From Spirochaetia bacterium (GTDB lineage: Bacteria; Spirochaetota; Spirochaetia; UBA9216): a DNA stretch of 64,000 nucleotides. The stretch covers positions 480,001-544,000 of the forward strand of contig OZ223272.1 in assembly GCA_965140585.1 (NCBI GenBank). Direction: 5' to 3'. Under the pieces are notes generated by a model that worked only from the letters and a program-made list of their open reading frames with translations, had not been told where the DNA came from and ran no database searches. Both the position numbers and the translations under genes were made by a program. Positions within the stretch are counted from its first letter, which is position 1, and each line of letters opens with the position of its first letter. Positions 1 through 64,000 of this stretch are shown here, in pieces.

Positions 1-271
1 TCAAAAGATATCTATACCCTTCTTCATAAGCACTTTTTATTATAAGAGATAACATTAAAACATGCTCTTCAATATAATGAGTTTCACCTATAAAGATGAT
101 TCGATTCTTTGAAAAAGCGGTTAATAAATTTTCTGGTAAATTCGATATTGATTTTGGCTTATCAAAATATGAGGCTTCACTAACATATTTTCGTTCTGGA
201 GATTGTTGCTTGGTTGTGCAACTAAAAAGTATTAATAAAATCAAAATAAGAGCTGTAAACTTTTTTAACAT
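1..271 (-). CDS. Cassette-borne lipoprotein, possibly EreA/ChaN/TraB-like; 3' end outside the window (absent from the ORF track)
   Basis: Manual translation: MLKKFTALILILLILFSCTTKQQ...NRIIFIGETHYIEEH...; lipobox LFSC, GExH motif, AAGGA RBS upstream, frame open to base 1. Confidence 0.75.
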   Translation of the reverse strand, partial: MLKKFTALILILLILFSCTTKQQSPERKYVSEASYFDKPKSISNLPENLLTAFSKNRIIFIGETHYIEEHVLMLSLIIKSAYEEGYRYLL

Positions 272-351
272 TTTATATATCCTTCATTCTTAAATGTTTG
301 AGCCATGGACGGCTCAAACTCTTATTCTTAATTACTCTTGGCGCTTATTGA

Positions 352-443
352 CTATAACGTTCCAGGGTTATACGACGTTCGGCAAAGCCGAATGTGGCGC
401 AGCCCGGAGGCCGTATGGCCGGAGCGAATAACCCTTGTTATAG
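352..443 (-). repeat. attC-like site (kinase type, 92 bp)
   Basis: CTATAAC...GTTATAG outer pair, AGGGTTAT/ATAACCCT inner pair, internal hairpin ACGTTCGGC-AAA-GCCGAATGT. Confidence 0.85.
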
Positions 444-494
444 GCAGTAAGCGCCTCTTTGATTACATGTAGTGAGGCACGGATGCCGAACGGA

Positions 495-702
495 AATCTT
501 TCTTCTTAATCTTTCTTCTTAATCTTTCTTCTTAATCTTTCTTCTTAATCTTTCTTCTTAATCTTTCTTCTTAATCTTTCTTCTTAATCTTTCTTCTTAA
601 TCTTTCTTCTTAATCTTTCTTCTTAATCTTTCTTCTTAATCTTTCTTCTTAATCTTTCTTCTTAATCTTTCTTCTTAATCTTTCTTCTTAATCTTTCTTC
701 TT
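495..702. repeat. 13-bp tandem repeat (AATCTTTCTTCTT)x16
   Basis: 208 bp = 16 exact units counted by hand. Confidence 0.95.
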
Positions 703-1191
703 AACAACATCTTCATAAATCATTGAAACAGCATCTGGAATGGATAAGTTTGAATTAATTCTGCTCTCAGAAATAATTCCAATCAAATCTTCTTCTCTCC
801 ACCACTTCCTCATATCCTCTTCTCCAAAATCAGAACTATTTGATTTCGATTTATGTCGTCGTATTGTCTCTTCAAAAGATAAATCATAATAATAAGCAAA
901 TATTTCAGAGTCAAATTCTTCTATTGCTTTTTTAAATAATCTAAGATAATAATCTGAGTATAAAATACCTTCTAAAATTACAAATTCTGAATTTCTCTTT
1001 CCATATTTAATTAATTCCTCTAAAAGTGGGATTGCCTTATTTTCAATTCTATCATGAACCCATAACATCTCTCTTCTTATATAATCCTGAGAAATCATCA
1101 TAGTATTTCGACCCAATTTTCTTTGTAATGATTTTGCTAAGGAAGTTTTTCCACTTCCTGAATTACCTCTAATAATTATTAGCTTTGACAT
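688..1191 (-). CDS. P-loop kinase (AAA_33/nucleoside-kinase-like), cassette copy 1
   Basis: Walker A IIRGNSGSGKT, 167 aa; AGAGGG RBS. Confidence 0.85.
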   Translation of the reverse strand: MSKLIIIRGNSGSGKTSLAKSLQRKLGRNTMMISQDYIRREMLWVHDRIENKAIPLLEELIKYGKRNSEFVILEGILYSDYYLRLFKKAIEEFDSEIFAYYYDLSFEETIRRHKSKSNSSDFGEEDMRKWWREEDLIGIISESRINSNLSIPDAVSMIYEDVVKKKD

Positions 1192-1268
1192 CTACTTTTT
1201 ATTTCCCTCTTAGAATCCGCCACGGAAGGCGGATTTCTTTCTTCTCGAAAAATCTTGGCGCTTATTGC

Positions 1269-1360
1269 CTATAACGTTCCAGGGTTATACGACGTTCGGC
1301 AAAGCCGAATGTGGCGCAGCCCGGAGGTCGTATGGCCGGAGCGAATAACCCTTGTTATAG
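1269..1360 (-). repeat. attC-like site (kinase type)
   Basis: Copy of 352-443 with one internal SNP (ggaggtcg). Confidence 0.85.
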
Positions 1361-1379
1361 GCAGTAAGCGCCTCTTTGA

Positions 1380-1913
1380 TTACATGTAGTGAGGCACGGA
1401 TGCCGAACGGAAATCTTTCTTCTTAACAACGTCTTCATAAATCATTGAAACAGCATCTGGAATGGATAAGTCTGAATTAATTCTGCTCTCAGAAATAATT
1501 CCAATCAAATCTTCTTCTCTCCACCACTTCCTCATATCCTCTTCTCCAAAATCAGAACTATTTGATTTCGATTTATGTCGTCGTATTGTCTCTTCAAAAG
1601 ATAAATCATAATAATAAGCAAATATTTCAGAGTCAAATTCTTCTATTGCTTTTTTAAATAATCTAAGATAATAATCTGAGTATAAAATACCTTCTAAAAT
1701 TACAAATTCTGAATTTCTCTTTCCATATTTAATTAATTCCTCTAAAAGTGGGATTGCCTTATTTTCAATTCTATCATGAACCCATAACATCTCTCTTCTT
1801 ATATAATCCTGAGAAATCATCATAGTATTTCGACCCAATTTTCTTTGTAATGATTTTGCTAAGGAAGTTTTTCCACTTCCTGAATTACCTCTAATAATTA
1901 TTAGCTTTGACAT
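1380..1913 (-). CDS. P-loop kinase, cassette copy 2 (single repeat unit, 10-aa C-terminal extension)
   Basis: Same protein with an N->D change; reads through to FRSASVPHYM. Confidence 0.85.
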   Translation of the reverse strand: MSKLIIIRGNSGSGKTSLAKSLQRKLGRNTMMISQDYIRREMLWVHDRIENKAIPLLEELIKYGKRNSEFVILEGILYSDYYLRLFKKAIEEFDSEIFAYYYDLSFEETIRRHKSKSNSSDFGEEDMRKWWREEDLIGIISESRINSDLSIPDAVSMIYEDVVKKKDFRSASVPHYM

Positions 1914-1990
1914 CTACTTTTTATTTCCCTCTTAGAATCCGCCACGGAAGGCGGATTTCTTTCTTCTCGAAAAATCTTGGCGCTTATTGC

Positions 1991-2082
1991 CTATAACGTT
2001 CCAGGGTTATACGACGTTCGGCAAAGCCGAATGTGGCGCAGCCCGGAGGCCGTATGGCCGGAGCGAATAACCCTTGTTATAG
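1991..2082 (-). repeat. attC-like site (kinase type)
   Basis: Copy of 352-443. Confidence 0.85.
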
Positions 2083-2133
2083 GCAGTAAGCGCCTCTTTG
2101 ATTACATGTAGTGAGGCACGGATGCCGAACGGA

Positions 2134-2276
2134 AATCTTTCTTCTTAATCTTTCTTCTTAATCTTTCTTCTTAATCTTTCTTCTTAATCTTTCTTCTTAA
2201 TCTTTCTTCTTAATCTTTCTTCTTAATCTTTCTTCTTAATCTTTCTTCTTAATCTTTCTTCTTAATCTTTCTTCTT
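2134..2276. repeat. 13-bp tandem repeat (AATCTTTCTTCTT)x11
   Basis: 143 bp = 11 exact units. Confidence 0.95.
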
Positions 2277-2765
2277 AACAACATCTTCATAAATCATTGA
2301 AACAGCATCTGGAATGGATAAGTTTGAATTAATTCTGCTCTCAGAAATAATTCCAATCAAATCTTCTTCTCTCCACCACTTCCTCATATCCTCTTCTCCA
2401 AAATCAGAACTATTTGATTTCGATTTATGTCGTCGTATTGTCTCTTCAAAAGATAAATCATAATAATAAGCAAATATTTCAGAGTCAAATTCTTCTATTG
2501 CTTTTTTAAATAATCTAAGATAATAATCTGAGTATAAAATACCTTCTAAAATTACAAATTCTGAATTTCTCTTTCCATATTTAATTAATTCCTCTAAAAG
2601 TGGGATTGCCTTATTTTCAATTCTATCATGAACCCATAACATCTCTCTTCTTATATAATCCTGAGAAATCATCATAGTATTTCGACCCAATTTTCTTTGT
2701 AATGATTTTGCTAAGGAAGTTTTTCCACTTCCTGAATTACCTCTAATAATTATTAGCTTTGACAT
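2262..2765 (-). CDS. P-loop kinase, cassette copy 3
   Basis: Protein identical to 688-1191. Confidence 0.85.
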   Translation of the reverse strand: MSKLIIIRGNSGSGKTSLAKSLQRKLGRNTMMISQDYIRREMLWVHDRIENKAIPLLEELIKYGKRNSEFVILEGILYSDYYLRLFKKAIEEFDSEIFAYYYDLSFEETIRRHKSKSNSSDFGEEDMRKWWREEDLIGIISESRINSNLSIPDAVSMIYEDVVKKKD

Positions 2766-2842
2766 CTACTTTTTATTTCCCTCTTAGAATCCGCCACGGA
2801 AGGCGGATTTCTTTCTTCTCGAAAAATCTTGGCGCTTATTGC

Positions 2843-2934
2843 CTATAACGTCCCGGGGTTATACGACGTTCGGCAAAGCCGAATGTGGCGCAGCCCGAAG
2901 CCCGAATGGGCGGAGCGTATAGCCCCTGTTATGC
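2843..2934 (-). repeat. attC-like site (A type, 92 bp)
   Basis: ATAAC-GTCCCGGG-GTTATACG...CGTATAGC-CCCT-GTTATGC; left half shared with kinase-type sites. Confidence 0.85.
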
Positions 2935-3328
2935 GACGTCGCCTTTATTAGAGAAAGATTCCGACCAATCAAACGATCTAAATAATCTCCTCTTACCATT
3001 TCTACCCAATATTCTATTCGCCCTTTGCGACTTTCACAATCATTTTTATTTTACCTGCAAGTCAACGAGCAAAGCGAGTGTGGCAGACTTGCCAAACGGA
3101 AAAACCTGTCATGCCCACGAAGCAGATTTTGATAATTATAAGCCAATACTTTTTCTTTAACGTCAGAACAAACATCGTCCAGCGCAACGACCTTCTTTTA
3201 ACAACCAAATCAAAATCCAAAATCTTCCTCATTCCAGGGCGAATTGAATATTGTAAACTATTTGGTAATCACTTGTGGTTCGGAACTTTCTCCACCCCAA
3301 GATCATGCTCCTGCGATGTCCGCATAAC
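2850..3328. other. ORF-less cassette A1 (479 bp), candidate structured RNA/ssDNA
   Basis: No ORF conserved across copies; nested inverted repeats; near-identical to A2 and A3. Confidence 0.75.
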
Positions 3329-3413
3329 GTCCCGGGGTTATACGACGTTCGGCAAAGCCGAATGTGGCGCAGCCCGAAGCCCGAATGGGCGGAGCGTATA
3401 GCCCCTGTTATGC
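3322..3413 (-). repeat. attC-like site (A type)
   Basis: Copy of 2843-2934. Confidence 0.85.
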
Positions 3414-3809
3414 GACGTCGCCTTTATTAGAGAAAGATTCCGATCAATCAAACGATCTAAATAATCTCCTCTTACCATTTCTACCCAATATTCTATTCGC
3501 CCTTTGCGACTTTCACAATCATTTTTTTTCACCTGCAAGTTAACGAGCAAAGCGAGTGTGGCAGACTTGCCAAACGGAAAAACCTGTCATGCCCACGAAG
3601 CAGATTTTGATAATTATAAGCCAATACTTTTTCTTTAACGTCAGAACAAACATCGTCCAACGCAACAACCTTCTTCTAACAACAACCAAATCAAAATCCA
3701 AAATCTTCCTCATTCCAGGGCGAATTAAATATTGCAAACTATTTGGTAATCACTTATGGTTCGGAACTTTCTCCACCCCAAGATCATGCTCCGGCGATGT
3801 CCGCATAAC
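3329..3809. other. ORF-less cassette A2 (481 bp)
   Basis: Near-identical to A1, with SNPs and small indels. Confidence 0.75.
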
Positions 3810-3981
3810 GTCCGCGGTTATGTGATGTTTTGTGGTCGGGCCCTACAGGCCGATTGGCAACTCTTTTGCATTCAGCGCCTTTACCCTCTATCTTGCTACT
3901 ACTTCGCAAAAGTGGTGACAAAGCAAAATATGCCGCAGGCCAAGGAGCGTTTAGCGACGCCGCACATAGCCGCTGTTATAC
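3803..3981 (-). repeat. attC-like site (B type, ~179 bp)
   Basis: ATAAC-GTCCGCG-GTTATGTG...CACATAGC-CGCT-GTTATAC. Confidence 0.8.
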
Positions 3982-4372
3982 GCCGTCACAGAATAAAGAA
4001 AGTTGTACATCATCTTCATAATCTAAACATTTATTTCACATTTCAAACTTCTTTAATATTCTATTCGACCATACTGACTTTCACAATCTTTTTTATTTAC
4101 TCCGCAAAATAACGAGCTTTGCGAGTGGGCCAGTTTTGCATAAACGTTTCTGCATGCCCCAGCCCCGTACAGATTTTGATTATTCCAAAGCCAAAACTCT
4201 TTCATAGAACGTCAGAAAAAAGTCATTGTTTGAAATTTTTCTTCATCAAAATAGAAATCAAAATCTGAAATCATATCTTAGTCGAAGAGAATATTGCCAA
4301 CTTATTATTTCATTATTAAGCGCAGCAACTTTCTTCCACCCAATATCCTTGCCCAAAGTGATGGAGTATAAC
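3810..4372. other. ORF-less cassette B1 (563 bp), divergent homolog of the A cassettes
   Basis: Shares blocks AATATTCTATTCG, GACTTTCACAATC, AACGAGCnnnGCGAGTG, CAGATTTTGAT, AACGTCAGAA and AATCAAAATC with A. Confidence 0.75.
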
Positions 4373-4514
4373 GTCCGTGGTTAAGCGAAGCTGATGCGCA
4401 ACTAAAGGAGTGTTTTGCGAATGCGCAAAACCGACTGACCCTGCTCTACTTCTCCGTAAGCTTCAGTTTGGGTGAAAGCGCCATGGCGCTTTCACCGCTT
4501 AACCATTGTTATGT
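4366..4514 (-). repeat. attC-like site (C type, ~149 bp)
   Basis: ATAAC-GTCCGTG-GTTAAGCG...CGCTTAAC-CATT-GTTATGT; internal palindrome GGTGAAAGCGCCATGGCGCTTTCACC. Confidence 0.8.
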
Positions 4515-4622
4515 GCTTTGAGCCCGACATCCAGACCGTTCAACGGAGTTAGGTCTGGATTCTTCTTTTCTTTTCCCAGGATTCTGAAAATAATCAATAC
4601 TGCTGTAAACACGTATTATGTT

Positions 4623-5201
4623 TTATAATCCTATTACTCTATTCCAATCTGCAATATACATATAAATTCTTTGAAATTCTGATGGTAGTAGCATTCTATT
4701 ATGTGCTATAAAATTTCTTGTTTTTTCAAGTTCATCCATTCTTTGTTTTAACCAATGTTGCGATGGTATCAAGGTTTCAAAAAAATGCCAAAACTCAATC
4801 ATAATTTGAGACAGCATTCCAAAATCTATAAAACCAAGAAGATCAGATTTTTCACCTTCTAACCAACTATCTTTTAAAGCGGATTCCTGACGTCTTTGAG
4901 CATGATCTTTTATTCTATTTGGAATCGAATCCCACCAATTTACCCCGATATTTTCCTGTAATGTTTCTCGAATTAGATCTCTTATTTCATTTTCAAAACA
5001 AAATATTAAACTATATAAACGAGACATTTCTAGTGCTTTATTTCTCCTATTAATCGAGAAAGGAGAGATAACCTCATTTGTTAAATCTATCTCAGTTCTC
5101 GAATCAGAAGCCCCTATTTGTATTCCTGCTTTTTGAAATTTATTTGCTTCAGATTCAAACATTAACCCTCGAAAAAGATAATCTCTTAAATCTTTAGTCA
5201 A
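4623..5201 (-). CDS. Swt1-like HEPN domain protein (putative RNase effector)
   Basis: FENEIRDLI...WW helix, IDFGML motif, HEPN Rx4H motif RNFIAH; TTG start with AAGGAG RBS overlapping the upstream stop. Confidence 0.75.
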   Translation of the reverse strand: MTKDLRDYLFRGLMFESEANKFQKAGIQIGASDSRTEIDLTNEVISPFSINRRNKALEMSRLYSLIFCFENEIRDLIRETLQENIGVNWWDSIPNRIKDHAQRRQESALKDSWLEGEKSDLLGFIDFGMLSQIMIEFWHFFETLIPSQHWLKQRMDELEKTRNFIAHNRMLLPSEFQRIYMYIADWNRVIGL

Positions 5202-5814
5202 TTAAATGCTCCTTAACACTTTTAAATATTGCGTTATAAACTTCTATATCTTTTGTTGCTGGTAAATGTATCTGAATATTATAATGTAATGAAGTTTGAC
5301 TGATCTTCCTTTCAATTGACTCAATTTTTTCTGGCTCGATTTCTTCTTTCTCATTATCATTATCTTCTACTATTTTTGTCTCTTCAACTACATCAGAATT
5401 TATATCTGCAAATTCTAATAGTGAATAAAATGTTTTCATCATCAATTCTGCATTGCGTTCTGAAGTATTATGAGTACTTTTAAACTTACCTTTTATTAAT
5501 TCTTTATCTTTATCTTCAGGATATCTGCTAATAGTAAAAATATCCGAATATGCCTCTTTAATTGCTTTGCCCAAGATTTTTCGTGATAAAGCTTCATTTC
5601 TAAATTCTTTATATTCATCAGTTGGTGATCCATCCTCTGTTAAAAACCCTAAAGCTTTTAATAATGGAATAAATGCTCTATGATTAGTCGAAGTAAATCC
5701 TATATCTTTCAAATGCTGATTAGTAAATTTCCCAGGAGCTTGTCCTTGTTTTATTTTATTAAAAAAATCTCCTAATTGACCATAAACTTGCAGCGGAATA
5801 TTTGCCAAACTCAT
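5194..5814 (-). CDS. DUF5343-like protein
   Basis: QAPGKFT..HLKDIGF.S.N.R...LLKALGFL..DG.PT..Y pattern and C-terminal LHYNIQIHLP, recognised from memory. Confidence 0.7.
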   Translation of the reverse strand: MSLANIPLQVYGQLGDFFNKIKQGQAPGKFTNQHLKDIGFTSTNHRAFIPLLKALGFLTEDGSPTDEYKEFRNEALSRKILGKAIKEAYSDIFTISRYPEDKDKELIKGKFKSTHNTSERNAELMMKTFYSLLEFADINSDVVEETKIVEDNDNEKEEIEPEKIESIERKISQTSLHYNIQIHLPATKDIEVYNAIFKSVKEHLID

Positions 5815-5961
5815 ATTCTCTCCCTTTATTTAAATTATTTCATATATATAACATTATAACGCTAAAATAATAATTTGGATCCTTAAAAATCACAACTTAA
5901 ACATTCTCTCTTCGCCCGTCGGCCGGAGGTCCGGGCGTCTTCCTCTTGTCGGGCTCATTGC

Positions 5962-6139
5962 ACATAACGTCCCGCGGTTATGTGATGTTTTGTGCTCGGC
6001 CCTACAGGCCGATTGGCAACTCTTTTGCATTCAGCGCCTTTACCCTCTATCTTTCTCCATTTCGCAAAAGTGGTGACAAAACAAAATATGCCGCAGGCCA
6101 AGGAGCGTCTAGCGACGCCGCACATAGCCGCTGTTATAC
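5962..6139 (-). repeat. attC-like site (B type, ~178 bp)
   Basis: Near-copy of 3803-3981. Confidence 0.8.
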
Positions 6140-6531
6140 GCCGTCACAAAATAAAGAAAGTTGTACATCATCTTCACAATCTAAACATTTCTTTCACATT
6201 TCAAACTTCTTTAATATTCTATTCGACCATACTGACTTTCACAATCTTTTTTATTTACTTCGCAAAATAACGAGCTTTGCGAGTGGGCCAGTTTTGCATA
6301 AACGTTTCTGCATGCCCCAGCCCCGTACAGATTTTGATTATTCCAAAGCCAAAACTCTTTCATAGAACGTCAGAAAAAAGTCGTTGTTTGAAATTTTTCT
6401 TCATCAAAACAAAAATCAAAATCTGAAATCAGATCTTAGTCGAACAGAATATTGCAAACTTATTATTTCATTATTTAAGCGCAGCAACTTTCTTCCACCC
6501 CATATCCTTGCCAAAAGTGATGGAGTATAAC
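5969..6531. other. ORF-less cassette B2 (563 bp)
   Basis: Near-identical to B1. Confidence 0.75.
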
Positions 6532-6616
6532 GTCCCGGGGTTATACGACGTTCGGCAAAGCCGAATGTGGCGCAGCCCGAAGCCCGAATGGGCGGAGCGT
6601 ATAGCCCCTGTTATGC
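6525..6616 (-). repeat. attC-like site (A type)
   Basis: Copy of 2843-2934. Confidence 0.85.
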
Positions 6617-7014
6617 GACGTCGCCTTTATTAGAGAAAGATTCCGATCAATCAAACGATCTAAATAATCTCCTCTTACCATTTCTACCCAATATTCTATT
6701 CGCCCTTTGCGACTTTCACAATCATTTTTATTTCACCTGCAAGTCAACGAGCAAAGTGAGTGTGGCAGACTTGCCAAACTGAAAAAACCTGTCATGCCCA
6801 CGAAGCAGATTTTGATAATTATAAGCCAATACTTTTTCTTTAACGTCAGAACAAACATCGTCCAACGCAACGACCTTCTTATAACAACAACCAAATCAAA
6901 ATCCAAAATCTTCCTCATTCCAGGGCGAATTGAATATTGCAAACTATTTGGTAATCACTTATGGTTCGGAACTTTCTCCACCCCAAGATCATGCTCCGGC
7001 GATGTCCGCATAAC
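6532..7014. other. ORF-less cassette A3 (483 bp), first cassette next to the attI-like site
   Basis: Near-identical to A1 and A2. Confidence 0.75.
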
Positions 7015-7079
7015 TCAGAATTATAAACTGGAATATCGTGCATATAACCCTCTAGATCCAGTACTTATAAACCTGTTAT
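7008..7079 (-). other. Putative attI-like insertion site
   Basis: Cassette sequence ends at GCATAAC (7014) and is followed by non-attC sequence with further ATAAC/ATAAAC motifs, directly downstream of the recombinase stop. Confidence 0.65.
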
Positions 7080-8153
7080 TCATAATAACCCGTCCAGTGG
7101 ACTATTTATATTTTTTAGGTCTTTAGTACTTACATGTGTATAAATCTGTGTTGTTTTTGGATCACGATGGCCTAAGAGCTCCTGAATATATCTGAGGTCT
7201 GTACCGTTTTCCAACAGGTGAGTGGCAAAGGCATGTCTTAAAGAATGTATACTTACATTTTTTTCAATACCTGTTGCTTCGATAGCTTTATAAAAGGCGT
7301 TCTGTGCAGATCTTGTAGCAAGATGGGTATCCGCACCTGCACTGCCAGGAAAAAGCCATGTATGTACCATCACTTTGGATCTGTATTCATTAATCATATG
7401 AATAATCTCAGTTGAAAGCATTACATATCTATCTTTTCGTCCTTTTGCCTGCCTGATATGAATTACTTTCCTATCGGTGTCAATATCCTGCAACTGTATT
7501 ATAACTGCTTCGCTTACTCGGAGACCTGCAGAGTATATTAATGATAATAGCAATCGGTGCTTAATATTCGGCGGAGATGTTATAATCTTCTTTACTTCTT
7601 CCCTGGATAGAATATCCGGATACTTCTTTTCTTTTTTCGGCATGGGAATCGATGCTGCAGGATTAAACAGACCGCCTAGATATCCGTATTTATAATAGCA
7701 TTTCAGGGCGCTCACACATTGTACAAAGTATGTTCTTGAGCATCCTGCAAGTGTCCGCATTTTCTCAAGATATATTTTAATATCCTCTGTCGTAACCTCT
7801 GAAGGATAAAGTTCTGTTCTTTCAAAGAACCACTTCAGCTGCATCTTATATGTTTCGATAGTATGAGGACTATAGTCTCTAAGCTTTAGATACTGCAGCA
7901 TCTTTTCCAGATAGCGGTTATGAGACGGTTCCTGATTTTCGAGAGACTTCTCATCCACATTAAACCTGCCGGTTTTATACAATGACAAAAGAAAGTGCTG
8001 CATATTTGCATCTGTATCCGGAAATGTCCATTTTTTATTTGCCGGCTGCCATTGTCTTCCCGGTATTGTACGTACAATATCAAGAACCTGAGCATCGAAA
8101 GGGAAAAATATACCTATTTTATTATTTTCTTCATAAACGATTTCAACTGCCAA
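7080..8153 (-). CDS. Tyrosine recombinase with N-terminal extension and SAM-like domain; lacks the IntI-specific insertion
   Basis: Catalytic set: AGLRVSE (R), AKGRKDR (K), HSLRH, LLGH, TQIYTH (Y). N-terminus FPFD..V...VRTIPGRQW....KKWTFP. Confidence 0.92.
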   Translation of the reverse strand: MAVEIVYEENNKIGIFFPFDAQVLDIVRTIPGRQWQPANKKWTFPDTDANMQHFLLSLYKTGRFNVDEKSLENQEPSHNRYLEKMLQYLKLRDYSPHTIETYKMQLKWFFERTELYPSEVTTEDIKIYLEKMRTLAGCSRTYFVQCVSALKCYYKYGYLGGLFNPAASIPMPKKEKKYPDILSREEVKKIITSPPNIKHRLLLSLIYSAGLRVSEAVIIQLQDIDTDRKVIHIRQAKGRKDRYVMLSTEIIHMINEYRSKVMVHTWLFPGSAGADTHLATRSAQNAFYKAIEATGIEKNVSIHSLRHAFATHLLENGTDLRYIQELLGHRDPKTTQIYTHVSTKDLKNINSPLDGLL

Positions 8154-8174
8154 TACTTTATCCGTTTTTATTTT

Positions 8175-8203
8175 ATATTAGCAGACCTATGCCGAATCAG
8201 CAA
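8175..8203 (-). promoter_or_regulatory. Possible sigma70 promoter for the recombinase
   Basis: Minus strand TTGCTG-17 bp-TAATAT with a TGn extension. Confidence 0.35.
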
Positions 8204-9129
8204 TAAAATTTAAGTACACGAAGAGCCCTCAGAGTATTCCATCGGCCTGGTTTACCTGCCTGCTCAAAATTTGTGTGGACCTGCCCCGGCAGGGAGGCCT
8301 GGGCGTTCCAGTGACCGGGAGGTTTTTGCTTGCTTTTGATTATAGCTATAGCTTCATCCATAGCCGGGGCGTAAAGCGTTTCCGAATACCTGAAATAATC
8401 CATTGCCCGCAGAATGTCATAACGCCATCTCGGCGGATACGGAAAACGGAGGAAATCTTTCTTAATTATTTCACCTGTTCGATCTGAACGGAACAGTCTG
8501 TGCCGAAAGATAAAATCACGAATCCCGCCGAGAGAGCTTTTGATTTCATCGGCTCGGTAGGAGTAACCGTTTTTCAGGTATTCGGTGAAACCTTCGGCTA
8601 CGGAAAGACTGGAATGCAGTGAGCTGTGAACAGCACCTTTGCGGTTAAACTGACAGTTATATCCGCCGTCTGGAAGTCTCTGATCAAGCATATAATCAAT
8701 TACTGATACAAGCTTTTCAGGATCAGCATTAAAATAGCAGGCATAATTCAGAAACATCCCGTTTAAACAGACGTCACTCTGTTTTACAGATCCGGGCGGA
8801 TTTATTCCGCCATCTCCGCCTTTTTCTTCCTTAAGAAGCATTTCAACAGTTTCCTGCACTGCAGGAGTTTCAGTAGGAATGCACAGGTTGCGTAAATCCA
8901 GCAGCGTATAGTGGGTAGATGTCCATTTGGGCTGATAGAACTTCAGGCCCCAGTGACCGTCAGGACGCTGTGCATCAAGAAGAATTTTACCCCACCCCCC
9001 GGCAGCGGCTTTTATCTGAAGTTCAGGTCTGTCTGTATCAAGAAGGTCACGGTAGGTCTGATATGCGATCGAGGCATCGCCTTCAAGAAGCCATCTGATT
9101 ATCTCATCCACTTCATATCCTCCCGTCAC
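8197..9129 (-). CDS. Prenyltransferase/squalene-cyclase-repeat-like hypothetical protein
   Basis: QRPDGHWG and RLPDGGYNC QW-like repeats; C-terminal GRWNTLRALRVL. Confidence 0.65.
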   Translation of the reverse strand: MTGGYEVDEIIRWLLEGDASIAYQTYRDLLDTDRPELQIKAAAGGWGKILLDAQRPDGHWGLKFYQPKWTSTHYTLLDLRNLCIPTETPAVQETVEMLLKEEKGGDGGINPPGSVKQSDVCLNGMFLNYACYFNADPEKLVSVIDYMLDQRLPDGGYNCQFNRKGAVHSSLHSSLSVAEGFTEYLKNGYSYRADEIKSSLGGIRDFIFRHRLFRSDRTGEIIKKDFLRFPYPPRWRYDILRAMDYFRYSETLYAPAMDEAIAIIKSKQKPPGHWNAQASLPGQVHTNFEQAGKPGRWNTLRALRVLKFYC

Positions 9130-9131
9130 AG

Positions 9132-9920
9132 TCAGCTGATGCTTTTTATAAGCACATCAGCAATTTCTACAAAGCCGCTTCCTCCTCTTGAGTCTGCGAT
9201 GTAGGCAGGACGGTGGACGAGCATATCATCAAAGTCGCGGATATTTGCTACGGCGAAGGAGTAAGGCAGGAAGTTAAACATAGGCTCATCGTTGGGAGAG
9301 TCTCCGCAGAAGACGGAGGATTTTTTAAAAGCTTCTGAATCAAGGCCGTAGCGGTATTTCATAAATAGCCCCGCCATTCCTATCTTTGAATAATCACCGA
9401 ACCAGGTGTTTACGTGTATTGAGCTGACCTTGGCTATCGCGCCCTGGGCCTCACATATATCCTTAATCCGGCCGGCCGCTTCATAGCCGAGCCTCGGAGG
9501 ATCCTCGTTGAAATCAATTGCAAGATCATAGATTCTTGCAAACTGATCTTTTGCTTTTCGGACCAGGGGAATTTCAGTCTTTACCGCATCGTATACATCA
9601 TCAAGCTTCTTTCTCACATCGGTATCAGCAACTGACGGGTGTGTGTAGGTCTTAAGCTGATGGTCTTCAAAATAGTAGACAAAGGCACCGTTCTCACCTA
9701 TTACTGCATCAACAGGCCACTGGCGGATTATCATATCGCACCAGCCTGCCGGACGTCCGGTTACAGGGATCACTGTAAAGCCCGTATCATGCAGCTTCCA
9801 CAGGGCTGAATATGCATCTGCGCCCAGTTTCCCTTCCTCTGTCAGGGTATCATCGATATCAGTAAGTACATACTTTATCTTTTGAGGGCAGTCTGAAAGA
9901 AAATCTTTTACATTTTTCAC
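9132..9920 (-). CDS. HAD-IIB family hydrolase
   Basis: TDIDDTLT, VTGRPAGW, GDSPNDEP motifs; GTG start at 9920 chosen over the longer ORF. Confidence 0.85.
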   Translation of the reverse strand: MKNVKDFLSDCPQKIKYVLTDIDDTLTEEGKLGADAYSALWKLHDTGFTVIPVTGRPAGWCDMIIRQWPVDAVIGENGAFVYYFEDHQLKTYTHPSVADTDVRKKLDDVYDAVKTEIPLVRKAKDQFARIYDLAIDFNEDPPRLGYEAAGRIKDICEAQGAIAKVSSIHVNTWFGDYSKIGMAGLFMKYRYGLDSEAFKKSSVFCGDSPNDEPMFNFLPYSFAVANIRDFDDMLVHRPAYIADSRGGSGFVEIADVLIKSIS

Positions 9921-9950
9921 TTTGATGCATTTCCTTGTGCAGGGATTTGT

Positions 9951-9992
9951 ACACAGCTCCCCGCAGCAATACAGGGCTGCGGGGAGCTGTGT
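9951..9992. repeat. Perfect 17-bp-stem inverted repeat
   Basis: ACACAGCTCCCCGCAGC-8 nt-GCTGCGGGGAGCTGTGT. Confidence 0.85.
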
Positions 9993-10038
9993 TCCGGACT
10001 GGACGGCTGCTGCTCTGCAGCTGTTCAGCACTTGTGCT

Positions 10039-10620
10039 TCAGCTGCCCTTCAGGACTTTCCGGGCACTTGCAAAATAGGTGAGAAAGGAAAGAGCTGAGG
10101 AGATAGCTGCCAGCGCAAAAAGTATATAGGTTACAGTTCCGAACAGAGGCATCCAGTCGGGATAGTATTCAAGCCTGTTGAACGATGTAACAAGAAGTCC
10201 TGCTATACCGGCTATTGTATAGGTGATTGCCTTGGCCTTGCCCCAGATGCTTGCCGCCATTGCGGTGCCCTTACCCATCATCATCATACGAAGAAAGGTG
10301 ATTCCGAGCTCACGATAGATGATAATTACAAAGGCCCAGAGGGGCATGATTCCGGTAAAGGTAAAGCATATAAAGAAGGTTACCCGGCTTATTACGTCCG
10401 AAAACGGGTCGAGGATCTTGCCGAGATCAGTAACCATGTTGTATTTTCTGGCGATGTGTCCGTCCAGCGCATCGGATATTTCCATGAGCACGAAAAGCGG
10501 AAGCATTATCGCTACTGACAAACCCATGAAACTGCCGGTCTGCTCTGGAAGCATGTAGATAATGATAAATACCGGCGCTAAGATGATTCTGAAAACGGTT
10601 ATTTTAGTTGGAAGATTCAT
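10039..10620 (-). CDS. pgsA: CDP-diacylglycerol--glycerol-3-phosphate 3-phosphatidyltransferase
   Basis: MNLPTKITVFRI; SDALDGHIARKYNMVTDLGKILDPFSD CDP-alcohol phosphotransferase motif. Confidence 0.9.
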   Translation of the reverse strand: MNLPTKITVFRIILAPVFIIIYMLPEQTGSFMGLSVAIMLPLFVLMEISDALDGHIARKYNMVTDLGKILDPFSDVISRVTFFICFTFTGIMPLWAFVIIIYRELGITFLRMMMMGKGTAMAASIWGKAKAITYTIAGIAGLLVTSFNRLEYYPDWMPLFGTVTYILFALAAISSALSFLTYFASARKVLKGS

Positions 10621-10687
10621 GATATGAGGGTATTAGTATTTTCATATATTGTCAACGCAGAGGCCGGGCAGCTGTGTTACTTCTGCA

Positions 10688-11320
10688 CTAAAGAGTAACT
10701 CCGTACTTAAACAATGCTATTTCCCTGATTCCGTTTTGTTCGGCGGCTGTTTCTTCTTCGTTTACAACCGCGACCAGCCGGTCAAGCAGCAGTTCTGCTT
10801 GAAATCTTAAGGGTGGGAATAAACCCTCCAATCGGAGTTCCTCTTCCAGTTGAAAAAAGCACCAGCTGGCAGCCTGAGGTGCCTAGCAGGGAGGTTGCAA
10901 CAATATCGTTCCCCGGAGCATGCAGCAGATTAAGCCCCTGCCTCGAAATCCGTTCCTCCATCCCTACAATATCAGCTATTGCCGAACTTCCGGCTTTTCT
11001 GATGCATCCCAGCGACTTCTCTTCAAGTGTGGTAATGCCTCCGTCCTTGTTGCCCGGAGACGGATTTTCATAAACCGGCTGATTGTGAGCCGTATAGTGA
11101 GCCTTCCACTGATCTATCATTTCTGCAGTCCGGCTGAACATTTCGTCATCAGGACACAGTTTTAGCAGCACATTTTCGGCTCCGAACCTCCGCACAAGAA
11201 CTCCTCCCGCATTAGGGTGCAGAACAAGGTTTTGAAGCAGTGTTCTGGCACGGGCATGATCATCACCAAGCTGGGACCACCATAGGGATGGGGGAAGCTG
11301 AAAATCCCGTCGATTCCCGG
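10688..11320 (-). pseudogene. uxaA: Altronate dehydratase remnant
   Basis: Fragments in different frames: HPYG/SQLGDDH, ENPSPGNKDGGITTLEEKSLG, TGRGTP, and C-terminal EIALFKYGVTL; large deletions. Confidence 0.8.
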
Positions 11321-12006
11321 CTAGGTCCGCCCGTCAAGTTCAGCCCTGCAAAATATGGCAAGTGCGGCAAGAGACAGGGACCTAAGAGGCGGAAGCTTGC
11401 CGTCCTTACGGTTGTATTCAAGAAACTGCGGTAGAAGCCTCGTCTTGAACTTGGTCATTAAATTATGTGATATTGAAAGAAGCTGATGATGTATAAATGG
11501 ATTTTTGAACCTGGCAACCACACTATCCGCATATTGCTTCAGTTCAGCTTCAAGAAGACGCCTCAAAAACTCTGAAAGTTTGCTGTCTGGAACAGAAGCC
11601 CCTACCGTCTCAAAGCTGCAAAGCCAAGCAACCGGAACCAGTGCAGTATGACATCCATTTAAAATTCCAACCCTTCTCTGTTTATAGGGCTTTAAATCAT
11701 CCACAACCTTACATCAAGTCCGCTGCTGGCAAGTTTAAGTTCCTCCCCAACCTCGGCAGGAACCAGGATCACAAACAAATGAAAATATTCGCCGGCTGTT
11801 ATGAAATTATCTTTATAACCAAGCTCCTTCTCGAGTACCTGAGCCTGTTCATGTGGATAATCGGTAACAACACGGTCTACGAGGGTCGAACAGAAAGTAT
11901 TTGAGTTCAATAGCCATTTGGTGAATCCATTTTCAAGGGTTCCATATACCGGCATATTTAAGCACAATTTCCTTAAGGACTTCTCCGTTACAATCAATGA
12001 GCTCAC
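11321..12006 (-). pseudogene. uxaB: Tagaturonate/altronate oxidoreductase remnant
   Basis: FCSTLVDRVV, EYFHLFVI, LNGCHT, RFKNPFIHHQLLSI..N..TKFKTRLLP split over two frames. Confidence 0.8.
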
Positions 12007-12069
12007 AGGGTATCAGGCTCAAGCCCGATTCAGCCGAACCCGTTACATAGATCGATATAACAAAGGGTA

Positions 12070-12210
12070 CAAACCAAAATCCCAACGAAATCTACAGAAT
12101 GCTGAGGGGCCTTGATGATCGGCGATACATAAGCAGAGATTCGGCAACAGGCTGCTATCAGATGACGCTTAAACTGTACAACCTCTCGCACTGCCACTCT
12201 CCTCGCCCAG
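12070..12210 (+). pseudogene. IclR-family HTH fragment
   Basis: NEIYRMLRGLDDRRYISRD...YQMTLKLY resembles an IclR N-terminal HTH; no effector domain follows. Confidence 0.5.
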
Positions 12211-12242
12211 GACAATCCGGAACACCGGCTGAACAGTGTCTT

Positions 12243-12536
12243 CTATCCGGCGTTCATCTTCGAGACTTCATCGAACATGCTGACATACTTCTTGTTTCTG
12301 GCAAACGAATACAGAACCTTGTAGCCGTCTTTCACTCTTTCGTTGAATATTTCTCTCATCCTTTTATCCATTTCACGCCTGGTTGTAAATGAATAAACGC
12401 GTTCGCGTCCGCTTCCCTGATTCATACCGTAGATCGAAGTGAATGAATACTTACTGAACAATGTAGGCTGACGGTCATGGACCGAGTAGTATCTGAGACT
12501 TCCGTCTTCTTCTGGTTTGTAGAATGTTATCAGCAT
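12243..12536 (-). CDS. Hypothetical protein, WGR-domain-like
   Basis: RYYSVHDRQPTLF..YSF...YG pattern. Confidence 0.6.
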   Translation of the reverse strand: MLITFYKPEEDGSLRYYSVHDRQPTLFSKYSFTSIYGMNQGSGRERVYSFTTRREMDKRMREIFNERVKDGYKVLYSFARNKKYVSMFDEVSKMNAG

Positions 12537-12583
12537 ATATTACTGTATCGGGCACGCTCCTCAATAGCGTGAGCATCATTTTA

Positions 12584-13321
12584 TCAGTCAATTCTTTTTT
12601 TTATGGCCGGCAGACCGTCGGAATTGAATGACAAATCATATCGGACTCCGGGAACCGGATAGAGGGGTCCTGCACTTTCAGTTACAAGAATAAAGCCCGG
12701 AATCCGTCCGAAAAGCTGCCTGATCTTACCCGCCGGAGCGCTCTCAGAATCTCCGGTTTCCGCAGCAGCAAGCTGTAAATGCAGAGGCTCATATATTGCC
12801 CCTGTTTTGGACAGGAAAAACCACGGCGGAAGTTCAAGCATCCTGATTTCAGGATAGATCCCTCCAGCGCCGAATTCAAGTACATCCTGATTATTTTGCG
12901 GATCTTCACTCAATATTGTGGTTTTATCGCCGCCGCCTGAAAGAAGTGTAAAACTGCAGAGGTTCTGTCCCGGTTGAACCGGCGACCAGGAGGCGAAACT
13001 GTAATAAAAAATAAAAAGAGCCGCAAAAAACAGCGAGAACACCGGAATACCCACAAAGCGCCAAAACCTGACACAGAGAAAGCCTGAGGCAGTAAGTACT
13101 CCGAACCAGAGAAGAAGCATCCTGTAATTCCAGAAGCTGTAGCTGCTCAAAAATATTCCGAAGGTAAGAAAGAGAATTGATAAACTGATAAATAGTACAG
13201 CCGCAACCGGATGCCTCTGCGGCTTTCTGTAGCTGAAAAAACTGATTCCGCTGCCCAGAGCAAAACCGGCCAGAGTCAGCCACAGGTACTGATTTTCGGG
13301 ATTAATTCCCGCGAAGTCCAT
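12584..13321 (-). CDS. Hypothetical membrane protein
   Basis: Four N-terminal hydrophobic segments; overlaps the upstream gene end. Confidence 0.7.
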   Translation of the reverse strand: MDFAGINPENQYLWLTLAGFALGSGISFFSYRKPQRHPVAAVLFISLSILFLTFGIFLSSYSFWNYRMLLLWFGVLTASGFLCVRFWRFVGIPVFSLFFAALFIFYYSFASWSPVQPGQNLCSFTLLSGGGDKTTILSEDPQNNQDVLEFGAGGIYPEIRMLELPPWFFLSKTGAIYEPLHLQLAAAETGDSESAPAGKIRQLFGRIPGFILVTESAGPLYPVPGVRYDLSFNSDGLPAIKKRID

Positions 13322-14825
13322 AGATTCCGCCGAATTTATCCCGCAGGTAGTCTGTAAAGTAGATGGCGTTCAAATCCTCTCCTGTGACTCTTCTGCAGAG
13401 TGCGGAGGCAGGGTAAACCATACCGTGGCTGTGGATATTATCACGCAGCCACCCAAGTATTGTACCAAGATCGCCTGATTCTAATATTCCATCCACGTCT
13501 CCAAGCTGCTTTTTCATACTGTTGAGGAACTGGGCGCCGTAGAGGTTTCCAAGAGCATAGGTCGGGAAATAACCGATCAGTCCCGCAGACCAGTGTACAT
13601 CCTGAAGCACGCCTTCGGAATCGTTGGCCGGGGTGATGCCAAGAAATTTCTTCATCCTTCTGTTCCATTCATCAGGAAGATCTGAAACCTTGAGGTTTCC
13701 GGCAAGAACTTCCTTTTCAAGTTCAAAGCGAAGCACTACATGAAGACTGTAGGTTACCTCATCAGCCTCAATACGTATAAACGACGGAGTCACCTTGTTA
13801 ACGGCTTTATAGAATGTTTCCACGTCCACGCCCTTAGTCTGCTCAGGAAAGAGCTTTGAAAACTCAGGATAAAAATGCTTCCAGAACGGAAGGCTCCGGC
13901 CTACCAGGTTTTCCCAGAAACGTGACTGTGATTCATGAATACCAAGTGATACACCGGTACCGAGGATTCCGCCTTTCAGATTATCGCCTACGCCTAGTTC
14001 ATAGAGGGCATGTCCGCATTCGTGGATATTGCTGAACACACCGCTCATTACGAGTTTTTCATCGTAGCGGGTGGTTATTCTCACATCATCTGCACCAAGA
14101 GTTGTTGTGAAGGGGTGTGCCGAAATATCAAGCCTGCCCCGTTTTTCAGGGTATCCCATCCGATCTATAAGCATACGGCCGAACTGATCCTGCAGATCTG
14201 TCGGATAGCTTTTCTCCAGAAAGGACGAGTCGGGAGCCCCGGCCTTTTTAATATCCGCAACCAGGACGGAAAGTTCCGCAGCAAGGGGTGTAAACACCTT
14301 TTCAACCTCGGCGGCTGTCATCCAGGGTTCATATTCATCAAGCAGGGCATCATAGGGATGTTCTTTATAGCCAAGTTTCTCAGCCTTCTGATGGTTGAGC
14401 TCATATATCTTTGTAAGAGAATCCTCAAATATGCTGAAATCAGCCTTCTTTCTTGCCTCAACCCAGACCTGATGTGAAATACCCGTCTGTTTTGCAAGTT
14501 CGGTTACAAGACTTTCAGGCAACTTCGAAGCGTGACTATACAGCCGGAACATTTCACGGACAAAGGCCTTGTCCGCAGTATCAAAATCACCCTTGCCCTC
14601 GGGTTTGCCTTCTTCTGCGCCGAGAAACGACAGCAGACGTCCGATTTCAGGTGAAGTTATTTTTCTGTGTGTTAATCCTTCAAAAAGTGCAAGCTGGTCG
14701 GCGCGTTCTTCGGCACCGTCTTCAGGCATCTGGGTTTCCATATCCCATTCAAGTACGGCCTGGGCGTGCTGCATTAAATAAATCTCTCGCCCTAGCTGTT
14801 TAAGGTTTGACAGGCTCTCTTTCAT
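13302..14825 (-). CDS. Carboxypeptidase M32 (Taq-like)
   Basis: HPF, HECGH, HESQ, IRIEADE, QDVHW, GYFPTYALG motifs. Confidence 0.93.
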   Translation of the reverse strand: MKESLSNLKQLGREIYLMQHAQAVLEWDMETQMPEDGAEERADQLALFEGLTHRKITSPEIGRLLSFLGAEEGKPEGKGDFDTADKAFVREMFRLYSHASKLPESLVTELAKQTGISHQVWVEARKKADFSIFEDSLTKIYELNHQKAEKLGYKEHPYDALLDEYEPWMTAAEVEKVFTPLAAELSVLVADIKKAGAPDSSFLEKSYPTDLQDQFGRMLIDRMGYPEKRGRLDISAHPFTTTLGADDVRITTRYDEKLVMSGVFSNIHECGHALYELGVGDNLKGGILGTGVSLGIHESQSRFWENLVGRSLPFWKHFYPEFSKLFPEQTKGVDVETFYKAVNKVTPSFIRIEADEVTYSLHVVLRFELEKEVLAGNLKVSDLPDEWNRRMKKFLGITPANDSEGVLQDVHWSAGLIGYFPTYALGNLYGAQFLNSMKKQLGDVDGILESGDLGTILGWLRDNIHSHGMVYPASALCRRVTGEDLNAIYFTDYLRDKFGGIYGLRGN

Positions 14826-14945
14826 CTCAATCTCCGATACACATGCCCTCTTTTCCGGTATTCTCAAATAGGTATTGCCGGAGGGCTGAAGCGTATGTAT
14901 ATTTTACTGATAAATTCGTAAAAATACAAATTTTTAGAGGTATTA

Positions 14946-15671
14946 ATGAACAAAAGCTCTGTAACAAACCTTATAGCTGCAGCAGTAATTGCTGCAGGAT
15001 ACATCATAGCCGCCCGACTGGATCCGGTGTGGGGGGAAAGGATTAGAAGTATAGGCTTCTTTGCACTTTCGGGAGCCCTTACAAACTGGCTTGCGATTTT
15101 CATGCTGTTTGAAAAGGTTCCCGGACTCTATGGTTCCGGTGTAATTCCGGCTCATTTTATTGAGATAAAGGTATGGATCAAGGAACTTGTAATGGATCAG
15201 TTTTTTACGACTGAAAATCTGCACAAGTATTTCAGCGAAGGCCAGGACATGATCCTCGAATCGATAGACTTTGAGTCAGCAGTCGACAAAGTCGACTATG
15301 ACAAGATTTACGACACAGTAAAGAAAGAGATTCTTTCAAGCGGATTTGGAAGCATGCTATCGATGTTCGGGGGCGACGGCCTGTTTGAAAAGTACAGAGG
15401 CAAGTTTAAGGAAAAAATCAGGGAATATCTGCTTGAAGAGGTTGCACACCCCAAGTTTATCAAGGGTATTCTCGAATCCGGGAATTTCGACCTCTCCGCA
15501 GTAATAAAAGACAAGGTTGACGGTATCGTTCAGGGAAGACTTGATGAACTTACACCAAAGATGGTAAAGGAACTGGTAAAAGAGATGATGAGAAGGCATC
15601 TTGGATGGCTTGTTGTCTGGGGAGGCGTCTTCGGCGGCCTTATTGGCTTTGTAATGAGCTATTTAAAATAA
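14946..15671 (+). CDS. DUF445-family membrane protein
   Basis: TNWLAIFMLFEKVPGLYGSGVIP; HLGWLVVWGGVFGGLIG. Confidence 0.8.
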   Translation: MNKSSVTNLIAAAVIAAGYIIAARLDPVWGERIRSIGFFALSGALTNWLAIFMLFEKVPGLYGSGVIPAHFIEIKVWIKELVMDQFFTTENLHKYFSEGQDMILESIDFESAVDKVDYDKIYDTVKKEILSSGFGSMLSMFGGDGLFEKYRGKFKEKIREYLLEEVAHPKFIKGILESGNFDLSAVIKDKVDGIVQGRLDELTPKMVKELVKEMMRRHLGWLVVWGGVFGGLIGFVMSYLK

Positions 15672-15716
15672 ACTGAATTGTTCATTTTAAATTGCAAAAT
15701 GCGTTTTATTATTAAA

Positions 15717-16361
15717 TTAACGATTCCGCAGCTTTGCAAGAAGACCCTGCTTTGGAGCCTTTTCCGTTTTAGCTGAAGCACCCGCTGTCGGTGAACCGGA
15801 AAGCTGGGAATCATGCTCAATTGCGGTCTCCGCAGCACGGGCCTCACGGGTTTCCTGACTGCGGGCATCGGTTATCCAGCCGCTTCCGGCGGCCGGAGTA
15901 ATCCTTTTTGTAAAAACCTTTGAACCGTCAAGGCTTCGGCCGTTTTCCTCTTCACATTCCCGAAGGACTATCTGCCAGGCCGGAGCAAAGCCTGGAGCCT
16001 GAAGCGACATCTTCTCTACAGCATCCTGGTATATCCGAAGCTGAAGGTTTTCCTTCCTGCCGGCCTTCTGTGAAAGATTGGAAATGGATGACTGAAGGTT
16101 TGCATTCTTTATCCGCAGTGATTCAATTTCCTTCCGCATCCGGTCTATCGACTCGGAATCAAGGTCAATTCTGCTTGTTAGGGTATGTTTAAGCCCCCGA
16201 ATAACCTTTTTACTGCGGGATTTGAGCACCAGTATCCTGATTCCGAATATCAGCCAGGCAAGAATAAACCCGGCAGCAAAGGAATATACAATGGTATGAT
16301 CAATGGGGCCAACTTCAAAAACAGGTACTGACAATTTTATCTCCTTGGTAATATCCTTCAC
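15717..16361 (-). CDS. Hypothetical membrane-anchored coiled-coil protein
   Basis: One TM segment followed by a coiled coil; APGFAPAWQ motif. Start uncertain. Confidence 0.65.
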   Translation of the reverse strand: MKDITKEIKLSVPVFEVGPIDHTIVYSFAAGFILAWLIFGIRILVLKSRSKKVIRGLKHTLTSRIDLDSESIDRMRKEIESLRIKNANLQSSISNLSQKAGRKENLQLRIYQDAVEKMSLQAPGFAPAWQIVLRECEEENGRSLDGSKVFTKRITPAAGSGWITDARSQETREARAAETAIEHDSQLSGSPTAGASAKTEKAPKQGLLAKLRNR

Positions 16362-16405
16362 GGATATTAATCAAATATACTTCAGAATACACCGTTCATC
16401 AAATC

Positions 16406-16435
16406 AAAAAAAACCGGGTCCATTTCGAACCCGGT
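16406..16435 (-). terminator. Rho-independent terminator after thrS
   Basis: ACCGGGTT/CCCGGT stem followed by a T-run on the minus strand. Confidence 0.7.
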
Positions 16436-16465
16436 GATTATTATGCGTTATCTAAAGCTGCTCAA

Positions 16466-18208
16466 TCAGCCTTTATTTTCAATTGCCTCGTTCAGTTGTT
16501 TCATAAAATCAGCAAATGGAACACCGTTAGTCTGTTTTCCGGAACGGAATCTTACAGAGACCGCACCTTCTTCAGCCTCTTTCTCACCCAGAACCAGCAT
16601 ATAGGGAATCTTCTGATTCTGTGCATTTCTAATCTTTGCGTTCATGCGATCATCTGAAAGATCAGTTTCAACCCTTATTCCTGCGGCTCTCAGTTCGGCT
16701 GCCACCTTCTTTGCATATTCATCAAAAGCTGCAGCAACAGGAATAACTTCAACCTGGACGGGAGCAAGCCACACAGGGAAGGCTCCGCCGAAGTGCTCGA
16801 TAAGCACGCCGAAGAACCTTTCGATAGATCCCAGAAGTGCACGGTGAATCATGTAGGGCTGTTTTTCCTTACCATCCTGATCAACGAAGGTCATTTTAAA
16901 CCTTTCAGGAAGGTTGAAGTCAAATTGTATTGTTGACAGCTGCCAGGCGCGGCCCATGGCATCCTTTATCTTGATATCGATTTTCGGACCGTAGAATGCT
17001 CCACCTCCCTCGTCAACCTCATACTCAAGACCTTCTTTTACAATAGCCTTCCTGAGTGATTCGGTTGCTGCTTCCCATTTGGACTCATCACCAACACTCT
17101 TTCCACCGCCCGGCTTGGTTGACAGGTAGGCCTTAAACTCGGTAAATCCGAAAGATTTAAGCATATATAGCGAGAACCGCAGCGTTTCTGCTATCTCATC
17201 TTCCATCTGATCCGGTGTACAGAAAATATGCGCATCATCTTGGGTAAATCCCCGGACACGCATCAGTCCGTGAAGAACTCCTGATTTCTCATAACGGTAA
17301 ACGGTTCCAAGCTCCGCCCATCTGCAGGGAAGATCACGGTAGCTGTGCTTCTTGTTGTTGTAGATCATTATATGGAAGGGGCAGTTCATCGGCTTGGCGT
17401 AGTAGTCGCTTGCGTCCATTTCCATGGAGTTAAACATCCCCTCTTTGTAGAAATCAAGGTGTCCGGAAGTTTCCCAGAGCCAGGATTTACCTACATGCGG
17501 GGTATAAACCATCTCATAACCGTTTTTATAGTGCTCTTTTCTCCAGAAATCTTCAATTGCGAGTCTGATTCTTGCACCCTTGGGATGCCAGTAAACCATT
17601 CCGGGACCGGCTTCCTCATGAAGACTGAACAGCTCCAGTTCTTTCCCAAGCTTTCTGTGGTCGCGTTTTTCCATCTCTTCAAGATGCTGCAGATGCATCC
17701 TAAGTTCCTTCGGGTTACTCCAGGCTGTACCGTATATACGCTGAAGCATCGGTCTGCTTTCATCACCCCGCCAGTATGCCCCGGCTATGGAAAGAAGCTT
17801 GAATGACTGAGGATTAAGTTTTCCGGTATTTTCAACATGGGGACCGCGGCAGAGATCTGTGAACCCACCCTGGTTGTAGGTTGTAATAACCGCATCTTCA
17901 GGAAGGTCATTGATCAGCTCAACCTTGTAGGGCTGATCCTTGAAAAGCTCAAGGGCCTCCGCCTTTGAGACTTCAGTTCTTACAAACTCTTTCTTTTCCT
18001 TCATTATTTCCTGCATAACCTTTGTAATTTCTTCAAGGTCATCAGGACCGATTGAGCGCGGCAGATCGAAGTCATAATAGAATCCGTTTTCTATAGACGG
18101 TCCGATTGCTATTCGGGCTTCGGGAAACAGTTTTAAAACAGCCTCCGCCATTACATGCGCTGTAGAGTGCCTTATTAATTCAAGTTTTTCGTTTTTTTCT
18201 TCTGCCAT
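16466..18208 (-). CDS. thrS: Threonine--tRNA ligase (short N-terminus)
   Basis: RHSTAH, DLCRGPH, GAYWRG, RDHRKLG, KPMNCP, GAFYGPKID. Confidence 0.97.
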   Translation of the reverse strand: MAEEKNEKLELIRHSTAHVMAEAVLKLFPEARIAIGPSIENGFYYDFDLPRSIGPDDLEEITKVMQEIMKEKKEFVRTEVSKAEALELFKDQPYKVELINDLPEDAVITTYNQGGFTDLCRGPHVENTGKLNPQSFKLLSIAGAYWRGDESRPMLQRIYGTAWSNPKELRMHLQHLEEMEKRDHRKLGKELELFSLHEEAGPGMVYWHPKGARIRLAIEDFWRKEHYKNGYEMVYTPHVGKSWLWETSGHLDFYKEGMFNSMEMDASDYYAKPMNCPFHIMIYNNKKHSYRDLPCRWAELGTVYRYEKSGVLHGLMRVRGFTQDDAHIFCTPDQMEDEIAETLRFSLYMLKSFGFTEFKAYLSTKPGGGKSVGDESKWEAATESLRKAIVKEGLEYEVDEGGGAFYGPKIDIKIKDAMGRAWQLSTIQFDFNLPERFKMTFVDQDGKEKQPYMIHRALLGSIERFFGVLIEHFGGAFPVWLAPVQVEVIPVAAAFDEYAKKVAAELRAAGIRVETDLSDDRMNAKIRNAQNQKIPYMLVLGEKEAEEGAVSVRFRSGKQTNGVPFADFMKQLNEAIENKG

Positions 18209-18242
18209 ATTTATCTCCCCGGCAGGCAAGGTTATAAAATTC

Positions 18243-18597
18243 AAAAAAGCCCTTACGCCTGCCATCCTTACGTATTATGCAAGGACGAAAAGCATAAGGG
18301 CTCTTTCAAGCCGTTTCGCTATCCGCGGTTCCACCTTACTTCGTCAGATAAAAACAGGTTTAAGAAAACTTGTTTTTATCCACGCACCTTATGGAAGATT
18401 TTTACGTGTCGTCCACGGCCCGGAATAATTGCAGAAATAGACGGGCAGAGTCCTTAAGGACTTTGGCCGGATTTTTCCACGTTCCTGCGGGCAGCTCGGG
18501 AGTGGTTTTGGGCGGGCAGTCATCAGCACCTTCCAGCCTGTGGGTGCTTTCTCTATCGATAACTGTAACCGCTTACTCGTCTCCGTCTATGCTGTTA
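18243..18597 (-). promoter_or_regulatory. T-box riboswitch (Thr, ACC specifier)
   Basis: Minus strand: AGTA bulge, AGAGA and GGCTGGAA stem I motifs, ACC specifier, T-box AAGGTGGAACCGCG, terminator CCCTTATGC...GCGTAAGGGCTTTTTT; TTGACA upstream at 18626-18631. Confidence 0.88.
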
Positions 18598-18636
18598 TTT
18601 ATAATATGCTAATTTGAATCCAAAGTGTCAAGACAA

Positions 18637-19746
18637 TCAATAATTCAGAAGCTGAATCTCGCCGTCAATTATTGTGTAGGCAGTCATTCCGCTGGTACAG
18701 TCACCGTACTTATCGAAAGAGTAGTCAAGATTCACACCGCTGTATCGACCTTTACTGATTATTTCATTCTTAATCCTGCCGGGATCCATCTTTTTTTCAG
18801 TAACTGCTGTTTGGTAAAGAAGCTTTACCAGATCATAGTTTTTAACAGATTGAAAGGTCGGTTCTGTACCGAATCTTTCATGGTATACATTCACAAAATC
18901 GGCATATGCATCAGATTCCGAATCGCCGCCGTTCGAAACAATCGCAACGACCCCTTCCACTGCCTGACCGCCGTTTTCAATAAATTCATTGGATAAACCC
19001 CAGGGGGCAATCAGCTTAAGCCTGGGCCTGGCACTCATGTGCTGAAAAATAAGGGCTGAATCAAATGGATTGGCGATAACAAGAACGGTATCCGGTGCAA
19101 TGTCGGAGGCCTGTGCAGCAATATCTTTGAAATTCGGATTGTTCAGTGTATTGTAGATAATCCGGGAAATCATTTTCGGGAGTCCCGAACCATTCAGCTG
19201 TTTGACGAAGCTCTCGGAAAGGCTTTGTGAATACATCTGATTACTGCCGTCAGCAATTATTAATGCGTTTGTGACTCCATTCTCTGAAGCATACTTTCCA
19301 AGAACAGTACCAAAGGTAGAAGACGAAACCTCTGTTCTTATAAGATTATCATCCTTGCCTGTAAAGACTTCTGAGGACACCGTTGATGAAAGAGCCAGAA
19401 CATCGCTTCCGTCAATCAGATCGGCGGCCTCTCCATAGTTTGAACTTACAACCGCCATAACCAGAAACTTGACATCCTCTTCAAGAAGTTCCTTAACCCT
19501 GCCTTTTATAATATCCCGATCACTTTCGTCATCTTTAATAGTTAATGCAATTTTCAGTTCATTTTCATTGTTTATCTCTTCTACTGCAAGCAGAGCCCCG
19601 TTTCTGGCAGAGGTAAGCAGGGATGAGTATTTTCCGGTCAAACTTACAACCATTCCTATGCTTAAAGACCGTTCACCGGAACCGCATGATAGAAGGAGAA
19701 TCAGAATAACAAAAACAGTTAACTTTTTCGTAAATACATTCCTCAA
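18637..19746 (-). CDS. Leu/Ile/Val-type periplasmic binding lipoprotein
   Basis: Lipobox LLSC; IGMVVSLTG...NGALLAVEEIN. Confidence 0.85.
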   Translation of the reverse strand: MRNVFTKKLTVFVILILLLSCGSGERSLSIGMVVSLTGKYSSLLTSARNGALLAVEEINNENELKIALTIKDDESDRDIIKGRVKELLEEDVKFLVMAVVSSNYGEAADLIDGSDVLALSSTVSSEVFTGKDDNLIRTEVSSSTFGTVLGKYASENGVTNALIIADGSNQMYSQSLSESFVKQLNGSGLPKMISRIIYNTLNNPNFKDIAAQASDIAPDTVLVIANPFDSALIFQHMSARPRLKLIAPWGLSNEFIENGGQAVEGVVAIVSNGGDSESDAYADFVNVYHERFGTEPTFQSVKNYDLVKLLYQTAVTEKKMDPGRIKNEIISKGRYSGVNLDYSFDKYGDCTSGMTAYTIIDGEIQLLNY

Positions 19747-19784
19747 AGTAGACTTACTTTAATAATAGTATGATAATTTAGATT

Positions 19785-21476
19785 ATGCAAAGAGTCATAA
19801 AAAGTTTCAGGCTTCAGCTTCTTACAGGAATGATACTATTCTCATTTTTTGCAGTTCTAATCTCACTTATACTGGTAATTTCAACAGACAGGATTTATAA
19901 AAAGCGGATGATGTCTGAAATAGACAGTCTGACTGAAATAGTGAGTCAAAGTATTGATCATAACTTTTATATACCGGTCAGTTATCTTAAAGGTATCAGA
20001 ACTTATTTCAATGAACATTATGAGCTCGGCCAGAGTTCTGATGACCCCTGCTTTATTTCGGATATGATAGAATATACGCAAACTTTTGAGGCAATTGCGC
20101 TAGTAGATGAGAAGGGAGAAGTATCTGATATGTGGCCCTTCGAAGAGAATTTTCTCGGGATTGATATTACCAACCAGCCCTTCTACAAAAAGGACCTTGC
20201 GCCCGATGAAGTTTACTGGTCGGGCAGCTTTCTATCATTTATTTCCGGAGCACCCACAATTGCCATGTCCACAAGATGTGATGCCGGCATTCTGATAGCC
20301 TTCTATAATATGAAACAGCTGGAACAGTATATTTCCATAGAAGTTGAGTATGAATCGGATTTTATTGCTATTCTTGACAGCAGGGGGAATATTGTTACCC
20401 AGTCCAGGAATTCAGACAAACTTATCGGAAACCTTAACAACCTTCCTGCGATCCAGAACTCAATAAGTGGAGATTACGGAACCTCAATTAACTATCTCTT
20501 CAATAAAAAAGGACTGGTCAGTGTAAAAAAAACAGATATCAGCGGATATATGATCCTTGTCTTCAAGGATTATGATCTGATGTACCGTAAAATATATATT
20601 GTTACAACCTCACTGCTCCTCTCAATTATTTTCATTGCAGCGGTCTTTACCACTATAGCTTTTCTTATTATAAGGAGATTTTTTCTGCCTCTTTCAGAAT
20701 TTCAGTTATCGATGAGCAGTGCCGCCTCTGGCAGATACGATCAGATGAAACCCGCTGCCTACAGTGAATTTCAGTCCCTTGCCAACAGTTTCTCAAAAAT
20801 GATAAATAAAATTCAAAGCAGGGAAACTTCGCTAAATGAGGCAATTTCAGAAAGAGAAACACTGCTTTCAGAGCTGAATCACCGGACAAAAAACAACATG
20901 CAGATGATAATAGCCCTAATGCAGCTCTATGAAAATCAGTACCAGGATGCGGATCCTCAGCAGATTCTGAAAAAAATCAAATCCAAAATTGAATCCATAG
21001 CCCTTATACACGAAAATTTTTATAATTCAGCAGAGCTCTCACATATAAATTTTAAAAACTATATAACCGAGCTTGTCCCAATTCTGATTTACAGCTTTAC
21101 GCCCCCTTCAAAGCAGATAGAGTATCATATTGTTTCGGGAGAGCTGCATCTGCTCATCGATTATTCCATTCCGCTTGGACTGGTAATTAATGAGCTGATT
21201 ATGAACAGTCTTAAATATGCTTTTAATGAAACAGACAATGGATTGATAGAAATAGATGTAAAAATCTGCGAAGAGAATACACTGGAAGTCCGGTACCGGG
21301 ATAACGGACCGGGGCTGTCTGCCGGATTTGATATAGAAACAACAGAATCACTAGGCCTGTCAATAATTAACAATCTTGTAACATCACAACTTAACGGAAC
21401 TCTTACATTTCCGGATGATGCACATTTTTCATGTATAATCCGAATTAATCTGGAAACCTATAACCAGCGAATCTGA
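19785..21476 (+). CDS. Sensor histidine kinase (Cache-HAMP, HisKA_2/HWE type)
   Basis: ELNHRTKNNMQ H-box, NELIMNSLKYAF, DNGPG, SLGL; two TM segments. Confidence 0.9.
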   Translation: MQRVIKSFRLQLLTGMILFSFFAVLISLILVISTDRIYKKRMMSEIDSLTEIVSQSIDHNFYIPVSYLKGIRTYFNEHYELGQSSDDPCFISDMIEYTQTFEAIALVDEKGEVSDMWPFEENFLGIDITNQPFYKKDLAPDEVYWSGSFLSFISGAPTIAMSTRCDAGILIAFYNMKQLEQYISIEVEYESDFIAILDSRGNIVTQSRNSDKLIGNLNNLPAIQNSISGDYGTSINYLFNKKGLVSVKKTDISGYMILVFKDYDLMYRKIYIVTTSLLLSIIFIAAVFTTIAFLIIRRFFLPLSEFQLSMSSAASGRYDQMKPAAYSEFQSLANSFSKMINKIQSRETSLNEAISERETLLSELNHRTKNNMQMIIALMQLYENQYQDADPQQILKKIKSKIESIALIHENFYNSAELSHINFKNYITELVPILIYSFTPPSKQIEYHIVSGELHLLIDYSIPLGLVINELIMNSLKYAFNETDNGLIEIDVKICEENTLEVRYRDNGPGLSAGFDIETTESLGLSIINNLVTSQLNGTLTFPDDAHFSCIIRINLETYNQRI

Positions 21477-21478
21477 GT

Positions 21479-21775
21479 TTAACTGATAACCGAAATCTTC
21501 TTTATACCGTCAGGAACAGTATATACACCAAGAAGTTTCTTCATATCATCAATTTCAGAGAGCGTGGCTCCGCTTTTTTCATTGTAGGCATTCAGGACAT
21601 ATTTAAGATCATCCCCGTTATCATCAAAAAGCGCTGAACAGAAAGCAGCACGGTACAGACCCTTATCTGCCAGCGCTTTTGTACCAAGCTTTCCATATTC
21701 CTTTTTGGCCTTTCCGTCGATGATTGCCGACTCACCCTGGAATCCGATTGAAAACACAAATTCTTCTCTGGTCAT
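21479..21775 (-). CDS. Hypothetical protein
   Basis: 98 aa with AAGGGGTG RBS. Confidence 0.7.
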   Translation of the reverse strand: MTREEFVFSIGFQGESAIIDGKAKKEYGKLGTKALADKGLYRAAFCSALFDDNGDDLKYVLNAYNEKSGATLSEIDDMKKLLGVYTVPDGIKKISVIS

Positions 21776-21789
21776 ACTTTCACCCCTTC

Positions 21790-21822
21790 AAAAAAAAGCC
21801 CCGCCCAAAACCGGGCAGGGCT
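21790..21822 (-). terminator. Rho-independent terminator after groEL
   Basis: Minus strand AGCCCTGCCC-GGTTTT-GGGCGGGGCT-TTTTTTT. Confidence 0.8.
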
Positions 21823-21952
21823 GTATAAATCATTCTATCAACCAATCAAAAAGCCTGATTGATCGTATTTTTAATTGGTCATTATGGACGTTTTGTACGG
21901 AAATCCATTTCCGGACAAATACTCCAAAAACAAAAAAGCTAAGCTTTTTTGT

Positions 21953-23593
<1,641 letters not shown>

Positions 23594-23845
23594 TTATATT
23601 ACCTCTCTTATTTTTGGTTTTACCAGCTGCGGATGACAAAGAAGCAGATATCTGCCTTCTGTCTGATAAAACTCCGCAAATACCCCCCGACATAGTGGAG
23701 GTTTCTTTTCTGTATGAATTTTCTGTTATTAAGATACAAATATTAATACTGATCATCAACAGAAAAATTAAAAAATTTTTGCAGTAATTGTATTTAGTAA
23801 ATATATGCTTGACTTTATATCCTTTTCGGTGCAAAAAATAAAGCG

Positions 23846-25309
23846 ATGGCTGTTAAAAATCCGGAAAATATACTTTTAATCGTAAGATTCTTCTCAGAAT
23901 TCAGCGAAAAGCTGCCGGAAATGACTGAAAAACTGTCGGAACTTCTGGCTGAAGATTCTTCAGGGCTGATTCCGGGCTCGGTGGCACTCAATATACCTGC
24001 TGATCCGGAAACGCTTGCAGTTTCAGAGAAAGCGGGATTCCATATACTGCCGTCAGGAAAGAAAGGCTTACCGCTTCTCAACCTGCCTGCAGGGGATATT
24101 GATGCAGAAATTGATGTGCTAGGTCCTTACATCATGCCGGCAGCCGCAGACTGCTGCAATACCACCCTTTTAAATAAGCTTACAGAAAAAAAACTGAGCC
24201 TGCTCTGTATCAGAAAAATCGGAAACAAACCGGTTCTGACACTGACAGATGCTGAAAAGGAAATCAGTATTCCTGCCTTAATTGTAAATGCAGCTGCTGA
24301 ATCAGGAAAACTTACGGCCGTTCTTTCAGAACTGAAAAATACAGGAAACACTGCGGCTCTGGTTTTTGATTATTACCCGGGGGATGATGAAAAGTTTTCT
24401 GAATTCCTTAATATACTTAAACTTAAATTCCTAAGGAAAAACAGGATTAACTTTATTGCTCCTGAAGCTCTCAAGCAGATTAGCACTGAAGCACTTTCAA
24501 AAATCTCAGCGCTCCCATGCTCAGGCCCGGCTTCAACCCCGCTTTTTCGGAGCAGGATGATTCCCGAGAACAGCTTTTCATCTGTCGCATCCGCAGCCGG
24601 AGCAAGAACACTTGTTGCCAACATGAGCGGACAGACCCAGCTGGCCGGAGAGAAGATAAATCTTCACTTTTACAGAGGCAGACCGACTGGAGTTTCCTGT
24701 TCAAAGCTCAGTATTCTCAACTGGACCGGAGGCGGCGCCTCAATCAAAACCTCGGAAGGGGTTTTCAAGTACACAAATGAAAGTGCTTTTTCATTCGAAG
24801 ACGAAGATGAGTACGGAATGCGTACTCTTCAGTATCCCGAAAAACTCAGCCAGGATAGCCGAATCATCACAGATTTTTATTTTTCAGATAATTTTGACGA
24901 TCCTCTTATTTCAATATTTTCTGATTACCCGGAACTTCCGGATGATTCTGTAGTTTATGAGGCATCCCTTTGCGAAATACCTCTTTTCGATCTGAGACGC
25001 GGAGAAATCAAAATTGAATATTCATCTTCCGACGGAAGTTCAGGTTCGGCAGAACCGGGCAGAGGGATCGGTAAATGGCTCATTCCCGGAAACAGGTTTA
25101 CACTTAAATCGGGAAAACGTATTGTTGAAATCAGTTATTATAGCGATACGAACGGAATCAACCCGGGACTGCCGGTGAAAATTGCCGGCCACAGGGGCAG
25201 GCGGTACTTTTTCGTTAACCCGGGCGGTAACTACTATCCGGTGCCTGCCTGGTTCTACAGCGGACACCGCGATCACATACAGTTCAGCTTCAAAGCCGTT
25301 GAAATCTGA
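23846..25309 (+). CDS. Hypothetical protein
   Basis: 487-aa ORF; no motif recognised. Confidence 0.7.
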   Translation: MAVKNPENILLIVRFFSEFSEKLPEMTEKLSELLAEDSSGLIPGSVALNIPADPETLAVSEKAGFHILPSGKKGLPLLNLPAGDIDAEIDVLGPYIMPAAADCCNTTLLNKLTEKKLSLLCIRKIGNKPVLTLTDAEKEISIPALIVNAAAESGKLTAVLSELKNTGNTAALVFDYYPGDDEKFSEFLNILKLKFLRKNRINFIAPEALKQISTEALSKISALPCSGPASTPLFRSRMIPENSFSSVASAAGARTLVANMSGQTQLAGEKINLHFYRGRPTGVSCSKLSILNWTGGGASIKTSEGVFKYTNESAFSFEDEDEYGMRTLQYPEKLSQDSRIITDFYFSDNFDDPLISIFSDYPELPDDSVVYEASLCEIPLFDLRRGEIKIEYSSSDGSSGSAEPGRGIGKWLIPGNRFTLKSGKRIVEISYYSDTNGINPGLPVKIAGHRGRRYFFVNPGGNYYPVPAWFYSGHRDHIQFSFKAVEI

Positions 25310-26167
25310 TTAAACTATCAGCTCGCCGCTTGAGTATTCACAGGACTTACCGTTTACATCAATCAATAAAGCACCGCTTAAACCTACTCCTGCCATGACT
25401 CCGCTTACAACAGCTCCCGAAGCCCCCGAGGAGAAATCATCAGGCATGCCTGTTCTGAATTCAACATTTTCTCCAATGCGGTAAAGCCGTTTTTCCAGCC
25501 TTGCCTGCCACTGATTCTCAGAAACAGTACTTTGAAGTTTTTCAAGAAACAGCTGAAGCAGTCGGTTACCATAAGGTCCGTATCCGGGTCCGTCTGCTGA
25601 TTCATAGTATAATGCTTCTCCGGAAGTCACCGGCTTTCCCGAACCGGAAAGAAGCTCCATACTGGTTGCGGGTCTTCTGAATCCCTCATCATGTTTTTCA
25701 AGCCTGAGATTAATACCGACACCGGCGTAAATGAACCTTCCCGAAGCCTCGCATAATATTCCGCATATTTTACGGCCGTCCGCCAGAACATCATTAGGCC
25801 ACTTGATTGAAACAGTCCCCTTCGGAGTCCCTGCAAACTCTTCGATCGCCTCAGCCGCGGCAATACCGCATAGAAGGGGTAAAAGAGTAAACGGCTTATC
25901 ACCCATAGCAGGGTTAATATGATCCTGATGAAATATCACTGTAAAAAGAAGACTTCCGCCGTGCTCCGACTCCCAGCGCCTGCCGTCTATTCTGCCGCGG
26001 CCGCTGTTCTGGAATCCTGCCGCAATTACCGAACCGGAGGGCGCCTCATCACGCGCAAGAACACGGGCATCACTCATGGTTGATTCAGTTTCACCAATAT
26101 ACCAGACCGGGGATTGTTTACCATTGACAGAGAACGGGTTAATTATATCAGGAATAAGCTCATACAT
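25310..26167 (-). CDS. birA: Biotin--protein ligase (no HTH domain)
   Basis: STM, QNSGRGR, KWPND...KICGILCE, GVGIN. Confidence 0.88.
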   Translation of the reverse strand: MYELIPDIINPFSVNGKQSPVWYIGETESTMSDARVLARDEAPSGSVIAAGFQNSGRGRIDGRRWESEHGGSLLFTVIFHQDHINPAMGDKPFTLLPLLCGIAAAEAIEEFAGTPKGTVSIKWPNDVLADGRKICGILCEASGRFIYAGVGINLRLEKHDEGFRRPATSMELLSGSGKPVTSGEALYYESADGPGYGPYGNRLLQLFLEKLQSTVSENQWQARLEKRLYRIGENVEFRTGMPDDFSSGASGAVVSGVMAGVGLSGALLIDVNGKSCEYSSGELIV

Positions 26168-27263
26168 TATCGGATCTCTGAATTATTCCGCCGCCAATGA
26201 CGAGCTCTCCGTCATAAAAGACTGCTGACTGGCCGGGGGTGGCTACGGCCGGAGATTCAAGACGAACCTCAAACCTGTCATCACCTGCGGGAGTAATCTG
26301 TGCGGCATATTCTGTTGAATTGTATCTGACCTGAACTTTGCATTCCAGCTGCTTTACAGGTTTGTCTATAAACCAGTTTGTATCAGAAATAACAAAATCA
26401 TCAGTGCCCTGCTCTTCCTTCCGGCCTACAACTACACGGTTATCCGCGGGGTCAATCGAGACAACATACCAGGGGCCGTTACCCAGCCCAAGACCCTTGC
26501 GCTGACCGATTGTATAGTGAAGGAACCCTCTCGACGGCCCCAGCTTCTTCCCGCTTGTATCACAGATTGTTCCGGGATGATCATTTTTATCCAGAACATC
26601 TGAAGGAAGGTAGCGCTTCATGAATTTTATATAATCATCATCTATAAAACAGATATCCTGACTTTCCTTGATGGCCTTGCCGAAGAATCCGTGTTCATCA
26701 GCTATATCCTTGATTCTCTCCTTGGTGTACTCTCCAAGCGGAAAAATACAGTGCTGCAGAACTTCACGCTTTATTCGATAAAGCATGTAGGACTGATCTT
26801 TTGACGGGTCGGCTGCCTTACGAAGGAACAGCCTGCCGTCTGACTCTGCAGTACGGACATAATGACCCGTGCAGAAGTAAAAATCCCCGGCCGATGCCCC
26901 CTCCTTTTCACAGGCGATATTGAGGCAGCTGCGGTAAAACTCGCTGAATCGGACCCTCTCATTGCAGCGTACACAGGGGTTGGGAGTCATCCCGGAAAGA
27001 TAGTTTCCGGCAAAATCATCCATAACACTTTTCCGGAAAAGGCTCTCAAGATCGACTACATGGTAATTTATACCGAGCCTGCTGCAGACATTGCCCGCCC
27101 TTTCCTGAAGACCGGGACTCGAAAGCCTCAGCTCATCCCACCAGTGGGTAACTCCGAATATTTTATTGTCAGGATAAATCTCCCGGAAGCCGGGATCATT
27201 TTTAAGAAGCCAGGCGGCAGCGCTTGAATCCACCCCGCCGCTCATTGCTACAGCAGTTATCAT
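26160..27263 (-). CDS. mnmA: tRNA 2-thiouridylase
   Basis: AMSGGVDS, TPNPCVRCN, TGHY, KDQSY, ESQDICF, TPGQSAVFY. Confidence 0.96.
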   Translation of the reverse strand: MITAVAMSGGVDSSAAAWLLKNDPGFREIYPDNKIFGVTHWWDELRLSSPGLQERAGNVCSRLGINYHVVDLESLFRKSVMDDFAGNYLSGMTPNPCVRCNERVRFSEFYRSCLNIACEKEGASAGDFYFCTGHYVRTAESDGRLFLRKAADPSKDQSYMLYRIKREVLQHCIFPLGEYTKERIKDIADEHGFFGKAIKESQDICFIDDDYIKFMKRYLPSDVLDKNDHPGTICDTSGKKLGPSRGFLHYTIGQRKGLGLGNGPWYVVSIDPADNRVVVGRKEEQGTDDFVISDTNWFIDKPVKQLECKVQVRYNSTEYAAQITPAGDDRFEVRLESPAVATPGQSAVFYDGELVIGGGIIQRSDNV

Positions 27264-27289
27264 TTTTCAAATATAGTATTAATGGAGAC

Positions 27290-27318
27290 AAAAAAAAAGC
27301 GGCTGTAAAAACAGCCGC
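27290..27318 (-). terminator. Rho-independent terminator
   Basis: GCGGCTGT/ACAGCCGC stem followed by a T-run. Confidence 0.75.
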
Positions 27319-27331
27319 CTGCTGGGTAGAA

Positions 27332-27976
27332 TTACATTGTTAACGAAAAGGTTCCGGATTCACCGCTAAGGACATAGCCATTAACAGTTCCAGTACAATC
27401 ATAGGTTGCAATTGCGGATGTACTGCTGTCAGAAAGAGTCATCGAATAATCCAAGGAATTAACAACATCTATTTCAATATCAGTATCAAGATCCGCTCCG
27501 GTTATATGGAGGGTATCATCATCTCTAGTATAAAAGAGCAACTTGTAACTGTATGTGTAGGTAGTGAGATTAACGATCGTGAATGCATAGGTATACTCAT
27601 AATACATTGTACCATCAAGAGTATATACAGTGGAATTATCATCCTCATCAGTATAGGCTACCTCATAATCTGTGAAAGATACAGAAAATGTACCTACAGC
27701 ATTGGTTAAACTATCCTCACCGTCATAATCTGAAGAATATACAAATTCAGCTACTCCACCACCGCTCTGTTCATAAGTAAATGTATTATCTACCGTTGCA
27801 CCTAATCCGCGACTTCCAGCACTGTCATCTACTTCATTAAACCCTGAAGATAAAACCTGTACTGTTTTTACTGCAGTAGCTTCATCCATTTCATCAATAT
27901 TTCCACAGGATGATAACCCCAGGATTATTGCAACAATACTTGTTAATATAAGAAATCGTTTCATATTTCCCTCCAT
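27332..27976 (-). CDS. Acidic lipoprotein of unknown function
   Basis: Lipobox LSSC; beta-rich and Asp/Thr/Tyr-rich. Confidence 0.8.
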   Translation of the reverse strand: MEGNMKRFLILTSIVAIILGLSSCGNIDEMDEATAVKTVQVLSSGFNEVDDSAGSRGLGATVDNTFTYEQSGGGVAEFVYSSDYDGEDSLTNAVGTFSVSFTDYEVAYTDEDDNSTVYTLDGTMYYEYTYAFTIVNLTTYTYSYKLLFYTRDDDTLHITGADLDTDIEIDVVNSLDYSMTLSDSSTSAIATYDCTGTVNGYVLSGESGTFSLTM

Positions 27977-28125
27977 AAAAAACGTTTATTCTTTTATCGA
28001 TTAATATAACACCCTTTTCACAGGAAACAAATGAGTTTCTACTCACTTTAATATTTACATACAGTTTACCCATTTTTTACACTCCCCGGATCTACATTAA
28101 ATACATACAGAAACAGGGAGTTGAA

Positions 28126-28513
28126 ATGAAAAAGAAATCACACTTTAACCCGAAACACATTCTGCTTCTTCTTTTTACGGCTTCAGCTGTGCTGTTTACA
28201 TCATGCCTGACAGACAAAGAAGAAGAAAATAATCAGCCGTCCATGCAGCAGCCTCCGCAGGACGGAATGCTGGGTCCTCCACCGGGAGTACATGCTGATA
28301 AGCAGCATATTGCGGCACTGCTTAAAGGGCTGTATACGCTTGACGGTGGTGAAGACTCTCGCAGCGGTGCTCGTAACTAAAGGCTTAAACATCAGCCTTA
28401 AAAGCAAAAATATTGTTACGACAGAGGGTTCGAAGCCGCGTGTGTGTAAGGACGAAACCCAGTTCATCAACCGGAATTCTGCTGGAGTCGTCTCCGGACA
28501 GATGGGATACTGA
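28126..28513 (+). pseudogene. Frameshifted/truncated lipoprotein (beta-helix-type) remnant
   Basis: Lipobox FTSC ORF stops at 28380; similar-looking sequence (AVLVTKG...FINRNSAGVV) continues in another frame. Confidence 0.45.
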
Positions 28514-28635
28514 TAGAAACAACGGAAACAGGCTGGTTCCCGCTTTTATCTCTGATGCCGATTTCTGCTCATTATGGGGTCAGGAAAATCTGTTATATTT
28601 TTGATTAATTCTTGAATGACGGTTATACTCAGCCC

Positions 28636-29001
28636 ATGTATCAGATAACTTTCTTTGTACCCAAAGAACAGGCCGAAGAGGTCAAAGAGGCGATGTTTGC
28701 AGCAGGTGCCGGTGCGATGGGTGAGTACTCAAACTGCAGCTGGGAAATTGAAGGAACCGGCCAGTTTAAGCCGCTTTCAGAAAGCACTCCGTTTATAGGC
28801 GAGCGCAACAGCCTTTCAAGGATTCCCGAGTTGCGTGTTGAAATGATGTGTCTTGATGAATGCATTGAAGCGGCGCTTAAGGCTCTTGTAGACACGCATC
28901 CGTATGAAGTTCCCGCCTACTTTGCGGTTAAATTCTCAACTCTTGAAGATTTCCCCGAGGGGGTGGCGGAAGACCGGCCCGGCGTACCCGGCGGAGTATA
29001 A
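28636..29001 (+). CDS. YqfO/NIF3 PII-like domain protein
   Basis: AMFAAGAG..G.YSNCSW...GTGQFKP; HPYEVPAY. Confidence 0.88.
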   Translation: MYQITFFVPKEQAEEVKEAMFAAGAGAMGEYSNCSWEIEGTGQFKPLSESTPFIGERNSLSRIPELRVEMMCLDECIEAALKALVDTHPYEVPAYFAVKFSTLEDFPEGVAEDRPGVPGGV

Positions 29002-29078
29002 ACGAGCCGGGAGCTGTACGGCGGATTAAACCGGGCTGTAGACAGGGGGAGACTTCCCCCTCTTAGATTCTCCGGATT

Positions 29079-29342
29079 TTATTTATTGTCCGGGGTAGTA
29101 GCCTTATCAAAGGCGCGGAGGATGGTCATTGCCTCTTCATTGCTTGAGCCGCAGAACTCCGGTGTCGGGGTGAAGTTGCGGCAGGCTGAGGGGTAATCGG
29201 GGCTGTTCCAGATTGTACAGAGTCCGTGCTCATCAAGATTGACGCAGCGGACGCCACCGGGTTTACCTTCGGGCATTCCTGGTATTGCCTGGGAAATTGA
29301 AGCTTCAATACAGCATGCGGCACAGCCTTTGCGGCATTCCAT
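29079..29342 (-). CDS. YkgJ-family cysteine cluster protein
   Basis: CRKGCAACC...IPGMPEGKPGGVRC. Confidence 0.88.
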   Translation of the reverse strand: MECRKGCAACCIEASISQAIPGMPEGKPGGVRCVNLDEHGLCTIWNSPDYPSACRNFTPTPEFCGSSNEEAMTILRAFDKATTPDNK

Positions 29343-29391
29343 TTTATCCTCCGATGCCGCGATTATCTCATCTTTTTTCTATAAATACTAC

Positions 29392-29446
29392 TTGATACAA
29401 ACCGATAATAGGCGTATATTTATGCACACTTTGGTATATTTATACA
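29392..29446 (+). promoter_or_regulatory. arg operon promoter with tandem ARG boxes
   Basis: TTGATA-17-TATATT overlapped by CGTATATTTATGCA (29413) and GGTATATTTATACA (29433). Confidence 0.7.
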
Positions 29447-29458
29447 TTGGGGTTGATT

Positions 29459-29920
29459 ATGCAGAAAACACAGCGGTTTGAGGCGGTAAGAAAGATCATT
29501 CGTGAAAAACGGATAGAAAGTCAGGAACAGCTGCTTAACGAGCTGCACCGGAAGGGCTTCGACGTAACCCAGGCTACCCTGTCCAGGGATCTGAAACAGC
29601 TGAAGGTTGCAAAGGTTCCCGACGGAGTATCAGGCTACAAGTATACAATACCCGAGTACCAGAAACCGCAGAGGGAGGCAGGTGCCGCCTCTGTATATAT
29701 AGAAGATTTGCGGAGAGGCTTTGTATCACTTGCCTTTTCTGGCAATATATGTGTAATTTCAACACTTGAAGGTCATGCGAACAGCGTGGCTTCGGCCATC
29801 GATAATATCGAAGTCCCGGGGATACTGGGAACTCTGGCCGGTGACGATACAATCATGGCGGTACTGTCGGAAGGCAGCGATCGCAGGGAAATTGAAGATT
29901 TTTTCAGGGGGATAGAATGA
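29459..29920 (+). CDS. argR: Arginine repressor
   Basis: TQATLSRDL, GTLAGDDT. Confidence 0.95.
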   Translation: MQKTQRFEAVRKIIREKRIESQEQLLNELHRKGFDVTQATLSRDLKQLKVAKVPDGVSGYKYTIPEYQKPQREAGAASVYIEDLRRGFVSLAFSGNICVISTLEGHANSVASAIDNIEVPGILGTLAGDDTIMAVLSEGSDRREIEDFFRGIE

Positions 29921-30957
29921 AAGCAGCGATACTCGGAGCAACAGGTTATACGGGAATGATCCTGCTGAGGCTTCTTGCTGATCATCCGGATATTACAGAA
30001 ATCATACCGGTCTCATCATCGAGCGCCGGAAAGCATATAAAAGAAATCGACCCGGGCGTATACACTGCCCTTGCTGCAAAGACTGCGGCAACCGGCGGAT
30101 GCACGACAACCGTAGCCGAGGCGGTTAAGGCAGGGCCGGATGTTGTATTTGCAGCGCTTCCGCATCTTGAATCTGCAAAGATATGCGAACCATTCTTCGG
30201 CAAGGCTGTCATCATTGACCTTTCAGCCGACTTCAGGATCAAAAATCATGATACATTTTTCAAGGCATACGGGGTTGCTCCCGAACGTCCGGACCTGCTT
30301 GAGAAGGCAGTATACGGACTGTCTGAAATTTATACCGATGAGATCAAAAAAGCGGACCTGGTTGCAAACCCCGGCTGCTACCCTACATCTGTACTGCTTC
30401 CCACTCTTCCGATTGTTAAGGAGTTCGGACTGAAAGGCAGGGTGATAATCAATTCGCTTTCAGGAGTTTCCGGGGCCGGGAAAAAGGCTGCGGTTAACAA
30501 CCTCTTCGTTGAACGGACCGAAAACTGCGGCGCATATGCTCCCGGAACCTCGCACAGGCACCAGCCCGAGATCAAGCAGGAACTTGACCGCAATGCCGAT
30601 GTGGCCCTGCCGGTTCTTTTTACACCGCACCTTGTTCCGCTGAAACGGGGCATGGAATCAACTATAATTGTAGAACCTGCGAAGCAGCTTTCAGATGCCG
30701 ATATTGCAGCTGTATACGAGAAATACTACGGCGCAAGCCCCTTCGTTGAGGCTGACGGCGGCAGGCTGCCGCAGAGCCGTGATGTCTGGGGTTCAAACTC
30801 ATGCCGAATCAGCTGGAAAGTTGAGGACGGGGTTTTGATGCTTTTCTCGGTTATAGACAACCTCGTGAAGGGCGCATCGGGACAGGCCGTGCAGAACATG
30901 AACATCCGCTTCGGATTAAACGAAACTGCAGGTCTCAAGATCTACGGGGAACTTTAA
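29917..30957 (+). CDS. argC: N-acetyl-gamma-glutamyl-phosphate reductase
   Basis: GATGYTG, ANPGCYPT, DNLVKGASGQAVQNMN. Confidence 0.96.
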   Translation: MKAAILGATGYTGMILLRLLADHPDITEIIPVSSSSAGKHIKEIDPGVYTALAAKTAATGGCTTTVAEAVKAGPDVVFAALPHLESAKICEPFFGKAVIIDLSADFRIKNHDTFFKAYGVAPERPDLLEKAVYGLSEIYTDEIKKADLVANPGCYPTSVLLPTLPIVKEFGLKGRVIINSLSGVSGAGKKAAVNNLFVERTENCGAYAPGTSHRHQPEIKQELDRNADVALPVLFTPHLVPLKRGMESTIIVEPAKQLSDADIAAVYEKYYGASPFVEADGGRLPQSRDVWGSNSCRISWKVEDGVLMLFSVIDNLVKGASGQAVQNMNIRFGLNETAGLKIYGEL

Positions 30958-31718
30958 TGGAAACAGTACTCATCAAAATAGGCGGAAGGGCGGCTTCTGA
31001 GACAGAGGCGCTTAAGGCTCTGGCATCAGAGATGGCTGAGCTGTCATCAGAATACAGCTTCATACTCGTGCACGGCGGAGGAGCCGAGGTTACAAAGGTG
31101 TCGGAAGTCTTCGGCCTGAAGGCTGTTTTTGAAAACGGAGTAAGAAAAACGACGCCGGAGGAGATGGACATCGTGGACATGGTCCTGGCCGGCAAGATGA
31201 ATAAATACATTGTACGGCTCTTTGCCTCTATCGGGGTGAAAGCTGTAGGAGTCAGCGGCTGCGACGGCGCGGTATTTACCGGTAAATCTGTTGCAGCCGG
31301 ATCCAGAACCGGGGCTGTTACCGGGACCTCACCGGAACTGCTTAAGCTTCTGGTTGATGGCGGCTACATGCCGGTAATGTCGTCGGTTTCGATGGATGAT
31401 GCGGGAACAGCCCTCAATATCAATGCCGATGACGCGGCGCTTGCGGTTGCCTGTTCAATGCCTGCGGACAGGCTAGTGTTCATATCGGACATCCCCGGAA
31501 TACTGAAAGACGGAAAGGTGATTACAAACCTAACCCCGGCGCAGGCGGAGGCCGAGATAGAAGCAGGGGTTATTGCCGGCGGCATGATACCGAAGGTTCG
31601 TTCATCGGCCGGAGCTCTGGCAGAGGGAGTAGGCTCGGTAACTATCGGCGGATACAATGAAAGCGGAGATCTCGCTAAGCTTCTTGAACGCAGCGAGGGA
31701 ACAAACATACACAAATAA
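30957..31718 (+). CDS. argB: Acetylglutamate kinase
   Basis: IKIGG, VHGGG, NINAD, GGMIPK. Confidence 0.93.
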   Translation: METVLIKIGGRAASETEALKALASEMAELSSEYSFILVHGGGAEVTKVSEVFGLKAVFENGVRKTTPEEMDIVDMVLAGKMNKYIVRLFASIGVKAVGVSGCDGAVFTGKSVAAGSRTGAVTGTSPELLKLLVDGGYMPVMSSVSMDDAGTALNINADDAALAVACSMPADRLVFISDIPGILKDGKVITNLTPAQAEAEIEAGVIAGGMIPKVRSSAGALAEGVGSVTIGGYNESGDLAKLLERSEGTNIHK

Positions 31719-31740
31719 TACTAAGACAGGAATATATATT

Positions 31741-32973
31741 ATGGAACACATGGAAAAATATGAAGTAACGACGGAAGCATACGATGTTCCCTACCCCAAC
31801 AACTATACGGTCCCTTTCCATATCTTTGAACATGGAAAAGGCTGTTATGTATACGACAAGGCAGGGAAGGAATACCTTGATTTCGGAAGCGGGATAGCGG
31901 TAAACGCCCTCGGACACGGCAGGGATGACCTTGCACTTACCGCATATGAGCAGATGAAGAAACTGATTCACGTTTCGAACCTCTACACAACCGAGCCGAC
32001 CCTCGAACTCGGCTTCAAGCTGACATCCTCAGGCAATTTCGAAGCGGTTCATTTCGGTAACAGCGGCTCTGAAGCGAACGAGGCTGCAATAAAGTACGCA
32101 AGAGTCTATTCGCTGCGGACAAAGGGAGAAGGACATCACAAACTGCTGTCCTTCACCAACGCCTTTCACGGAAGGACTCTCGGGGCGCTCAGCTGCACAC
32201 CGACCCCCAAGTACCAGGAGCCCTTCGGGCCGCTTGTACCGGGTATTGAAACCTGCACATATAACGATGCGGCTGAACTTGAGAAGGTACTTGACGACAG
32301 CTTTGCAGCAGTAATCGTTGAACCGGTACAGGGCGAGGGCGGCCTGACCGTGATGACTGCGGAGTTTGCCGCAAAGCTCAACGAACTGTGTAAAAAGTTC
32401 GATGTAATTCTTATTGCAGATGAGGTTCAGACAGGAATTGGCCGTACCGGCTTTCCATATGCCTCATCAATCGTAGGGCTTGAACCGGATATAATCACCC
32501 TGTCAAAACCCCTCGCGGGAGGACTCCCGCTTTCTGCAACACTGATACCCAAAAAGGTTAACAAGATCATCCACGCGGGAGAGCATGGAACCACCTTCGG
32601 AGGCGGACCTGTTACCTGCGCCGTTGCAAACAAGGTTCTGGATATCATCTTTACTCCTGATTTCCTTGCTGATGTACAGGCCAAGGGCGAATACCTTGCT
32701 GAAGGTCTGAAAGCTCTTTCCGACAAGTACGAGGCAGCCGGCGAAGTGAAGGGCCTTGGAATGCTTCGGGGCCTGGCAATCGGGACAGCCGACGAGGAAG
32801 GAATGACACTCTGCGGAAAGGTCATATCCGAGGGTAAGGAGAAGGGGCTGCTGTTGCTTCGTTCAGGAAAAAATATCCTGCGCATAGCACCTCCGCTTGT
32901 TATAACAAAGGAAGAAATAGACAAAGGTCTTAACATAATTGAAAGCATTTTAAAGGAGATTCAGAATGGCTGA
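31741..32973 (+). CDS. argD: Acetylornithine aminotransferase
   Basis: [26 protein letters not shown]. Confidence 0.92.
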
Positions 32974-34240
32974 CAAAGAAATAAAGAAAATAGTACTCGC
33001 CTACTCCGGCGGACTCGACACTTCAATAATCATCCCCTGGCTGAAGGAAAACTACAACGATGCTGAGATCATCGGCTGCTGCACCAACGTCGGCCAGGAT
33101 GAAGACTGGGACGGAATGGAAGAGAAGGCGCTTAAATCAGGCGCAAGCAAACTCTACATCAAGGACATCAAGGATGAATTTGCGGAAGACTTCCTGTTCA
33201 AAATCATCCGTGCCGGTGCAAAATACGAAGGCAAGTACCTGCTTGGTACATCAATCGCAAGACCCCTTCAGGCAAAGCACATCGCAGAGGTAGCTCTCGC
33301 TGAAGGTGCCGACGCAATCTGCCACGGATGTACAGGCAAGGGCAACGACCAGGTTCGTTTCGAACTTACTTTCAAGGCACTTGCGCCCCACCTCAAGGTA
33401 ATTGCTCCCTGGAGAATATGGGACATCACAAGCCGTGAACAGGCCATCGACTATGCAAAGGCACACAACGTTCCGCTTGGAAATATCACAAAGAAGAACA
33501 TCTACTCACGCGACTGGAACATCTGGCACATGAGCCATGAGGGCGGTGATCTGGAAGATCCGTGGAACAGACCGAAAGAGGAAATGTTCCAGCTTACAAA
33601 GTCACCCGCTGACGCACCCGATGCTGAAACAGAGATCACAATTGACTTTGAAAAATCATTCCCTGTTGCCCTCAACGGCAAGAAGATGAGCGGATTTGAA
33701 ATCATTGCTGAGCTCAACAAGATTGGCGCTGCAAACGGAATCGGACGTTCCGACCTGGTTGAAACCCGTGTTGTTGGAATGAAAAGCCGCGGTGTTTACG
33801 AGACTCCGGCAGGAGAGATCCTTTACAAGGCTGTCCGCGAACTTGAAATGCTCACAATGGACTACGATACACTGAGCATGAAAGACACTTTAAGCCTCAA
33901 GTACGCGGACCTCGTATACTGCGGAAAGTGGTTCACCCCGGTAAGAGAATCAATCGATGCATACATGGATAAGGCTGCCGAATACACAACCGGTTCTGTA
34001 AGGCTTGTCCTCTACAAGGGAAATGTAATCATAGCCGGAAGGAAATCACCCTACTCCATCTACATCGAGGATCTTGCCTCATTCGGAGAGAGTGCCTACG
34101 ATCATCATGATGCAACCGGATTCATCAATCTTTACGGTCTTTCAACAGGTGTAACAGCCATGGTGCACAAGAACGTAAATGTTTCCGGCGGACAGGTTGA
34201 GGAGATAGTTGCCACTGCGGCGACCTTCCACGACAAATAA
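32966..34240 (+). CDS. argG: Argininosuccinate synthase
   Basis: [32 protein letters not shown]. Confidence 0.97.
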
Positions 34241-34254
34241 TCCAGGAAATAAAT

Positions 34255-34731
34255 ATGGAAAATATCATTATGCGGCGGGCAACCGCCGATGATGTTGACA
34301 GCATCTATAATCTTACATCTGGCATGGCAGCACAGGGGCTTATGCTTATGCGCAGCAAGTACAAGATAGTCACAACACTGACTACATACTTTGTAGCCGA
34401 GGACAGTGAAAGCAAGAAGATCGTAGCCTGCGGTTCGCTTGCTCCGCTTTGGACCGACCTCTGCGAGGTATGCGCCCTTGCCGTCCATCCGGTCTGGCAG
34501 GGAAAGGGGCTTGGAAAAAAGCTGGTCCTGGAACTGATTGAAGAAGCAAAATGGATAAGAATTCCCAGGGTCATAACCCTGACCTATCAGGTGAAGTTCT
34601 TTCAGAAGCTCGGGTTTACTATTGTGGACAAGAACGAGTTCCCCAGAAAGCTCTGGCGTGAATGTCTTGAGTGTCCTAAACTCGAAGCCTGTGATGAAAC
34701 AGCACTGGTGATAGATACCGATTTGAGCTGA
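34255..34731 (+). CDS. argA: Short GNAT N-acetyltransferase, probable N-acetylglutamate synthase
   Basis: QGKGLG acetyl-CoA motif, LTYQ..FF..LGF, K.WRECLEC; last gene of the arg operon. Confidence 0.75.
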   Translation: MENIIMRRATADDVDSIYNLTSGMAAQGLMLMRSKYKIVTTLTTYFVAEDSESKKIVACGSLAPLWTDLCEVCALAVHPVWQGKGLGKKLVLELIEEAKWIRIPRVITLTYQVKFFQKLGFTIVDKNEFPRKLWRECLECPKLEACDETALVIDTDLS

Positions 34732-34753
34732 TTTATCAGCGTAAGAATTTGAG

Positions 34754-34782
34754 GCATGGATGACTCAATCCATGCTTTTTTT
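34754..34782 (+). terminator. Rho-independent terminator of the arg operon
   Basis: GCATGGAT...ATCCATGC-TTTTTTT. Confidence 0.8.
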
Positions 34783-34807
34783 ATACAGTTTCAATCTTAA
34801 ATACTGA

Positions 34808-34836
34808 TTGACCGTTTATTCATCTGGAAGTATGAT
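34808..34836 (+). promoter_or_regulatory. sigma70 promoter of the IclR gene
   Basis: TTGACC-17-TATGAT. Confidence 0.55.
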
Positions 34837-34853
34837 TCATGAAGGTATCATGA

Positions 34854-35609
34854 ATGAGTAGTTTCCAATCACTTGACCGGGCAATTGAAATTCTGTTTGT
34901 CTTTACAAACACCACTCCGCATATGACCGCTGAAGAGATAGCGGCAAAAGCAAACCTGCCCAGAGGCAGCATATACAGATACATCAATGCCCTTATGGAA
35001 AACGGGCTCATTGAAAGATGTCCGAACAGCAATAAATTCCAACTTGGCTACAAGCTCTTATATTTTCAATCTGTCATACATCAAAATGATGTTCTGGAAG
35101 ATATCGCCCTTCCGTACATGCGGAAAATACACGAAGCTACATCCGAAACCGTCCAGCTTGCGCTATACAGAGACGGAATGGCAATCCCCATCGAAGCAAT
35201 TGAATCTACGGCTTCTGTACGGGTAGCGCCTCCTATTGGCAAAATGGTACCTCTTCACGCAGGAGCCAATAACAAGGTAATACTGGCATTCCGACCGGAT
35301 GAAGAAATAAAACAGATTCTAAGTAAACCAGTTGAAAAATTCACAGAATCTTCTCCCGTTGATCCGGAGCAGATATGGGAAAATATCAGGACTATAAGAA
35401 AAGACGGCTACGCTTACTCCTGTGAAGAAATGCATTATGGAGCATACGGTATCTCGGCCCCTATTCTCGACCGTAACGGTCATGCGATTGCCAGCATCGG
35501 AGTCTCCGGTCCCATAATAAGAATTTCAGACGAAATGAGAAAATCAGTCAAAGACATTCTTATAAAGGCAACTACAGAAATATCAGATCGTTTCAGATTC
35601 AGTAAATAA
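34854..35609 (+). CDS. IclR-family transcriptional regulator
   Basis: QSLDRAIEIL HTH; IRKDGYA...E......ISAPI. Confidence 0.92.
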   Translation: MSSFQSLDRAIEILFVFTNTTPHMTAEEIAAKANLPRGSIYRYINALMENGLIERCPNSNKFQLGYKLLYFQSVIHQNDVLEDIALPYMRKIHEATSETVQLALYRDGMAIPIEAIESTASVRVAPPIGKMVPLHAGANNKVILAFRPDEEIKQILSKPVEKFTESSPVDPEQIWENIRTIRKDGYAYSCEEMHYGAYGISAPILDRNGHAIASIGVSGPIIRISDEMRKSVKDILIKATTEISDRFRFSK

Positions 35610-35691
35610 ACCCAGACCTATTTTAATCACACATTGAGAGCAATATTCACAGCAGAAATTCACGACTCCTGAACTTCAGCATAAAATAAAA

Positions 35692-35725
35692 TTGACAGGT
35701 TAATTATATTATCATAGAATGATAA
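35692..35725 (+). promoter_or_regulatory. TRAP operon promoter with palindromic operator
   Basis: TTGACA-17-TAGAAT; TTATCA-TAGAA-TGATAA palindrome over the -10 element. Confidence 0.65.
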
Positions 35726-35763
35726 CCGTGTTCACATAGTGATAAAGGAGTTCGATTAATTCT

Positions 35764-36261
35764 ATGAGAAAAGACTCAAAAGGACAGCCAATAGAAACGT
35801 ATTTGAATCTGGCCACGACTTTTGTTCTGATTCTGATGCTCACGCTTCAAATTCTTGCAAGATTTGTTTTCCACAAATCAATAGCCTGGACTGAAGAAGT
35901 ATCAAGAATCGCATTTGTCTGGCTGGTTTATTCAGCAATGGTGTATGCCGCAGGTATGGATAAACATATCCGGCTTACTTTCTTCCTGATGAAAATACCA
36001 AAAGCTGGGCAGAAAATAGTACTTACACTAGCCGATACACTCTGGCTGGCCATGAATGTACTTATTACCTACCAAAGTATTTTCTATATCATCCGTCTAT
36101 TTAAATTTCCCTATATCTCTCAAACACTGGGAATCAATCTTGTCTGGGTTTATTTTATTGTCCCGATAGGATTCGGCCTTAAATCGTTCAGAATCATCCA
36201 ATGCATGATTGGCAGGTTTAAAAACGATATTGAACTTTACGACTCAAGAATGGATATGTAG
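35764..36261 (+). CDS. dctQ: TRAP transporter small permease
   Basis: WTEEVSR, HIR, four TM segments. Confidence 0.9.
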   Translation: MRKDSKGQPIETYLNLATTFVLILMLTLQILARFVFHKSIAWTEEVSRIAFVWLVYSAMVYAAGMDKHIRLTFFLMKIPKAGQKIVLTLADTLWLAMNVLITYQSIFYIIRLFKFPYISQTLGINLVWVYFIVPIGFGLKSFRIIQCMIGRFKNDIELYDSRMDM

Positions 36262-36272
36262 GGAGTATTGAT

Positions 36273-37562
36273 ATGAGCATAGTTTTATTAATGGTAATCG
36301 GTCTTATTTTATTCCTGATAATTGGCCTCCCGGTAGCTGTAAGTCTTGGAACAACAGCCTTGATCGGACTGATTGGAAAAGGAATTCCACTTGAATACAT
36401 TGCAAAGACAGCATACAACGCTGTTGATTCATTCACTGTAATAGCAATTCCCATGTTTATCCTTTCGGGCGCTATCATGGAAAAAGGAGGTCTGACAAGA
36501 AGGCTGGTTAATTTTGCCAAATCATGTGTCGGAAATACAAGCGGCGGCCTGGCAATCGTAACAGTTCTTACCTGCACGATGTTCGCAGCAATTTCAGGTT
36601 CCGGTCCAGCTACAACAGCAGCAATCGGTTCTATTCTTGTTCCCGCAATGATTCATGAAGGATATGGAAAAGATTTCGCAGGCAGCGTCGCAGCCTGTTC
36701 CGGCGGCATAGGAGTTGTAATACCTCCAAGCATACTGATGATTATGTATGGAGTAGCCGCGGAACAGTCAATAACAACATTATTCATGGCCGGTGTAATA
36801 CCGGGGCTGCTTCTTGCTGTCTTTCTTATCGGAACTGTAAAACTGATAAGCTGGAAAAGAGGCTACAGCTCAAAAGAAAATGAACAGAGAAATGTAAAAT
36901 CATTTTTTAAGAGCCTGGCTGATGCAAAGTGGGCACTGCTTTCACCGGTAATAATTCTTGGAGGCATTTACGGTGGAATCTTCACAGTTACCGAAGCATC
37001 CATAGTCTCAGTTCTTTACGCGTTATTCATCAGCACAGTAGTTTACAGGGAACTGACCTGGAAAACCTTGAAAGAGACAATTCTCTACATGGCAAGAATG
37101 ACGGGAACAGTGCTTGTCATCCTCATGTTCGGAACAATCTTCGGCCGTGTTCTCACAATCTATCAGGTACCGCAGCAGGTTTCAGAAGCACTTATTACCA
37201 CGATTAAAAACCCGGTAGTACTGATTCTTCTGATCGATCTCATGCTGCTGTTTATCGGGATGTGGATGGAGAGTATTACACAGATAGTCATCTTGACTCC
37301 TCTTCTTCTCCCGGCTGTGGTCGCAGCAGGAGTTCATCCAATTCAATTCGGAATCATGTTTACTATTGCCTGCGAAATAGGATATGAGACACCTCCGCTC
37401 GGAGTAAATCTTTTTGTAGCTAGCGAGCTGGCGGAAACGACTATAGAAGGAATAAGCAGAGAGGCTGTAGTTCTCGCTCTGGCAGAAATTGCGGCGCTTG
37501 TCCTGGTAAGCCTTATCCCTGAAATATCACTCTTTCTCCCTAAACTACTGGGAATGATATAG
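36273..37562 (+). CDS. dctM: TRAP transporter large permease
   Basis: AIPMFIL, ISGSGPA, IPPSI, TPPLGVNLFV. Confidence 0.93.
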   Translation: MSIVLLMVIGLILFLIIGLPVAVSLGTTALIGLIGKGIPLEYIAKTAYNAVDSFTVIAIPMFILSGAIMEKGGLTRRLVNFAKSCVGNTSGGLAIVTVLTCTMFAAISGSGPATTAAIGSILVPAMIHEGYGKDFAGSVAACSGGIGVVIPPSILMIMYGVAAEQSITTLFMAGVIPGLLLAVFLIGTVKLISWKRGYSSKENEQRNVKSFFKSLADAKWALLSPVIILGGIYGGIFTVTEASIVSVLYALFISTVVYRELTWKTLKETILYMARMTGTVLVILMFGTIFGRVLTIYQVPQQVSEALITTIKNPVVLILLIDLMLLFIGMWMESITQIVILTPLLLPAVVAAGVHPIQFGIMFTIACEIGYETPPLGVNLFVASELAETTIEGISREAVVLALAEIAALVLVSLIPEISLFLPKLLGMI

Positions 37563-37611
37563 GCATTTGTTTTTATTAACACCAAATAAATTTTTTATAA
37601 GGAGTATTTTG

Positions 37612-38619
37612 ATGAAAAGAGTACTGTTGGCGGTTTTATTTATAGCCGTTGTATTGGGAAGTGTGTTTGCCTCCGGCGAACAGGAAAACGGAGGTGAAAA
37701 AACTTACACAATTAAATTGAGCCATTCAAACACCGAGCAGGATCAAATTGGTCAGGCATCTGATCTGTTTAAAGCAAAGCTTGAAGAGTACAGCAACGGA
37801 AGAATCAAGGTAGAAGTCTACCCGATGAGTCAGCTTGGAACAGAACAGGAAAACGTTCAGGATGTAGCATCAGGAAGTATTGAAGCAGCTATCATTTATA
37901 CAGGAAACTATAAACCATTCGCACCGTCATGCGGTGTATTAATGCTTCCATATATCTTTAAAAACAATACAGAAGCCTGGAATGGAATGGATTCTATAGC
38001 CGGGGAACTCAATGAAAGAGTAATCGCTGAATCAGGTACCAGAATAATTGGCTATTTTGACCGTGGTTTCAGATACCTCACTAACTCAAAAAAACCTGTT
38101 AATACCATCGAAGATCTTAAAGGTCTGAAGATTCGAGTATCCAAGGTTGATATTGCTATAGAAACATTCAAAGCATGGGGTCTTGAACCGGTGCCTATGG
38201 CATGGGCTGAAGTACCAACTGCGCTTCAGCAGAAAGTAATAGACGGACAGGAAAACCCATACGCTACAATATGCAGCCAGAAATTCTATGAAACTCAGGA
38301 CTATGTTACAGAGATTCACTACCTGATATGGACAGGACCTATTATTATCAACAATGCTTTTTATGAAAGCCTTCCTGCAGATCTTCAGGCTGCTGTTGAT
38401 AAAGCCGGACAGGAAGCTGCCCAGTTCGCCAGAGACTTTGCAACAGAAAGTGAAAATAACGCAAAAAAGATCGTTGAAGAAAAAGGCATGATTCTCAACG
38501 GCCCCCCTGCTGATGAAGAAGTATGGCAGAAAAAAGCCCAGGAAATATGGCCGATGTTTTATGAAGGCGTTGGCGGAGAAGACTGGGTAGAAAAAGCCCT
38601 TTCTTTGATGGGTAAATAA
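37612..38619 (+). CDS. dctP: TRAP transporter substrate-binding protein
   Basis: DLKGLKIRV, ALQQKVIDGQENP. Confidence 0.93.
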   Translation: MKRVLLAVLFIAVVLGSVFASGEQENGGEKTYTIKLSHSNTEQDQIGQASDLFKAKLEEYSNGRIKVEVYPMSQLGTEQENVQDVASGSIEAAIIYTGNYKPFAPSCGVLMLPYIFKNNTEAWNGMDSIAGELNERVIAESGTRIIGYFDRGFRYLTNSKKPVNTIEDLKGLKIRVSKVDIAIETFKAWGLEPVPMAWAEVPTALQQKVIDGQENPYATICSQKFYETQDYVTEIHYLIWTGPIIINNAFYESLPADLQAAVDKAGQEAAQFARDFATESENNAKKIVEEKGMILNGPPADEEVWQKKAQEIWPMFYEGVGGEDWVEKALSLMGK

Positions 38620-38677
38620 ATCCATTTAAGTGAACCGGTATATCGCCGGTTCACATATTAACTTTACAGGAAGAATT

Positions 38678-39511
38678 ATGAAGGAAACCCGAATATTTGA
38701 CATAAAAGGGAGAAGTTGTATTATAACAGGGGCAGGAGGAGCAATCTGTGGAACTTTGGCTCAGGCACTTGGTTCTGAAGGAGCCGAAATTGCAGTCCTG
38801 GATATCAATAAAGAAAATGCGGAAGCAATCGCCCACAACATTGATCTGGCCGGAGGAAAAGCACTCCCCTATGTCTGCAATGTTCTGGACAGGGAGAATC
38901 TCTTGTCAGTAAATGAATCTATAATAAAAGAGATAGGTTCTCCCGATTTTCTTATAAATGGTGCAGGAGGCAACAACCCCGGTGGCAGCACCGATCATGA
39001 ATATTATGACACAGCTCCTGACTCAATATCATTCAATGACCTATCATACGAAGGGATGCTTAAAACATTCCAGCTGAACTATTTTGGAACAGTTCTTCCT
39101 ATTCAAGTGTTTTCAAAAGGAATGCTTGAAAGAAAAAAAGGATCAATTATAAACTTTGCATCGGCGAGTTCAATGACACCTCTGACCAAGGTTGTAAGTT
39201 ATTCTTCGGCAAAGGCGGCAATTGCCAATCTGACTAAATGGCTGGCTGTTCATTATTCTCCCTACAATGTCAGAGTTAACGCTCTTGCACCGGGTTTTAT
39301 AATGACCGAACAGCTTAAATTCCTCCATATAGATTCCAATGGTAACTATACCGAAAGAGCAAAAAAAGTAGTAGAACACACTCCGTTTAAACGTTACGGT
39401 GAGGCTGAAGAATTAGTTGGTGCTGTTTTATGGCTCCTTTCTGATGCAGCATCTTTTACAACAGGTTCGGTTATACCTGTTGATGGGGGCTTTACATCCT
39501 ACTCGATTTAA
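38678..39511 (+). CDS. SDR oxidoreductase, D-mannonate oxidoreductase-like
   Basis: NGAGGNNP, PLTKVVSYSSAKAA, EELVG. Confidence 0.8.
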   Translation: MKETRIFDIKGRSCIITGAGGAICGTLAQALGSEGAEIAVLDINKENAEAIAHNIDLAGGKALPYVCNVLDRENLLSVNESIIKEIGSPDFLINGAGGNNPGGSTDHEYYDTAPDSISFNDLSYEGMLKTFQLNYFGTVLPIQVFSKGMLERKKGSIINFASASSMTPLTKVVSYSSAKAAIANLTKWLAVHYSPYNVRVNALAPGFIMTEQLKFLHIDSNGNYTERAKKVVEHTPFKRYGEAEELVGAVLWLLSDAASFTTGSVIPVDGGFTSYSI

Positions 39512-39551
39512 ATATTTAATCATATAGCAAACAATCAAGAGGAGACAAAAC

Positions 39552-40286
39552 ATGAGCAGCAGAACAGCACTCGTAACAGGCTGTGCAGGCCCGATGGGGC
39601 AGGCATTTGCCGAAAGACTGATGGGAAACGGACACAAGGTAATCGCCGTTGATTTGAATGATGAGAAACTCAATGAGTTTGCGGCTAAATTCCCCGGAAA
39701 ATGCTTCGCATACAAAGTGGACGTATCCAGTGAACAGGACGTAATAGATCTGGCTGAAAAGGTAAAAGCTGAACCTGGCAGCCCTGACATCCTTGTAAAC
39801 AATGCCGGTATACTTACAAACAACAAAATAGCATCTACCAGCTATGCAGAATGGCAGAAGGTAATGGCAGTAAACCTGTCAGGACCATTCCTGCTGTGCA
39901 AATACCTGCTTCCGGCAATGCTTGAGAAGGGCTGGGGCAGAATTATCAACATAAGCAGCCTTGCTGCAAAATCAGGCGGAATCACCGCAGGAACAGCCTA
40001 CAGCACCAGCAAGGGAGGCGTAATGTCGCTGACCTACTCGCTTGCAATGGAAACTGCAGGCACAGGCGTCACTGTAAACGGAATCGCCCCCGCATATGTG
40101 AAAACTCCGATGGTAACCGAACAGCTGACCGAAGCAGAACGGGCAGCAATTATAGAAAAAATCCCTGTAAAGCGCTTCTGCGAACCTTCTGAGGTTGCCG
40201 CCCTTGTGGCATTTCTTGCAGGAGAAGAGGCAGGCTTCATTACAGGTGAAATTGTCGATCAGAACGGCGGACTTCTTTTCGACTGA
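39552..40286 (+). CDS. SDR (FabG-like) oxidoreductase
   Basis: NNAG, YSTSK. Confidence 0.88.
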   Translation: MSSRTALVTGCAGPMGQAFAERLMGNGHKVIAVDLNDEKLNEFAAKFPGKCFAYKVDVSSEQDVIDLAEKVKAEPGSPDILVNNAGILTNNKIASTSYAEWQKVMAVNLSGPFLLCKYLLPAMLEKGWGRIINISSLAAKSGGITAGTAYSTSKGGVMSLTYSLAMETAGTGVTVNGIAPAYVKTPMVTEQLTEAERAAIIEKIPVKRFCEPSEVAALVAFLAGEEAGFITGEIVDQNGGLLFD

Positions 40287-40410
40287 TATCCGCTTACTGC
40301 AGAATACATCAGCCTCCGGAAACGGACCTTCAGTCTTTGGAGGCTTTTTATTATAAAATTACAGCCTGAATTGACTTGATCTTTATTTTTAATCAATACA
40401 TTCTTCAATT

Positions 40411-41793
40411 ATGAGCGATATAAAAGTAAATGAAATTCCGGGGATGTTTGAAGGCCCTATCCGGCCTCTGCTTCTCAAACTGTCTATCCCCATGTTTGCC
40501 GGGATGATCGTCCAGGTTCTGTACAATGTTACAGACACCTTCTGGGTTGCAAGAATAGACCTTGCCGACCCCTCGTATATGGGAGGTACAGCCCTTGTAT
40601 TCCCCCTTATATTCTTTTTTATGGCCCTCGGAAACGGTCTTACAGTGGGAGTGAGTTCACTGGTGGCAAGAGCCATTGGTGAAAAAAACGGAAAAGTTCT
40701 GGGAACAACAGCAGAATCAGGCATGTTCATAAGCCTCATACTCTCTATACTTTCACTTGGAATAATACTGCCCTTTGCACCGCAGCTGCTGAAGATACTA
40801 GGAGCAGAAGGTGATTACTATGCACACGGCCTTGAATATCTCCGCTATATAATCCCGGCCGGACCGGTTATCTTCTTTGCCATGATCTTTCAGGGCATAC
40901 TTCAGGGTGAAGGACTAATGAAATACGTCATGAACGCGATGGTAATTGGAACAGTCCTCAATATAGCGCTTGATCCTGTCTTCATCTTCCTGCTGAAGAT
41001 GGATGTACGCGGCGCTGCCATAGCAACAGTCATTGCACAGGCAGTCTCAATGGTCTATATAGTCAGTGTTTTTCTGAAGAATAAGTCATCAATCAAAATA
41101 GAATGGTCCAAGTCAAATATCAAAGGCGGAACAATTAAGGATATCCTCGCAATAGGAATACCCCAGTCTTTTGCAATGATCATAATGTCCATGAGTTTTC
41201 TGATTTTCAACAGAATAGTTATTAACATCGATGCTCTTGCCCTCACTGCATTCGCACTCTGCGGCAGGTTTGAACAGCTCATGCTGATGCCGGCCTTCGC
41301 CTTAGGTGCTGCAATAGTTACAATTGTCGGACAGAATTCAGGCCGTGGAAACTTCGGTAGAATCCGGGAAACTATGAAAGATGCATGGCTTATGGGGCTC
41401 ATTGCAGTCGGAGTCCTGACAGGGCTGATGGTCGGATTTGCACCATGGATCTTCAGACCCTTTACAGACGTTGACAAGGTTCTCTGGTATGCGGTGATGC
41501 AGTACAGAGTCCTCGGAATTTCCTATCTCACAGCACTTGTAGGAATAATCGGCCGCTCATTTTTCCAGGCAATCGGTTATCCGCTGCCGGCTCTTTTTCT
41601 GACGCTGCTGCGTTTGATTCTTATAGCAATACCGGTTATGCTTATTCTTATATACGTTTTCAATCTGGGGATCTGGGGTGTCTGGCTGGGTCTTGCAGCA
41701 GGAAGTGTTGTATCAATGATTATTGCAATAATTTTTGTTAACAGGACAATCAGCCGGCTTGAAAGCGGAAAGATAAAAGTTCACCGCGTTTGA
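40411..41793 (+). CDS. MATE efflux family protein
   Basis: LLLKLSIP, YNVTDTFWV, NIALDPVFIF...GAAIAT. Confidence 0.92.
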   Translation: MSDIKVNEIPGMFEGPIRPLLLKLSIPMFAGMIVQVLYNVTDTFWVARIDLADPSYMGGTALVFPLIFFFMALGNGLTVGVSSLVARAIGEKNGKVLGTTAESGMFISLILSILSLGIILPFAPQLLKILGAEGDYYAHGLEYLRYIIPAGPVIFFAMIFQGILQGEGLMKYVMNAMVIGTVLNIALDPVFIFLLKMDVRGAAIATVIAQAVSMVYIVSVFLKNKSSIKIEWSKSNIKGGTIKDILAIGIPQSFAMIIMSMSFLIFNRIVINIDALALTAFALCGRFEQLMLMPAFALGAAIVTIVGQNSGRGNFGRIRETMKDAWLMGLIAVGVLTGLMVGFAPWIFRPFTDVDKVLWYAVMQYRVLGISYLTALVGIIGRSFFQAIGYPLPALFLTLLRLILIAIPVMLILIYVFNLGIWGVWLGLAAGSVVSMIIAIIFVNRTISRLESGKIKVHRV

Positions 41794-41857
41794 AAATCCG
41801 TTTGTATACTGTAATTTTTCATGCTACCATTCAAGAAAAATTTATATGAGGGAAGAA

Positions 41858-42253
41858 ATGAAAAAAACTATAATTGTCCTTTTTCTGGCCTTGGCAGTAT
41901 TCGCAGGATGCAAGAATTTTACAATCACAACCCCTGCAACTTCAGCAGGCATTCAGGGGGACTGGCTGCTTGAAAAAGTAAGCGGTACAGCCTGTGCCGG
42001 AGGAATTCTGGAGTATTCAATTGAAGGTGATGTTGGTGATTATACCATTGGAACAATCTACTGCAGCTCAAACGGAGCGTCTTTCGACTATGAATATGAT
42101 GATACCGACAGCACAATTACCATAACAGGTGCTGATGCTGCCGGTGCCGGGCTTTTAGACGGCGAATACTACGTATTCATTGATGAAGAGGAGATGGCCT
42201 GGGAGCTTGTAACAGATTCTTCATTCACTGCATACGAATTCTCGGCACAATAA
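41858..42253 (+). CDS. Small lipoprotein
   Basis: Lipobox FAGC. Confidence 0.75.
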   Translation: MKKTIIVLFLALAVFAGCKNFTITTPATSAGIQGDWLLEKVSGTACAGGILEYSIEGDVGDYTIGTIYCSSNGASFDYEYDDTDSTITITGADAAGAGLLDGEYYVFIDEEEMAWELVTDSSFTAYEFSAQ

Positions 42254-42814
42254 TCAATCTGAAATCGATCGTATGGATGCACCGAGTATCCATACGATCT
42301 CATCCATTACCATTGTAATACCATATCCATACAAAAGACCTGTTGTCACCCTCAGCAGATTATTACTCTCATAATCAGTATACTTCTGGACCAGACCGTC
42401 AACGGCAAGAGGGGTCATCATCAATCCGTGAAGAAGAATACTTCCCAGGCTGTCGTTAAGGCTTTCACGTCCAAGCTCTCCCCGGGCATCCCTGAACGGA
42501 AACACCGAAGCCCCCAGAACTTTTCCGACATTTATACCCATGCAGCGTGCACAGACAGGCATTGGGTAGCTGTCAAGATAAAATGATCGATCAGGCAGCT
42601 GATGGCAGAGCCAGCTGTTATAATAATAGATATACCATCCCGCATTGCTCTCATGTATATAGGGCCCTGTAAAGATCAGTGCTGTATGCACTGTAAAAAC
42701 ACCTGCATACAATGAACGGAAGACCACCTGTTCAGGAAAGGAGGGCTCAGTCCCGGCTGCAGCTGCATGGAGAAAAAGAGCAAAGAAAACAAATGCAAGA
42801 ATCGGCTTCTTCAT
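42254..42814 (-). CDS. DUF2085-family membrane protein
   Basis: CHQLPDRSF, PVCARC.G, DG..Q...YESNN.LR..TG. Confidence 0.85.
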   Translation of the reverse strand: MKKPILAFVFFALFLHAAAAGTEPSFPEQVVFRSLYAGVFTVHTALIFTGPYIHESNAGWYIYYYNSWLCHQLPDRSFYLDSYPMPVCARCMGINVGKVLGASVFPFRDARGELGRESLNDSLGSILLHGLMMTPLAVDGLVQKYTDYESNNLLRVTTGLLYGYGITMVMDEIVWILGASIRSISD

Positions 42815-42889
42815 CCATGTATTATATACAGCAGGCATTGATTTTGCTAAGATTAAATGTATAAAATTATTATAAAAAAGGAGTTAGAC

Positions 42890-43105
42890 ATGTCTGATTT
42901 CAGCTATGAAATTGTTAAAAATATTGGAACCATATCAGAGTCGGCAAAGGGATGGAAAAAAGAACTCAATCTTGTATCATGGAACGGAAGGGAGCCCAAA
43001 TATGATATCAGAGACTGGTCGGCCGATCACCAGAAAATGGGCAAGGGCATCACTCTCAGCGAGGCTGAGCTTAAGGCTCTTGCATCCCTGGCTTCTGAAT
43101 TATAA
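42890..43105 (+). CDS. YdbC/PC4-family ssDNA-binding protein
   Basis: GWKKELNLVSWNG...KYDIRDW..DH.KMGKGITL. Confidence 0.9.
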   Translation: MSDFSYEIVKNIGTISESAKGWKKELNLVSWNGREPKYDIRDWSADHQKMGKGITLSEAELKALASLASEL

Positions 43106-43119
43106 AACCGGAGGAGATC

Positions 43120-44703
43120 ATGAATTTTATTAACCTTGATAAGACCAAAACTTACAGCAAACTAATGGAACTGAAGGCGCCGTCACTGAAAGCGGTAATA
43201 AGTCCGGAAAGAATTGCAGCATATTCAATCAAAGCTGCAGCGGGGCTGACATACAACTATTCTGCCAAAACTGTCGATGAGACAATCATCGATACCCTTG
43301 GAGAACTGGCTCTTGAACAGGAACTCATTCAGAAATACATGAGCATACTCAAAGGCGAGCGGATGAATACAGGTGAGAACCGTATGGTGCTTCATCAGCT
43401 GACCCGCGGAATCACAGTAGCTCCGGTTTCCGAGAACGAACAGAATCTTGCTGATTTTTACGTTGAACAGCAGAAAAAGACCGCTGATTTTGCAAAGGCC
43501 GTTCACAGCGGAGCAATAAAGGGATCAACCGGGAAAGAATTTGATACTGTAGTGCAGATTGGCATCGGCGGATCGGATCTTGGTCCAAGGGCGCTTTATC
43601 TTGCGCTTGAGGGATGGGCTGAGGTCAATAATAAAGCTGTTATGGACGCTCTGTTTATCTCAAACGTTGACCCTGATGACGCAACCGCGGTCGCCTCATC
43701 AATAGATCCTGAAACAACCCTTTTTATTCTAGTATCAAAAAGCGGAACAACCCAGGAAACCCTTACAAACCGCGACTTTGTTCTCGAAATTATCAAACAG
43801 TCCGGAACAGAAGGTCTGGATCCGTCAAAACACATGATAGCGGTAACAAGCCAAACCAGCCCTATGGCAGGCTCCGACATGTTTCTCGACAGTTTTTATA
43901 TCGATGATTACATCGGCGGAAGATACTCATCAACCAGTGCAGTAGGCGGGGTGGTTCTGAGTCTGGCTTACGGCGCAGACAGTTTTTCAGCCCTGCTGGC
44001 CGGTGCGCATGAGGCCGATGTTATGGCGCTTGAGGCTGATATAAGAGAAAACGCAGCCCTCATGGATGCCATGATCGGACTTTTTGAACGAAACATAATG
44101 AACTTGCCTTCTACAGCGGTACTTCCCTACTCCCAGGCACTTTCCCGATTTCCGGCTCACCTTCAGCAGCTTGATATGGAAAGCAACGGAAAATCTGTAA
44201 ACAGAAACGGTGAACCCATAGCATACAGCACAGGCCCTGTTATTTTCGGTGAACCGGGAACAAACGGACAGCACAGTTTTTATCAGCTGCTTCACCAGGG
44301 AACCGATATAGTGCCGCTGCAGTTTATCGGCTTTAAGAACTCTCAGAGAGGTTTCGACCTTGAAATTGAAGGCTCAACCAGCCAGCAGAAACTCAATGCT
44401 AACCTAGCGGCCCAGATAACAGCCTTTGCACTTGGCCAGAAAAACGCAAACCCCAATAAAAACTTCAGCGGTGAACGTCCGTCAAGTCTTCTCTGGGGTT
44501 CGGATCTTAACCCTGAATCACTTGGGGCTCTGCTTGCCCACTTCGAGAACAAGGTAATGTTCCAGGGCCTTGCATGGAACATCAACTCCTTTGACCAGGA
44601 AGGTGTTCAGCTTGGTAAGGTTCTGGCCAAAAAACTGCTGGACAACAACGGAGCCGGAGCTGACGCGGTTCTCAAGGCCTATTATCAGATTCTAAACGAC
44701 TAA
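43120..44703 (+). CDS. pgi: Glucose-6-phosphate isomerase
   Basis: GIGGSDLGP, SKSGTT, GGRYS, QQLDMESNGK, FDQEGVQLGK. Confidence 0.97.
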   Translation: MNFINLDKTKTYSKLMELKAPSLKAVISPERIAAYSIKAAAGLTYNYSAKTVDETIIDTLGELALEQELIQKYMSILKGERMNTGENRMVLHQLTRGITVAPVSENEQNLADFYVEQQKKTADFAKAVHSGAIKGSTGKEFDTVVQIGIGGSDLGPRALYLALEGWAEVNNKAVMDALFISNVDPDDATAVASSIDPETTLFILVSKSGTTQETLTNRDFVLEIIKQSGTEGLDPSKHMIAVTSQTSPMAGSDMFLDSFYIDDYIGGRYSSTSAVGGVVLSLAYGADSFSALLAGAHEADVMALEADIRENAALMDAMIGLFERNIMNLPSTAVLPYSQALSRFPAHLQQLDMESNGKSVNRNGEPIAYSTGPVIFGEPGTNGQHSFYQLLHQGTDIVPLQFIGFKNSQRGFDLEIEGSTSQQKLNANLAAQITAFALGQKNANPNKNFSGERPSSLLWGSDLNPESLGALLAHFENKVMFQGLAWNINSFDQEGVQLGKVLAKKLLDNNGAGADAVLKAYYQILND

Positions 44704-44800
44704 ATCCCGCAAAAATGCATGTTTAACGGCCGGAGGTACTTTTCAGTCTCCGGCCGATTTATTTATTGAATTTTTCTCATAGACAGTTGATAATGTAGGG

Positions 44801-46438
44801 ATGCTTAATAGAAATTTTGTAGAAACCATAAAACAGAGCCTTACTGAGAACTGGGACAGGCCCTGCTTTTCAAATTACGGTGAAGAGATCTTTTACTACC
44901 GTGACGTTGCCGAGAGTATACTCACTTTTCACGAAGCCTTCAGGATAAACGGAATAGAACCCGGCAATAAGATTGCAGTCTGCGGAAGAAATTCCGTCAA
45001 CTGGGCAAAGACATATCTGGCCGCTGTGACATACGGCGCTGTAATAGTACCGGTACTCCCGGACTTTTCAGCAGCAGATATCACAAACATTATCAATCAT
45101 TCTGAAGCCCGCTTCTTCTTCGCTGCAGATTATATCTGGAAGAATCTCAAAACGGAAGAAATGCCGAATCTTGAGCTGGTAATCAACCTTGAAGATTTCG
45201 CAATAATAAAAGCCGGCGAAAAGTATGATTCAGAGGTACTTCTTCACGCCCGTGCAGCACTTGAGAAGAAATACCCCGGCGGACTCACCCCGGAATCGGT
45301 ACAGTTTGATGAAATTTCAAACGATACCCTCGAATCAATAGTTTATACATCAGGAACAACCGGATTTTCAAAGGGTGTAATGCTTAACCACAACTGTATG
45401 ATTGCAAACGTTGACTATGCGCAGCATAACATAGCGCTTAAAGCCGGAGACAAGATTGTCAGTTTTCTGCCGGTTGCACACAGTTTCGGCTGCGCATTCG
45501 AGTTCCTTTTCCCTTTCAATACGGGCTGCCATATAACTTTCCTGCACAAGAGGGTTTCTCCTCAGCTGATAATGAAGGCTTTCGGGGAAATCAGTCCAAG
45601 GCTCATCCTTTCAGTTCCGCTTGTTATTGAAAAAATATACTTCAAACAGCTGAAACCGATTTTGAATAAACCATATGCTAAACTCCCGTTTATAAAGCAG
45701 ATCCTCGACAGGGTCATTTACAAGAAGCTCACCGCTACTTTCGGCGGAAACTTTATATCAATTGTCATAGGAGCAGCAGCGTTCAACCCGGAAGTTGAAG
45801 CCTTCCTCAGCAGGATCAAATTCAGATTTACTGTAGGCTATGGAATGACCGAATGCGGACCGCTTATCAGCTACATGCCCTGGGATATCTATAAAAGCGC
45901 TTCTGCAGGCCGTATTATAAATCACCTCGAATGTAAAATAGATTCTGAGGATCCGCAGAATGTCCTGGGTGAAATATGCGTTCGCGGCGAGAACGTAATG
46001 CTCGGCTACTATAAAAATGAAGAGGCAACCGCCCAGTCCATCGACAAGGACGGATGGCTCCATACCGGAGACATGGGAACCCTCGATCCGGACGGAACAG
46101 TCTATATCAAGGGCCGCTGCAAGAACATGCTGCTGGGACCTGCCGGACAGAACATCTACCCTGAAGAAATTGAAGCAAAACTGAATAATTCAGACATTAT
46201 TGCAGACTCTTTGGTAATATCACGTGATCACCGGATCATCGCAATCGTATACGCAGATCCTGACTACATCGAATCAAAAAGTCTTTCCGATGCCGATGTG
46301 GATAAGGCATTATATGATGCAATGAAAACACTAAATAAAGAACTTCCTTCCTATTCAACTCTGGTAGCCATAGAAAGAAGGAAAGAGGAATTCCAGAAAA
46401 CACCTACTGCAAAAATTAAACGATACCTCTACGAATAA
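44801..46438 (+). CDS. Long-chain fatty acid--CoA ligase (AMP-binding)
   Basis: YTSGTTGFSKG, GYGMTE, GWLHTGD. Confidence 0.92.
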   Translation: MLNRNFVETIKQSLTENWDRPCFSNYGEEIFYYRDVAESILTFHEAFRINGIEPGNKIAVCGRNSVNWAKTYLAAVTYGAVIVPVLPDFSAADITNIINHSEARFFFAADYIWKNLKTEEMPNLELVINLEDFAIIKAGEKYDSEVLLHARAALEKKYPGGLTPESVQFDEISNDTLESIVYTSGTTGFSKGVMLNHNCMIANVDYAQHNIALKAGDKIVSFLPVAHSFGCAFEFLFPFNTGCHITFLHKRVSPQLIMKAFGEISPRLILSVPLVIEKIYFKQLKPILNKPYAKLPFIKQILDRVIYKKLTATFGGNFISIVIGAAAFNPEVEAFLSRIKFRFTVGYGMTECGPLISYMPWDIYKSASAGRIINHLECKIDSEDPQNVLGEICVRGENVMLGYYKNEEATAQSIDKDGWLHTGDMGTLDPDGTVYIKGRCKNMLLGPAGQNIYPEEIEAKLNNSDIIADSLVISRDHRIIAIVYADPDYIESKSLSDADVDKALYDAMKTLNKELPSYSTLVAIERRKEEFQKTPTAKIKRYLYE

Positions 46439-46461
46439 AAATAACAGCTGTCTAATAATAT

Positions 46462-46495
46462 CGGGAGCATCCTTCACTAAGGGAGCTCCCGTTTT
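46462..46495 (+). terminator. Rho-independent terminator
   Basis: CGGGAGC...GCTCCCG-TTTT. Confidence 0.7.
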
Positions 46496-46504
46496 ATATA
46501 ATCC

Positions 46505-46533
46505 TTGACCCCTTCATAAATAGAATATAAAAT
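46505..46533 (+). promoter_or_regulatory. sigma70 promoter
   Basis: TTGACC-17-TAAAAT just upstream of the riboswitch. Confidence 0.65.
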
Positions 46534-46543
46534 AATCCCGTTA

Positions 46544-46642
46544 TTCTTCCGAACCCTGATACCTAAAAATCACAATATTTAAGGAATGAGGGTCGAAGGG
46601 CTGTTCCGGAAACAGAACAGCCTCCCGTGTTTGGAAAGGAAG
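46544..46642 (+). promoter_or_regulatory. Moco/Wco (molybdenum/tungsten cofactor) RNA motif
   Basis: TCCGA...CCTAA...GG..., GGCTGTTC-CGGAAACA-GAACAGCC hairpin, then GCCTCCCG...GGAAAGGA that overlaps the RBS; matches the Moco motif hallmarks as I recall them. Confidence 0.78.
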
Positions 46643-46646
46643 TGGG

Positions 46647-48137
46647 ATGCTCAAAAAATCGATTCTTGTTCTCTTATTGATCTCAGCCTCAGCAAGCGTC
46701 AGTGCTCTTGATTTCACCCTGAATGGAAAACTCTGGAAATCTTTTACATCTGAAAACCTTCATACACTCAGCTATCCGGTACCTGCAGAGGACAATAAGG
46801 CTGTTGGAATATCTATCGATGAGCTCTTCCCTCCTATGTATGAAGCATGGAAAATAAATATTTCAATTGACGGCGGCCTGATAGAAAAAAAAGAAAATCA
46901 GCTTGCCGATCTGCTTCCCCGGATTTATCTGACAGAAACAGATTCAGGATGGGCACTTAAAGGTCCCGGATGGACTGTCGAGGATGTTCAGGGCATTGAT
47001 TTACGAGGTGAAAAGCTGATTACCTCAAAGCTTGAAATATGGACAAACTGGGAAGGTGAAGATCTTCTGAAAGAAGAAATCAGCAGATATGCAGAGCTGC
47101 ATAACATCAGCATAAACACGGTTTCCGTTCCCCGGCCCGACTCCAAACTCATTGCCGTTTCAGGCGGAGGAGGAAGCGTTCCCGATATAATAATGGTTCA
47201 ATCGACCTATATGGAAAGTCTTTCGAAATCGGAAAGTATACAGAACCTTGATTACATGTATCCGGAAGGACTTATAAAAGAAGGCCGGGAGGTTTTCAGT
47301 CTTGACGGAAAAACCTGGGCGGTCCCATTTTACTATGATGCCCAGATGATGTTCATCAACACCGGGCTGATGGATACTCCAAAAAACAGCTGGACAACGA
47401 AAGACTATGAAACTTATGCCTCGCAGTTAAAAGCCCGGGGAATAATTCCGTCGGCATGGAACGCCTACTCATCATCTTTTCTTATCCCCTTTCAGATAAG
47501 CTTCGGTAAAAAGACGCTGATTGAACCTGACGGCTCGGTAATCATAAATGATGAGGCAAATATCAGATCACTTAAGTATATTCTTAGCCTGCAGGGGAGG
47601 GGCCTGATGGAGCCGATGGAACGTGATGCCATGACATCGATGTTTGTATCAGGAGATGTTGGTATGATCATAAGCGCCTCATACAGCATTCCCTATTTTG
47701 AAAAGCTTGGCATACCCTTTGAGGCAGTGCCGCTGCCGATCAACTCCGAAACCGGAATCCGGCTTTCAGGCCTTCTTGATTTCAAGGGTTTTGCAGTGCC
47801 TAAAAAAAGCCGCAATACCGCCGCAGCCGTCAGACTGATCGAATATCTCTGCGGAGCAGGCGTTCAGCAGAGATTTACCGCAGCCGTTTCAAAACTTCCC
47901 GCATCAGAAGAAGCACTGAAGCTTGCCGCAGATGCAAACAGATACATGAAGCAACTGACCATCGGATCGGAAACCGGGACAATAATCCCACCGGATCAGG
48001 CTTTTGGAATATATAAGAATACAATGTGGAAAATGCTTAGATTCGCGCTTTCAGGAAGGATGTCTCCTGAAGCTGTCTTGGAACAGACTCAGAAGATTAT
48101 AAATAACAACTTACAGCAAAAAAAGGAGATAGAATGA
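46647..48137 (+). CDS. Sugar-type (CUT1) ABC substrate-binding protein with N-terminal extension
   Basis: Signal peptide; PDII, DGKTWAVP, FVSGDVGMII in the C-terminal ~370 aa. Confidence 0.8.
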   Translation: MLKKSILVLLLISASASVSALDFTLNGKLWKSFTSENLHTLSYPVPAEDNKAVGISIDELFPPMYEAWKINISIDGGLIEKKENQLADLLPRIYLTETDSGWALKGPGWTVEDVQGIDLRGEKLITSKLEIWTNWEGEDLLKEEISRYAELHNISINTVSVPRPDSKLIAVSGGGGSVPDIIMVQSTYMESLSKSESIQNLDYMYPEGLIKEGREVFSLDGKTWAVPFYYDAQMMFINTGLMDTPKNSWTTKDYETYASQLKARGIIPSAWNAYSSSFLIPFQISFGKKTLIEPDGSVIINDEANIRSLKYILSLQGRGLMEPMERDAMTSMFVSGDVGMIISASYSIPYFEKLGIPFEAVPLPINSETGIRLSGLLDFKGFAVPKKSRNTAAAVRLIEYLCGAGVQQRFTAAVSKLPASEEALKLAADANRYMKQLTIGSETGTIIPPDQAFGIYKNTMWKMLRFALSGRMSPEAVLEQTQKIINNNLQQKKEIE

Positions 48138-49531
48138 AACTGACTGTAAAAACATTATTATCAGTTCTGCTGCTTGCCGCACTGCTCATCAGCGGCTGCA
48201 CCACAGCATCACAAAGCCCCTCAGGCCTTGTAATTGAAGAAACAGAAGCTGACGCAGTCGCACATGCGACCCCTAAGGGAACCGGATGGATAATCAGTAT
48301 CAGCGGTGTCAGAGAAGATGAAATTTGGGAATCCAATTTCGAAAAATGGAAGGAAATGGAAGGCTCGGAATACGGTGAATACATGTTCCAGCTTAAAGGT
48401 GAAGATACAAGCTTCATGGCCATCCCTTTTAAAAACATCATTGCCATGGTTGATGATCCTGATGCGACAATGCCCTACGCATTTGATGCTGAACTTTGGA
48501 AATCAGGATATCAAATAACTTTTACAGCTTCCGACGGATATTCAGCTACAATCAACACTGCAGATTTTGCAGTGGAAGATCTCTACATAGCAGATGCAAT
48601 GCGGGGTGAAAAAGTAGCTCCCATGTTGACCGGAAATATTTCAACTCAGTTCTGGGTAAAAGAACTCGCTTCAATTACAGCAGATCTTAAACCGGTTTCA
48701 CTTGCTGAAAACAATTTTGAACTAATCCTTGACATCGGCGAAAAACATGCCGTTAAAACAATCGCAGAGCTTGAAAAGCTTCCCTACTACATTGAGGACA
48801 AGGGGAACTACACCAACAGCTATGACAATAATTTCCAGTATATATGGGGAGGAGTAAAGATTGTCGATCTTATAGAAGAATATGCATCGCTTACACCTGA
48901 AATGACGGTAGTAATCGAGGCAATGGACGGTTATGCCATGACCTACAGTGCTTCGCAGCTTCTGGACAACTCTGACGGCGACTGGATTCTTGCCTTCAAG
49001 GAAAACGGCGAATACATGCCCGAAGATCCCGGTTATATCCGGCTTGTAAAGGTAGGACCCAACAACCCCAATATCACAGGACATGTTTCTGCACGGATGA
49101 TAAAGAAGATCATCATCAAGGATGTAGCATTCAAGGATTTCAGCCTCGATCTTATACAGAACGGCAGGACTGAGGTAATGGACAGACAGACTCTTCAGAG
49201 CGGAGTTACAACTTCACGAACAAAGGTTGCCTTCTTCAATAAAAAGGCCGGTGAGGCTGTGGAATACCTGGGCATTCCCGTATACGTGCTTCTTGAAAGG
49301 TACACCGACTATAAGACTGTAACCGTACAGGCCGCCGACGGATACTCTATTAGTCTCAATGCCGCCGAGCTTGCAGGAAACGATGATGTAATTATTGCAA
49401 TGTTCTACGGCGATGAGAGCGAACTTTCCGAAAGTGAATTCCCGCTCGTTATAGTGTGGGATCAGGATGCAGCCATTGTACCGGCAGGAATCAAGGCGGT
49501 AAGAAACATTTCTGCCCTGATTCTTGAATAA
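48134..49531 (+). CDS. Lipoprotein with three molybdopterin-binding-domain-like repeats
   Basis: Lipobox ISGC; three AxDGY motifs (ASDGY, AMDGY, AADGY), WGGVKIVDL, ILA...NG....PG.IRLV. Confidence 0.7.
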   Translation: MKLTVKTLLSVLLLAALLISGCTTASQSPSGLVIEETEADAVAHATPKGTGWIISISGVREDEIWESNFEKWKEMEGSEYGEYMFQLKGEDTSFMAIPFKNIIAMVDDPDATMPYAFDAELWKSGYQITFTASDGYSATINTADFAVEDLYIADAMRGEKVAPMLTGNISTQFWVKELASITADLKPVSLAENNFELILDIGEKHAVKTIAELEKLPYYIEDKGNYTNSYDNNFQYIWGGVKIVDLIEEYASLTPEMTVVIEAMDGYAMTYSASQLLDNSDGDWILAFKENGEYMPEDPGYIRLVKVGPNNPNITGHVSARMIKKIIIKDVAFKDFSLDLIQNGRTEVMDRQTLQSGVTTSRTKVAFFNKKAGEAVEYLGIPVYVLLERYTDYKTVTVQAADGYSISLNAAELAGNDDVIIAMFYGDESELSESEFPLVIVWDQDAAIVPAGIKAVRNISALILE

Positions 49532-51533
49532 AAACAGCTTATTAAAAAACATATACTACTTTATCCCCGTCCTGCTTCTTACGGCAGCGGCGGGGATTGC
49601 TCCCTTTATTGAAGCCTTTCAGACTTCTTTTTATCATGATATTTACGGGCAGAAAACATTCGCCGGACTCGAAAACTATTTCTTCCTGAGGCAGGACAGC
49701 GGATTCCGGCTAAGTGTAAACATAACAGCGCTATGGTCGATCGGCTCCGCGCTTTTGAGTGTCTTTACCGGTTTTATCCTTGCATCAATGATGACATCGG
49801 TAAAAAAACTTTCAAAATTACTCTACGGGGCATTGCTGATTCCCTGGGGTATTCCAGTTTACATAGCCGTACCGCTCTGGAGGGCGCTTATTCACGGCAA
49901 CGGGGGAAATTCAGTCTTCACGGAACTCTTCGGACTCAGTTTCAACCTGATGATGGATCCGGCTGCGGGTTTTATATCCTGTCTTGCTGTGAACCTCTGG
50001 CTTACACTGCCGTTCACTGTTTTTATAATTCACGGAGCAATAAGCCGCATTCCGGTTACCATGAAAGAAGCCGCTGAAGTTGACGGGGCTGATCGGATAA
50101 CAGTTTCCATGCATGTTATAATGCCTCAGATCAAAAATGTCCTGATCACTATGGGAATACTCAACTTCATCAAGGCATTCAAGGAATTTTCAGTTCCCTT
50201 TCTGATGACAGCCGGCGGCCCGCCGCTGCTCAGCGGTATCACAGACCGGTTTATTATCGGTGCAGTTACAACCCTCGATGTCTTCATATATGATATCTTC
50301 AATACAACTGAGGACATGGGAATTTCATCCGCATACTCAGTGATGACGGCAGGTCTGATTATTTTACTCATTGCGGTGTGGTATATCTCTGGTTCATCAA
50401 AGAAATCAGCAGCATTCCGATTTAGAATACTTTCAGTATCCACAGCCCTTATACAGCTTATATTCTCCGGCCTTTCCGGAGGGCTTCCTGCTCTGGGCTA
50501 CCTCACCGGCCTTATTAACAGAAAACTTTTTTACATTTCAGCATTAATTCATTTCATTTTTATCTGCATCAAAACAGCTCATAACGGATTTCTTTCCGGT
50601 TTTGATCCGGGAATTATCCCGGCTGTCTACACTGCCGTATGGGTAGTACTTCAGCACAGAAGAAATCCTGAAAACCGGAAAACTTCAATACAACCGATAA
50701 TTCGCGGACTCAAACTGCCTGCAGCCGGTTTATCGCTGGCGGCCTCAGGCCTGATCATTGTTTCGTCTGCTGTAATTATTTACCTGCTGCTATGGATGAG
50801 CTTTTCAGGAATCAGTGCCTGCTTTATCGACGGTTTTCTGCCTCCATCGCCGGGTATTGAAAGCTACCGTGAGGCTTTCAGCGAACATAACATTATATAC
50901 TACTTTAAAAACACAATAATTGTTTCAGCCCTTACCGGAGTTCTAACTCCTCTTGTCTGCTTCCCGGCAGCAATGTATCTTAACAGCAGAGGCAAGGTCT
51001 TTACCGGAACAGTTCTTGCAGCCATACAGCTTATAAGTATTGCCGGAGGAATGCATTCCCTTATACCTCTTTATGAGATATTCAGAAAGGCGGGACTTGT
51101 TAATTCCTTCACTCCTCTGATAATAATCGGAACCTATCATGCAGTTCCCGTTGCAATCTTCACAATTACAGCATGGCTTGATCGTATGCCCGATTCTTTC
51201 AGGGATGCAGCTCTGGTGGAAGGAATGAAGCCGTTCGGATATCTCATAAGAGTACTGATGCCGCTGTCAATTCCTGTGATTGTCACTTCGTTTATGGCAG
51301 CCTTTATATCGGCCTGGAATTCTTTCATGGTGCCGCTTATCTTTCTGAATGAGGAACGTCTCTACACCATAAGCATCAAAATATACTCTCTGATAGGAAG
51401 CATTGCATCCGGAACACCTTCCTGGAATATATTTGCAGCGGTATCTGTTCTTAACTGTCTGATTATTGTTTTTATTTTCTCATGGTTTAGAAAACCGGCG
51501 GGAAAAACCGGTATTTCAGAGGTTATGGATTAA
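49524..51533 (+). CDS. Fused two-module carbohydrate-ABC-type permease
   Basis: Two EAA loops (EAAEVDGA; DAALVEGM). Confidence 0.85.
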   Translation: MNKNSLLKNIYYFIPVLLLTAAAGIAPFIEAFQTSFYHDIYGQKTFAGLENYFFLRQDSGFRLSVNITALWSIGSALLSVFTGFILASMMTSVKKLSKLLYGALLIPWGIPVYIAVPLWRALIHGNGGNSVFTELFGLSFNLMMDPAAGFISCLAVNLWLTLPFTVFIIHGAISRIPVTMKEAAEVDGADRITVSMHVIMPQIKNVLITMGILNFIKAFKEFSVPFLMTAGGPPLLSGITDRFIIGAVTTLDVFIYDIFNTTEDMGISSAYSVMTAGLIILLIAVWYISGSSKKSAAFRFRILSVSTALIQLIFSGLSGGLPALGYLTGLINRKLFYISALIHFIFICIKTAHNGFLSGFDPGIIPAVYTAVWVVLQHRRNPENRKTSIQPIIRGLKLPAAGLSLAASGLIIVSSAVIIYLLLWMSFSGISACFIDGFLPPSPGIESYREAFSEHNIIYYFKNTIIVSALTGVLTPLVCFPAAMYLNSRGKVFTGTVLAAIQLISIAGGMHSLIPLYEIFRKAGLVNSFTPLIIIGTYHAVPVAIFTITAWLDRMPDSFRDAALVEGMKPFGYLIRVLMPLSIPVIVTSFMAAFISAWNSFMVPLIFLNEERLYTISIKIYSLIGSIASGTPSWNIFAAVSVLNCLIIVFIFSWFRKPAGKTGISEVMD

Positions 51534-51553
51534 TCGTTAGTACTTCGGGTAAA

Positions 51554-53086
51554 TTATTTTTTCTTGCTGTAATGCTGCAGCAGCTGAACAAAATAATAAC
51601 TTTTCTTGTAGATTGCTGAAAGACGCTCATCAACCAGACCATCCATCGCATTTTCAATTTCTTTCCAGTTTGTTATCAGTTCATGCGGTTTTTTATGAAA
51701 ATCTTCAATAACCATCTTCAGACTTTTTGCAAGAGCTATGAGGTGAAGACCGGTTGTATTTATCATACCCGCGGCTTCCTGATTCACATCCTTAAGCTCC
51801 TTCCTGAGTTTGGTTATATGTGATTTATCCGCATCACGCCTTTTCAGAAGCTTCGAAAGTTCGGCGCCTTTTGCCCCTTCTTCAGAAAGGTTCTCATCAA
51901 ATTTTACAACCTCATCTGCAACAGCCATCAGTCCATAGAAAGCTTCCGAAAGCTGCTGTGAGTTTATATTTGTTGTCCACTTCCCCCTGATTATCAGGAT
52001 GTCGCTTACTTCTCTGATATCCTTCTTGCAGTAATCGACAAGGAAGGCTTTCAGATAGTTCATCGGTGCTATGTAAATATATCCTCCCAGCATCTTCTTC
52101 TCGAACGCAAGGTTAGCCTTTTCTGTATAGTGATTCATTCTTGATACAGCAGATGTTCCGAAAACCTTGAAGGCAAGATCATCGAGCTTACTCTTCTGCT
52201 GTTCTTTCATGATTTTCTGAATTATAAGCTCAGCCTGGCTTTTAAGCTTTGTAAGATAGTCCTCAACTATTCTGTTTGCCGGCCGGGCGACTTGATAACT
52301 GTAGGAAGGGTTTTTATCAATGCTCTTTATTATCAGTTCAAGAACCTTTGAGGTTCTTACATCCCTGAGTTTTCTCAACTGCTTTGTCCATTCACTTCTG
52401 TTAAGCACTTCCGCACCCTTATATGCGCTAAGGACATCAAAAAGGTCATTCCAGTCGGCATCCAGTTCAAGAAAGGGTATCAGCGTCAGAAAGTCCTTAA
52501 GATCTTCGGATACATACTCGCCGTTTATATCCTCAAATCTGGGGCTGTAATTAAAATCATTTTCAGGGAATCTGGAATCAAATTTCCGCAGGAAGAAATA
52601 AAAGTCAAATGAAATAAAATCAACGAAGACAGCCATAAGGTTATAAGTTGAATTAATTGATTTCACCTTGGCTGTATCAAAAAATGAGAAGAAATTAACC
52701 AGATTGTTTTTAAGTTCATCAGCCACAGCCTTGATATTACCGTTATTCTGCTTGATAGCTTCACGAATCGCAGATTCATCAAAACTGTCACGGATCTCAA
52801 CCTGTTTTTCATTAAGGGAATTCTCAATAATTATTGTTTTCAGAACGACTGAAGATTCGGCGTGATCCAGAAGAAGTTTGGTGGGTCCGATAACACGGTA
52901 AAAATCATAGAAGAACTTTGCCATAGCAGAGAGTGCTTCTACTGATTTAGGTTTGTAAAACTTGAATTTGCTCTTTTTAAGTTGTTTGTCAATCTCTTTA
53001 AGGAGCCGCTTCTTTTCTTTTTCAGGATCAGCGGATCTTCCAATTAGAGACAGTATCTTTTCAAGAAAACCGGAACCATCGCTCAA
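51554..53086 (-). CDS. Spirochaete conserved protein (DUF5312-like)
   Basis: DPEKEKKRLLK.I.K.L...KFKFYK, FDFYFFLRKFD; family recalled from memory. Confidence 0.65.
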   Translation of the reverse strand: MSDGSGFLEKILSLIGRSADPEKEKKRLLKEIDKQLKKSKFKFYKPKSVEALSAMAKFFYDFYRVIGPTKLLLDHAESSVVLKTIIIENSLNEKQVEIRDSFDESAIREAIKQNNGNIKAVADELKNNLVNFFSFFDTAKVKSINSTYNLMAVFVDFISFDFYFFLRKFDSRFPENDFNYSPRFEDINGEYVSEDLKDFLTLIPFLELDADWNDLFDVLSAYKGAEVLNRSEWTKQLRKLRDVRTSKVLELIIKSIDKNPSYSYQVARPANRIVEDYLTKLKSQAELIIQKIMKEQQKSKLDDLAFKVFGTSAVSRMNHYTEKANLAFEKKMLGGYIYIAPMNYLKAFLVDYCKKDIREVSDILIIRGKWTTNINSQQLSEAFYGLMAVADEVVKFDENLSEEGAKGAELSKLLKRRDADKSHITKLRKELKDVNQEAAGMINTTGLHLIALAKSLKMVIEDFHKKPHELITNWKEIENAMDGLVDERLSAIYKKSYYFVQLLQHYSKKK

Positions 53087-53154
53087 CCGGGAACCCTCCT
53101 GCGTAATGTTATTTTAAAAAGAGGCCGCTGTCAATCACAGAAAAAATTCCTTCG

Positions 53155-53523
53155 TTATGTTCCTGTTCTAATTACCCTAGTTAGCAGAATTTTGGCAATG
53201 AGTCCAAGCACTATCCCAGCCAAATCCGCTGCAAAATCGGCCAGTTCCGGGCTTCGTCCGGTAAAAGACTGTATAAATTCCATCAATATACCGTAACCAG
53301 CAAGCATGAGCACACAAACCAGAACTCCGGTGATTTTCTTTCTGAATTCAGGAAGGGACATTAACAAAAGCATCGATAAAACTGCATAAGCAGCGGCGTG
53401 CTCAGCTTTGTCGATATATTCAAATGAGCCTGGAAGTTTCGGCGGTGACGGAATCAGCGAGAGAACAGTTACTGAAGCAAGACAGACAAGAAAAAGTATG
53501 AAGCTAAGTTTTTTTACAGTCAC
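53155..53523 (-). CDS. VanZ-family protein
   Basis: DKAEH..AY, EFIQSFTGRS....D..AD..G. Confidence 0.85.
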   Translation of the reverse strand: MTVKKLSFILFLVCLASVTVLSLIPSPPKLPGSFEYIDKAEHAAAYAVLSMLLLMSLPEFRKKITGVLVCVLMLAGYGILMEFIQSFTGRSPELADFAADLAGIVLGLIAKILLTRVIRTGT

Positions 53524-53604
53524 GGTTTACAATAGATATAAAAGAAGATTCAGTCAATCAGGCTTGTATTGACAAATAAAATCCTGAAAGATATCCTCCG
53601 TAAT

Positions 53605-54894
53605 ATGAATAACTTGGCAGTTGAATTGAATAAGATTCTGGAAAAAACATGCGCATATGAATTGCTCTCCGACTACGGGAAAAGAATGTACTTCCCGGCT
53701 GGCATTGCAGCCCAGTCAGCAGAAGCAGGAAAAAAGGCAAAAACCTATAATGCGACTATCGGTATGGCTATCAGCAAGGGTGAAGCCATAGAATTACCGT
53801 CCCTGAGGAAACTTCTTCCCGAACTCAGCCCCGCAGAGGCTGTTACCTATGCTCCGACCGGAGGAGATGCAAATCTCATCAAACTCTGGAAAGAAGATAT
53901 GGTCAGAAAGAATCCGGCTGTAAATCCTGAGAAGATATCAAACCCTGTAGTTGTTCCCGGACTTACAAACGGAATATCCCAGCTCATGGATCTTTTTGTC
54001 GATGAAGGCGAATCAGTTGTAATCCCTGATATGTTCTGGGGAAACTACAGACTGATGATTGAAGAAAGAAGATGCGCCTCTATAGCTGGGTTTCCTTTTT
54101 TCAATGCTGAAGGCGGACTCAATATCGCCGGTTTTGTTGAAACAATCAAGAAAACCGCAGTTAACAAGAAGTCTGTGATGATTGTAAACTTTCCGAACAA
54201 TCCTACAGGATATTCTCCAAGCAAGGCTGAGGCGACTGAACTTAAAAATGAACTGGTAAAGCTTGCTGAAGACGGATATAAGCTTGCTGTAATAACCGAC
54301 GATGCATACTTCGGCCTCTTCTTTGAAGAAGATACATACAAAAGCTCACTGTTCAATGAACTCTATGATGCACATGAAAACATCCTTGCAATAAAGGTTG
54401 ACGGCGCTACAAAAGAACACTTCGTATGGGGATTCAGGGTAGGTTTTGTAACCTTCGGCGCAAAAGGAATGGATGCTGAGGCATGCAAGGCTATTGAAAC
54501 AAAACTGTCCGCTTCTCTTAGATGTACAGTATCAAACTGTTCAAGACCGGCTCAGAGCCTCCTTCTAAAGGCCATGCAGAGCCCCTCCTACAGCAGTGAA
54601 AAAGCAGCATATGAAGAAGAGATCAAGGATCGATACATTAAAATAAAGGGAATCCTTGAAAAGCACAGTGACGATCCTGTACTTGAAGCACTTCCTTTCA
54701 ACTCAGGATACTTTATGAGTTTTAAGATGAAAAAAGGAAGCGCAGAGCAGCTTCGTAAAAACCTGCTTGACGGTGAGGGTATCGGAACAATTTCTATTCA
54801 GGATAAGTATCTAAGAATCGCATTCTCTGCGGTTGATATTGAAGATATTGATGATCTATACGCAAGGATATTTGCAGCAGCCGGAAAGCTTTAA
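53605..54894 (+). CDS. Aminotransferase class I/II
   Basis: NFPNNPTGY, DDAY, GATK....WGFRVG; promoter TTGACA-17-TATCCT at 53569. Confidence 0.92.
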   Translation: MNNLAVELNKILEKTCAYELLSDYGKRMYFPAGIAAQSAEAGKKAKTYNATIGMAISKGEAIELPSLRKLLPELSPAEAVTYAPTGGDANLIKLWKEDMVRKNPAVNPEKISNPVVVPGLTNGISQLMDLFVDEGESVVIPDMFWGNYRLMIEERRCASIAGFPFFNAEGGLNIAGFVETIKKTAVNKKSVMIVNFPNNPTGYSPSKAEATELKNELVKLAEDGYKLAVITDDAYFGLFFEEDTYKSSLFNELYDAHENILAIKVDGATKEHFVWGFRVGFVTFGAKGMDAEACKAIETKLSASLRCTVSNCSRPAQSLLLKAMQSPSYSSEKAAYEEEIKDRYIKIKGILEKHSDDPVLEALPFNSGYFMSFKMKKGSAEQLRKNLLDGEGIGTISIQDKYLRIAFSAVDIEDIDDLYARIFAAAGKL

Positions 54895-54955
54895 AGAAAT
54901 CCGGCGTTAAATCCAGAGCATCTCACGGAAAAACGTTTTCCCTGAGATGTTTTTT

Positions 54956-55438
54956 TTATTCCGGAACGAGCAGCTTTCCGACTTCCTGAAGCTCGGACAT
55001 CCTGGAATAAACCGGCATCCGGCCTTTTGCTTCCAGCTTATCCATCTCTATCGTTTTCATATAAAGTTCATTGACCATATCGGCAAGAATTCCGAGATTA
55101 TCATTAAAATTACAGATTGCCATATCCATCAGAAGCTTTTCATTTCCGCTAGCCCTGCTGCTTCCGAGAATAAACCTGAGATTCGGAGCAACATCTTTCC
55201 TTACCTTTCTGATAAAAACAGCCAGATTGTAGATTCCATCGTAGAGTTCGGCAAAGCTGTATCCCTGCATCCTCTCATAATCGGAAATCTCGGTAATTTT
55301 TTCTATCTTTTCCCAGGCGCCCTTTTCAATGGTAATGTCGTTAAAGGCCTTTCTAAGATAGCGGTTCCCTATGTTCTGTTTATAGTGTTCGCTGATTCTT
55401 TCAACAATATTAATAATTTGTGTATTTTTCGCCGCCAT
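54956..55438 (-). CDS. Hypothetical protein
   Basis: 160 aa with GGAG RBS; follows the radical SAM gene. Confidence 0.75.
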   Translation of the reverse strand: MAAKNTQIINIVERISEHYKQNIGNRYLRKAFNDITIEKGAWEKIEKITEISDYERMQGYSFAELYDGIYNLAVFIRKVRKDVAPNLRFILGSSRASGNEKLLMDMAICNFNDNLGILADMVNELYMKTIEMDKLEAKGRMPVYSRMSELQEVGKLLVPE

Positions 55439-55458
55439 TCTCTTCTCCGTGAAAAATA

Positions 55459-56424
55459 TTATAGCAGATCAGTTTTAAAAAGTCGCCCCTGAAAAGTTTT
55501 GCGTGCTGACAATTCACGTCTTACAAGATCATAGAATTCAGTCTTCTTCATAAAACCAAGGGGAGCCGCCAGCTGACTGCTGCTGCTGTCACAGGTCAGT
55601 CTCATTATCATTGTTTCAAGAGGCATGCGTTCAATTGCTCCGATTGTGTATTCCAGATGCATGGCGGTATCGGGAGCATCAACCTCTCCTTTTTGAAACT
55701 CACGGTAAAGAGGACTGTTAACCGGAATATGAAGGTTATGAAATTTCACACCTTCCGGATGAAGCGAGGCCGTATATTCGCAGCTTGCAAAAATATCTTC
55801 CTCGGACTCTCCGGGAAGCCCGAAGATAAGGTGAACCGCTATCTTGATTCCCCTGGAGCGCAGAAGATTGAAAGCTTTTTCAAAGTCTTCCACAGAATGT
55901 CCCCGATTAATCCTTTCCAGCGTTTTATTATGCGCCGACTGAAGCCCCAGCTCGACCCACACATCAAGTCCTTTCCCACGATAGGAGGCAAGCAGATCGG
56001 CAACATCTTCATCTACACAGTCGGGGCGGGTTGAGACTATCAGCTCGCTGTAAGGATTCAGAGAGAGGCTGTAATCATAAATTTCCTTAAGCCGCTCCAC
56101 AGGGGCGTAGGTTCCCGAAAAGGCCTGAAAGTACAGCAGAAAAACCTCTGCCCGATAGCGTTTTTTAAGAAAAGCTGTAGCTTTTTCAGTCTGCACAGCA
56201 ATATCAGCGAATAAATCCGCAAGCGGCGCATCCTCAAATGCATCCTGGGTGCGCTGATACATAGCCCGGGCCCCGAAGGCATCGCAGTAGCTGCATCCGG
56301 GAGACTGCCGTCCGCCGTCCCTGTTGGGGCATGAAAACCCGGCATCAACACCAACCCTGAATGCCGGGACTCCATACCGTTTTTTTAGATATGCACTGTA
56401 GCTGTAGAATAGATTTCTGTTCAC
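55459..56424 (-). CDS. TIGR01212-family radical SAM protein (YhcC/YtqA-like)
   Basis: GFSCPNRDG.....GCSYC, YFQAF, TRPDC, ELGLQSA. Confidence 0.92.
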   Translation of the reverse strand: MNRNLFYSYSAYLKKRYGVPAFRVGVDAGFSCPNRDGGRQSPGCSYCDAFGARAMYQRTQDAFEDAPLADLFADIAVQTEKATAFLKKRYRAEVFLLYFQAFSGTYAPVERLKEIYDYSLSLNPYSELIVSTRPDCVDEDVADLLASYRGKGLDVWVELGLQSAHNKTLERINRGHSVEDFEKAFNLLRSRGIKIAVHLIFGLPGESEEDIFASCEYTASLHPEGVKFHNLHIPVNSPLYREFQKGEVDAPDTAMHLEYTIGAIERMPLETMIMRLTCDSSSSQLAAPLGFMKKTEFYDLVRRELSARKTFQGRLFKTDLL

Positions 56425-56490
56425 AGCCTATTATCCACCTAATACGGCGGGATTGACAACCCTGCTGCATACGCTTAAATTTAGCGGCAG

Positions 56491-57735
56491 ATGAAAAGAA
56501 TCATATTTACTTTTTTAACACTCAACGTGATGATGCTTTCAGGCTGTTTTCTCATAGATAACAAGACAGCCATTCTAAGCACCGACCGGCCGGAAGTCGC
56601 TGCCTATGTAGAGATCTTCAATGCTTCCCAGTCAGAATACCGGATAGAACTAGTTTACTCGGAACAGCCATGGGACAGCCGAACTCTTTATTCACAGGAT
56701 GCTCCTGATATAGTGATTTCCCGAAACCTGGCGGCGAACACTGTAATAACAGCATTCAATCCGCTTACAAAGCTGATTGAAAAAGAGCTTTTTGATCCCT
56801 CAACTCTGTACCAGCCTCTGTATGCAACCGGAACCAGAGAAGGCGTACCCTATGTACTGCCTTTATCCTTCAACCTTCCTGCAGTTATATACCGTCAGGG
56901 AGCTGTAGATACAAGAGGCTCCGCACTGATAATAACACCTGAGCAGATGAAAAGCATTTCCGGAGATTTTAATTCAAAATCCACCGACAGATTCAGAGTT
57001 AAGGGATTTGTTCCATCCTGGTCTGAGGACTTCATATACTACAACTCTGTCATCCAGGGCACATCCTATGGTGAAACAGCAGACGGCTCTACCATCTGGA
57101 ACAACGAGAATCTTACAGCCTCTGCAGAGTTCTGCCGGGACTGGACCGAAAATCTCAATTCCGGATACGCCGAGGAAACCGATTTTACCCTTACCTACTG
57201 CTATGATCCTGGATATAAACTGCTTAACGCTGAACGCATAGGCTTTTCTTTCACAACACTTCGTGATTTTCTGAGCATTCCTGCTGAAGAACGTACAAGC
57301 CTTGAGTTCAAATGGTTCGGCGGTGATGGTTTCATACCGGTCTGTGATGATATCAACTATATTGGAATTCCAAAAGAATCATCCAAAAAGAAAACCGCCG
57401 AGGCTTTTCTGGTCTGGATGCTTTCGGCCGACACGCAGAGAACCCTGCTTGAATCAGCACAGTTTAAAAGACTAAGGGTTTTCGGCATCTGCGACGGCCT
57501 CTCTACCATAAGCGAAATAAACGAAAAGGTTATTCCCGAATATTATACAAGGCTGATAGGTCTGATTCCCCCTTCAGAATACCTGCGGGTACCGGCTTCA
57601 CTTCCTGCTGACTGGGATGAAATAAGGGACGGAGTATTCATTCCCTGGCTTATGGATCAGATATCAGAAACACCCCGGATGCCGGCTGTTTCTGACCGGC
57701 TCAGAACATGGCTGCTGCAGGAGAAGAAAAACTGA
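56491..57735 (+). CDS. Extracellular solute-binding lipoprotein
   Basis: Lipobox LSGC; PDIV, LPLSFNLP. Confidence 0.75.
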   Translation: MKRIIFTFLTLNVMMLSGCFLIDNKTAILSTDRPEVAAYVEIFNASQSEYRIELVYSEQPWDSRTLYSQDAPDIVISRNLAANTVITAFNPLTKLIEKELFDPSTLYQPLYATGTREGVPYVLPLSFNLPAVIYRQGAVDTRGSALIITPEQMKSISGDFNSKSTDRFRVKGFVPSWSEDFIYYNSVIQGTSYGETADGSTIWNNENLTASAEFCRDWTENLNSGYAEETDFTLTYCYDPGYKLLNAERIGFSFTTLRDFLSIPAEERTSLEFKWFGGDGFIPVCDDINYIGIPKESSKKKTAEAFLVWMLSADTQRTLLESAQFKRLRVFGICDGLSTISEINEKVIPEYYTRLIGLIPPSEYLRVPASLPADWDEIRDGVFIPWLMDQISETPRMPAVSDRLRTWLLQEKKN

Positions 57736-58235
57736 TGAACAAACCGGTATCACTTAAATTCCTTGAAACCGCACGCAGTGCCGGTATCTCAGCCGCCTTT
57801 GCCGAATCTATTACCGCCGGCAATCTCACATCTGAACTTGTGCAGTACCCGGGAGCTTCCGCCGTACTTCGAGGCGGGGTAACGGCCTACTCAAACGAGG
57901 TGAAGCGCTCGGTTCTGGGCGTTCAGCAGAGCACACTTGATGCCTACGGTGCTGTATCTTCGCAGACTGTTACCGAAATGCTTAAAGGACTGTCTGAACA
58001 AATCAGGGCCGATATCTACGCGGCTGTTTCAGGAGTCGCAGGTCCTGACGGGGGAACTGTAGAAAAGCCGGTCGGTACCGTCGATATAGGCTTCATGTTC
58101 AGGGATAAGCTGACAACTGAAAGAGTTATTTTCTCCGGAACCCGTGAGGAAATCATAAAAGCTTGTGTTGAACATGTTTACACAAGACTGCTTGAAGAGG
58201 TCGAGAAAGCTTGCAGCAGCAAATTGCAGCAATAG
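57735..58235 (+). CDS. CinA C-terminal/PncC NMN deamidase
   Basis: AESITAG, YSNEVK, GAVS, SGVAGPDGG..EKPVGTV. Confidence 0.9.
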   Translation: MNKPVSLKFLETARSAGISAAFAESITAGNLTSELVQYPGASAVLRGGVTAYSNEVKRSVLGVQQSTLDAYGAVSSQTVTEMLKGLSEQIRADIYAAVSGVAGPDGGTVEKPVGTVDIGFMFRDKLTTERVIFSGTREEIIKACVEHVYTRLLEEVEKACSSKLQQ

Positions 58236-59722
58236 CTGTTCCCCCTGTATTCGATTTTTACTTCACACCTTCGAGGGCATCAGCTCTTGGAGCCCGGACA
58301 GTTAAAACCATACTTGAACATTACGGTTTTGAAACGGAACTTTTTAATTTTCCGGCCCTCAGAAAGCGGGGCAGTAGACAGCCCCTGCCCGATGAGTTAA
58401 GCCATTTAAAACCTCATATAATAGAAAATGAAACAGGGCCCCTGTCATTTTTCACAAAGTATCAGCGTTTCGGTCCCGACTATCATGAATGTGCAGAAAT
58501 GATAAAATCCTGCGGAGCCGATTATCTGTTCATATCCTGCTTCGCATGGGCATACGCCGAATCAACACTAAAGCTTGCCGAAGCAGTCAAAAACATTTCA
58601 CCCGAAGTCAGGATAATTGCAGGAGGTGCCGGGGTCACAGTTAACCCTGTATACTTCGCAGACTGCCCTGACATAGACCAGGTTCTATGCGGAGAGGCCG
58701 AGAAAGTCCTCGGCGATTTCCTGAAACATGAAGCGGGAATTTCCGGCAGTCTGTATGAATCGGAATTACAGCCCTTTATTCCTTCAGCAGCAGTGAATGA
58801 AGGAAGGGGAAAACAGGGGACAACACGGGTAACGCTTTCAGTAAGCAGGGGCTGTCCGAACCGCTGCAGTTTCTGCTCAAACTTCCTGGTTCACGGACGT
58901 GAGTTCAGAAAACTGCCAATACCGGCAGTCGAAGATATGCTGAAATCCTTAAGACTGAAGGGCCCGCTTCATTTCAATTTTGAGGATGACAACCTTCTTG
59001 CCGACAAATCCTACTTCATAGCTCTGCTGGAATTGCTTGGAACAAGATATCCCGGTTCGATATTCACAGCCGAGAACGGCCTTGAATACAACCTGCTAAG
59101 CCCCCAACTCACAAGACAGCTGATAGGGCTTGGTTTCAGAAGTTTCAACCTTTCAATGGCCTCCTCAGATTTAATACTTCTTGATTCCCAGAACCGGCCG
59201 TCTACGCCCGGAAGGCTTAAGGAAATATCCGGAGTCCTGCAGGTCCGGAATATCCTGTCCACTGTTTACTTTATCTGTGGAATGAAGAATGAAACTATTG
59301 ACTCTACAGCTTCAAACCTCATAGCCCTTCATAACATGCCGGTTCTCACCGGAATAAGCATGTTCTACCCGGTCCCGGGCCTTCCCGGTTTTGAGAATCC
59401 GGAAATCTTCAGCAAGTACAAGCCCTTTCTATGCGCAGGCAGTTCTGCCTGGCCCTGGAACAACTCTCTCTCCACTGCCGGACTGATAACCGCATTCAGA
59501 CTCGCAAGGCTGTCAAATATGATTAAAACTCTTACAGCACAAATTCCCGGAACCAGGCACGATAAAATCCAGGAACAGGACAGCCGGCTTGTGAAAGAAA
59601 TTTTCAGAGAGAGAAGACTCAAAACCATCAGAGGAAAAGAGATAACAGATATTCCGGAAGCTGAAAACAAGCTGGTTGAGACCTTCCTTGAACAGGCTCT
59701 CAGACCGGGGCTACTTGACTAA
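58211..59722 (+). CDS. B12-binding radical SAM protein
   Basis: GGAGVT...GEAE B12-domain region; SRGCPNRCSFC; FEDDN. Confidence 0.85.
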   Translation: MQQQIAAIAVPPVFDFYFTPSRASALGARTVKTILEHYGFETELFNFPALRKRGSRQPLPDELSHLKPHIIENETGPLSFFTKYQRFGPDYHECAEMIKSCGADYLFISCFAWAYAESTLKLAEAVKNISPEVRIIAGGAGVTVNPVYFADCPDIDQVLCGEAEKVLGDFLKHEAGISGSLYESELQPFIPSAAVNEGRGKQGTTRVTLSVSRGCPNRCSFCSNFLVHGREFRKLPIPAVEDMLKSLRLKGPLHFNFEDDNLLADKSYFIALLELLGTRYPGSIFTAENGLEYNLLSPQLTRQLIGLGFRSFNLSMASSDLILLDSQNRPSTPGRLKEISGVLQVRNILSTVYFICGMKNETIDSTASNLIALHNMPVLTGISMFYPVPGLPGFENPEIFSKYKPFLCAGSSAWPWNNSLSTAGLITAFRLARLSNMIKTLTAQIPGTRHDKIQEQDSRLVKEIFRERRLKTIRGKEITDIPEAENKLVETFLEQALRPGLLD

Positions 59723-59790
59723 TTTCACTGCTTCAATATAGGATCGGCTCATCTATCTTTGCCTTTTTACAAGCATTCAGGGAGTATATA

Positions 59791-61116
59791 ATGAACACGG
59801 AAAGAATCGGTGTAGCCGTAATAGGCTGCGGAGTTGTGGGCGGCGCAACAGCAAATCTACTTGTTAAAGACAGTGAACTCCTTACCAAGAAAACCGGAAA
59901 AGAACTATTTTTGAAATATATCGTTGATGTCAATTTCAGCAGGGCCGAAGAAATGGGTCTGGACTCTGCTCTTTTTGAATCAGACATAAATAAAGTTCTT
60001 GCTGATGAGGAAGTTAAAATCTGTGTGGAACTCATCGGCGGAACTACCATTGCAAAAACAATGACCGAGAAGATTCTCAAAACCGGAAGAACCGTGGTTA
60101 CTGCCAACAAGGCTCTTCTTGCCCTTCACGGTCAGGAACTCATGGCGGTTGCAAGAGAAAACAACGCAGCAATAGGCTTTGAAGCATCATGCGGCGGAGG
60201 AATCCCGATCATCAGGGCGTTAATGGACGGCCTTCTTGCAAACAGAATCGACGCCTTCTACGGTATTGTTAACGGTACCTGCAACTATATTCTTACAGAG
60301 ATGATCCAGAAGGGGCAGAGCTATGCCGATGCCCTTGCCGATGCACAGAGAGACGGACTTGCTGAAGCCGATCCGACCCTCGACGTAACCGGCGGAGACT
60401 CGTCCCACAAACTCGCAATTATGTCGGCACTTTCATTCGGAAAGAGCATTGACTACAGTAAAATCTCGGTTCATGGAATCGATACTCTGGACCTTCAGGA
60501 TGTTAAATACGGTCAGGAACTGGGCTATATTGTCAAGCTTCTTGCTATTGCTCAAAGAAAGGACAATGGCTTAAGCCTCAGAATCAGTCCGGCCTTTATT
60601 TCAAAGGAACATCCCCTGGCATGGGTATCAGGCCCATTCAACGCGGTAAGCGTTTACGGCAGCAACGTAGGGCATACCATGTACTATGGACGCGGAGCAG
60701 GCGGATCCCCCACAGCTTCTGCTGTTATGGCTGATGTAATATCGGCAGCACTCGGCATCACCCAGCTTCAGTTCAACAGCCTTGGACTCTGGCCTGATCA
60801 GACCGAACCTGCCGTTCAGCTTCCGGTGGAGGAATTTGAAAGCAGGTATTACCTTAGAGCAATGATTGAGGATGAGCCCGGAATGCTGGGCAGACTGGCT
60901 ACAATACTCGCCGATCACGACATCAGCATCGCATCAGCTCTTCAGAAGGAGCCGGCCTCACCGAAAAGTAAGGAAGTTCCTCTGGTAATCACAACTCACG
61001 ACACCAGCGAGGGAAGTATGCGGAAGGCTGTAGCTGCAATCGAGAACCTTAGCGGCGTAAGCGGAAAACCGGTTTTTATCGGTATCGTTGATGAACATGA
61101 AGAGTTCAACAGATAA
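59791..61116 (+). CDS. hom: Homoserine dehydrogenase with ACT domain
   Basis: GCGVVG, TANK, GGGIP, NGTCNYIL, AEADP, GAGG.PTA. Confidence 0.96.
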   Translation: MNTERIGVAVIGCGVVGGATANLLVKDSELLTKKTGKELFLKYIVDVNFSRAEEMGLDSALFESDINKVLADEEVKICVELIGGTTIAKTMTEKILKTGRTVVTANKALLALHGQELMAVARENNAAIGFEASCGGGIPIIRALMDGLLANRIDAFYGIVNGTCNYILTEMIQKGQSYADALADAQRDGLAEADPTLDVTGGDSSHKLAIMSALSFGKSIDYSKISVHGIDTLDLQDVKYGQELGYIVKLLAIAQRKDNGLSLRISPAFISKEHPLAWVSGPFNAVSVYGSNVGHTMYYGRGAGGSPTASAVMADVISAALGITQLQFNSLGLWPDQTEPAVQLPVEEFESRYYLRAMIEDEPGMLGRLATILADHDISIASALQKEPASPKSKEVPLVITTHDTSEGSMRKAVAAIENLSGVSGKPVFIGIVDEHEEFNR

Positions 61117-61149
61117 ACAGCTGAGTTTAACCCTCAAATAATAAATTAC

Positions 61150-61179
61150 AAGCCTCTGCATAATGCAGGGGCTTTTTTT
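61150..61179 (+). terminator. Rho-independent terminator after hom
   Basis: AAGCCTCTGCA-TAA-TGCAGGGGCTT-TTTTT. Confidence 0.8.
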
Positions 61180-61210
61180 ACTGATATGAAAAATACCGGA
61201 TTAAATTGGA

Positions 61211-61918
61211 TTAAAGACTAAAGGGAAGAATCGGATCGATTGCAGCAAGCAGTGCAACAAGGATCAGGGCTGGAAGAAAATTGGCAGTCTTTATATCCTT
61301 CAGTTTCAGAAGATTGATACCTATCATTATAATCATTATCCCGCCGAGTCCGGATATTTCGGAAATTACAAGCTGTGGTATGAAATCACCGAAGAAGACA
61401 GCAAGAAGAGTCAGTCCGCCCTGAATAACCAGTACGGTAATAATGGAAAAAGCCACACCTATACCCATTCCGGCAGCAAAAATAATTGATGAAATACCGT
61501 CCATAACCGACTTGGTCAGAAGCAGGTCGTATTCCTTTGCAACTCCAGCCCGTATTGAACCGACAATTGTCATTGCTCCTATGCAGAAGAGGATCGAACC
61601 GTTAAGAAACCCGTGTGCAAAGGCTCCGGTTTTTTCGGATGACTTCCGGCTGAATCTTTTTTCAAGAAAACTGCCGAATTTCATAATAGCTCCGTCGATG
61701 TTCATCAGGTAGCCGATATAGCCGCCGAGCGTAATCGAAATTACCACATACAGGGTCTTTGTGTACTCAAAGCACATTCTGATCCCGATCACCATAGAGA
61801 TCATCCCGATTCCCATAAAAAGCACCTCATTGTGCTCTGTTTTAACCCGATCCCCAAGCTTTACCCCGATCACCGACCCGATCAGGATTGTTAGACAATT
61901 GATAAATGTTGCTATCAT
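61211..61918 (-). CDS. DUF554-family membrane protein
   Basis: LFCIGAMTIVGS, KSVMDG, Q G.LTL, ANFLPAL. Confidence 0.9.
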   Translation of the reverse strand: MIATFINCLTILIGSVIGVKLGDRVKTEHNEVLFMGIGMISMVIGIRMCFEYTKTLYVVISITLGGYIGYLMNIDGAIMKFGSFLEKRFSRKSSEKTGAFAHGFLNGSILFCIGAMTIVGSIRAGVAKEYDLLLTKSVMDGISSIIFAAGMGIGVAFSIITVLVIQGGLTLLAVFFGDFIPQLVISEISGLGGIMIIMIGINLLKLKDIKTANFLPALILVALLAAIDPILPFSL

Positions 61919-62083
61919 ATCCCCGATAATAACTTTTTTGTGGTATAATGTGAATAATATAAATGATGGACGTGAGTTTTTTGTTATCAGCAATATTAAC
62001 TGACAAATCGCTCAGCAAACCCTTAATAATTACAATAAAACAGTCGATTAATAATGTAGATAATATAAAAAAAGGGGGATTCC

Positions 62084-62416
62084 ATGGGAACCGCTCAGGC
62101 AACTAAGATGAATGACATCGTTGAGTCAGCTGAATCTATCTCGGAAAACAAGATCTACTGCGCCAATTGTGTACACTGCAAACTAGTAAGAACAAAAACA
62201 GGTGCAGGCGGGCAATACTGTCTGAGAGTAAGATGCGATGCCGGCATGTGGCGGAAAAAGCTTGGAGAGGAAAAAGTATACAAATACTTTACCGTAGCAA
62301 GAAGAAGCCCTGATTCCTGCAGTCATTATGAGCCGATGGGAGATCCCAAGGAATTTATCAAAGAACTCAAAAAGACACTGCCGATCAAGGATGAGGTTTA
62401 CACAAGCCTTTATTAA
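62084..62416 (+). CDS. Cys-rich hypothetical protein
   Basis: CANCVHC...C...C; GGGG RBS. Confidence 0.75.
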   Translation: MGTAQATKMNDIVESAESISENKIYCANCVHCKLVRTKTGAGGQYCLRVRCDAGMWRKKLGEEKVYKYFTVARRSPDSCSHYEPMGDPKEFIKELKKTLPIKDEVYTSLY

Positions 62417-62431
62417 TCCTAATATATCTTC

Positions 62432-62827
62432 ATGAAAAGAAGATTCATATTAGCTGCAGCAGTACTGCTGGCCTTAACAGCTTCATGCACAACAACCGAA
62501 ACTGTAATCGATGAAAATCTCAGTCCGGGTGAATACTTCAGACTCGCCCAGACTGCATCAAGCGACTATGATGACTATTCCACAGCGCTCGCTTATTATG
62601 AAGCTTTCATAAAAAGATATCCTGATGATGCAATAATGATCATTGAGGCCGAATATGAAATTGCTTTCCTTTATTACAAGATGGGTGATAAAACTACAGC
62701 CGAAAAACTCTTTAATGAAATAATTGACAAGTACAGCAGACCAGAGGCTGCAATTCTTCCTGCATGGCCTAGAGTTTTATCATCGAAGATGCTCGACAAA
62801 CTGAACAACTCTACTGCGGCAGAATAA
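62432..62827 (+). CDS. TPR-like lipoprotein
   Basis: Lipobox TASC; ALAYYEAFIKRYP, AEYEIAFLYYK. Confidence 0.8.
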   Translation: MKRRFILAAAVLLALTASCTTTETVIDENLSPGEYFRLAQTASSDYDDYSTALAYYEAFIKRYPDDAIMIIEAEYEIAFLYYKMGDKTTAEKLFNEIIDKYSRPEAAILPAWPRVLSSKMLDKLNNSTAAE

Positions 62828-63920
62828 TAGTAGTTATTTCAATATCAAAAGCTTCAGCATCATCATAAACCATTTCTTTAGTAACCTTACCCCGCGGTCT
62901 TTCGTGGGGTGGGGCATCTCCGATTAGAATAAGCTTGCGATCTTCTGCCTGCCATGAAAAAGCATGTATTCCTTCATAGAGAGCTTCATATACAGCCTCT
63001 GGAATATCTCTTCCGCCGAAAACGGTAGTCCTGTTAAGGACCGCCTGCACGGTATTGAAATCGGACTGAAAGGGCCTGACCCTGGTAAGATATTCATCGT
63101 GATAGTCCCTGTAGAGAACCATTCCAAAACGAAAATGACTGTAACCGGCTGTAATCTCCTTAAGCATAGGAACCAGTTCTTTTTTAAGGAATGGAATATC
63201 ATTTTCCATGCTTGCGGTTGTATCAAGAGCAAGAACCAGATCAAGACTGCCGCTGTCGACATCGTCCAGAATCTCACCGAGAACTCTAAGGATATCTTCC
63301 TCACCAAGACATTTTATAGCCTCACCCCGGCCTTCCTCTGCAATTTCCTCATAGCTTTCCAGTGTATCTTCCATATAATTACCCTCGGGAGGTCCGGGAA
63401 GCGGAACCTGCTCTACAGCTATTATAAAGGGATTGTCCTTGAAGCCTGCTGCATAATCGGCATACTTATTTCCGAAAGCCCTGATACTGAGGTAGGTACC
63501 GTCAACGACAAGGATTTCACCGCTGCGGCTCCATGAATAACCGTAGACTACAATGTAGGGTATAAATATTCTGAACGCGTCTCCAAAACCTTCCAGATAT
63601 TCGGGGGTGGAATCGATAAGCGAATAAAGTTTCTTTTCAGGATCGAGAAACTCACCGTTAAGCATCCGCTTCTCATCACCGTTGTACTTGTTGTATTCGG
63701 GAGCCCTTAGGGCATATGAGGCAGCCTGCTTCTGTGGATCAGCCGTTGATTCGGTAAGAAGAATGGAGCCTATCCCCTCCTTTGCCTTAACCCACAGAAA
63801 ATATCCGCCTTCAATAGTCTGTTCAATCCGGAGATCCTCAACACCTATACTCAGGTCCTGCGCCGCAGAGGGAAGGATCTGTACAGCAATCATTAAAAGA
63901 AAAATTACAGCCTTTCTCAT
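62811..63920 (-). CDS. Secreted VWA-domain protein
   Basis: MIDAS DTTASM, YRDY, GG.D.PEA, IGDAPPH. Confidence 0.88.
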   Translation of the reverse strand: MRKAVIFLLMIAVQILPSAAQDLSIGVEDLRIEQTIEGGYFLWVKAKEGIGSILLTESTADPQKQAASYALRAPEYNKYNGDEKRMLNGEFLDPEKKLYSLIDSTPEYLEGFGDAFRIFIPYIVVYGYSWSRSGEILVVDGTYLSIRAFGNKYADYAAGFKDNPFIIAVEQVPLPGPPEGNYMEDTLESYEEIAEEGRGEAIKCLGEEDILRVLGEILDDVDSGSLDLVLALDTTASMENDIPFLKKELVPMLKEITAGYSHFRFGMVLYRDYHDEYLTRVRPFQSDFNTVQAVLNRTTVFGGRDIPEAVYEALYEGIHAFSWQAEDRKLILIGDAPPHERPRGKVTKEMVYDDAEAFDIEITTIILPQ

Positions 63921-64000
63921 ATCTATAAGTATCGGCGCGGGACTGCCGGTTTACAAGTTGTAAATTAAAAGAGACATCAGCCGGCCTGTGCAGCAGTTTT

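Follow-up and report, generated by a model that had tools for sequence, protein, structure and literature searches.

A probable variant chromosomal integron in a Spirochaetia bacterium, headed by an IntI-related recombinase with a HARP-like domain and no I2 insertion

The locus described here raises the question of which enzyme moves the cassettes of a long array when the tyrosine recombinase beside it is not a recognizable IntI. It occupies one end of a 64 000 nt stretch of DNA from a Spirochaetia bacterium (GCA_965140585.1 OZ223272.1:480001-544000; contig C9 of genome G000), which we call the window. Its features are as follows.

7080..8153, minus strand: tyrosine recombinase gene, 357 aa (ORF; Pfam Phage_integrase E 1.6e-42, Phage_int_SAM_4)
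7962..8153, minus strand: HARP-like N-terminal domain (Pfam HARP, AF2, Foldseek, VIA-align)
7010..7079, minus strand: attI-like region, from recombinase stop codon to first cassette; junction at 7014
6532..7014, minus strand: cassette c36, A-type, ~480 bp, no ORF >61 aa; attC-like site 6527-6614
5969..6531, minus strand: cassette c35, B-type, ~563 bp; long attC-like site 5964-6137
4373..5968, minus strand: cassette c34, two genes; attC-like site 4368-4512
5194-5814, minus strand: c34 gene for a DUF5343 protein (Pfam DUF5343 E 5.8e-46)
4623-5201, minus strand: c34 gene for a Swt1-like HEPN protein (HEPN_Swt1 E 1.4e-12)
3810..4372, minus strand: cassette c33, B-type; attC-like site 3805-3979
3329..3809, minus strand: cassette c32, A-type; attC-like site 3324-3411
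2850..3328, minus strand: cassette c31, A-type; attC-like site 2845-2932
1998..2849, minus strand: cassette c30, P-loop kinase-like gene (2262-2765) and 13-nt tandem repeat; attC-like site 1993-2080
1276..1997, minus strand: cassette c29, same kinase-like gene (1380-1913) without the tandem repeat; attC-like site 1271-1358
359..1275, minus strand: cassette c28, same kinase-like gene (688-1191) with the tandem repeat; attC-like site 354-441
1..358, minus strand: cassette c27, proximal part (full: C9:478675-480358); array continues leftward

We consider it probable, on comparative evidence throughout, that the locus is a variant form of sedentary chromosomal integron, run by the recombinase encoded at 7080-8153. 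The original prediction had described a cassette system with ten ATAAC| junctions, and this system is real: all ten junctions are present, nine of them belonging to attC-like sites, each cassette ending in a palindrome of its own as had been claimed, and the tenth, at 7014, being an attI-like junction 66 nt past the recombinase stop codon. Positions 1-7014 are the proximal end of an array that extends a further 24 kb leftward beyond the window, and comprises 36 cassettes and 37 junctions in a single orientation over ~31 kb (C9:455973-487014). All 36 cassettes share their boundaries exactly at ATAAC|, carry their ORFs on the recombinase strand and terminate in an attC-like palindrome; strand exchange presumably takes place at ATAA|C. 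The ATAAC motif by itself shows only mild enrichment in the window (165 observed, 113 expected, a count reached in 0 of 100 shuffles). Far more telling is a structural scan for AACGYN together with R stem, 5' bulge and L stem (the last of 8 bp or more), which returned 32 sites on the plus strand of the 31-kb array and 60 on both strands of the remainder of the 4.85-Mb genome.

The cassettes behave as units. A-type cassettes occur nine times and B-type cassettes five times in the array, with different neighbours, and A-type copies are up to 100% identical. Cassette c2 aligns over 844/844 nt, at 97% identity, with a cassette of the congener G002 that has other neighbours; nearly all other cassettes differ between the two arrays, yet the flanks are 90-95% identical, showing that array content has turned over between congeners. 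R''/R' complementarity continues ~15 nt beyond the core, and the ends that it pairs belong to one and the same cassette, as expected for a circular intermediate. Leftward of 7014 the sequence belongs to an A-type cassette and rightward it is unique, and the motif RGA-GTTAT is found 40-150 nt past the stop codon in most orthologues of the recombinase; the attI-like crossover would lie at minus-strand G|TTAT, which on the plus strand is ATAA|C (7010-7014).

The recombinase that adjoins the array is complete, as had been described. It consists of a HARP-like domain (aa 1-62), a linker, a SAM-like core-binding domain (aa 82-156) and a catalytic domain (aa 182-343), and its AF2 model has a mean pLDDT of 85.8. 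Residues R212, K237, H303, R306, H329 and Y338 are invariant in 28 homologues and, with roles assigned by homology, would make up the complete tyrosine-recombinase catalytic set. The claim that the enzyme is not an IntI is borne out by its score on TIGR02249 (192.8 bits, split over two stretches, where the cut-off is 265) and by the short stretch from KGRKDR to HSLRH, which is 60 aa, as compared with 100 aa in 13 of 14 I2-type IntIs, 79 aa in the other and 64-67 aa in XerC/XerD. In the alignment to VchIntIA (PDB 2a3v), its best structural match, correspondence breaks at query residues 255-277 while the VchIntIA chain runs from 178 to 241. By this alignment and the motif spacing, the IntI-specific additional domain (I2, or patch III insertion) is absent. 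On the XerC and XerD models TIGR02224 and TIGR02225 the enzyme scores 199.4 and 197.4 bits, below their cut-offs of 335.15 and 329.6, as compared with 331.7 and 329.2 for the genome's own pair; it exceeds the cut-off of the XerA-type model NF040815 (229.4 against 220 bits), but this model does not discriminate, as the genome's XerC-like protein also scores 235.2 on it.

The original prediction went further and proposed a parallel, possibly independently evolved, system. This part is not supported. The C-terminal tail, ending NSPLDGLL, has the SPLD of IntI in place of the HPR of XerC/XerD, and in a quick-search tree, whose sample is biased by the search patterns, the recombinase falls outside the IntI clade (SH-aLRT 100) and inside a larger clade with IntI that stands apart from XerC/D at SH-aLRT 100. 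The enzyme is thus related to IntI and is no independent invention.

The N-terminal extension noted earlier is present as described. It is a domain of 64 aa with a predicted beta-beta-alpha-beta-beta-alpha order (AF2 pLDDT 94.3). Pfam HARP (PF07443, gathering cut-off 25) gives 22.5 bits on the whole protein and 26.5 bits on the isolated domain, and matches 24 of 32 members of the recombinase family at E ≤ 0.1. The top Foldseek match is the HARP domain of SMARCAL1 (4o66, probability 0.98, E 0.038), and VIA-align pairs the domain with the T4 UvsW N-domain (Z 6.1), the XPB DRD (Z 5.6) and 4o66 (Z 4.8). HARP and the substrate-recognition domains of SMARCAL1, T4 UvsW and XPB bind forked or damaged DNA. 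The recombinase N-terminus, which as an isolated domain matches Pfam HARP, is predicted to have the same small alpha/beta fold, but theirs are carried on a helicase, whereas the domain here is a single copy on a recombinase. We propose, from these models, that it may be a structure-specific DNA-binding module; that the assignment depends on a sequence score barely above the cut-off, and on structural scores that are middling, counts against our reading of the locus.

The most serious competitor to that reading, which we nevertheless think unlikely, is that the array is a CALIN-like cassette store served in trans by a canonical IntI, the adjacent recombinase being a bystander or otherwise employed. 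Such an IntI exists, though the original prediction had missed it: contig C6 of the same genome encodes one (377.9 bits on TIGR02249 for the ORF, with an I2-type insertion), so that action in trans on the C9 array is possible in this genome, and the same model detects IntI in 8 of 11 genomes from the window's own order. Passages in PMC4889954 describe IntIs as accepting diverse attC sites, and canonical-type attC sites are nested within the loops of some sites of the C9 array, so the two systems are not fully insulated. The C6 IntI, its counterparts in the order and the nested sites count against the variant-integron reading. The C6 IntI, however, has an array of its own, with at least 23 sites of a distinct type that has two single-base bulges, and covariance models R1 and R2 have zero matches in that array or at other I2-type IntI loci; by these comparisons the two site types are separate. 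The original prediction had allowed that a canonical intI at the array's other end might be its true integrase. We found no IntI-like or Xer-like gene at the far end.

A survey of homologues for downstream arrays, which the original prediction had called for, found the association, also in genomes that gave no canonical IntI. Orthologues in other Spirochaetota (37-57% identity) likewise stand 5' of similar arrays, and all 112 of 112 model matches have the same layout of gene, attI and array, lying downstream on the strand opposite the recombinase gene, which counts against service in trans. For R1 these were 38/38 matches in G002, G003, G005, G008, G010 and L008, and 28/28 in other Spirochaetota families, at 10 of the 20 loci. 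For R2 they were 40/40 over ~56 kb in G320, with none within 10 kb upstream, and 6/6 in a wider locus set that includes Bacteroidota L017 (E 8e-5), L022 and L028. No R1 match at E ≤ 1 was present in the ~18 kb of downstream DNA of each of G380, G047, G340 and G081 (R2 gave a marginal match in G047, E 0.72), and of 8 Bacteroidota loci with 3.7 kb or more downstream, only 3 yielded an R2 match. Because the genomes are kin, the repeated linkage is partly inherited synteny.

Outside the order, the TIGR02249 cut-off was exceeded in none of nine array-bearing genomes (G320, G357, G226, G073, G181, G076, G273, G129 and G326), which are 93-100% complete; the same search found IntI in G116. Among the nine, a long array is documented only in G320, a complete single contig with 40 sites; each of the remaining eight has one to three model matches in the DNA fetched. 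In G005, where the other, non-canonical array is present, the canonical intI is broken into two frames. Contigs of relatives also often break just 3' of the recombinase gene, which we count in favour of the variant-integron reading: among 45 minus-strand matches, 18 begin no more than 2.2 kb from the first base of their contig, as compared with only 6 of 44 plus-strand matches so close on the 5' side, and 8 of the 15 plus-strand loci fetched end within 2.4 kb past the gene.

The attC-like sites themselves bear on how the recombinase might act. The R stem pairs xxATAACG with TGTTATxx and includes a conserved G.T. It is followed, just 3' of the crossover and on the crossover-bearing arm, by a 5' bulge of 3-5 nt (GTYC), and then by an L stem of at least 11 bp that covaries, is continuous in the consensus and has no extrahelical bases in the consensus L box. 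Among 53 sites drawn from 16 loci, both partners vary in 10 of 11 L-stem pairs, and 96.4% of cells are paired; the overall figure is 90.4%, as compared with 30-50% when the partners are slid, in an alignment (A3) that was fitted to the model and so favours pairing. A G.U stands beside the crossover in 50 of the 53. The c31 site, folded as DNA, reaches -21.6 kcal/mol (z -3.4) on the plus strand and -17.3 (z -1.5) on the minus strand. The bottom strand (plus strand of the window) is thus the better folding one, and only one strand folds well because of the conserved G.T wobbles. The covariation and this fold describe a hairpin with an R box and an L box, as in an integron attC.

An alternative, which we regard as improbable, is that the same enzyme carries out classical double-stranded recombination at ATAAC-N7/8-GTTAT, in the manner of Xer at dif, with no folded single strand. 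The R' and L' boxes do form an inverted repeat with a spacer of 7-8 nt, the usual size for core sites, and this spacer starts with the conserved GTYC. The enzyme also lacks I2, which is tied to single-strand attC recognition in passages of PMC4792948. The L''-R'' boxes (spacer 4 nt), however, covary with the first pair, a pattern that a protein-binding consensus would not produce; the spacer is variable in both length and sequence among sites whose neighbours have plainly been exchanged, and the wobbles favour folding of one strand. That the array is a fossil, its palindromes now only terminators or REP-like elements and its recombinase otherwise employed, for example in chromosome dimer resolution, would accord with the lack of any direct sign of activity (rare circles cannot show in Logan contigs), but is very improbable given the A-type copies of up to 100% identity in different contexts, the turnover between congeners, and a XerC-like and XerD-like pair of the genome's own (331.7 and 329.2 bits, both over the PRK00283 cut-off).

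Returning to the variant-integron reading, we suppose that recombination is carried out by the adjacent recombinase and that its substrate is presumably single-stranded. The enzyme would act on the attI-like site past its own stop codon and on the attC-like site ending each cassette, the latter folding on the bottom strand into R stem, GTYC bulge and L stem. It would insert cassettes at attI and excise them between attC sites, with exchange at ATAA|C as in integrons. The HARP-like domain, if it takes part in recombination, may read the bulge or the single-strand/duplex junction, and so take over the job of I2, which in IntI works through extrahelical bases. Passages in PMC9668308 and PMC4889954 hold the I2 domain necessary for attC recombination, which counts against this reading.

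The architecture, with no hallmark insertion and a putative DNA-structure-binding domain, suggests a second, overlooked kind of integron. A more far-reaching idea, which we offer tentatively and hold somewhat less likely to be right than wrong, is that these elements form a second widespread class, in which integrases that never had I2 or have lost it use a fused HARP-like domain to read attC without extrahelical bases, that canonical IntI arose within the group by gaining I2, and that every survey filtering on the additional domain has missed them. If true, such elements would be living examples of the pre-I2 state, which is called a chicken-and-egg paradox in a passage of Escudero et al. 2016 (PMC4792948).

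Compared with known systems, the locus resembles sedentary chromosomal integrons most closely in layout. It has a tyrosine recombinase beside an attI-like site, and its long one-way array is made up of promoterless-looking cassettes, which end in imperfect palindromes with R''-L''...L'-R' boxes and have junctions at G|TT; the bottom strand folds better, and cassette content turns over between related genomes. It differs in an enzyme that lacks the I2/patch III insertion, falls below the TIGR02249 cut-off and has an added HARP-like N-terminal domain, in sites with a conserved 3-5 nt bulge on the crossover arm in place of L-stem extrahelical bases, and in a recombinase gene co-oriented with its cassettes. 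The reverse-orientation integrons of Spirochaetota (Treponema type) share the phylum, the co-oriented integrase and an attI at the 3' end of the gene, but their IntIs are described as having the additional domain; unlike them, the C6 IntI gene of this genome is divergent from its cassettes. In a passage of PMC9668308, reverse orientation is given as typical of Spirochaetota IntIs.

With XerC/XerD the enzyme shares a simple tyrosine-recombinase plan and a catalytic region of similar length (60 aa against 64-67 aa between motifs), but it differs in its SPLD tail, its scores below the XerC/XerD cut-offs, its separate clade and its coexistence with the genome's own Xer pair. Sites of the dif type are ~28 bp long, whereas those here are structured palindromes of 73-180 nt. 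Tools based on IntI would probably file the C9 array as a CALIN, because no protein matching the IntI-specific region lies nearby; unlike a CALIN, it is headed by a conserved IntI-related recombinase and an attI-like site. Passages of Cury et al. 2016 (PMC4889954) report only 50 recombinases without intI_Cterm near attC, judged not to be IntI, the four intermediate ones having fewer than three attC sites, as compared with the 36 cassettes found here.

The cassette array with ATAAC junctions described in the original prediction was borne out, and was found to run beyond the window: 37 junctions (...ATAAC/GTYC..., the slash marking the junction) delimit 36 cassettes of 191–2087 bp in a single orientation, which span C9:455973–487014 of the Spirochaetia genome (G000), window positions 1–7014 (the window being C9:480001–544000) forming the proximal quarter. 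We number the cassettes c1–c36, c36 lying nearest the recombinase. Judged from the sequence, array and adjoining gene probably constitute an integron variant, in which an IntI relative that lacks I2 (the additional domain specific to IntI) and is fused to a HARP-like domain would serve as integrase and recombine attC-like sites.

Features of the array, the adjoining recombinase and the canonical integron of the same genome
Window 7080–8153, minus strand: 357-aa recombinase ORF with Phage_integrase and SAM-like domains
Window, three cassette copies: P-loop kinase-like gene (PRK06762 group)
Window, three cassettes: A-type, ~480 bp, without a long ORF
Window, two cassettes: B-type, ~563 bp, without a long ORF
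Window, one cassette: two genes, for DUF5343 and a Swt1-like HEPN protein
Further left in the array: cassettes for a PF00144 serine hydrolase, an MBL-fold protein, an ankyrin/SH3 protein, an HNH endonuclease and unknowns
G000:C6:916649–966500 (L003:10643–20000 and beyond; L003 is the fetched C6 region): canonical integron, intI with an N-terminal extension of ~100 aa

A palindrome of 73–175 nt forms the end of each cassette as read on the coding strand. Read along the plus strand of the window, the site consists of xxATAAC, GTYC, a stem arm (e.g. CGGGGTTATAC), a variable region, the second stem arm and TGTTATxx. In the consensus fold, 6–8 pairs that include a G.U make up the R stem and 11 pairs the L stem, and the 5′ arm carries a bulge of 4 nt. 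In an alignment of 53 sites from 16 loci, which was fitted to the model and so leans towards pairing, two-sided changes occurred in 10 of the 11 L-stem pairs, where 96.4% of cells were paired; pairing over the whole structure was 90.4% of cells, compared with 30–50% when the partners were slid, the observed values were reached by none of 500 shuffles, and a G.U pair lay next to the crossover in 50 of the 53 sites. When one site was folded as DNA, the plus strand gave −21.6 kcal/mol (z −3.4) and the minus strand −17.3 kcal/mol (z −1.5), the latter without the R stem. Because the plus strand folds better, it is, as in integrons, the bottom strand with respect to the cassette genes that folds; the longer cassette ORFs are carried by the minus strand. 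Complementarity between R′′ and R′ reaches ~15 nt beyond the core and links both ends of the same cassette, as would fit a circular free cassette form. In a structural scan, 32 sites were detected within the array (plus strand) and 60 in the other 4.85 Mb with both strands counted. No Rfam match (by E-value) was obtained in window 1–12000, and a first generic attC scanner (AAC...GTT plus stems) was dropped because it gave ~0.9 matches per kb in control DNA.

The multi-copy cassettes comprise nine A-type copies (pairwise identity 89–100%) and five B-type copies (94–99%), and in both families the neighbours vary from copy to copy. They are located at window 2850–4372 and 5969–7014, with nine more in C9:465868–478674. 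Their coding strand has no ORF longer than 61 aa; small genes, RNAs or promoters could be their cargo. A promoter and terminator scan of window 6400–8400 returned counts not above those of shuffles, and we claim no cassette promoter. G002, a congener, has a recombinase 96% identical to that of G000, and the flanks on both sides of the array are 90–95% identical; of the 36 cassettes, only c2 and the A-type copies align there across 80% or more of their length, with partial alignments for c10 and c22. The match of c2 to a G002 cassette covers the full 844 nt at 97% identity and ends exactly at the junction, with other neighbours beyond. No RNA data set was listed among the sequencing runs with this sequence. 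At cassette boundaries, Logan contigs of sequencing runs X1–X3 are broken or have loose ends, and an X3 contig joins 5966 to 7012; we did not count such breaks as evidence of activity, because repeated cassettes break assemblies anyway.

Two of the leftward cassette proteins, the PF00144 (beta-lactamase family) serine hydrolase (495 aa; L002:4377–5864, in the fetched C9 region) and the MBL-fold protein (291 aa; L002:13215–14090), bear generic family names that do not imply resistance. Tandem repeats of a 13-nt unit, TCTTAATCTTTCT on the plus strand, separate the kinase-like gene from its attC site (window 484–700 and 2122–2280), with ~16 copies in c28 and ~11 in c30; c29, which lies between them, has the unit once and a kinase-like ORF that is 10 aa longer.

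We considered how far the gene and such arrays occur together in other genomes. A homologue is present in 10 of 11 genomes of the order, and the loci of G002, G005, G008 and G010 (orthologues 52–57% or 96% identical) have arrays of the same type directly downstream. In the phylum sample, 84 of 401 genomes match the recombinase at E ≤ 1e-55. R1, which like R2 is a covariance model of the C9-type sites, had matches in 10 of the 20 loci fetched from this sample, all 28 on the expected strand; six of the 10 R1-negative loci have less than 2.4 kb of downstream DNA, and R1 matches were absent from ~18 kb of downstream DNA in each of G380, G047, G340 and G081. In G320, on a single contig, 40 R2 matches extend across ~56 kb downstream, the opposite strand and the 10 kb upstream being free of matches. 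The Bacteroidota loci L017 (E 8e-5), L022 and L028 each have one R2 match downstream of the gene, and the L017 site shares the AAC-GTTCC bulge and likewise has a long L stem. Self-BLAST of distant loci did not find downstream repeats, which says little, since attC sites have little common sequence. An attI-like ...RGA-GTTAT... motif lies 40–150 nt past the stop codon in most orthologues, including one from a Bacillota genome. In relatives, contig breaks just 3′ of the gene far outnumber those 5′ of it, exactly the pattern that downstream repeats would leave. Four copies of the I2-less recombinase were seen in G226 (C1, C2, C6 and C7), one with a stop codon, and two in tandem in G082:C127, one with two stop codons.

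The array could instead be worked in trans by the canonical IntI of contig C6, the adjoining recombinase being a bystander. This IntI (419 aa, 377.9 bits) has an LP..L..KY...W.WFW-type insertion and is oriented divergently to its own array (at least 23 sites in 46 kb), and canonical-type IntIs occur in 8 of the 11 genomes of the order. The chief reason to doubt service in trans is that an IntI over the TIGR02249 cut-off was found in none of the nine array-bearing genomes outside the order, a count in which drafts can miss genes and a long array is documented for G320 alone. The C6 sites, of ~135 nt with two single-base bulges on one L-stem arm, are unlike those of C9, and were matched by neither R1 nor R2. 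We favour the adjoining recombinase as the integrase of the C9 array.

The two systems do meet. A complete canonical-type site with two single-base bulges lies inside the variable loop of a C9-type site at C9:478670–478990 (L002:18670–18990), and nested composite sites occur twice in G010 (L098:12020–12345 and 15719–16040). In B-type cassettes (window 4191 and 6349), a vestige of the canonical L′′ motif is left as well. These arrangements hint at traffic between the systems. In G005, canonical intI matches as two overlapping pieces in different frames (G005:C45:6889–7828; L110, L113) and is probably broken; this genome retains the I2-less recombinase and its array. A cassette pair in the C6 array (L003:14221–14772) resembles an antitoxin/toxin pair.

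That the enzyme is not an IntI, as first proposed, agrees with its TIGR02249 score (192.8 bits in two stretches; cut-off 265), with the absence of the I2 insertion and with a KGxKxR–HxLRH spacing of 60 aa, as against 100 aa in 13 of 14 I2-type IntIs and 64–67 aa in XerC/D-type proteins. Some 60 chain residues of VchIntIA (2a3v) have no counterpart in it. Residues R212, K237, H303, R306, H329 and Y338 are invariant across 28 homologues. Assignment as XerC or XerD was rejected (199.4 and 197.4 bits, far under the cut-offs), and the genome's own XerC/D pair sits on contig C4; membership of NF040815 was also rejected, the match being uninformative. The suggestion of independent evolution had to be abandoned, because the recombinase and IntI have the ...SPLD tail in common, its best structural match is 2a3v, and the tree places it with IntI apart from XerC/D. 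In that tree (108 recombinases, quick search, root not inferred, sample biased by two peptide patterns), the XerC/D-type proteins group together (SH-aLRT 100), and all SPLD-tailed proteins with IntI make up the other clade, the IntI clade (100) lying within an unresolved fork among I2-less lineages. The recombinase is thus no independent invention, yet it is outside IntI as now defined. We propose that it would act on attC-like sites with a 5′ bulge instead of extrahelical bases.

The N-terminal domain (residues 1–62), modelled alone, has a predicted fold with pLDDT 94.3. As the whole-protein match to Pfam HARP (22.5 bits) was insufficient alone, the isolated domain was re-tested and scored 26.5 bits (cut-off 25); 24 of 32 family members match HARP at E ≤ 0.1. 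Foldseek ranked the SMARCAL1 HARP domain (4o66) first (prob 0.98, E 0.038), and VIA-align gave Z 6.1 for the T4 UvsW N-domain, 5.6 for XPB and 4.8 for 4o66. With Z values that are middling, a HARP-type fold is likely but not certain. HARP-type domains bind forked or damaged DNA. The N-terminal profile matched 6072 representatives in a protein library at E ≤ 0.001, and by these matches the domain is a widespread module; we rejected this figure as the size of the recombinase family, because the best matches are proteins of many lengths (160–1150 aa) with 2–4 tandem copies of the domain.

If an I2-less family does head long arrays, the definition of the integron would widen, some arrays now called CALINs would be reclassified, and hidden cassette reservoirs would exist in Spirochaetota and perhaps Bacteroidota; a new structure-specific recombinase could also result as a tool. 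A search of the open-access literature, main texts only, yielded no description of a cassette array led by a recombinase that lacks I2 or is fused to a HARP domain. Cury et al. (2016; PMC4889954) searched complete genomes for just such cases and found, close to attC sites, 50 recombinases without intI_Cterm, of which 29 were in replicons with IntI elsewhere; four IntI/Xer intermediates each had fewer than three attC sites, and the intI_Cterm-less recombinases near attC were judged not to be IntI. In the literature, I2 is regarded as the defining and indispensable feature of an integron integrase and serves as a survey filter (PMC9668308, PMC8352920, PMC2426708, PMC4889954), IntI being chosen by the additional domain in Ghaly 2022 (PMC9668308), Ghaly 2021 (PMC8352920) and Nemergut 2008 (PMC2426708). 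Smyshlyaev 2021 (PMC8138268) calls the insertion 'not fully conserved' in an integron-like subgroup. Escudero 2016 (PMC4792948) asks how either of I2 and attC could have evolved in the absence of the other; if the family is as we propose, the origin of single-strand attC recombination would become testable, by setting I2 and extrahelical bases against a HARP-like domain and a bulge.

Follow-up and report, generated by a model that had tools for sequence, protein, structure and literature searches.

The stretch of DNA analysed here (64,000 nt from contig OZ223272.1 of a Spirochaetia bacterium, hereafter the window) carries an array of hairpin-forming sites and cassettes that ends beside a gene for a Xer-like tyrosine recombinase, P0001. 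The features of the locus are as follows, with positions counted from the first letter of the window.

352..443, + strand (the folded strand): site S1, type A, 92 nt; 5′ box at 354, 3′ box at 430; R1 score 106.7 bits
1269..1360, + strand: site S2, type A; 5′ box at 1271, 3′ box at 1347
1991..2082, + strand: site S3, type A; 5′ box at 1993, 3′ box at 2069
2843..2934, + strand: site S4, type B, 92 nt; 5′ box at 2845, 3′ box at 2921
3322..3413, + strand: site S5, type B; 5′ box at 3324, 3′ box at 3400
3803..3981, + strand: site S6, type C, 179 nt; N7 spacer, 3-nt bulge and long variable centre; 5′ box at 3805, 3′ box at 3968
4366..4514, + strand: site S7, type D, 149 nt; N7 spacer; 5′ box at 4368, 3′ box at 4501
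5962..6139, + strand: site S8, type C, 178 nt; 5′ box at 5964, 3′ box at 6126
6525..6616, + strand: site S9, type B, the final site ahead of the platform; 5′ box at 6527, 3′ box at 6603
688..1191, − strand: P-loop AAA_33 kinase-like cassette gene, with copies at 1380-1913 and 2262-2765
2935..3321, no strand assigned: type B cassette body without an ORF, with further copies at 3414-3802 and 6617-7010
3982-4365 and 6140-6524: type C cassette bodies
4623..5814, − strand: two-gene cassette (DUF5343, 5194-5814; HEPN_Swt1, 4623-5201)
7005..7079, no strand assigned: attI-like junction with direct GTT(T)AT repeats; the final cassette stops at ...CATAAC (7010), and homology to the sister platform starts at 7012
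7080..8153, − strand: P0001, Xer-like tyrosine recombinase, 357 aa; core-binding and catalytic domains, a weakly HARP-like N-terminus (aa 1-60), no IntI insertion

All nine sites that the original prediction had placed on the + strand were recovered by pattern matching of a 5′ box (AAC-N7/8-GTT) and a 3′ box (A(A/G)C-N4-GTT), and their 5′-box spacers were the ones it had named (GTTCCAGG and GTCCCGGG three times each, GTCCGCG, GTCCGTG and GTCCCGCG). Only four distinct types (A-D) are found among them. An additional 5′-box match at 5068 lies within an ORF and has no partner box. The nine sites are not a chance pattern: a 17-nt version of the 5′ box matched the window seven times, always on the + strand, whilst shuffled sequences are expected to give 0.16 matches and reached seven in 0/100 trials. 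They also close a run of at least 32 sites on the same strand, which forms an array of ~31 kb with 25 distinct sequences among its 32 sites. Searching the whole genome with the 17-nt pattern returned 30 forward and 0 reverse matches (0 for a control pattern), all sites being confined to the single array that the recombinase adjoins. No Rfam family matched the sites at gathering thresholds.

The position of the crossover can be read from the array itself. Twenty six pairs of sites share the same interior; the right flank was at least 90% identical in 24 of these, and the left flank was less than 60% identical in 21. Divergence set in 4-6 nt left of the C of AAC in 17 of the 21 pairs with dissimilar left flanks. 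[quoted passage not shown] Moreover, cassette content and order differ in a sister genome, and the platform is conserved up to the junction. Contigs from read archives covering 2780-8200 contained joints such as 4557-4569 to ~5912 and 6614 back to 2827, although these contigs are short, the array is repeat-rich and the joints could not be distinguished from different cassettes whose ends are alike. These contig-level runs over 2780-8200 yielded no evidence of excision at the level of reads. GC-rich hairpins downstream of genes might also be repeated palindromes with some other role, such as terminators or REP-like elements, and take no part in recombination. This we consider extremely improbable, given sharp breakpoints at AAC that place the same site beside unrelated left neighbours, the cassette turnover between sister genomes ahead of a conserved platform, and the presence of every site in one array beside a recombinase.

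When folded as DNA, the sites form an R stem of 8 bp, an L stem without interruption and, in the 5′ arm, a bulge of 4 nt, or of 3 nt where the spacer is N7, so that the bulge beside the R box and the unbulged L stem first proposed from the letters were both recovered. The R box reads yTAAC/GTTAr with an invariant G·T pair, the bulge is a pyrimidine run (TTCC/TCCC) one base past AAC, and the unbroken L stem of ~11 bp leads to a structured centre. A pairing of the bulge with the purine-rich stretch GGAG/GAAG that precedes the 3′ L arm, looked for by eye, was dropped, covariation being absent. Folding of both strands gave a more stable + strand in every site type (−24.2 versus −17.8, −22.1 versus −17.3, −33.7 versus −32.7 and −29.7 versus −28.8 kcal/mol). 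The + strand was the more stable in 32/32 sites of this genome, as was the folded strand in 53/53 sites of relatives. The G·T pairs noted earlier on the + strand proved systematic: the one beside the R box is invariant (21/21), that of the inner hairpin was present in 20/20, and an L-box wobble occurs in 11/21. In alignment A1, 93.9% of cells were paired compared with 85.5% after shuffling, a level reached by 0/500 shuffles, and compensatory change was seen in 5 of the 11 L-stem pairs.

The same structure bears on the possibility that these are double-stranded Xer/dif-like sites flanking modules, in the manner of pdif modules, with the hairpin playing no part. The neighbouring enzyme is indeed Xer-like, and as a duplex the 3′ box reads ATAA-N6-TTAT, which resembles dif. 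Set against this are the compensatory changes, which extend across the 11-bp stem and the inner hairpin, the restriction of the invariant G·T pairs to one strand, the greater stability of that strand throughout, and junctions at one site end only. Moreover, the spacers of recombined sites differ, and therefore two-strand exchange would be blocked. We judge the double-stranded explanation to be very unlikely. Archaeal XerA and bacterial XerC/XerD with dif resemble the present system in that they provide the best sequence families for P0001, and in a half-site spacing that, in the window's own lineage, is comparable to a central region of 6 bp. However, dif is one double-stranded site per replicon, with two arms and a centre of 6-8 bp, that serves dimer resolution, whereas here there are at least 32 sites whose stems covary and whose G·T pairs are specific to one strand. 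Two further Xer-like genes are found on contig C4 of the same genome and could be the dimer-resolution enzymes. The dif-like reading of the 3′ box as AAC-N4-GTT stands within this lineage but not in relatives, where the L box is GAATAT/ATATTC and lacks AAC/GTT, with the N4 spacing and the bulge retained.

Asymmetry of the arms is a consistent property of the sites. By a sequence rule, the 5′ arm was longer than the 3′ arm in 32/32 sites of this genome (modal values 5 and 1 nt), in 42 of 53 sites of relatives (no call in 11, the opposite in 0) and in 10/10 Bacteroidota sites. Minimum-free-energy folds gave a longer 5′ arm in 30/32 of the genome's own sites; walks along such folds were noisy for the relatives' sites (of 53, 14 came out equal and 8 with the opposite asymmetry), for which the sequence rule was cleaner. 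The spacers, 7-8 nt in the 5′ arm and 4 nt in the 3′ arm, are unlike the unpaired ~5-6 nt per arm given as the central spacer of canonical attC sites (Nivina 2016), and the 3′ arm of window-type sites is paired throughout, including 4/4 of its spacer bases. The predicted asymmetry is therefore real, but the key contrast with the canon lies in its sign, the extra bases being on the AAC crossover arm, and not in spacer length as such. In classical attC sites the extrahelical bases, described as set features, occupy the other arm, across from the crossover AAC (Nivina 2016). Window-type sites have no extrahelical base opposite AAC and no two-sided central bubble; it is the AAC arm that is bulged, by 3-4 nt. 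The AAC/GTT triplets were invariant, with a flanking consensus of NNATAAC/GTTATNN that is one position off the RYYY of RYYYAAC/GTTRRRY; the R box is thus NNATAAC in window-type sites versus RYYYAAC in classical ones.

The adjoining P0001 gene is co-directional with the cassettes, and its product has the full set of catalytic residues. Against TIGR02249 it scored 192.8 bits (cut-off 265), with the match split in two stretches, and it is without 31+8 residues relative to the IntI of its own genome. The best sequence families were NF040815 (229.4 bits) and 4a8e (E 9.7e-63), and the best structural match was the IntI structure 2a3v. The N-terminal 60 residues were compared with HARP-type substrate-recognition domains, as found in SMARCAL1, the UvsW N-terminus and XPB. 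The Pfam HARP family gave 22.5 bits, below its cut-off of 25, with a homologue, P0003, scoring 25.8 bits. The top Foldseek match was 4o66 (E 0.038, probability 0.99, TM 0.61), and VIA returned UvsW (Z 5.7), XPB (Z 5.3) and 4o66 (Z 4.6), all under 6 and below the level of a safe fold match. The likeness of this domain to HARP is weak.

Site and enzyme also occur together elsewhere. An initial scan of genome contigs returned a homologue in the sister genome only. Among 61 genomes searched, 10 held a P0001 homologue of at least 50% identity and all 10 contained window-type sites, although related genomes in these and the following counts are not independent samples. Gene and sites were on one contig in 7 of the 10, and in 7/7 the array lay 0.3-1.9 kb 3′ of the gene and folded on the opposite strand. 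The array thus abuts the Xer-like gene in each of the seven testable Spirochaetia genomes, at protein identities of 50-96%. A hairpin scan of 80 loci around more distant homologues was noisy when loose; with stricter settings and a motif search it led to a Bacteroidota family, and in Bacillota it gave a single hairpin beside a single gene (L079). Three of five tested Bacteroidota genomes held 44, 53 and 69 or more sites of the window's geometry, and three of four Bacteroidota recombinase loci had the same architecture.

A classical integron is present in the same genome, with a true IntI (374.7 bits) and 15 classical sites, and because of this the contrast between site types is internal. All of the IntI-linked sites (15/15) have a small central loop, and their 3′ arm bears a pair of 1-nt bulges separated by 6 bp. 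A model of these sites found 0/32 stand-alone window-type sites at E ≤ 1, and a model of the window-type sites found 0/15 IntI-linked sites with filters off, both models being narrow. Nonetheless, the R box ATAAC-G...T-GTTAT is common to both types. Eleven IntI-type sites occur in Xer-type arrays, 8 nested inside window-type sites and the others alone, and therefore IntI could process those sites too. In genome G001, conversely, an R1-type (window-type) site lies within the IntI array, on the folded-strand side.

These observations raise the alternative that the window holds an unusual attC family served by classical IntI, the array being an attC cluster without an integrase of its own and the Xer-like neighbour not the enzyme. 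True IntI is found in 12 of the 18 site-bearing genomes (those with R1 matches), the two site types share an R box and intermix, and loss of extrahelical bases is tolerated by some attC sites, which still recombine well (Nivina 2016). However, where the array abuts the Xer-like gene (7/7 testable genomes), IntI is on another contig or ~1 Mb away. The sites of Flavobacteriaceae (Bacteroidota) adjoin the same recombinase family, and IntI exceeded its family cut-off in 0/5 of the genomes tested there. Moreover, one type prevails in each array, by 32 to 1 in that of the window and by 15 to 1 in the IntI array. Service by IntI is accordingly unlikely in our view. We conclude that the nine sites are probably the recombination sites of an integron-like cassette platform separate from the genome's classical integron, with the adjacent Xer-like recombinase as the likeliest enzyme. 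The suggestion that site and enzyme depart from the canon together fared well in part: both differ and the pairing recurs in other genomes, but it is not exclusive, since site types intermix and nest. A different mode of ssDNA-hairpin recognition may underlie the joint departure.

The platform resembles classical integrons (class 1, Vibrio VCR) in having one site per cassette in an array, AAC/GTT triplets, a crossover at the 5′ AAC of the gene-complementary strand, better folding of that strand, a variable structured centre, an attI-like site beside the recombinase, and 2a3v as the best enzyme match. It differs in a recombinase without the IntI insertion and with an added N-terminal domain. 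Inverted chromosomal integrons have reportedly been known in Treponema since Coleman 2004. These belong to the same phylum but, as described by Wu 2013 (PMC3607928), encode a true IntI and carry attC sites marked by a 'protruding G'. Full-text searches of the literature outside subscription journals and supplements turned up neither a cassette array operated by a Xer-like enzyme nor such a site geometry. A further comparison is with the single-stranded DNA of CTX phage, which is integrated at dif by XerCD through a folded hairpin with an imperfect centre, by a single strand exchange that replication resolves. There a Xer-type recombinase acts on a folded single-stranded hairpin, as is proposed here, but CTX involves one phage site, chromosomal dif and two host enzymes, with no array, dedicated recombinase or N-terminal HARP-like domain.

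Cassettes are joined at the 5′ AAC of the folded (+) strand, as in integrons. In the proposed mechanism, one recombinase monomer would bind the R box of that strand and another the L box, and the bulge may kink or free the cleaved strand and so fix which monomer cuts. A single strand would then be exchanged with the attI-like site beside the gene, or with another site, and the product resolved by replication. The N-terminal domain may have a part in recognition of the hairpin.

Taken together, these data could also point to a second lineage of ssDNA-hairpin gene capture, a broader reading that we hold tentatively, as a serious possibility short of a probable one. It would comprise Xer-like recombinases in which a HARP-like, structure-sensing domain replaces the IntI insertion, with attC asymmetry in mirror image (the bulge on the cleaved arm), and would be widespread among Spirochaetota and Bacteroidota alike. 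Within Spirochaetia it would be coupled to classical integrons through common R boxes and nested 'dual' sites, cassettes shuttling between two platforms and two enzymes. Integron integrases are held to have shifted from dsDNA to ssDNA recombination by acquiring the I2 helix (Escudero 2020). The sites of the present system show every sign of single-strand folding minus the extrahelical bases, and the recombinase to which they are tied lacks that helix. If this is right, hairpin recombination came about, or has been kept, in the absence of the IntI innovation, and tools built to detect IntI and classical attC overlook entire classes of platform, among them those of Bacteroidota and of genomes that are now scored as holding attC clusters without an integrase. 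The classical and mirrored pair in one genome would offer an experimental handle on how asymmetry leads to the choice of strand and subunit.

The nine recombination sites predicted on the + strand at window 352-6616, each with an AAC-N7/8-GTT 5′ box, are all present exactly as described. A 17-nt pattern of this box matched the window 7 times, always on the + strand, against 0.16 matches expected, and none of 100 shuffles reached 7. In genome G000 the window occupies C9:480001-544000. Across the whole of this genome the same pattern gave 30 forward and 0 reverse matches, with 0 for a control pattern. A looser scan recovered 32 true sites (25 distinct sequences), all on the + strand between C9:455966 and 486616, and the nine sites of the window are therefore the proximal end of an array of about 31 kb. 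Cassette genes lie on the - strand and include an AAA_33 kinase-like gene, present three times, and a DUF5343 and HEPN_Swt1 pair. Several cassettes have no ORF. The end of the array and the ORF-less cassettes are as follows:

Window 7010: end of the array; the 3′ end of a tyrosine recombinase gene (7080-8153, - strand) is 70 nt away
Window 2935-3321, 3414-3802 and 6617-7010: ORF-less cassette of about 390 bp, three copies
Window 3982-4365 and 6140-6524: ORF-less cassette of about 390 bp, two copies

Each ORF-less cassette carries a conserved 18-nt inverted repeat, with the copies about 210 nt apart; these cassettes may contain a promoter or specify a structured RNA. A tandem repeat of perfect 13-nt units, TTTCTTCTTAATC, was found at window 495-704 and 2134-2277, with one unit near 1415, each time separating a site from the kinase-like gene's 3′ end. 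Its copy number (about 16, 11 and 1) differs between three otherwise identical cassettes, with ORFs of 167 vs 177 aa, and the tract may be prone to slippage. Elsewhere in the window, a molybdenum cofactor riboswitch lies at 46535-46657 (+ strand; 74.6 bits, gathering score 36).

The arms of these sites are unequal. On the AAC-bearing 5′ arm, 5 or 4 nt lie between AAC and the stem (G plus TTCC, TCCC or TCC), and the 3′ arm has only 1 nt, which pairs with the G of the 5′ arm. The 5′ arm was the longer in 32/32 sites of the array, and a walk through the minimum-free-energy folds found a single 5′ bulge of 4 or 3 nt, with none on the 3′ arm, in 27 of them. In classical attC sites, as described in Nivina 2016, the extrahelical bases are found close to L′′, across from the AAC triplet of the bottom strand, and a 6-bp stem separates the first from the last. 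The extra bases of the window's sites are instead on the AAC arm itself. Compared with attC, the asymmetry is thus greater and of reversed sign, a point that was absent from the original prediction.

The same genome also holds sites of the classical kind:

G000:C6:916649-945000 (L044, L045): classical integron, with IntI and, in divergent orientation, an array of 15 or more sites

The integrase (C6:916649-917575, within a 419-aa ORF) is a true IntI, scoring 374.7 bits against TIGR02249 (cut-off 265) with the insertion visible. Its sites are about 135 nt long, with bottom-strand spacers of 4 and 5 nt and an extra C in L′′. Their consensus fold has a small loop open on both sides and, on the 3′ arm, two bulges of one base each, 6 bp apart; unpaired bases are more numerous on the 3′ arm in 15/15. 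These sites have the canonical extrahelical-base geometry. The R box with its G·T (ATAAC-G ... T-GTTAT) is common to both site types of the genome.

Folding of both strands gave the continuous L stem that had been predicted, and favoured the + strand. With DNA parameters, this strand forms an 8-bp R stem, a 5′-arm bulge of 4 nt (3 nt in N7 sites) and the L stem, and is the more stable in 32/32 sites of the array by a mean margin of 3.6 kcal/mol. The - strand is less stable in all four site types, and in two of these its best fold leaves the outer R stem open. In an alignment of 21 distinct short sites, 93.9% of cells are paired in the specified structure compared with 85.5% in shuffles (0/500 reach the observed value) and about 32-49% in slid controls. 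In the L stem 5 of 11 pairs, and in the inner hairpin 3 of 9, have changed on both sides. The G·T mismatches noted on the + strand are also present; the one beside the R box is invariant (21/21), as is a second (20/20); in the L box, one pair is a wobble in 11/21 sites. On the opposite strand those G·T pairs would read as A·C mismatches. A purine-rich GGAG/GAAG segment (alignment columns 74-77, e.g. window 425-428) is conserved and unpaired just 5′ of the 3′ L arm, where the hairpins meet.

The crossover was located from 26 pairs of sites that share 95% or more identity in their interiors. Of these pairs, 24 are at least 90% identical in the right flank and 21 less than 60% identical in the left, so each site belongs to the cassette at its right on the + strand and lies downstream of that cassette's gene. 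In 17 of the latter 21 pairs the sequences begin to diverge 4-6 nt to the left of the C of the 5′ AAC, and these comparisons place the crossover within the + strand's 5′ AAC or next to it. Platform homology to the sister genome (G001) begins at window 7012; the two recombinases are 96% identical, and most of the cassettes differ or stand in another order. Inspection by eye shows an attI-like block common to G000, G001, G004 and G007 that is not evident in G006, G012 and G056. As in integrons, it is the bottom strand that folds, the exchange takes place at its 5′ AAC and the recombinase has an attI-like site next to it. The array orientation is that of the 'inverted' Treponema integrons described in Wu 2013.

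The recombinase beside the array (357 aa) best matches the XerA-type family NF040815 (229.4 bits, cut-off 220). Its match to TIGR02249 is under the cut-off and split in two pieces. It shares 30% identity with the IntI of the same genome, and lacks 31+8 residues at the IntI insertion. Residues R212, K237, H303, R306, H329 and Y338 are invariant across 40 homologues, and its nearest solved relatives are XerA and VchIntIA. Two further Xer-like genes on contig C4 could carry out dimer resolution. Residues 1-60 form a ββαββα domain in the predicted structure (pLDDT 92). Pfam HARP scored 22.5 bits against this domain (cut-off 25) and 25.8 bits against that of a 57% identical homologue, and the top Foldseek match was the SMARCAL1 HARP domain (E 0.038, probability 0.99, TM 0.61). 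The VIA ranking gave the T4 UvsW N-terminus (Z 5.7), XPB (Z 5.3) and 4o66 (Z 4.6), a range of Z in which possibly only a common arrangement is shared. Domains of the SMARCAL1 HARP, UvsW N-terminus and XPB type bind branched or junction DNA, and by analogy such binding by the N-terminal domain is a lead.

A covariance model of the window's site type (R1) found matches in 18 of the 61 genomes of the class, G000 among them. Ten of the 61 encode a homologue of the recombinase with at least 50% identity, and all 10 contain R1 sites. Linkage is testable in the seven with gene and sites on one contig (G000, G001, G004, G006, G007, G012 and G056). In all seven the array begins 0.3-1.9 kb 3′ of the recombinase gene, with its folded strand opposite to the gene, and the arrangement is identical throughout. 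True IntI occurs in 21/61 genomes, 12 of which have R1 sites; in those 12, IntI and the Xer-linked array are on different contigs or about 1 Mb apart. The L box of relatives is often GAATAT/ATATTC rather than GGTTAT/ATARCC, and the R box, the G·T and the 4-nt pyrimidine bulge are retained. Their 5′ arm was longer in 42 of 53 sites and the reverse in 0, with no call for 11. In another family (G018:C2:570440-571231 and G054:C1:2504969-2505757), arrays end beside a shorter Xer-like ORF that has no N-terminal domain match and one in-frame TAG, and whose 5′ end faces the array in a divergent layout.

The geometry extends to Bacteroidota. Full-length homologues (34-38% identity, N-terminal domain included) occur there beside sites of about 132 nt, with CAAC-G, 3-4 extra 5′-arm bases, TGTTG and a long stem that is G·T-rich on the folded strand. 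The 5′ arm was longer in 10/10 and the same strand more stable in 10/10. A model of the Bacteroidota sites (R3), run on five genomes, counted 44, 53 and at least 69 copies in the three Flavobacteriaceae, one copy in a member of the Bacteroidales and none in the remaining genome. These counts describe the genomes concerned and give no frequency, since the genomes were chosen because a motif scan had found sites. No IntI exceeded the cut-off in any of the five (best score 127 bits). The window's architecture was present at 3 of the 4 recombinase loci of the three site-rich genomes and absent at one. Many of the sites in these three (G061, G062 and G063) are on short contigs or far from the recombinase, and arrays or single sites are therefore dispersed.

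The original prediction also held that site and enzyme differ from the canon in a matching way. A model of the IntI-linked sites (R2) gave 0 matches at E≤1 to the 32 stand-alone sites of the window's array, and R1 with filters off gave 0 matches to the 15 IntI-linked sites of G000. However, R2 matched 11 places in Xer-type arrays of six genomes. Three of these stand alone and 8 are nested, a complete IntI-type attC lying within the extended inner hairpin of a window-type site to give a composite of about 320 nt:

G000:C9:478668-478990 (L036:18668-18990), and also in L076, L066 and L070: composite 'dual' sites

Composites also occur four times in G001, twice in G007, where one copy has a decayed 5′ arm, and in G018; the structure is conserved across these four genomes and its inner L boxes covary. 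Moreover, one well-formed window-type site lies within the IntI array of G001 (L075:5740-5830, contig C3), on the folded strand of its neighbours, and R1 with filters off found one decayed, inverted window-type copy in the C6 array. The two systems therefore share cassettes or sites, and each enzyme may also use some sites of the other. The match between site and enzyme holds as a tendency and fails as a rule.

No published description of such sites was found in full-text literature that included Smyshlyaev 2021, Cury 2016 and Ghaly 2021. The original interpretation of a different mode of hairpin recognition is partly supported: the acting enzyme and its way of reading the bulge are the part that we infer, and the geometry itself is real, conserved, strand-specific and linked to a recombinase family without the IntI insertion.

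What the first reader, a model, noticed from the sequence alone, without database searches (positions are those of the whole stretch)
2850..7014. Five ORF-less cassettes form a family with a conserved ~400-nt fold supported by compensatory changes
Seen: A (x3) and B (x2) are diverged homologs without a shared ORF, yet they keep the same nested stems. P1: A 2951-2964/3280-3292, B 3996-4005/4326-4335. P2: A CAATATTCTATTCGCCCT 3007-3024/3236-3253, B AATATTCTATTCGAC 4055-4069/4281-4295 (C-G to A-T swap). P3: A GCAAGTC/GACTTGC 3057-3092, B GCAAAAT/GTTTTGC 4104-4139 (two compensatory pairs) around a conserved AACGAGCnnnGCGAGTG. P4: A GATTTTGAT/ATCAAAATC 3125-3217, B CAGATTTTGATT/AATCAAAATCTG 4170-4267. 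G.U pairs favour the + strand, antisense to the array genes. Known: ORF-less integron cassettes exist and some act as promoters. Inference: a mobile structured ncRNA (or ssDNA) making up half of the array; it could be regulatory, defensive (antitoxin/decoy) or a selfish cassette. I do not recognise it as a named RNA family.
Basis: partly seen in the sequence, partly recalled or inferred. Interest (0 to 1): 0.88.

Follow-up and report, generated by a model that had tools for sequence, protein, structure and literature searches.

The report
Gene-less integron cassette family with conserved stems
A spirochaete's cassette array is 43% filled by one family of protein-less cassettes that keep four matching stem pairs and a promoter-like site, so they probably switch on neighbouring cassettes, but no RNA data exist to prove it.

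Summary
The five cassettes (A x3, B x2) are real, homologous and non-coding. The whole array on this contig has 35 cassettes, of which 15 belong to the family (A x10, B x5). A sister species has two more copies. Searches of genomes, metagenomes and viral contigs found no other copies, and Rfam has no match.

The stem columns vary much less than the rest of the cassette. Five base pairs changed on both sides and still pair, but all five come from the single A/B split. Only about 45 pairs are conserved. Most of the predicted 400-nt fold is not kept in B. The claimed preference for the + strand is not supported.

A new point: all five cassettes carry a conserved sigma-70-like site (TTGTGA-N17-TAGAAT) on the sense strand, aimed at the next cassette. 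Its -10 lies inside one arm of P2, and its -35 is a conserved unpaired block.

My best reading is a promoter-bearing regulatory cassette (confidence 0.42). This kind is already known in Treponema and Vibrio. Here it carries an added conserved stem architecture whose role is unresolved. A structured RNA or a self-folding selfish cassette remain open. No RNA runs were available.

The parts
2849..3327 (-). Cassette A1. attC at about 2849-2931, body 2936-3322.
   Evidence: Boundaries from ATAA|C junctions. Family member.
3328..3808 (-). Cassette A2.
   Evidence: 96% identical to A1.
3809..4371 (-). Cassette B1. Long attC at about 3809-3975, body 3976-4370.
5968..6530 (-). Cassette B2.
   Evidence: 96.7% identical to B1.
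6531..7013 (-). Cassette A3, the first cassette of the array. It abuts the attI-like junction.
2951..2964 (.). P1 5' arm in A1. Its partner is 3279-3292. In B1 the arms are 3996-4005 and 4326-4335.
   Evidence: The outer pair is G-C in A and A-T in B.
3007..3024 (.). P2 5' arm in A1. Its partner is 3236-3253. In B1 the arms are 4055-4069 and 4281-4295. The arm contains the -10 hexamer of the sense-strand site.
   Evidence: 13 bases of this arm are invariant in 17 of 17 copies.
3057..3092 (.). P3 hairpin in A1, a 7-bp stem around the invariant loop AACGAGCnnnGYGAGTG. In B1 it is 4104-4139.
   Evidence: Two compensatory pairs plus one wobble. The loop motif occurs 15 times in the genome, all inside the array.
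3125..3217 (.). P4 in A1, 9 bp (GATTTTGAT / ATCAAAATC). In B1 it is 4170-4267 and has 12 bp.
   Evidence: It never varies, so it gives no covariation evidence.
3011..3039 (-). Sigma-70-like site TTGTGA-N17-TAGAAT in A1. The same site is at 3490-3518 (A2), 4058-4086 (B1), 6216-6244 (B2) and 6693-6721 (A3). An A/T-rich tract lies just upstream at 3041-3056.
   Evidence: all five cassettes, 9 of 12 matches. Conservation. A consensus match only, not a measured promoter.
7014..7079 (-). attI-like junction between the recombinase stop codon and the first cassette.
   Evidence: The segment is conserved in sister species G002, where a different cassette follows it.
7080..8153 (-). [quoted passage not shown] It lacks the integron-integrase-specific insert.

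Best explanation
These are gene-less cassettes of a sedentary, integron-like chromosomal array in a Spirochaetia genome. They form one paralogous family with two subfamilies, A and B, and the family is under purifying selection.

The best-conserved ~90 nt reads, on the sense strand, as a sigma-70-type promoter. It has an A/T-rich tract, a -35 hexamer TTGTGA, a 17-nt spacer of free sequence, and a -10 hexamer TAGAAT. It points out of the cassette, through its attC, into the next cassette.

The most likely function is an internal promoter or regulatory cassette that restarts transcription along a 35-cassette array. Such cassettes have been shown by experiment in Treponema and Vibrio.

Four nested inverted repeats (P1, P2, P3, P4) are kept around this site, and P2 includes the -10 region. 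They would pair in read-through sense RNA or in single-stranded DNA. Their role is not resolved. Candidates are control of the promoter, handling of read-through RNA, or help with the cassette's own recombination.

Shown here: the family, the lack of coding, the conserved and partly compensated stems, and the conserved consensus site. Inferred: promoter activity, and any role of the stems.
For: Promoter-like site:
- It is found in 5 of 5 cassettes at the same relative place, with both hexamers conserved and a spacer of constant length whose middle differs between A and B.
- The -35 lies in the block GACTTTCACAATC. This block has no pairing partner, yet it is identical in 15 of 17 copies.
- The P2 arm that carries the -10 is invariant in 17 of 17 copies over 13 bases. 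Its partner arm varies exactly opposite the -10 and creates mismatches there. This suggests a second, sequence-specific constraint on that arm.
- A similar site, TTGTGA-N17-TATTAT, lies 53 nt upstream of the start codon of the DUF5343 gene, the first gene of the DUF5343/HEPN cassette.

Position in the array:
- The family is interspersed with gene cassettes at positions 1, 2, 4-6, 11, 12, 15, 18, 19, 21, 22, 24, 25 and 27 of 35. Every run of family cassettes is followed by a gene cassette.

Precedent:
- ORF-less Treponema cassettes have sense-strand promoter activity, and those integrons also have the integrase on the cassette strand (PMC6557892, passages read).
- Most of 29 Vibrio gene-less cassettes have sense-strand promoters (PMC11014356; abstract, introduction and discussion read).

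Selection and non-coding status.
Against: - The site matches only 9 of 12 consensus positions. Such matches are common in this A/T-rich stretch: 21 were found against 12.5 expected from shuffles.
- In G2b the -35 is degraded to TTGTTT.
- A promoter needs about 60 nt. It does not explain conserved P1, P3 and P4, nor the five compensatory pairs.
- A transcript started at this site would lack all stems except one P1 arm.
- No expression data could be obtained.
Confidence: 0.42

Rival explanations
1. The cassette body is a gene for a structured non-coding RNA on either strand. It would act in cis on array transcripts or in trans. The stems are its fold, and the cassette is its vehicle.
For: - Four nested helices are recovered on both strands.
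- 95.7% of cells pair, against 33-41% in the slid controls, and five pairs changed on both sides.
- Stems are far less variable than loops.
- Fold z-scores are -3.9 for + and -3.4 for -.
- The P3 loop is invariant around a variable 3-nt tip. On the + strand it can form a small stem with tandem G.A pairs (the stability of tandem G.A is recalled knowledge).
- An integron cassette sRNA is known, sRNA-Xcc1 (cited in PMC6557892, passage read).
Against: - All compensatory changes come from one lineage split. G2b adds none.
- 36 of the 97 pairs of A's minimum-energy fold break in B.
- The strand is undecided.
- No conserved + strand promoter and no terminator were found in the cassettes.
- No Rfam match.
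- No complementary target stands out in the genome.
Confidence: 0.27
2. The stems act in single-stranded DNA. P1 closes the body, so the two flanking attC hairpins are drawn together, or the excised single-stranded circle is made more stable. Either would raise the cassette's own excision and re-insertion. That would make it a selfish cassette that has multiplied in the array.
For: - 15 of 35 cassettes belong to the family, all among the 27 nearest the attI-like site. The first two positions are A and B.
- In the sister species a different cassette is first at the same junction, so A's first position is a recent event.
- The copies sit between unrelated gene cassettes, so cassette-level moves are more likely than block duplication.
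- The A body occurs with three attC types: type 1 x7, type 4 x2 and type 3 x1.
- P1 starts 15 nt after one attC and ends about 30 nt before the next.
- The DNA-parameter fold of the + strand has z -6.2.
- Excision can depend on the distance between attC sites (PMC5371416, passages read).
Against: - GC skew places the attC bottom strand (+) on the leading-strand template, which is the strand less often single-stranded (rule from PMC5371416).
- The stems cover only about 45 of about 195 possible pairs, with large loops, so this is not a DNA hairpin.
- The z-score is inflated because the two identical flanking attC copies pair with each other.
- Tandem copies (A-A, and the kinase cassette x3) can also arise by slippage or homologous recombination between identical attC sites (PMC5371416, passage).
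- This reading does not explain the conserved unpaired blocks.
Confidence: 0.16
3. The cassettes are decayed remnants of protein-coding cassettes, or a transposable element (MITE) that landed in a cassette, and have no present function.
For: Some Vibrio gene-less cassettes hold truncated genes (PMC11014356, discussion read).
Against: - No Pfam match at E<=0.001 in 9 ORFs; the only hit up to E=1 is one at E 0.1, and no period-3 substitution pattern.
- No copy or motif lies outside the array, so this is not a free transposable element. No target-site duplication is seen at the P1 or P2 ends.
- Stems are significantly conserved within both subfamilies and between species.
Confidence: 0.05

Closest known systems
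Promoter-carrying ORF-less / gene-less integron cassettes (Treponema oral metagenome, Tansirichaiya 2019, PMC6557892; Vibrio superintegrons, Blanco 2024, PMC11014356)
   Same: - Short cassettes (479-563 bp here; 491-666 bp in Vibrio) without a gene, scattered through a long sedentary array.
- A sense-strand sigma-70-like site pointing at the next cassette.
[quoted passage not shown]
- An ORF-less cassette in first position, as with TMB4.
   Different: - Promoter activity has not been measured here.
- This family has 17 copies in two subfamilies and four conserved nested inverted repeats with compensatory changes. The passages I read of those papers report nothing of that kind ('secondary structure' occurs 0 times in PMC6557892).
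- No sequence similarity was found in 401 genomes sampled from the phylum.
sRNA-Xcc1, a trans-acting sRNA encoded by an ORF-less cassette of a Xanthomonas integron
   Same: It is a non-coding product carried by an integron cassette.
   Different: - No Rfam family matched at all. That Xcc1 has an Rfam model is recalled, not checked.
- No transcript is known here.
- The host phylum differs.
attC recombination sites (imperfect palindromes that fold as single-stranded DNA)
   Same: They are conserved inverted repeats inside a cassette that keep their complementarity while the sequence drifts, and they can fold on one strand.
   Different: - The family's stems lie in the body, 230-330 nt apart, and are nested with large loops.
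- They lack the ATAAC/GTTAT core boxes of this array's attC sites.
- Each cassette has its own normal attC as well.
CALIN plus In0 arrangement (Cury 2016, PMC4889954)
   Same: The array lies next to a tyrosine recombinase that lacks the IntI-specific region, while a true IntI is encoded elsewhere in the genome. The paper reports 50 non-IntI PF00589 proteins co-located with an attC site, 29 of them in genomes that encode IntI elsewhere in the replicon.
   Different: - Here the array ends at a conserved junction 66 nt after the recombinase stop codon, in two species, with different first cassettes. That looks like a working attI.
- IntegronFinder itself was not run.

Membership tests
Integron gene cassette | Bounded by attC sites, which are imperfect palindromes with inverse core sites (RYYYAAC ... 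GTTRRRY), in a tandem array. | tested here: met
   There are 35 junctions of the form ATAA|C G(T/C)C... with a GTTAT partner 80-170 nt away. The core reads GTTATRC, one base off the recalled consensus. The body is linked to the attC on its low-coordinate side: type 1 in 7 of 10 A copies, and the long type in 5 of 5 B copies.
Integron gene cassette | The array is attached to an integron integrase, meaning a tyrosine recombinase with the IntI-specific region near patch III, and to an attI site. | tested here: not met
   The adjacent recombinase scores 192.8 bits on TIGR02249 against a cut-off of 265, in two stretches. Against VchIntIA (2a3v) it has 21 residues where the integrase has 62. A true IntI (374.7 bits) lies on another contig. 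An attI-like junction is conserved. The platform is therefore integron-like, not a canonical complete integron.
Gene-less / promoter cassette (definition of Blanco 2024) | No annotated gene and no ORF longer than 210 bp. | tested here: inconclusive
   Mechanical ORFs of up to 139 aa exist, for example 5946-6365 (+), which runs from the preceding cassette through B2's attC into its body. None is conserved between family members and none has a Pfam match.
Gene-less / promoter cassette | [quoted passage not shown] | not testable with these tools
   There is only a consensus match in 5 of 5 cassettes.
Structured ncRNA family | Statistically supported covariation across many independent lineages. 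| tested here: inconclusive
   Five pairs changed on both sides, all from the one A/B split. The shuffle control for the number of such pairs gives 293 of 500 at least as high. The slid controls give 0-1. Only 17 copies exist.
Structured ncRNA family | A discrete transcript of defined strand. | not testable with these tools
   No RNA run could be examined.
Any Rfam family (including group II intron, HEARO and sRNA models) | A match at or near the family's gathering score. | tested here: not met
   No match in the region at gathering thresholds. At E up to 10 there are only chance-level hits, at most 18.6 bits against cut-offs of 40-100.
MITE / transposon remnant | Terminal inverted repeats with target-site duplication, and copies at unrelated genomic sites. 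| tested here: not met
   nhmmer finds 15 of 15 hits inside the array, each at the same place within its cassette. The motifs are absent elsewhere. No duplication flanks P1 or P2.

The most novel reading that the evidence does not exclude
The A/B body is a mobile, self-folding non-coding module that has colonised 43% of an integron-like array. One form of this reading is a structured RNA carried as a cassette, which would be a new RNA class. The other is a selfish cassette whose closing stem draws its two attC sites together and so drives its own excision and re-insertion, riding on a platform whose adjacent recombinase lacks the integron-integrase insert. In either case the promoter-like site would be secondary.
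Probability: 0.3. Interest if true: 0.75.

Novelty: new variant of a known kind. Interest (0 to 1): 0.5.

Why it matters
Gene-less cassettes are common in chromosomal integrons. Blanco 2024 quotes 6% to 49% of cassettes in Vibrio arrays. So far the only functions shown are promoter activity and one sRNA.

This family is unusual in three ways. It is multi-copy, it is conserved between species, and it has a defined set of complementary arms that overlap a promoter-like site. That makes it a clean test case. Mutating stems and hexamers separately would ask whether such cassettes are only promoters, whether structure regulates them, or whether structure serves their own mobility.

The host platform also matters. 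The array is joined at a conserved junction to a recombinase without the IntI-specific region. That bears on how integron-like systems are defined and detected.

The limits are real. The family was found in one genus only, in uncultured genomes, and without expression data.

Tried and rejected
Searches for more homologs found none beyond G000 and G002:
- BLAST of A against the 11 genomes of the family.
- BLAST of B against 401 genomes sampled from the phylum. Only short hits of 22-64 nt appeared.
- Covariance model R1 (107 positions, 11 pairs) against 11 genomes of the order and 151 of the class. Two had matches each time, G000 and G002.
- Pattern scans of genome contigs. They returned only G002's contig plus three hits that are coding sequence and do not match the family profile.
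- One pattern scan of metagenome contigs. Its single hit lies in a GC-rich coding region.
- One pattern scan of viral contigs. Five hits match only over the pattern itself.
- BLAST against plasmids found nothing.

Expression: no RNA holder was listed by the look-up of sequencing runs.

Laying contigs of three runs gave only short pieces that break at the repeated attC sites. Nothing about function or excision could be read from them.

Other leads that went nowhere:
- Target search. 14-mers shared between A/B and the rest of the genome are A/T-rich chance matches.
- + strand promoter and terminators. None is conserved.
- Small ORFs downstream of the promoter-like site, and at the sense 5' end of the cassette. 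A and B differ in frame (read).
- My first three crude attC scanners were faulty and found nothing even in the known array. I dropped them. So whether the true IntI on contig C6 has its own array is not settled. A looser junction pattern shows that this attC type clusters only on C9.
- Supplementary files of the papers were not opened. Cassette sequences and promoter maps in the supplements of PMC6557892 and PMC11014356 could bear on similarity to known promoter cassettes.

Full report
SETTING. The window is contig C9:480001-544000 of a 4.85-Mb genome. A near relative is filed as a Spirochaetia MAG. Window 1-7013 is the proximal part of a cassette array that continues beyond the window start to about C9:455966. 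Junctions of the form ATAA|C G(T/C)C..., each with a GTTAT partner, mark 35 cassettes. All cassette genes are on the - strand.

Each A or B body keeps the attC on its low-coordinate side. That attC is type 1 in 7 of 10 A copies and the long type in 5 of 5 B copies, while the high-side neighbour varies. So the - strand is the cassettes' top (sense) strand and the + strand is the attC bottom strand. GC skew of the + strand is negative along the whole contig. This puts the bottom strand on the leading-strand template, the orientation reported for large sedentary integrons (PMC5371416, passages read).

THE PLATFORM. A 357-aa tyrosine recombinase (7080-8153, - strand) ends 66 nt before the first cassette. 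It is not a canonical integron integrase.
- It scores 192.8 bits on TIGR02249 against a cut-off of 265, in two stretches. Its best family is NF040815.
- Against VchIntIA (2a3v) it has 21 residues where the integrase has 62, which is the IntI-specific region.
- Its relatives are named XerD, tyrosine recombinase or 'recombinase/integron integrase'.
- A true IntI (374.7 bits) lies on contig C6.
- In sister species G002 the same recombinase (96% identical) is followed by the same 66-nt junction and then a different first cassette. The junction therefore behaves like an attI.

THE FAMILY. Genome-wide there are 10 A copies (93-100% identical) and 5 B copies (94.7-100%), all in this array. G002 has two A-like copies, at 91% and 84%. 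That makes 15 of 35 cassettes. All lie among the 27 nearest the junction, and positions 1 and 2 are A and B. Each of the five B copies is next to an A copy. The neighbouring gene cassettes all differ, so the copies were spread cassette by cassette. No copy was found elsewhere, and no Rfam family matches.

NOT CODING.
- Substitutions between family members fall evenly on the three codon phases (11/9/9, 24/19/16 and 51/45/44).
- One-base indels separate even close copies.
- No frame is open across the family.
- None of nine of the longest ORFs has a Pfam match at E<=0.001, and the only match up to E=1 is one weak hit at E 0.1.

THE STEMS. RNAalifold recovers P1, P2, P3 and a small inner P3 stem. 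With a local-pair alignment it also recovers P4, on either strand.
- On 11 sequences, 95.7% of cells in 36 pairs are standard pairs, against 33-41% when partners are slid. Five pairs changed on both sides: one in P1, two in P2 and two in P3.
- Stem columns vary far less than the rest. The counts are 6 of 90 against 104 of 303 in the A clade (p 4e-8), 1 of 90 against 33 of 306 in B (p 0.002), and 15 of 90 against 152 of 317 between A and B. The last comparison is partly circular, because the stems were chosen for being shared.

The limits of this evidence are these.
- All five double changes belong to the one A/B split.
- G2b changes nothing in the core stems.
- P4 never varies.
- The shuffle control for the number of double-changed pairs is not significant (293 of 500).
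- A's own minimum-energy fold is mostly not kept in B. Of 97 pairs, 44 are the same, 14 are kept through change, 36 are broken and 3 fall in gaps.

So there is a conserved scaffold of about 45 pairs, not a conserved 400-nt fold.

The strand is undecided. I count about 4 independent G.T events on + against about 3 that would be G.T on -. Consensus energy is -34.4 for + and -40.5 for -. Single-sequence z-scores are -3.9 and -3.4. Only the tandem G.A option in the P3 loop leans towards +, and that rests on recalled knowledge of G.A stability.

THE PROMOTER-LIKE SITE. The scan finds TTGTGA-N17-TAGAAT on the - strand in all five cassettes at the same relative position.
- The -10 lies inside the P2 arm, which is invariant in all 17 copies. 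The partner arm varies exactly opposite the -10 and makes mismatches there.
- The -35 lies in a conserved block that has no partner.
- The middle of the spacer differs between A and B, but its length does not.
- An A/T-rich tract precedes the -35.
- The site fires towards the cassette's attC and the next cassette.
- A like site precedes the DUF5343/HEPN operon.

Sense-strand promoter activity of ORF-less cassettes has been shown by experiment in Treponema (PMC6557892, passages) and Vibrio (PMC11014356; abstract, introduction and discussion). Against this reading, the match is only 9 of 12, such matches are frequent here (21 found against 12.5 expected), and G2b's -35 is weaker.

VERDICT. The most economical reading is a promoter or regulatory cassette family, a known kind, with an added conserved stem architecture that the promoter alone does not explain (confidence 0.42). 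A structured RNA (0.27) and a DNA-level role in the cassette's own mobility (0.16) remain open, and these readings do not exclude one another. Decay or a transposon remnant is unlikely (0.05). The data at hand cannot decide, because no RNA runs were found and only 17 copies exist in one genus.

Noticed in passing
window 7080-8153 (-); G000:C6:916649-917575: The recombinase joined to the array lacks the integron-integrase-specific region. A canonical IntI sits alone on another contig. The 66-nt junction after the recombinase gene is conserved in the sister species, where a different first cassette follows it. This may be an integron-like platform run by, or at least anchored at, a Xer-like enzyme.
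   Followed up: partly
window about 487-700 and 2130-2275 (absent near 1420): A 13-nt tandem repeat (unit TCTTTCTTCTTAA on +) lies between the kinase gene's end and the attC. It is present in two of three tandem copies of one kinase-like cassette, with different copy numbers (about 17, 0-1 and about 11).
   Followed up: no
window 4372-5967: A two-gene cassette encodes DUF5343 (5194-5814) and a Swt1-like HEPN protein (4623-5201). It has its own TTGTGA-N17-TATTAT site at 5895-5867. It could be a toxin-antitoxin or defence pair.
   Followed up: no
G000:C9:455966-487013: All five B cassettes lie directly beside an A cassette, three times A then B in sense order and twice B then A. The family is missing from the eight cassettes farthest from the junction.
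   Followed up: partly
window 46535-46657 (+): Molybdenum cofactor riboswitch, 74.6 bits against a gathering score of 36.
   Followed up: no
window 1211-1232, 1933-1954, 2785-2806: A perfect short hairpin (TCCGCC ... GGCGGA) sits in the 5' leader of each kinase cassette, just upstream of the ribosome-binding site.
   Followed up: no

Follow-up and report, generated by a model that had tools for sequence, protein, structure and literature searches.

Why should a riboswitch of the molybdenum/tungsten cofactor family stand ahead of an ABC importer of the carbohydrate type, and what would such an importer carry? The question is raised by positions 46505-51533 of a 64,000-nt stretch of DNA from a Spirochaetia bacterium (GCA_965140585.1 OZ223272.1:480001-544000), here called the window, in which all coordinates are counted and whose own genome is labelled G000. 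An initial annotation had described a promoter, a Moco-like RNA and three overlapping genes encoding a binding protein, a lipoprotein and a permease, and had proposed that they take up an intact cofactor or a precursor of it. We confirm that every element of that description is present where it had been placed (Table 1). The three ORFs do overlap, by 4 nt and then by 8 nt, the last of them having a TTG start. As for the promoter, the TTGACC/TAAAAT pair exists, but the region has no excess of promoter-like sites (11, with 10.0 expected from shuffles), and from its sequence its role as the cassette promoter is plausible but unproven.

Table 1. Features of the riboswitch-controlled cassette, in window coordinates.
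Feature	Position	Strand	Basis
Candidate sigma-70-like promoter, TTGACC-17 nt-TAAAAT	46505..46533	+	10/12 consensus matches; position inferred
Moco/Tuco riboswitch aptamer RF01055, P3-less class	46535..46657	+	cmscan vs Rfam
P0001, 496 aa, secreted substrate-binding protein, MalE/CUT1 fold	46647..48137	+	Pfam, NCBIfam, AF2 model, fold search
P0001 extra N-terminal beta-rich domain, residues 20-126	46704..47024	+	strands 20-123, pLDDT above 84 (AF2)
P0002, 465 aa, Sec/SPII lipoprotein, three tandem PruR-like SUOX-fold domains	48134..49531	+	lipobox LISGC, C22
P0002 D1, residues 47-187, motif SDGY	48272..48694	+	alignment, structure and profile comparison
P0002 D2, residues 188-333, motif MDGY	48695..49132	+	Pfam Oxidored_molyb, structure comparison
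P0002 D3, residues 334-465, motif ADGY	49133..49528	+	7kom Z 16.0 over model residues 336-465
P0003, 669 aa, fused double ABC permease, MalF-like and MalG-like halves	49524..51533	+	Pfam, NCBIfam

The leader matches the full model of RF01055, the Moco RNA motif (positions 1-135), with 74.6 bits (E 3.5e-16), well over the Rfam gathering score of 36 bits. P1, P2, P4 and P5 are present, the model positions of the P3 hairpin are deleted, and P3 is likewise absent from 9/9 orthologous leaders (cmscan). Regulski et al. 2008 (PMC2408646), with 176 Moco RNA examples, proposed that the P3-less ones sense the tungsten cofactor (Tuco); here too the absence of P3 goes together with a host genome that holds AOR tungstoenzymes (7 AFOR_N matches) and TupA. 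As in that subclass, the aptamer occupies the 5' leader, with the Shine-Dalgarno sequence GGAAG (about 46637-46641) forming the 3' strand of P1; the match also contains the ATG at 46647 and ends 10 nt past it, a geometry in keeping with the claim that the RNA sequesters the ribosome-binding site. What distinguishes this leader from the published Tuco subclass is what it controls: an ABC cassette of the MalE type that includes a pterin-fold lipoprotein, in place of biosynthesis genes, cofactor enzymes or the Mo/W oxyanion transporters that are the classical genes downstream of Moco RNAs (PMC2408646).

The arrangement recurs. In the 80 cassette loci that we fetched, nearly all of them titled as spirochaetes, the order binding protein-lipoprotein-permease is kept wherever the sequence reaches, and among the 63 loci with at least 250 nt upstream, 57 have a coding-strand RF01055 match whose end reaches or overlies the start of the binding-protein gene. 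It is present too in two loci outside the 63, with shorter flanks (L034 and L085), and in three cassettes split between contigs (L096, L107 and L111); it was not found at five Sphaerochaetaceae-type cassettes and at L080.

The genes under this leader encode a binding protein and two BPD_transp_1 domains, the composition of a type I ABC importer. Residues 138-425 of P0001 match Pfam SBP_bac_8/SBP_bac_1, and the best folds for its AF2 model (pLDDT 92.5) are binding proteins of the MalE/GacH type (TM 0.80-0.85, target-normalised); both the CUT1-type fold and the extra N-terminal domain of the initial annotation are thereby upheld. Its closest relatives bind sugars or oligosaccharides; MalE and GanS of NCBIfam are reached only below threshold, and the cassette scores far under every sugar-specific NCBIfam cut-off. 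The homologue alignment contains 26 invariant residues, several of which (E136, Y229, D231, W271, W461 and R465) lie at what we take to be the ligand contacts of MalE. Between the N-terminal domain and the domains of P0002 no profile similarity was found (probability 2.3% or less). An atlas lead connects this N-terminal domain with an Oxidored_molyb-containing cluster, at a score of merely 0.75.

P0003 contains the two BPD_transp_1 stretches expected of the fused double permease that had been annotated, its N half being MalF-like and its C half MalG-like. The cassette thus resembles the MalEFGK2-type (CUT1) importers that share an MsmX/MalK ATPase, in the fold of its binding protein, in its MalF- and MalG-like permease halves and in the lack of an ATPase gene in the operon, and differs from them in the fusion of those halves, the added domain of the binding protein and the control by a Moco riboswitch. 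The reported lack of an ATPase at the locus holds for the operon and for the 20 flanking window ORFs scanned, none of which has ABC_tran. A single OB_MalK-type ATPase gene lies elsewhere in the genome (G000:C1:787771); a shared ATPase is compatible with it, the pairing being putative, and a divergent ABC ATPase is found near 18 of the 80 cassette loci.

What does the lipoprotein add to such an importer? Its three domains are homologous (hhalign probability: D1-D3 98.8%, E 7e-17; D2-D3 96.1%, E 3e-9; D1-D2 56%); the repeats, previously given as AxDGY, share DGY within motifs that differ in the preceding residue. D2 is the most conserved and the only one matched by Pfam Oxidored_molyb (PF00174, E 2.6e-11). 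In VIA-align the domains gave Z 15.3-16.0 with the PruR structures 7kom, 7rkb, 7kp2 and 7kos, with 125-133 of 134-146 residues aligned at an rmsd of 2.5-2.9 A, and Z 11.8-15.6 with sulfite oxidase (SO, including the chicken enzyme), SorA, SoxC, nitrate reductase and YedY/MsrP, the sulfite oxidase Moco domains reaching about 15. The molybdopterin-binding fold that had been suspected is therefore present as a SUOX fold, but in the short, Cys-less, pterin-binding form of PruR. In contrast to the sulfite oxidase family, P0002 has neither a Mo-ligating Cys nor a Tat signal, dimerisation domain, haem domain or such partner, and its hairpin is shortened; our reading of the alignment is that the short hairpin of PruR is common to its domains. 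As had been claimed, C22 is its sole Cys, and no invariant Cys was found in 33 aligned homologues. Periplasmic members of the sulfite oxidase family leave the cytoplasm folded, via Tat. The twin-arginine motif occurs in 0/33 of the aligned homologues, and P0002 is therefore not exportable with a cofactor already bound, in spite of the TatC encoded in G000.

PruR (PDB 7kom, 7kp2, 7kos/7kou and 7rkb; PMC11194511) is the nearest counterpart among solved structures. Like the P0002 domains it is secreted, lacks Cys and has the short SUOX-like fold, about 130-145 residues long; against D2 and against D3 the Z is 15-16. It contacts pterin through N102, Y104 and W160, and it has a PW motif (PMC11194511). 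In a profile alignment of marginal significance (E 0.23), 'AMDGY' of P0002 falls opposite 'ALNDY' of PruR; the conserved Tyr of the N-x-Y contact corresponds to the Tyr of DGY in all three domains, whereas the Asn is replaced by Asp and the PW position reads 'tsagn'. The two proteins also show important differences in architecture and context: (i) P0002 has three tandem lipid-anchored domains and PruR one free domain; (ii) P0002 is encoded together with the binding protein and permease of an ABC system, downstream of a Moco riboswitch, whereas PruR accompanies a DcpA-type c-di-GMP enzyme, and no gene for DcpA-type periplasmic-loop signalling was found among the recurrent neighbours of the cassette; (iii) P0002 occurs in Spirochaetota and PruR in Proteobacteria.

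The carrier genomes offer a further line of evidence. AOR tungstoenzyme genes occur in 78 of the 80, MoaC in 33, MoeA (MoeA_N) in 32 and TupA in 25, in counts that include MAGs and were taken without completeness values. MoaC, MoeA and TupA are all absent from 43 carriers, 42 of which have AOR, and all present in 24. The expectation that genomes with this operon would have Mo/W enzymes but lack moaA and moaC was largely borne out, the window's own genome being an exception: G000 encodes TupABC, two MoeA, MoaA, MoaC and MoaB under another Moco RNA, and the cassette would there serve salvage and not be the sole source of cofactor. From these 24 carriers and G000 it follows that the cassette is not confined to auxotrophs. 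Five contiguous genomes lacking MoaC, MoeA and TupA, one of them titled as a chromosome, also had no MoaA C-domain, no ModA above cut-off and no WtpA (0/5 each); MoCF_biosynth was present in one, as a 425-aa ORF. From genomes lacking all three genes we fetched 20 further Moco RNA sites, of which 10 precede Aldedh (NAD-aldehyde dehydrogenase), 6 AOR and 1 nothing recognisable, the other 3 being the cassette's own leader. No biosynthesis gene or tungstate transporter stands behind these 20 sites, so that their Moco regulon has no transporter other than the cassette.

How far can these absences be trusted? Among cassette-free AOR-positive spirochaetes MoaC was found in 93 of 102, compared with 33 of the 78 AOR-positive carriers (odds ratio 14), a comparison between unmatched groups, since the control sample (0/400 carriers) consists mostly of high-quality genomes, and between relatives that are not independent. 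On the P0002 tree, absence of the three genes requires 20 changes and separates near-identical sisters (L083/L047 and L040/L029), a scatter that suggests assembly gaps; part of the absences probably reflects MAG incompleteness. In G000 one operon links MoaC, MoeA and TupA, so that the loss of one contig could take away all three. Pfam absences can also mislead in this lineage: MoaE, not detected in G000 (98.5% complete), was detected in 8 of the 80 carriers, and is missing even where the rest of the pathway is present.

Taken together, the Moco leader, the SUOX-fold repeats and the presence of AOR without biosynthesis genes support the import of a cofactor, as originally inferred, and none of the checks run against that inference refuted it. 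We favour, with reserve, the view that the cassette is a riboswitch-repressed ABC importer salvaging a pyranopterin cofactor (W-cofactor or Moco), in which the lipoprotein would act as the periplasmic capture protein; the cargo would most likely be the tungsten cofactor or Moco, or molybdopterin itself.

Could the cassette carry the metal instead, as tungstate, molybdate, a thio-oxyanion or a metal-chelator complex? It would then be a fourth Mo/W system beside ModABC, TupABC and WtpABC, with the lipoprotein as a periplasmic trap for the metal or its chelate. Oxyanion transporters are what Moco RNAs classically precede (Regulski 2008, PMC2408646), another such RNA precedes TupABC in G000, the C half of P0003 has a sub-threshold similarity to NCBIfam ModB (53 bits, cut-off 182.6), and a second metal route would be sensible for carriers with biosynthesis genes. 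However, metal alone would be useless to the 43 carriers without MoaC, MoeA and TupA, five of which, in contiguous assemblies, also lack the MoaA C-domain, and ModA and WtpA above cut-off; P0001 gives only SBP_bac_8 and SBP_bac_1 in Pfam, with no match to the oxyanion binders PF13531/PF12849, and the fold of the accessory lipoprotein is one that binds pterins, not oxyanions. We consider metal import quite improbable, and very improbable indeed that P0002 itself belongs to the sulfite oxidase/MsrP family as a periplasmic Mo/W enzyme, with the binding protein and permease importing its product or substrate and the riboswitch, like some other Moco RNAs, governing an enzyme that uses the cofactor. 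The Oxidored_molyb match of D2, the name 'molybdopterin-dependent oxidoreductase' among the database names and the P3-less Moco RNAs that in S. wolfei stand ahead of genes for putative sulphite oxidases (Regulski 2008, PMC2408646) would accommodate an enzyme; a protein whose only Cys is that of the lipobox has no metal ligand, and P0002 moreover has a Sec/lipoprotein signal peptide in a TatC-encoding organism and domains of the short PruR size, with no haem or MsrQ-like redox partner among its recurrent neighbours.

A different cargo deserves more weight than either, although we still find it unlikely: a non-Moco pterin (neopterin- or monapterin-like) or a glycoside, imported or sensed by a cassette whose riboswitch couples it only indirectly to Mo/W metabolism, and in which the lipoprotein, in the manner of PruR, may sense periplasmic pterin and carry no cargo. 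Among solved structures, the P0002 domains do lie closest to the small-pterin binders of the PruR type, whose short cleft reportedly looks too small and shallow for whole Moco (PMC11194511), and P0001 stands nearest to oligosaccharide binders. Such a cargo would nevertheless leave the Moco/Tuco riboswitch at 57 of 63 loci without a reason and the enrichment of carriers for loss of Moco biosynthesis with AOR kept unexplained; nor do the PruR hallmarks, the PW motif, the DcpA-type partner and the single free domain, recur here.

Import of the pyranopterin cofactor would proceed as follows. With little free cofactor in the cytoplasm, the P3-less leader would be unliganded and the Shine-Dalgarno sequence accessible, and the binding protein would be translated, followed through translational coupling by the two overlapping downstream genes. 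Sec would export P0002 unfolded, and a lipid anchor would retain it in the periplasm, where its three PruR-like domains would catch, and probably shield, the oxygen-labile cofactor and pass it to P0001, which would dock on the fused MalFG-like permease P0003, energised by a MalK/MsmX-type ATPase encoded elsewhere. The imported cofactor would be loaded into aldehyde:ferredoxin oxidoreductases, and any surplus would bind the riboswitch, close P1 over the Shine-Dalgarno sequence and turn the operon off. A predicted P0001-P0002 complex hints weakly at such a hand-over: its ipSAE of 0.56 (best control 0.02) was reached in a benchmark by 58/80 solved complexes and 2/110 mismatched pairs, in a range, 0.60 or under, that holds just 7 of the 80 solved complexes yet both passing mismatches. 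Contacts agreed by at least 77% between runs, and the partner pLDDT was at least 83.

Precedent, by analogy, would also count in favour of cofactor import. In a RegPrecise survey (PMC3766115), B12, TPP, FMN, THF and preQ1 riboswitches control transporters for their own coenzymes; importers of this kind, for example BtuFCD, ThiBPQ, RibU, FolT and QueT, are repressed by the coenzyme's own riboswitch and, like the cassette, are present in prototrophs as well as auxotrophs. The extra pterin-fold lipoprotein has no counterpart among them, and the survey categories, in the part of that paper available, include no transporter for Moco or the W-cofactor.

To our knowledge, Moco and its tungsten form are generally held to be too unstable for exchange between cells, with every user expected to make its own. 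We found no bacterial transporter for either in the literature; the nematode C. elegans is the only case of Moco uptake in the portion of it available to us. Somewhat more tentatively than the import itself, we propose, at slightly less than an even chance, that the cassette represents the first bacterial system to take up an intact W/Mo pyranopterin cofactor, in which a triple pterin-binding lipoprotein feeds a dedicated ABC importer. If true, this would complete a pattern in which a salvage transporter stands under every major coenzyme riboswitch, and would give the PruR-type pterin-binding fold a role in transport. The binding and capture proteins would be a tractable handle for stabilising and moving Moco, relevant to research on therapy of Moco deficiency. 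For the spirochaetes, it would account for AOR-rich genomes without MoaA, MoaC, MoeA and TupA: whole free-living anaerobic clades would take up cofactor shed by their neighbours and keep several tungstoenzymes working although their own cofactor biosynthesis and tungstate uptake have been lost, and Moco or the W-cofactor would join the cofactors cross-fed in anoxic sediments, mats and guts, as an exchanged 'vitamin'.

Moco RNA (RF01055) was the sole Rfam family that covariance models recovered from the 64-kb window, and it leads into a cassette of three overlapping genes encoding a binding protein (P0001), a lipoprotein (P0002) and a fused permease (P0003). The initial annotation had read this leader as Moco-like, and that reading stands: the 3' strand of stem P1 is the GGAAG Shine-Dalgarno sequence, the match extends 10 nt beyond the ATG at 46647, and it has a deletion in place of stem P3. 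Within RF01055 the leader is unremarkable and falls into the P3-less class, a type that Regulski et al. 2008 (PMC2408646) correlate with tungsten-cofactor metabolism and mention ahead of putative 'sulphite oxidase' genes in S. wolfei. Promoter-like sites showed no enrichment in the region (11 seen against 10.0 expected). When the RF01055 matches of two whole-genome searches were placed on the cassette loci by a position test, a coding-strand Moco RNA ended at or over the start of the binding-protein gene at 57 of the 63 loci with at least 250 nt upstream; five more cases came from two loci with short flanks (L034, L085) and three contig-split cassettes (L096, L107, L111). Direct cmscan of nine loci confirmed the mapped coordinates, with P3 missing from all nine leaders. 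The six loci with no such riboswitch were five of Sphaerochaetaceae type (L019, L020, L021, L022, L045) and L080, and the genomes of those five contained no RF01055 match anywhere; four of them have MoaC, without a MoeA_N or TupA match.

Coordinates of the features discussed (G000, the window's own genome; L, fetched loci, with positions counted within each locus)
Feature	Position	Strand	Remarks
Promoter-like TTGACC-17-TAAAAT	46505-46533		immediately 5' of the Moco RNA
Moco RNA, RF01055	46535-46657	+	74.6 bits (gathering score 36), E 3.5e-16, full model
P0002 domains	D1 47-187, D2 188-333, D3 334-465		residues; homologous to each other
Moco RNA before Aldedh gene, G000	G000:C7:210541-210666	-	gene at L090:4103-5551 (-)
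Other Moco RNA-Aldedh sites	L095, L098, L099, L100, L103, L104, L105, L106, L108, L109
Moco RNAs before FecCD/Peripla_BP_2-type ABC importers	G000:C1:58481-58603 (L088); G000:C3:56352-56486 (L089)
Second MoeA, 638 aa	L087:3628-5544		C-terminal PBP_like (PF12727) fusion; G000:C6 tup-moe-moa operon
Moco RNA, then 4Fe-4S protein and AOR	L101:213-3065; L110	L110 reverse	genomes G037, G043
Candidate MalK-type ATPase	G000:C1:787771
288-aa ABC ATPase (ABC_tran), example	L081:455-1321	-	opposite strand to the cassette

The three reading frames overlap by 4 and 8 nt. A scan of species-representative genomes confirmed 99 loci, 80 of which were fetched, and at every locus, as far as the sequence reaches, the binding-protein gene comes first, then that of the lipoprotein and then that of the fused permease. 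The highest-scoring riboswitch of all (87.5 bits) precedes the cassette of L076, from a MAG titled Thermotoga sp.; the cassette of L021, from a MAG titled Bacteroidales, is nearly identical to that of the Sphaerochaetaceae locus L045, so that its assignment is likely a case of mis-binning. Like MalEFG, the transporter is a type I ABC importer, but its permease is fused (P0003, 669 aa, with two BPD_transp_1 domains; the first half is MalF-like and the second MalG-like) and its binding protein has an added domain. P0001 (496 aa) matches SBP_bac_8 and SBP_bac_1, and its structure model (pLDDT 92.5) is closest to MalE/GacH-type folds (TM 0.80-0.85, normalised to the target); its nearest relatives are sugar binders, a caveat for any reading as a cofactor importer. 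The extra domain, predicted to be beta-rich and to span residues ~20-126, has no profile similarity to the three domains of P0002 (probability at most 2.3%), and Atlas gave, as a lead only, an Oxidored_molyb-containing cluster (score 0.75). None of the 20 flanking ORFs within the window encodes an ABC ATPase, the neighbours being PGI, an AMP-binding enzyme, a DUF5312 protein, arginine-synthesis genes, a TRAP transporter and similar. When the 892 ORFs flanking the 80 loci were clustered, no neighbour was shared by more than 18 loci, and the cassette therefore has neither an ATPase nor a Moco gene as a conserved neighbour. At 18 of the 80 loci a 288-aa ABC ATPase is found ~1 kb 5' of the cassette, encoded on the other strand, which may reflect synteny among relatives or may be the missing ATPase of those lineages.

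The lipoprotein P0002 (465 aa) has its sole cysteine in the lipobox LISGC. Its three domains are related to one another (hhalign probability: D1-D3 98.8%, E 7e-17; D2-D3 96.1%, E 3e-9; D1-D2 56%), and in the structure model (pLDDT 84.5) Foldseek and VIA-align assign them the sulfite-oxidase Moco-binding fold. Their likeness is greatest to the PruR proteins, which bind pterin in the periplasm (7kom, 7rkb, 7kp2, 7kos; Z 15.3-16.0, 125-133 residues aligned, rmsd 2.5-2.9 Å), with chicken sulfite oxidase, SorA, SoxC, nitrate reductase and YedY at Z 11.8-15.6. Since the P0002 profile retrieved just 7kom among solved-structure sequences, at E 0.23, the kinship with PruR rests on fold comparison; in that weak alignment the AMDGY of P0002 faces the ALNDY of PruR. 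The tyrosine of DGY is present in D1, D2 and D3 and is invariant or near-invariant among 33 homologues. According to PMC11194511, PruR is secreted and Cys-less with a shortened sulfite-oxidase (SUOX) fold, the pterin ring is sandwiched by a Tyr and a Trp and hydrogen-bonded by an Asn, and the PruR-type cleft is too short to hold the whole of Moco. P0002 nevertheless does not appear to form a PruR system: the weak alignment shows no PW motif, a DcpA partner is missing, and P0002 has three anchored domains. No twin-arginine motif occurs in any of the 33 homologues (TatC is encoded in G000), and it follows that P0002 leaves the cytoplasm unfolded; a cofactor inserted in the cytoplasm cannot travel with it, and the protein has no metal-ligating cysteine. 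It looks like a binding protein rather than an enzyme. By eye, most homologues have a cysteine behind a hydrophobic stretch, and a few do not (P0053, P0088, P0099, P0102-P0105). The ~130 homologue clusters come almost all from Spirochaetota MAGs and are named 'molybdopterin-dependent oxidoreductase' or 'hypothetical protein'.

G000, which is 98.5% complete, has six Moco RNAs, placed before the cassette; an operon of TupABC, two MoeA, MoaA, MoaC, MOSC and MoaB genes; a ferredoxin gene with an aldehyde:ferredoxin oxidoreductase (AOR) tungstoenzyme gene; an NAD-type aldehyde dehydrogenase gene; and two FecCD-type ABC systems. Another 20 Moco RNA sites were taken from the genomes that carry the cassette and have no MoaC, MoeA or TupA (hereafter 'none' genomes). 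Ten precede Aldedh-family genes and six precede AOR genes, in two cases with a ferredoxin-like gene bearing an RRDFLK motif in between; three proved to be the leader of the cassette itself, on a different contig, and one precedes nothing recognisable. At none of the 20 sites does a biosynthesis gene or a tungstate transporter follow, and these cells therefore retain a sensor of a cofactor that they seem unable to make. In 'none' genomes this sensor governs cofactor-using enzymes, an enzyme that stands in for them without needing the cofactor, and a single transporter, the cassette. The pairing with Aldedh genes resembles the control of B12-independent isozymes by B12 riboswitches and looks like a switch between isozymes, by which a cofactor-independent ALDH would be made when the tungsten cofactor of AOR is scarce. 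At L101 and L110 a 236-aa 4Fe-4S protein with the RRDFLK motif, here N-terminal and twin-arginine-like, precedes an AOR of ~707 aa, which points to an AOR complex that is Tat-exported or membrane-associated, in genomes without cofactor synthesis genes. The two FecCD-type systems behind Moco RNAs in G000 both have their own ATPases; one has in addition an SBP_bac_11 protein of 440 aa, the other a 'putative heavy-metal chelation' protein with DUF364/DUF4213, and no gene matching these systems follows any of the 20 'none'-genome sites. The PBP_like domain on the second MoeA of G000 may equip the insertase to bind oxyanions.

Cofactor genes are unevenly distributed among the 80 carriers. AOR (AFOR_N) occurs in 78, mostly in multiple copies, MoaC in 33, MoeA_N in 32 and a TupA homologue (query, the TupA of G000) in 25; 24 have MoaC, MoeA and TupA together and 43 have none of the three, AOR being present in 42 of those 43. 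In five contiguous 'none' genomes, one titled chromosome, neither the MoaA C-domain nor WtpA was found, nor ModA above the cut-off (G043 has two sub-threshold fragments at a contig end); PF00384 is present in four of them and MoCF_biosynth in one, in a 425-aa ORF that may, at a guess, be CinA. Three genomes titled chromosome or assembled as a single 3.07-Mb contig (G014, G016, G039) have MoaC, with MoeA_N and TupA missing. A phylum-wide cross-table of cassette, AOR and MoaC was abandoned, as the 400 sampled Spirochaetota genomes held no carrier but G000, and the sample serves only as a cassette-free control. AOR was found in 102 of the 400, and 93 of these 102 have MoaC, against 33 of the 78 AOR-positive carriers (odds ratio 14, Fisher p 8e-13, a value that exaggerates the contrast, as related genomes are not independent data and the groups are unlike in assembly quality).

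Part of this signal is probably assembly noise. On a FastTree phylogeny of P0002 (74 of 80 rows, the six shorter than 380 aa left out) the 'none' label changes 20 times, at least 15 of these forced by starred branches, against a mean of 24.5 for shuffled labels, with 21 of 500 shuffles as low as 20; the trait is weakly clustered. Some near-identical sisters differ in the label (L083/L047 and L040/L029, for example), and from this and the 20 changes it follows that part of the absences probably reflects MAG incompleteness; as the MoaC, MoeA and TupA genes are linked, one missing contig can remove all three. The robust part consists of uniform 'none' groups of 8, 6, 4 and 3 rows, among them those around L042/L049 and L065-L081, and the chromosome-level cases. 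MoaE (PF02391, the large subunit of molybdopterin synthase) was dropped as a fourth pathway marker and as evidence of auxotrophy, as it does not separate the groups: it went undetected in 72 of the 80 carriers and in G000, even in genomes with MoaA, MoaC, MoeA and TupA, and is likewise reported missing from Thermotoga thermarum. In this lineage the lack of a profile match is therefore not always informative, and it is possible that MPT synthase has been replaced by a non-orthologous protein. A small MOSC-domain gene lies within the tup-moe-moa operon of G000.

Weighing these observations, we judge it somewhat probable that the cassette is a riboswitch-repressed salvage importer of a pyranopterin cofactor, close to what the initial annotation had proposed. 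Where a clade has no MoeA, the imported cofactor would need to be in its metal-loaded form. P0002 would capture or protect the cofactor in the periplasm and pass it to P0001, the P0001-P0002 complex being a weakly supported prediction (ipSAE 0.56, best control 0.02), and the energy for transport would come from a shared MalK-type ATPase. That the cassette instead imports or senses a different pterin or solute seems unlikely to us; relevant to that reading are the PruR-like fold, its short cleft and the sugar-binding relatives of P0001.

We consider it quite unlikely that the cassette takes up metal oxyanions or a metal chelate. A SUOX-type enzyme in the periplasm, coupled to the transporter, would suit the fold and the database names of P0002, and we hold it to be highly improbable, P0002 having been ruled out as a SUOX enzyme by the failed Cys and Tat tests.

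A full-text literature search found no description of a bacterial importer of Moco or the W-cofactor. Such an importer is not among the transporter categories in the accessible part of the RegPrecise riboswitch-regulon survey (PMC3766115), the available text of a 2026 review of bacterial pterin signalling mentions neither 'riboswitch' nor 'ABC transporter', and among the papers that the search listed, only those on C. elegans concern Moco uptake. The cassette would thus represent a riboswitch-controlled ABC importer for coenzyme salvage, whose substrate class and accessory protein have, as far as the literature searched extends, not previously been described.
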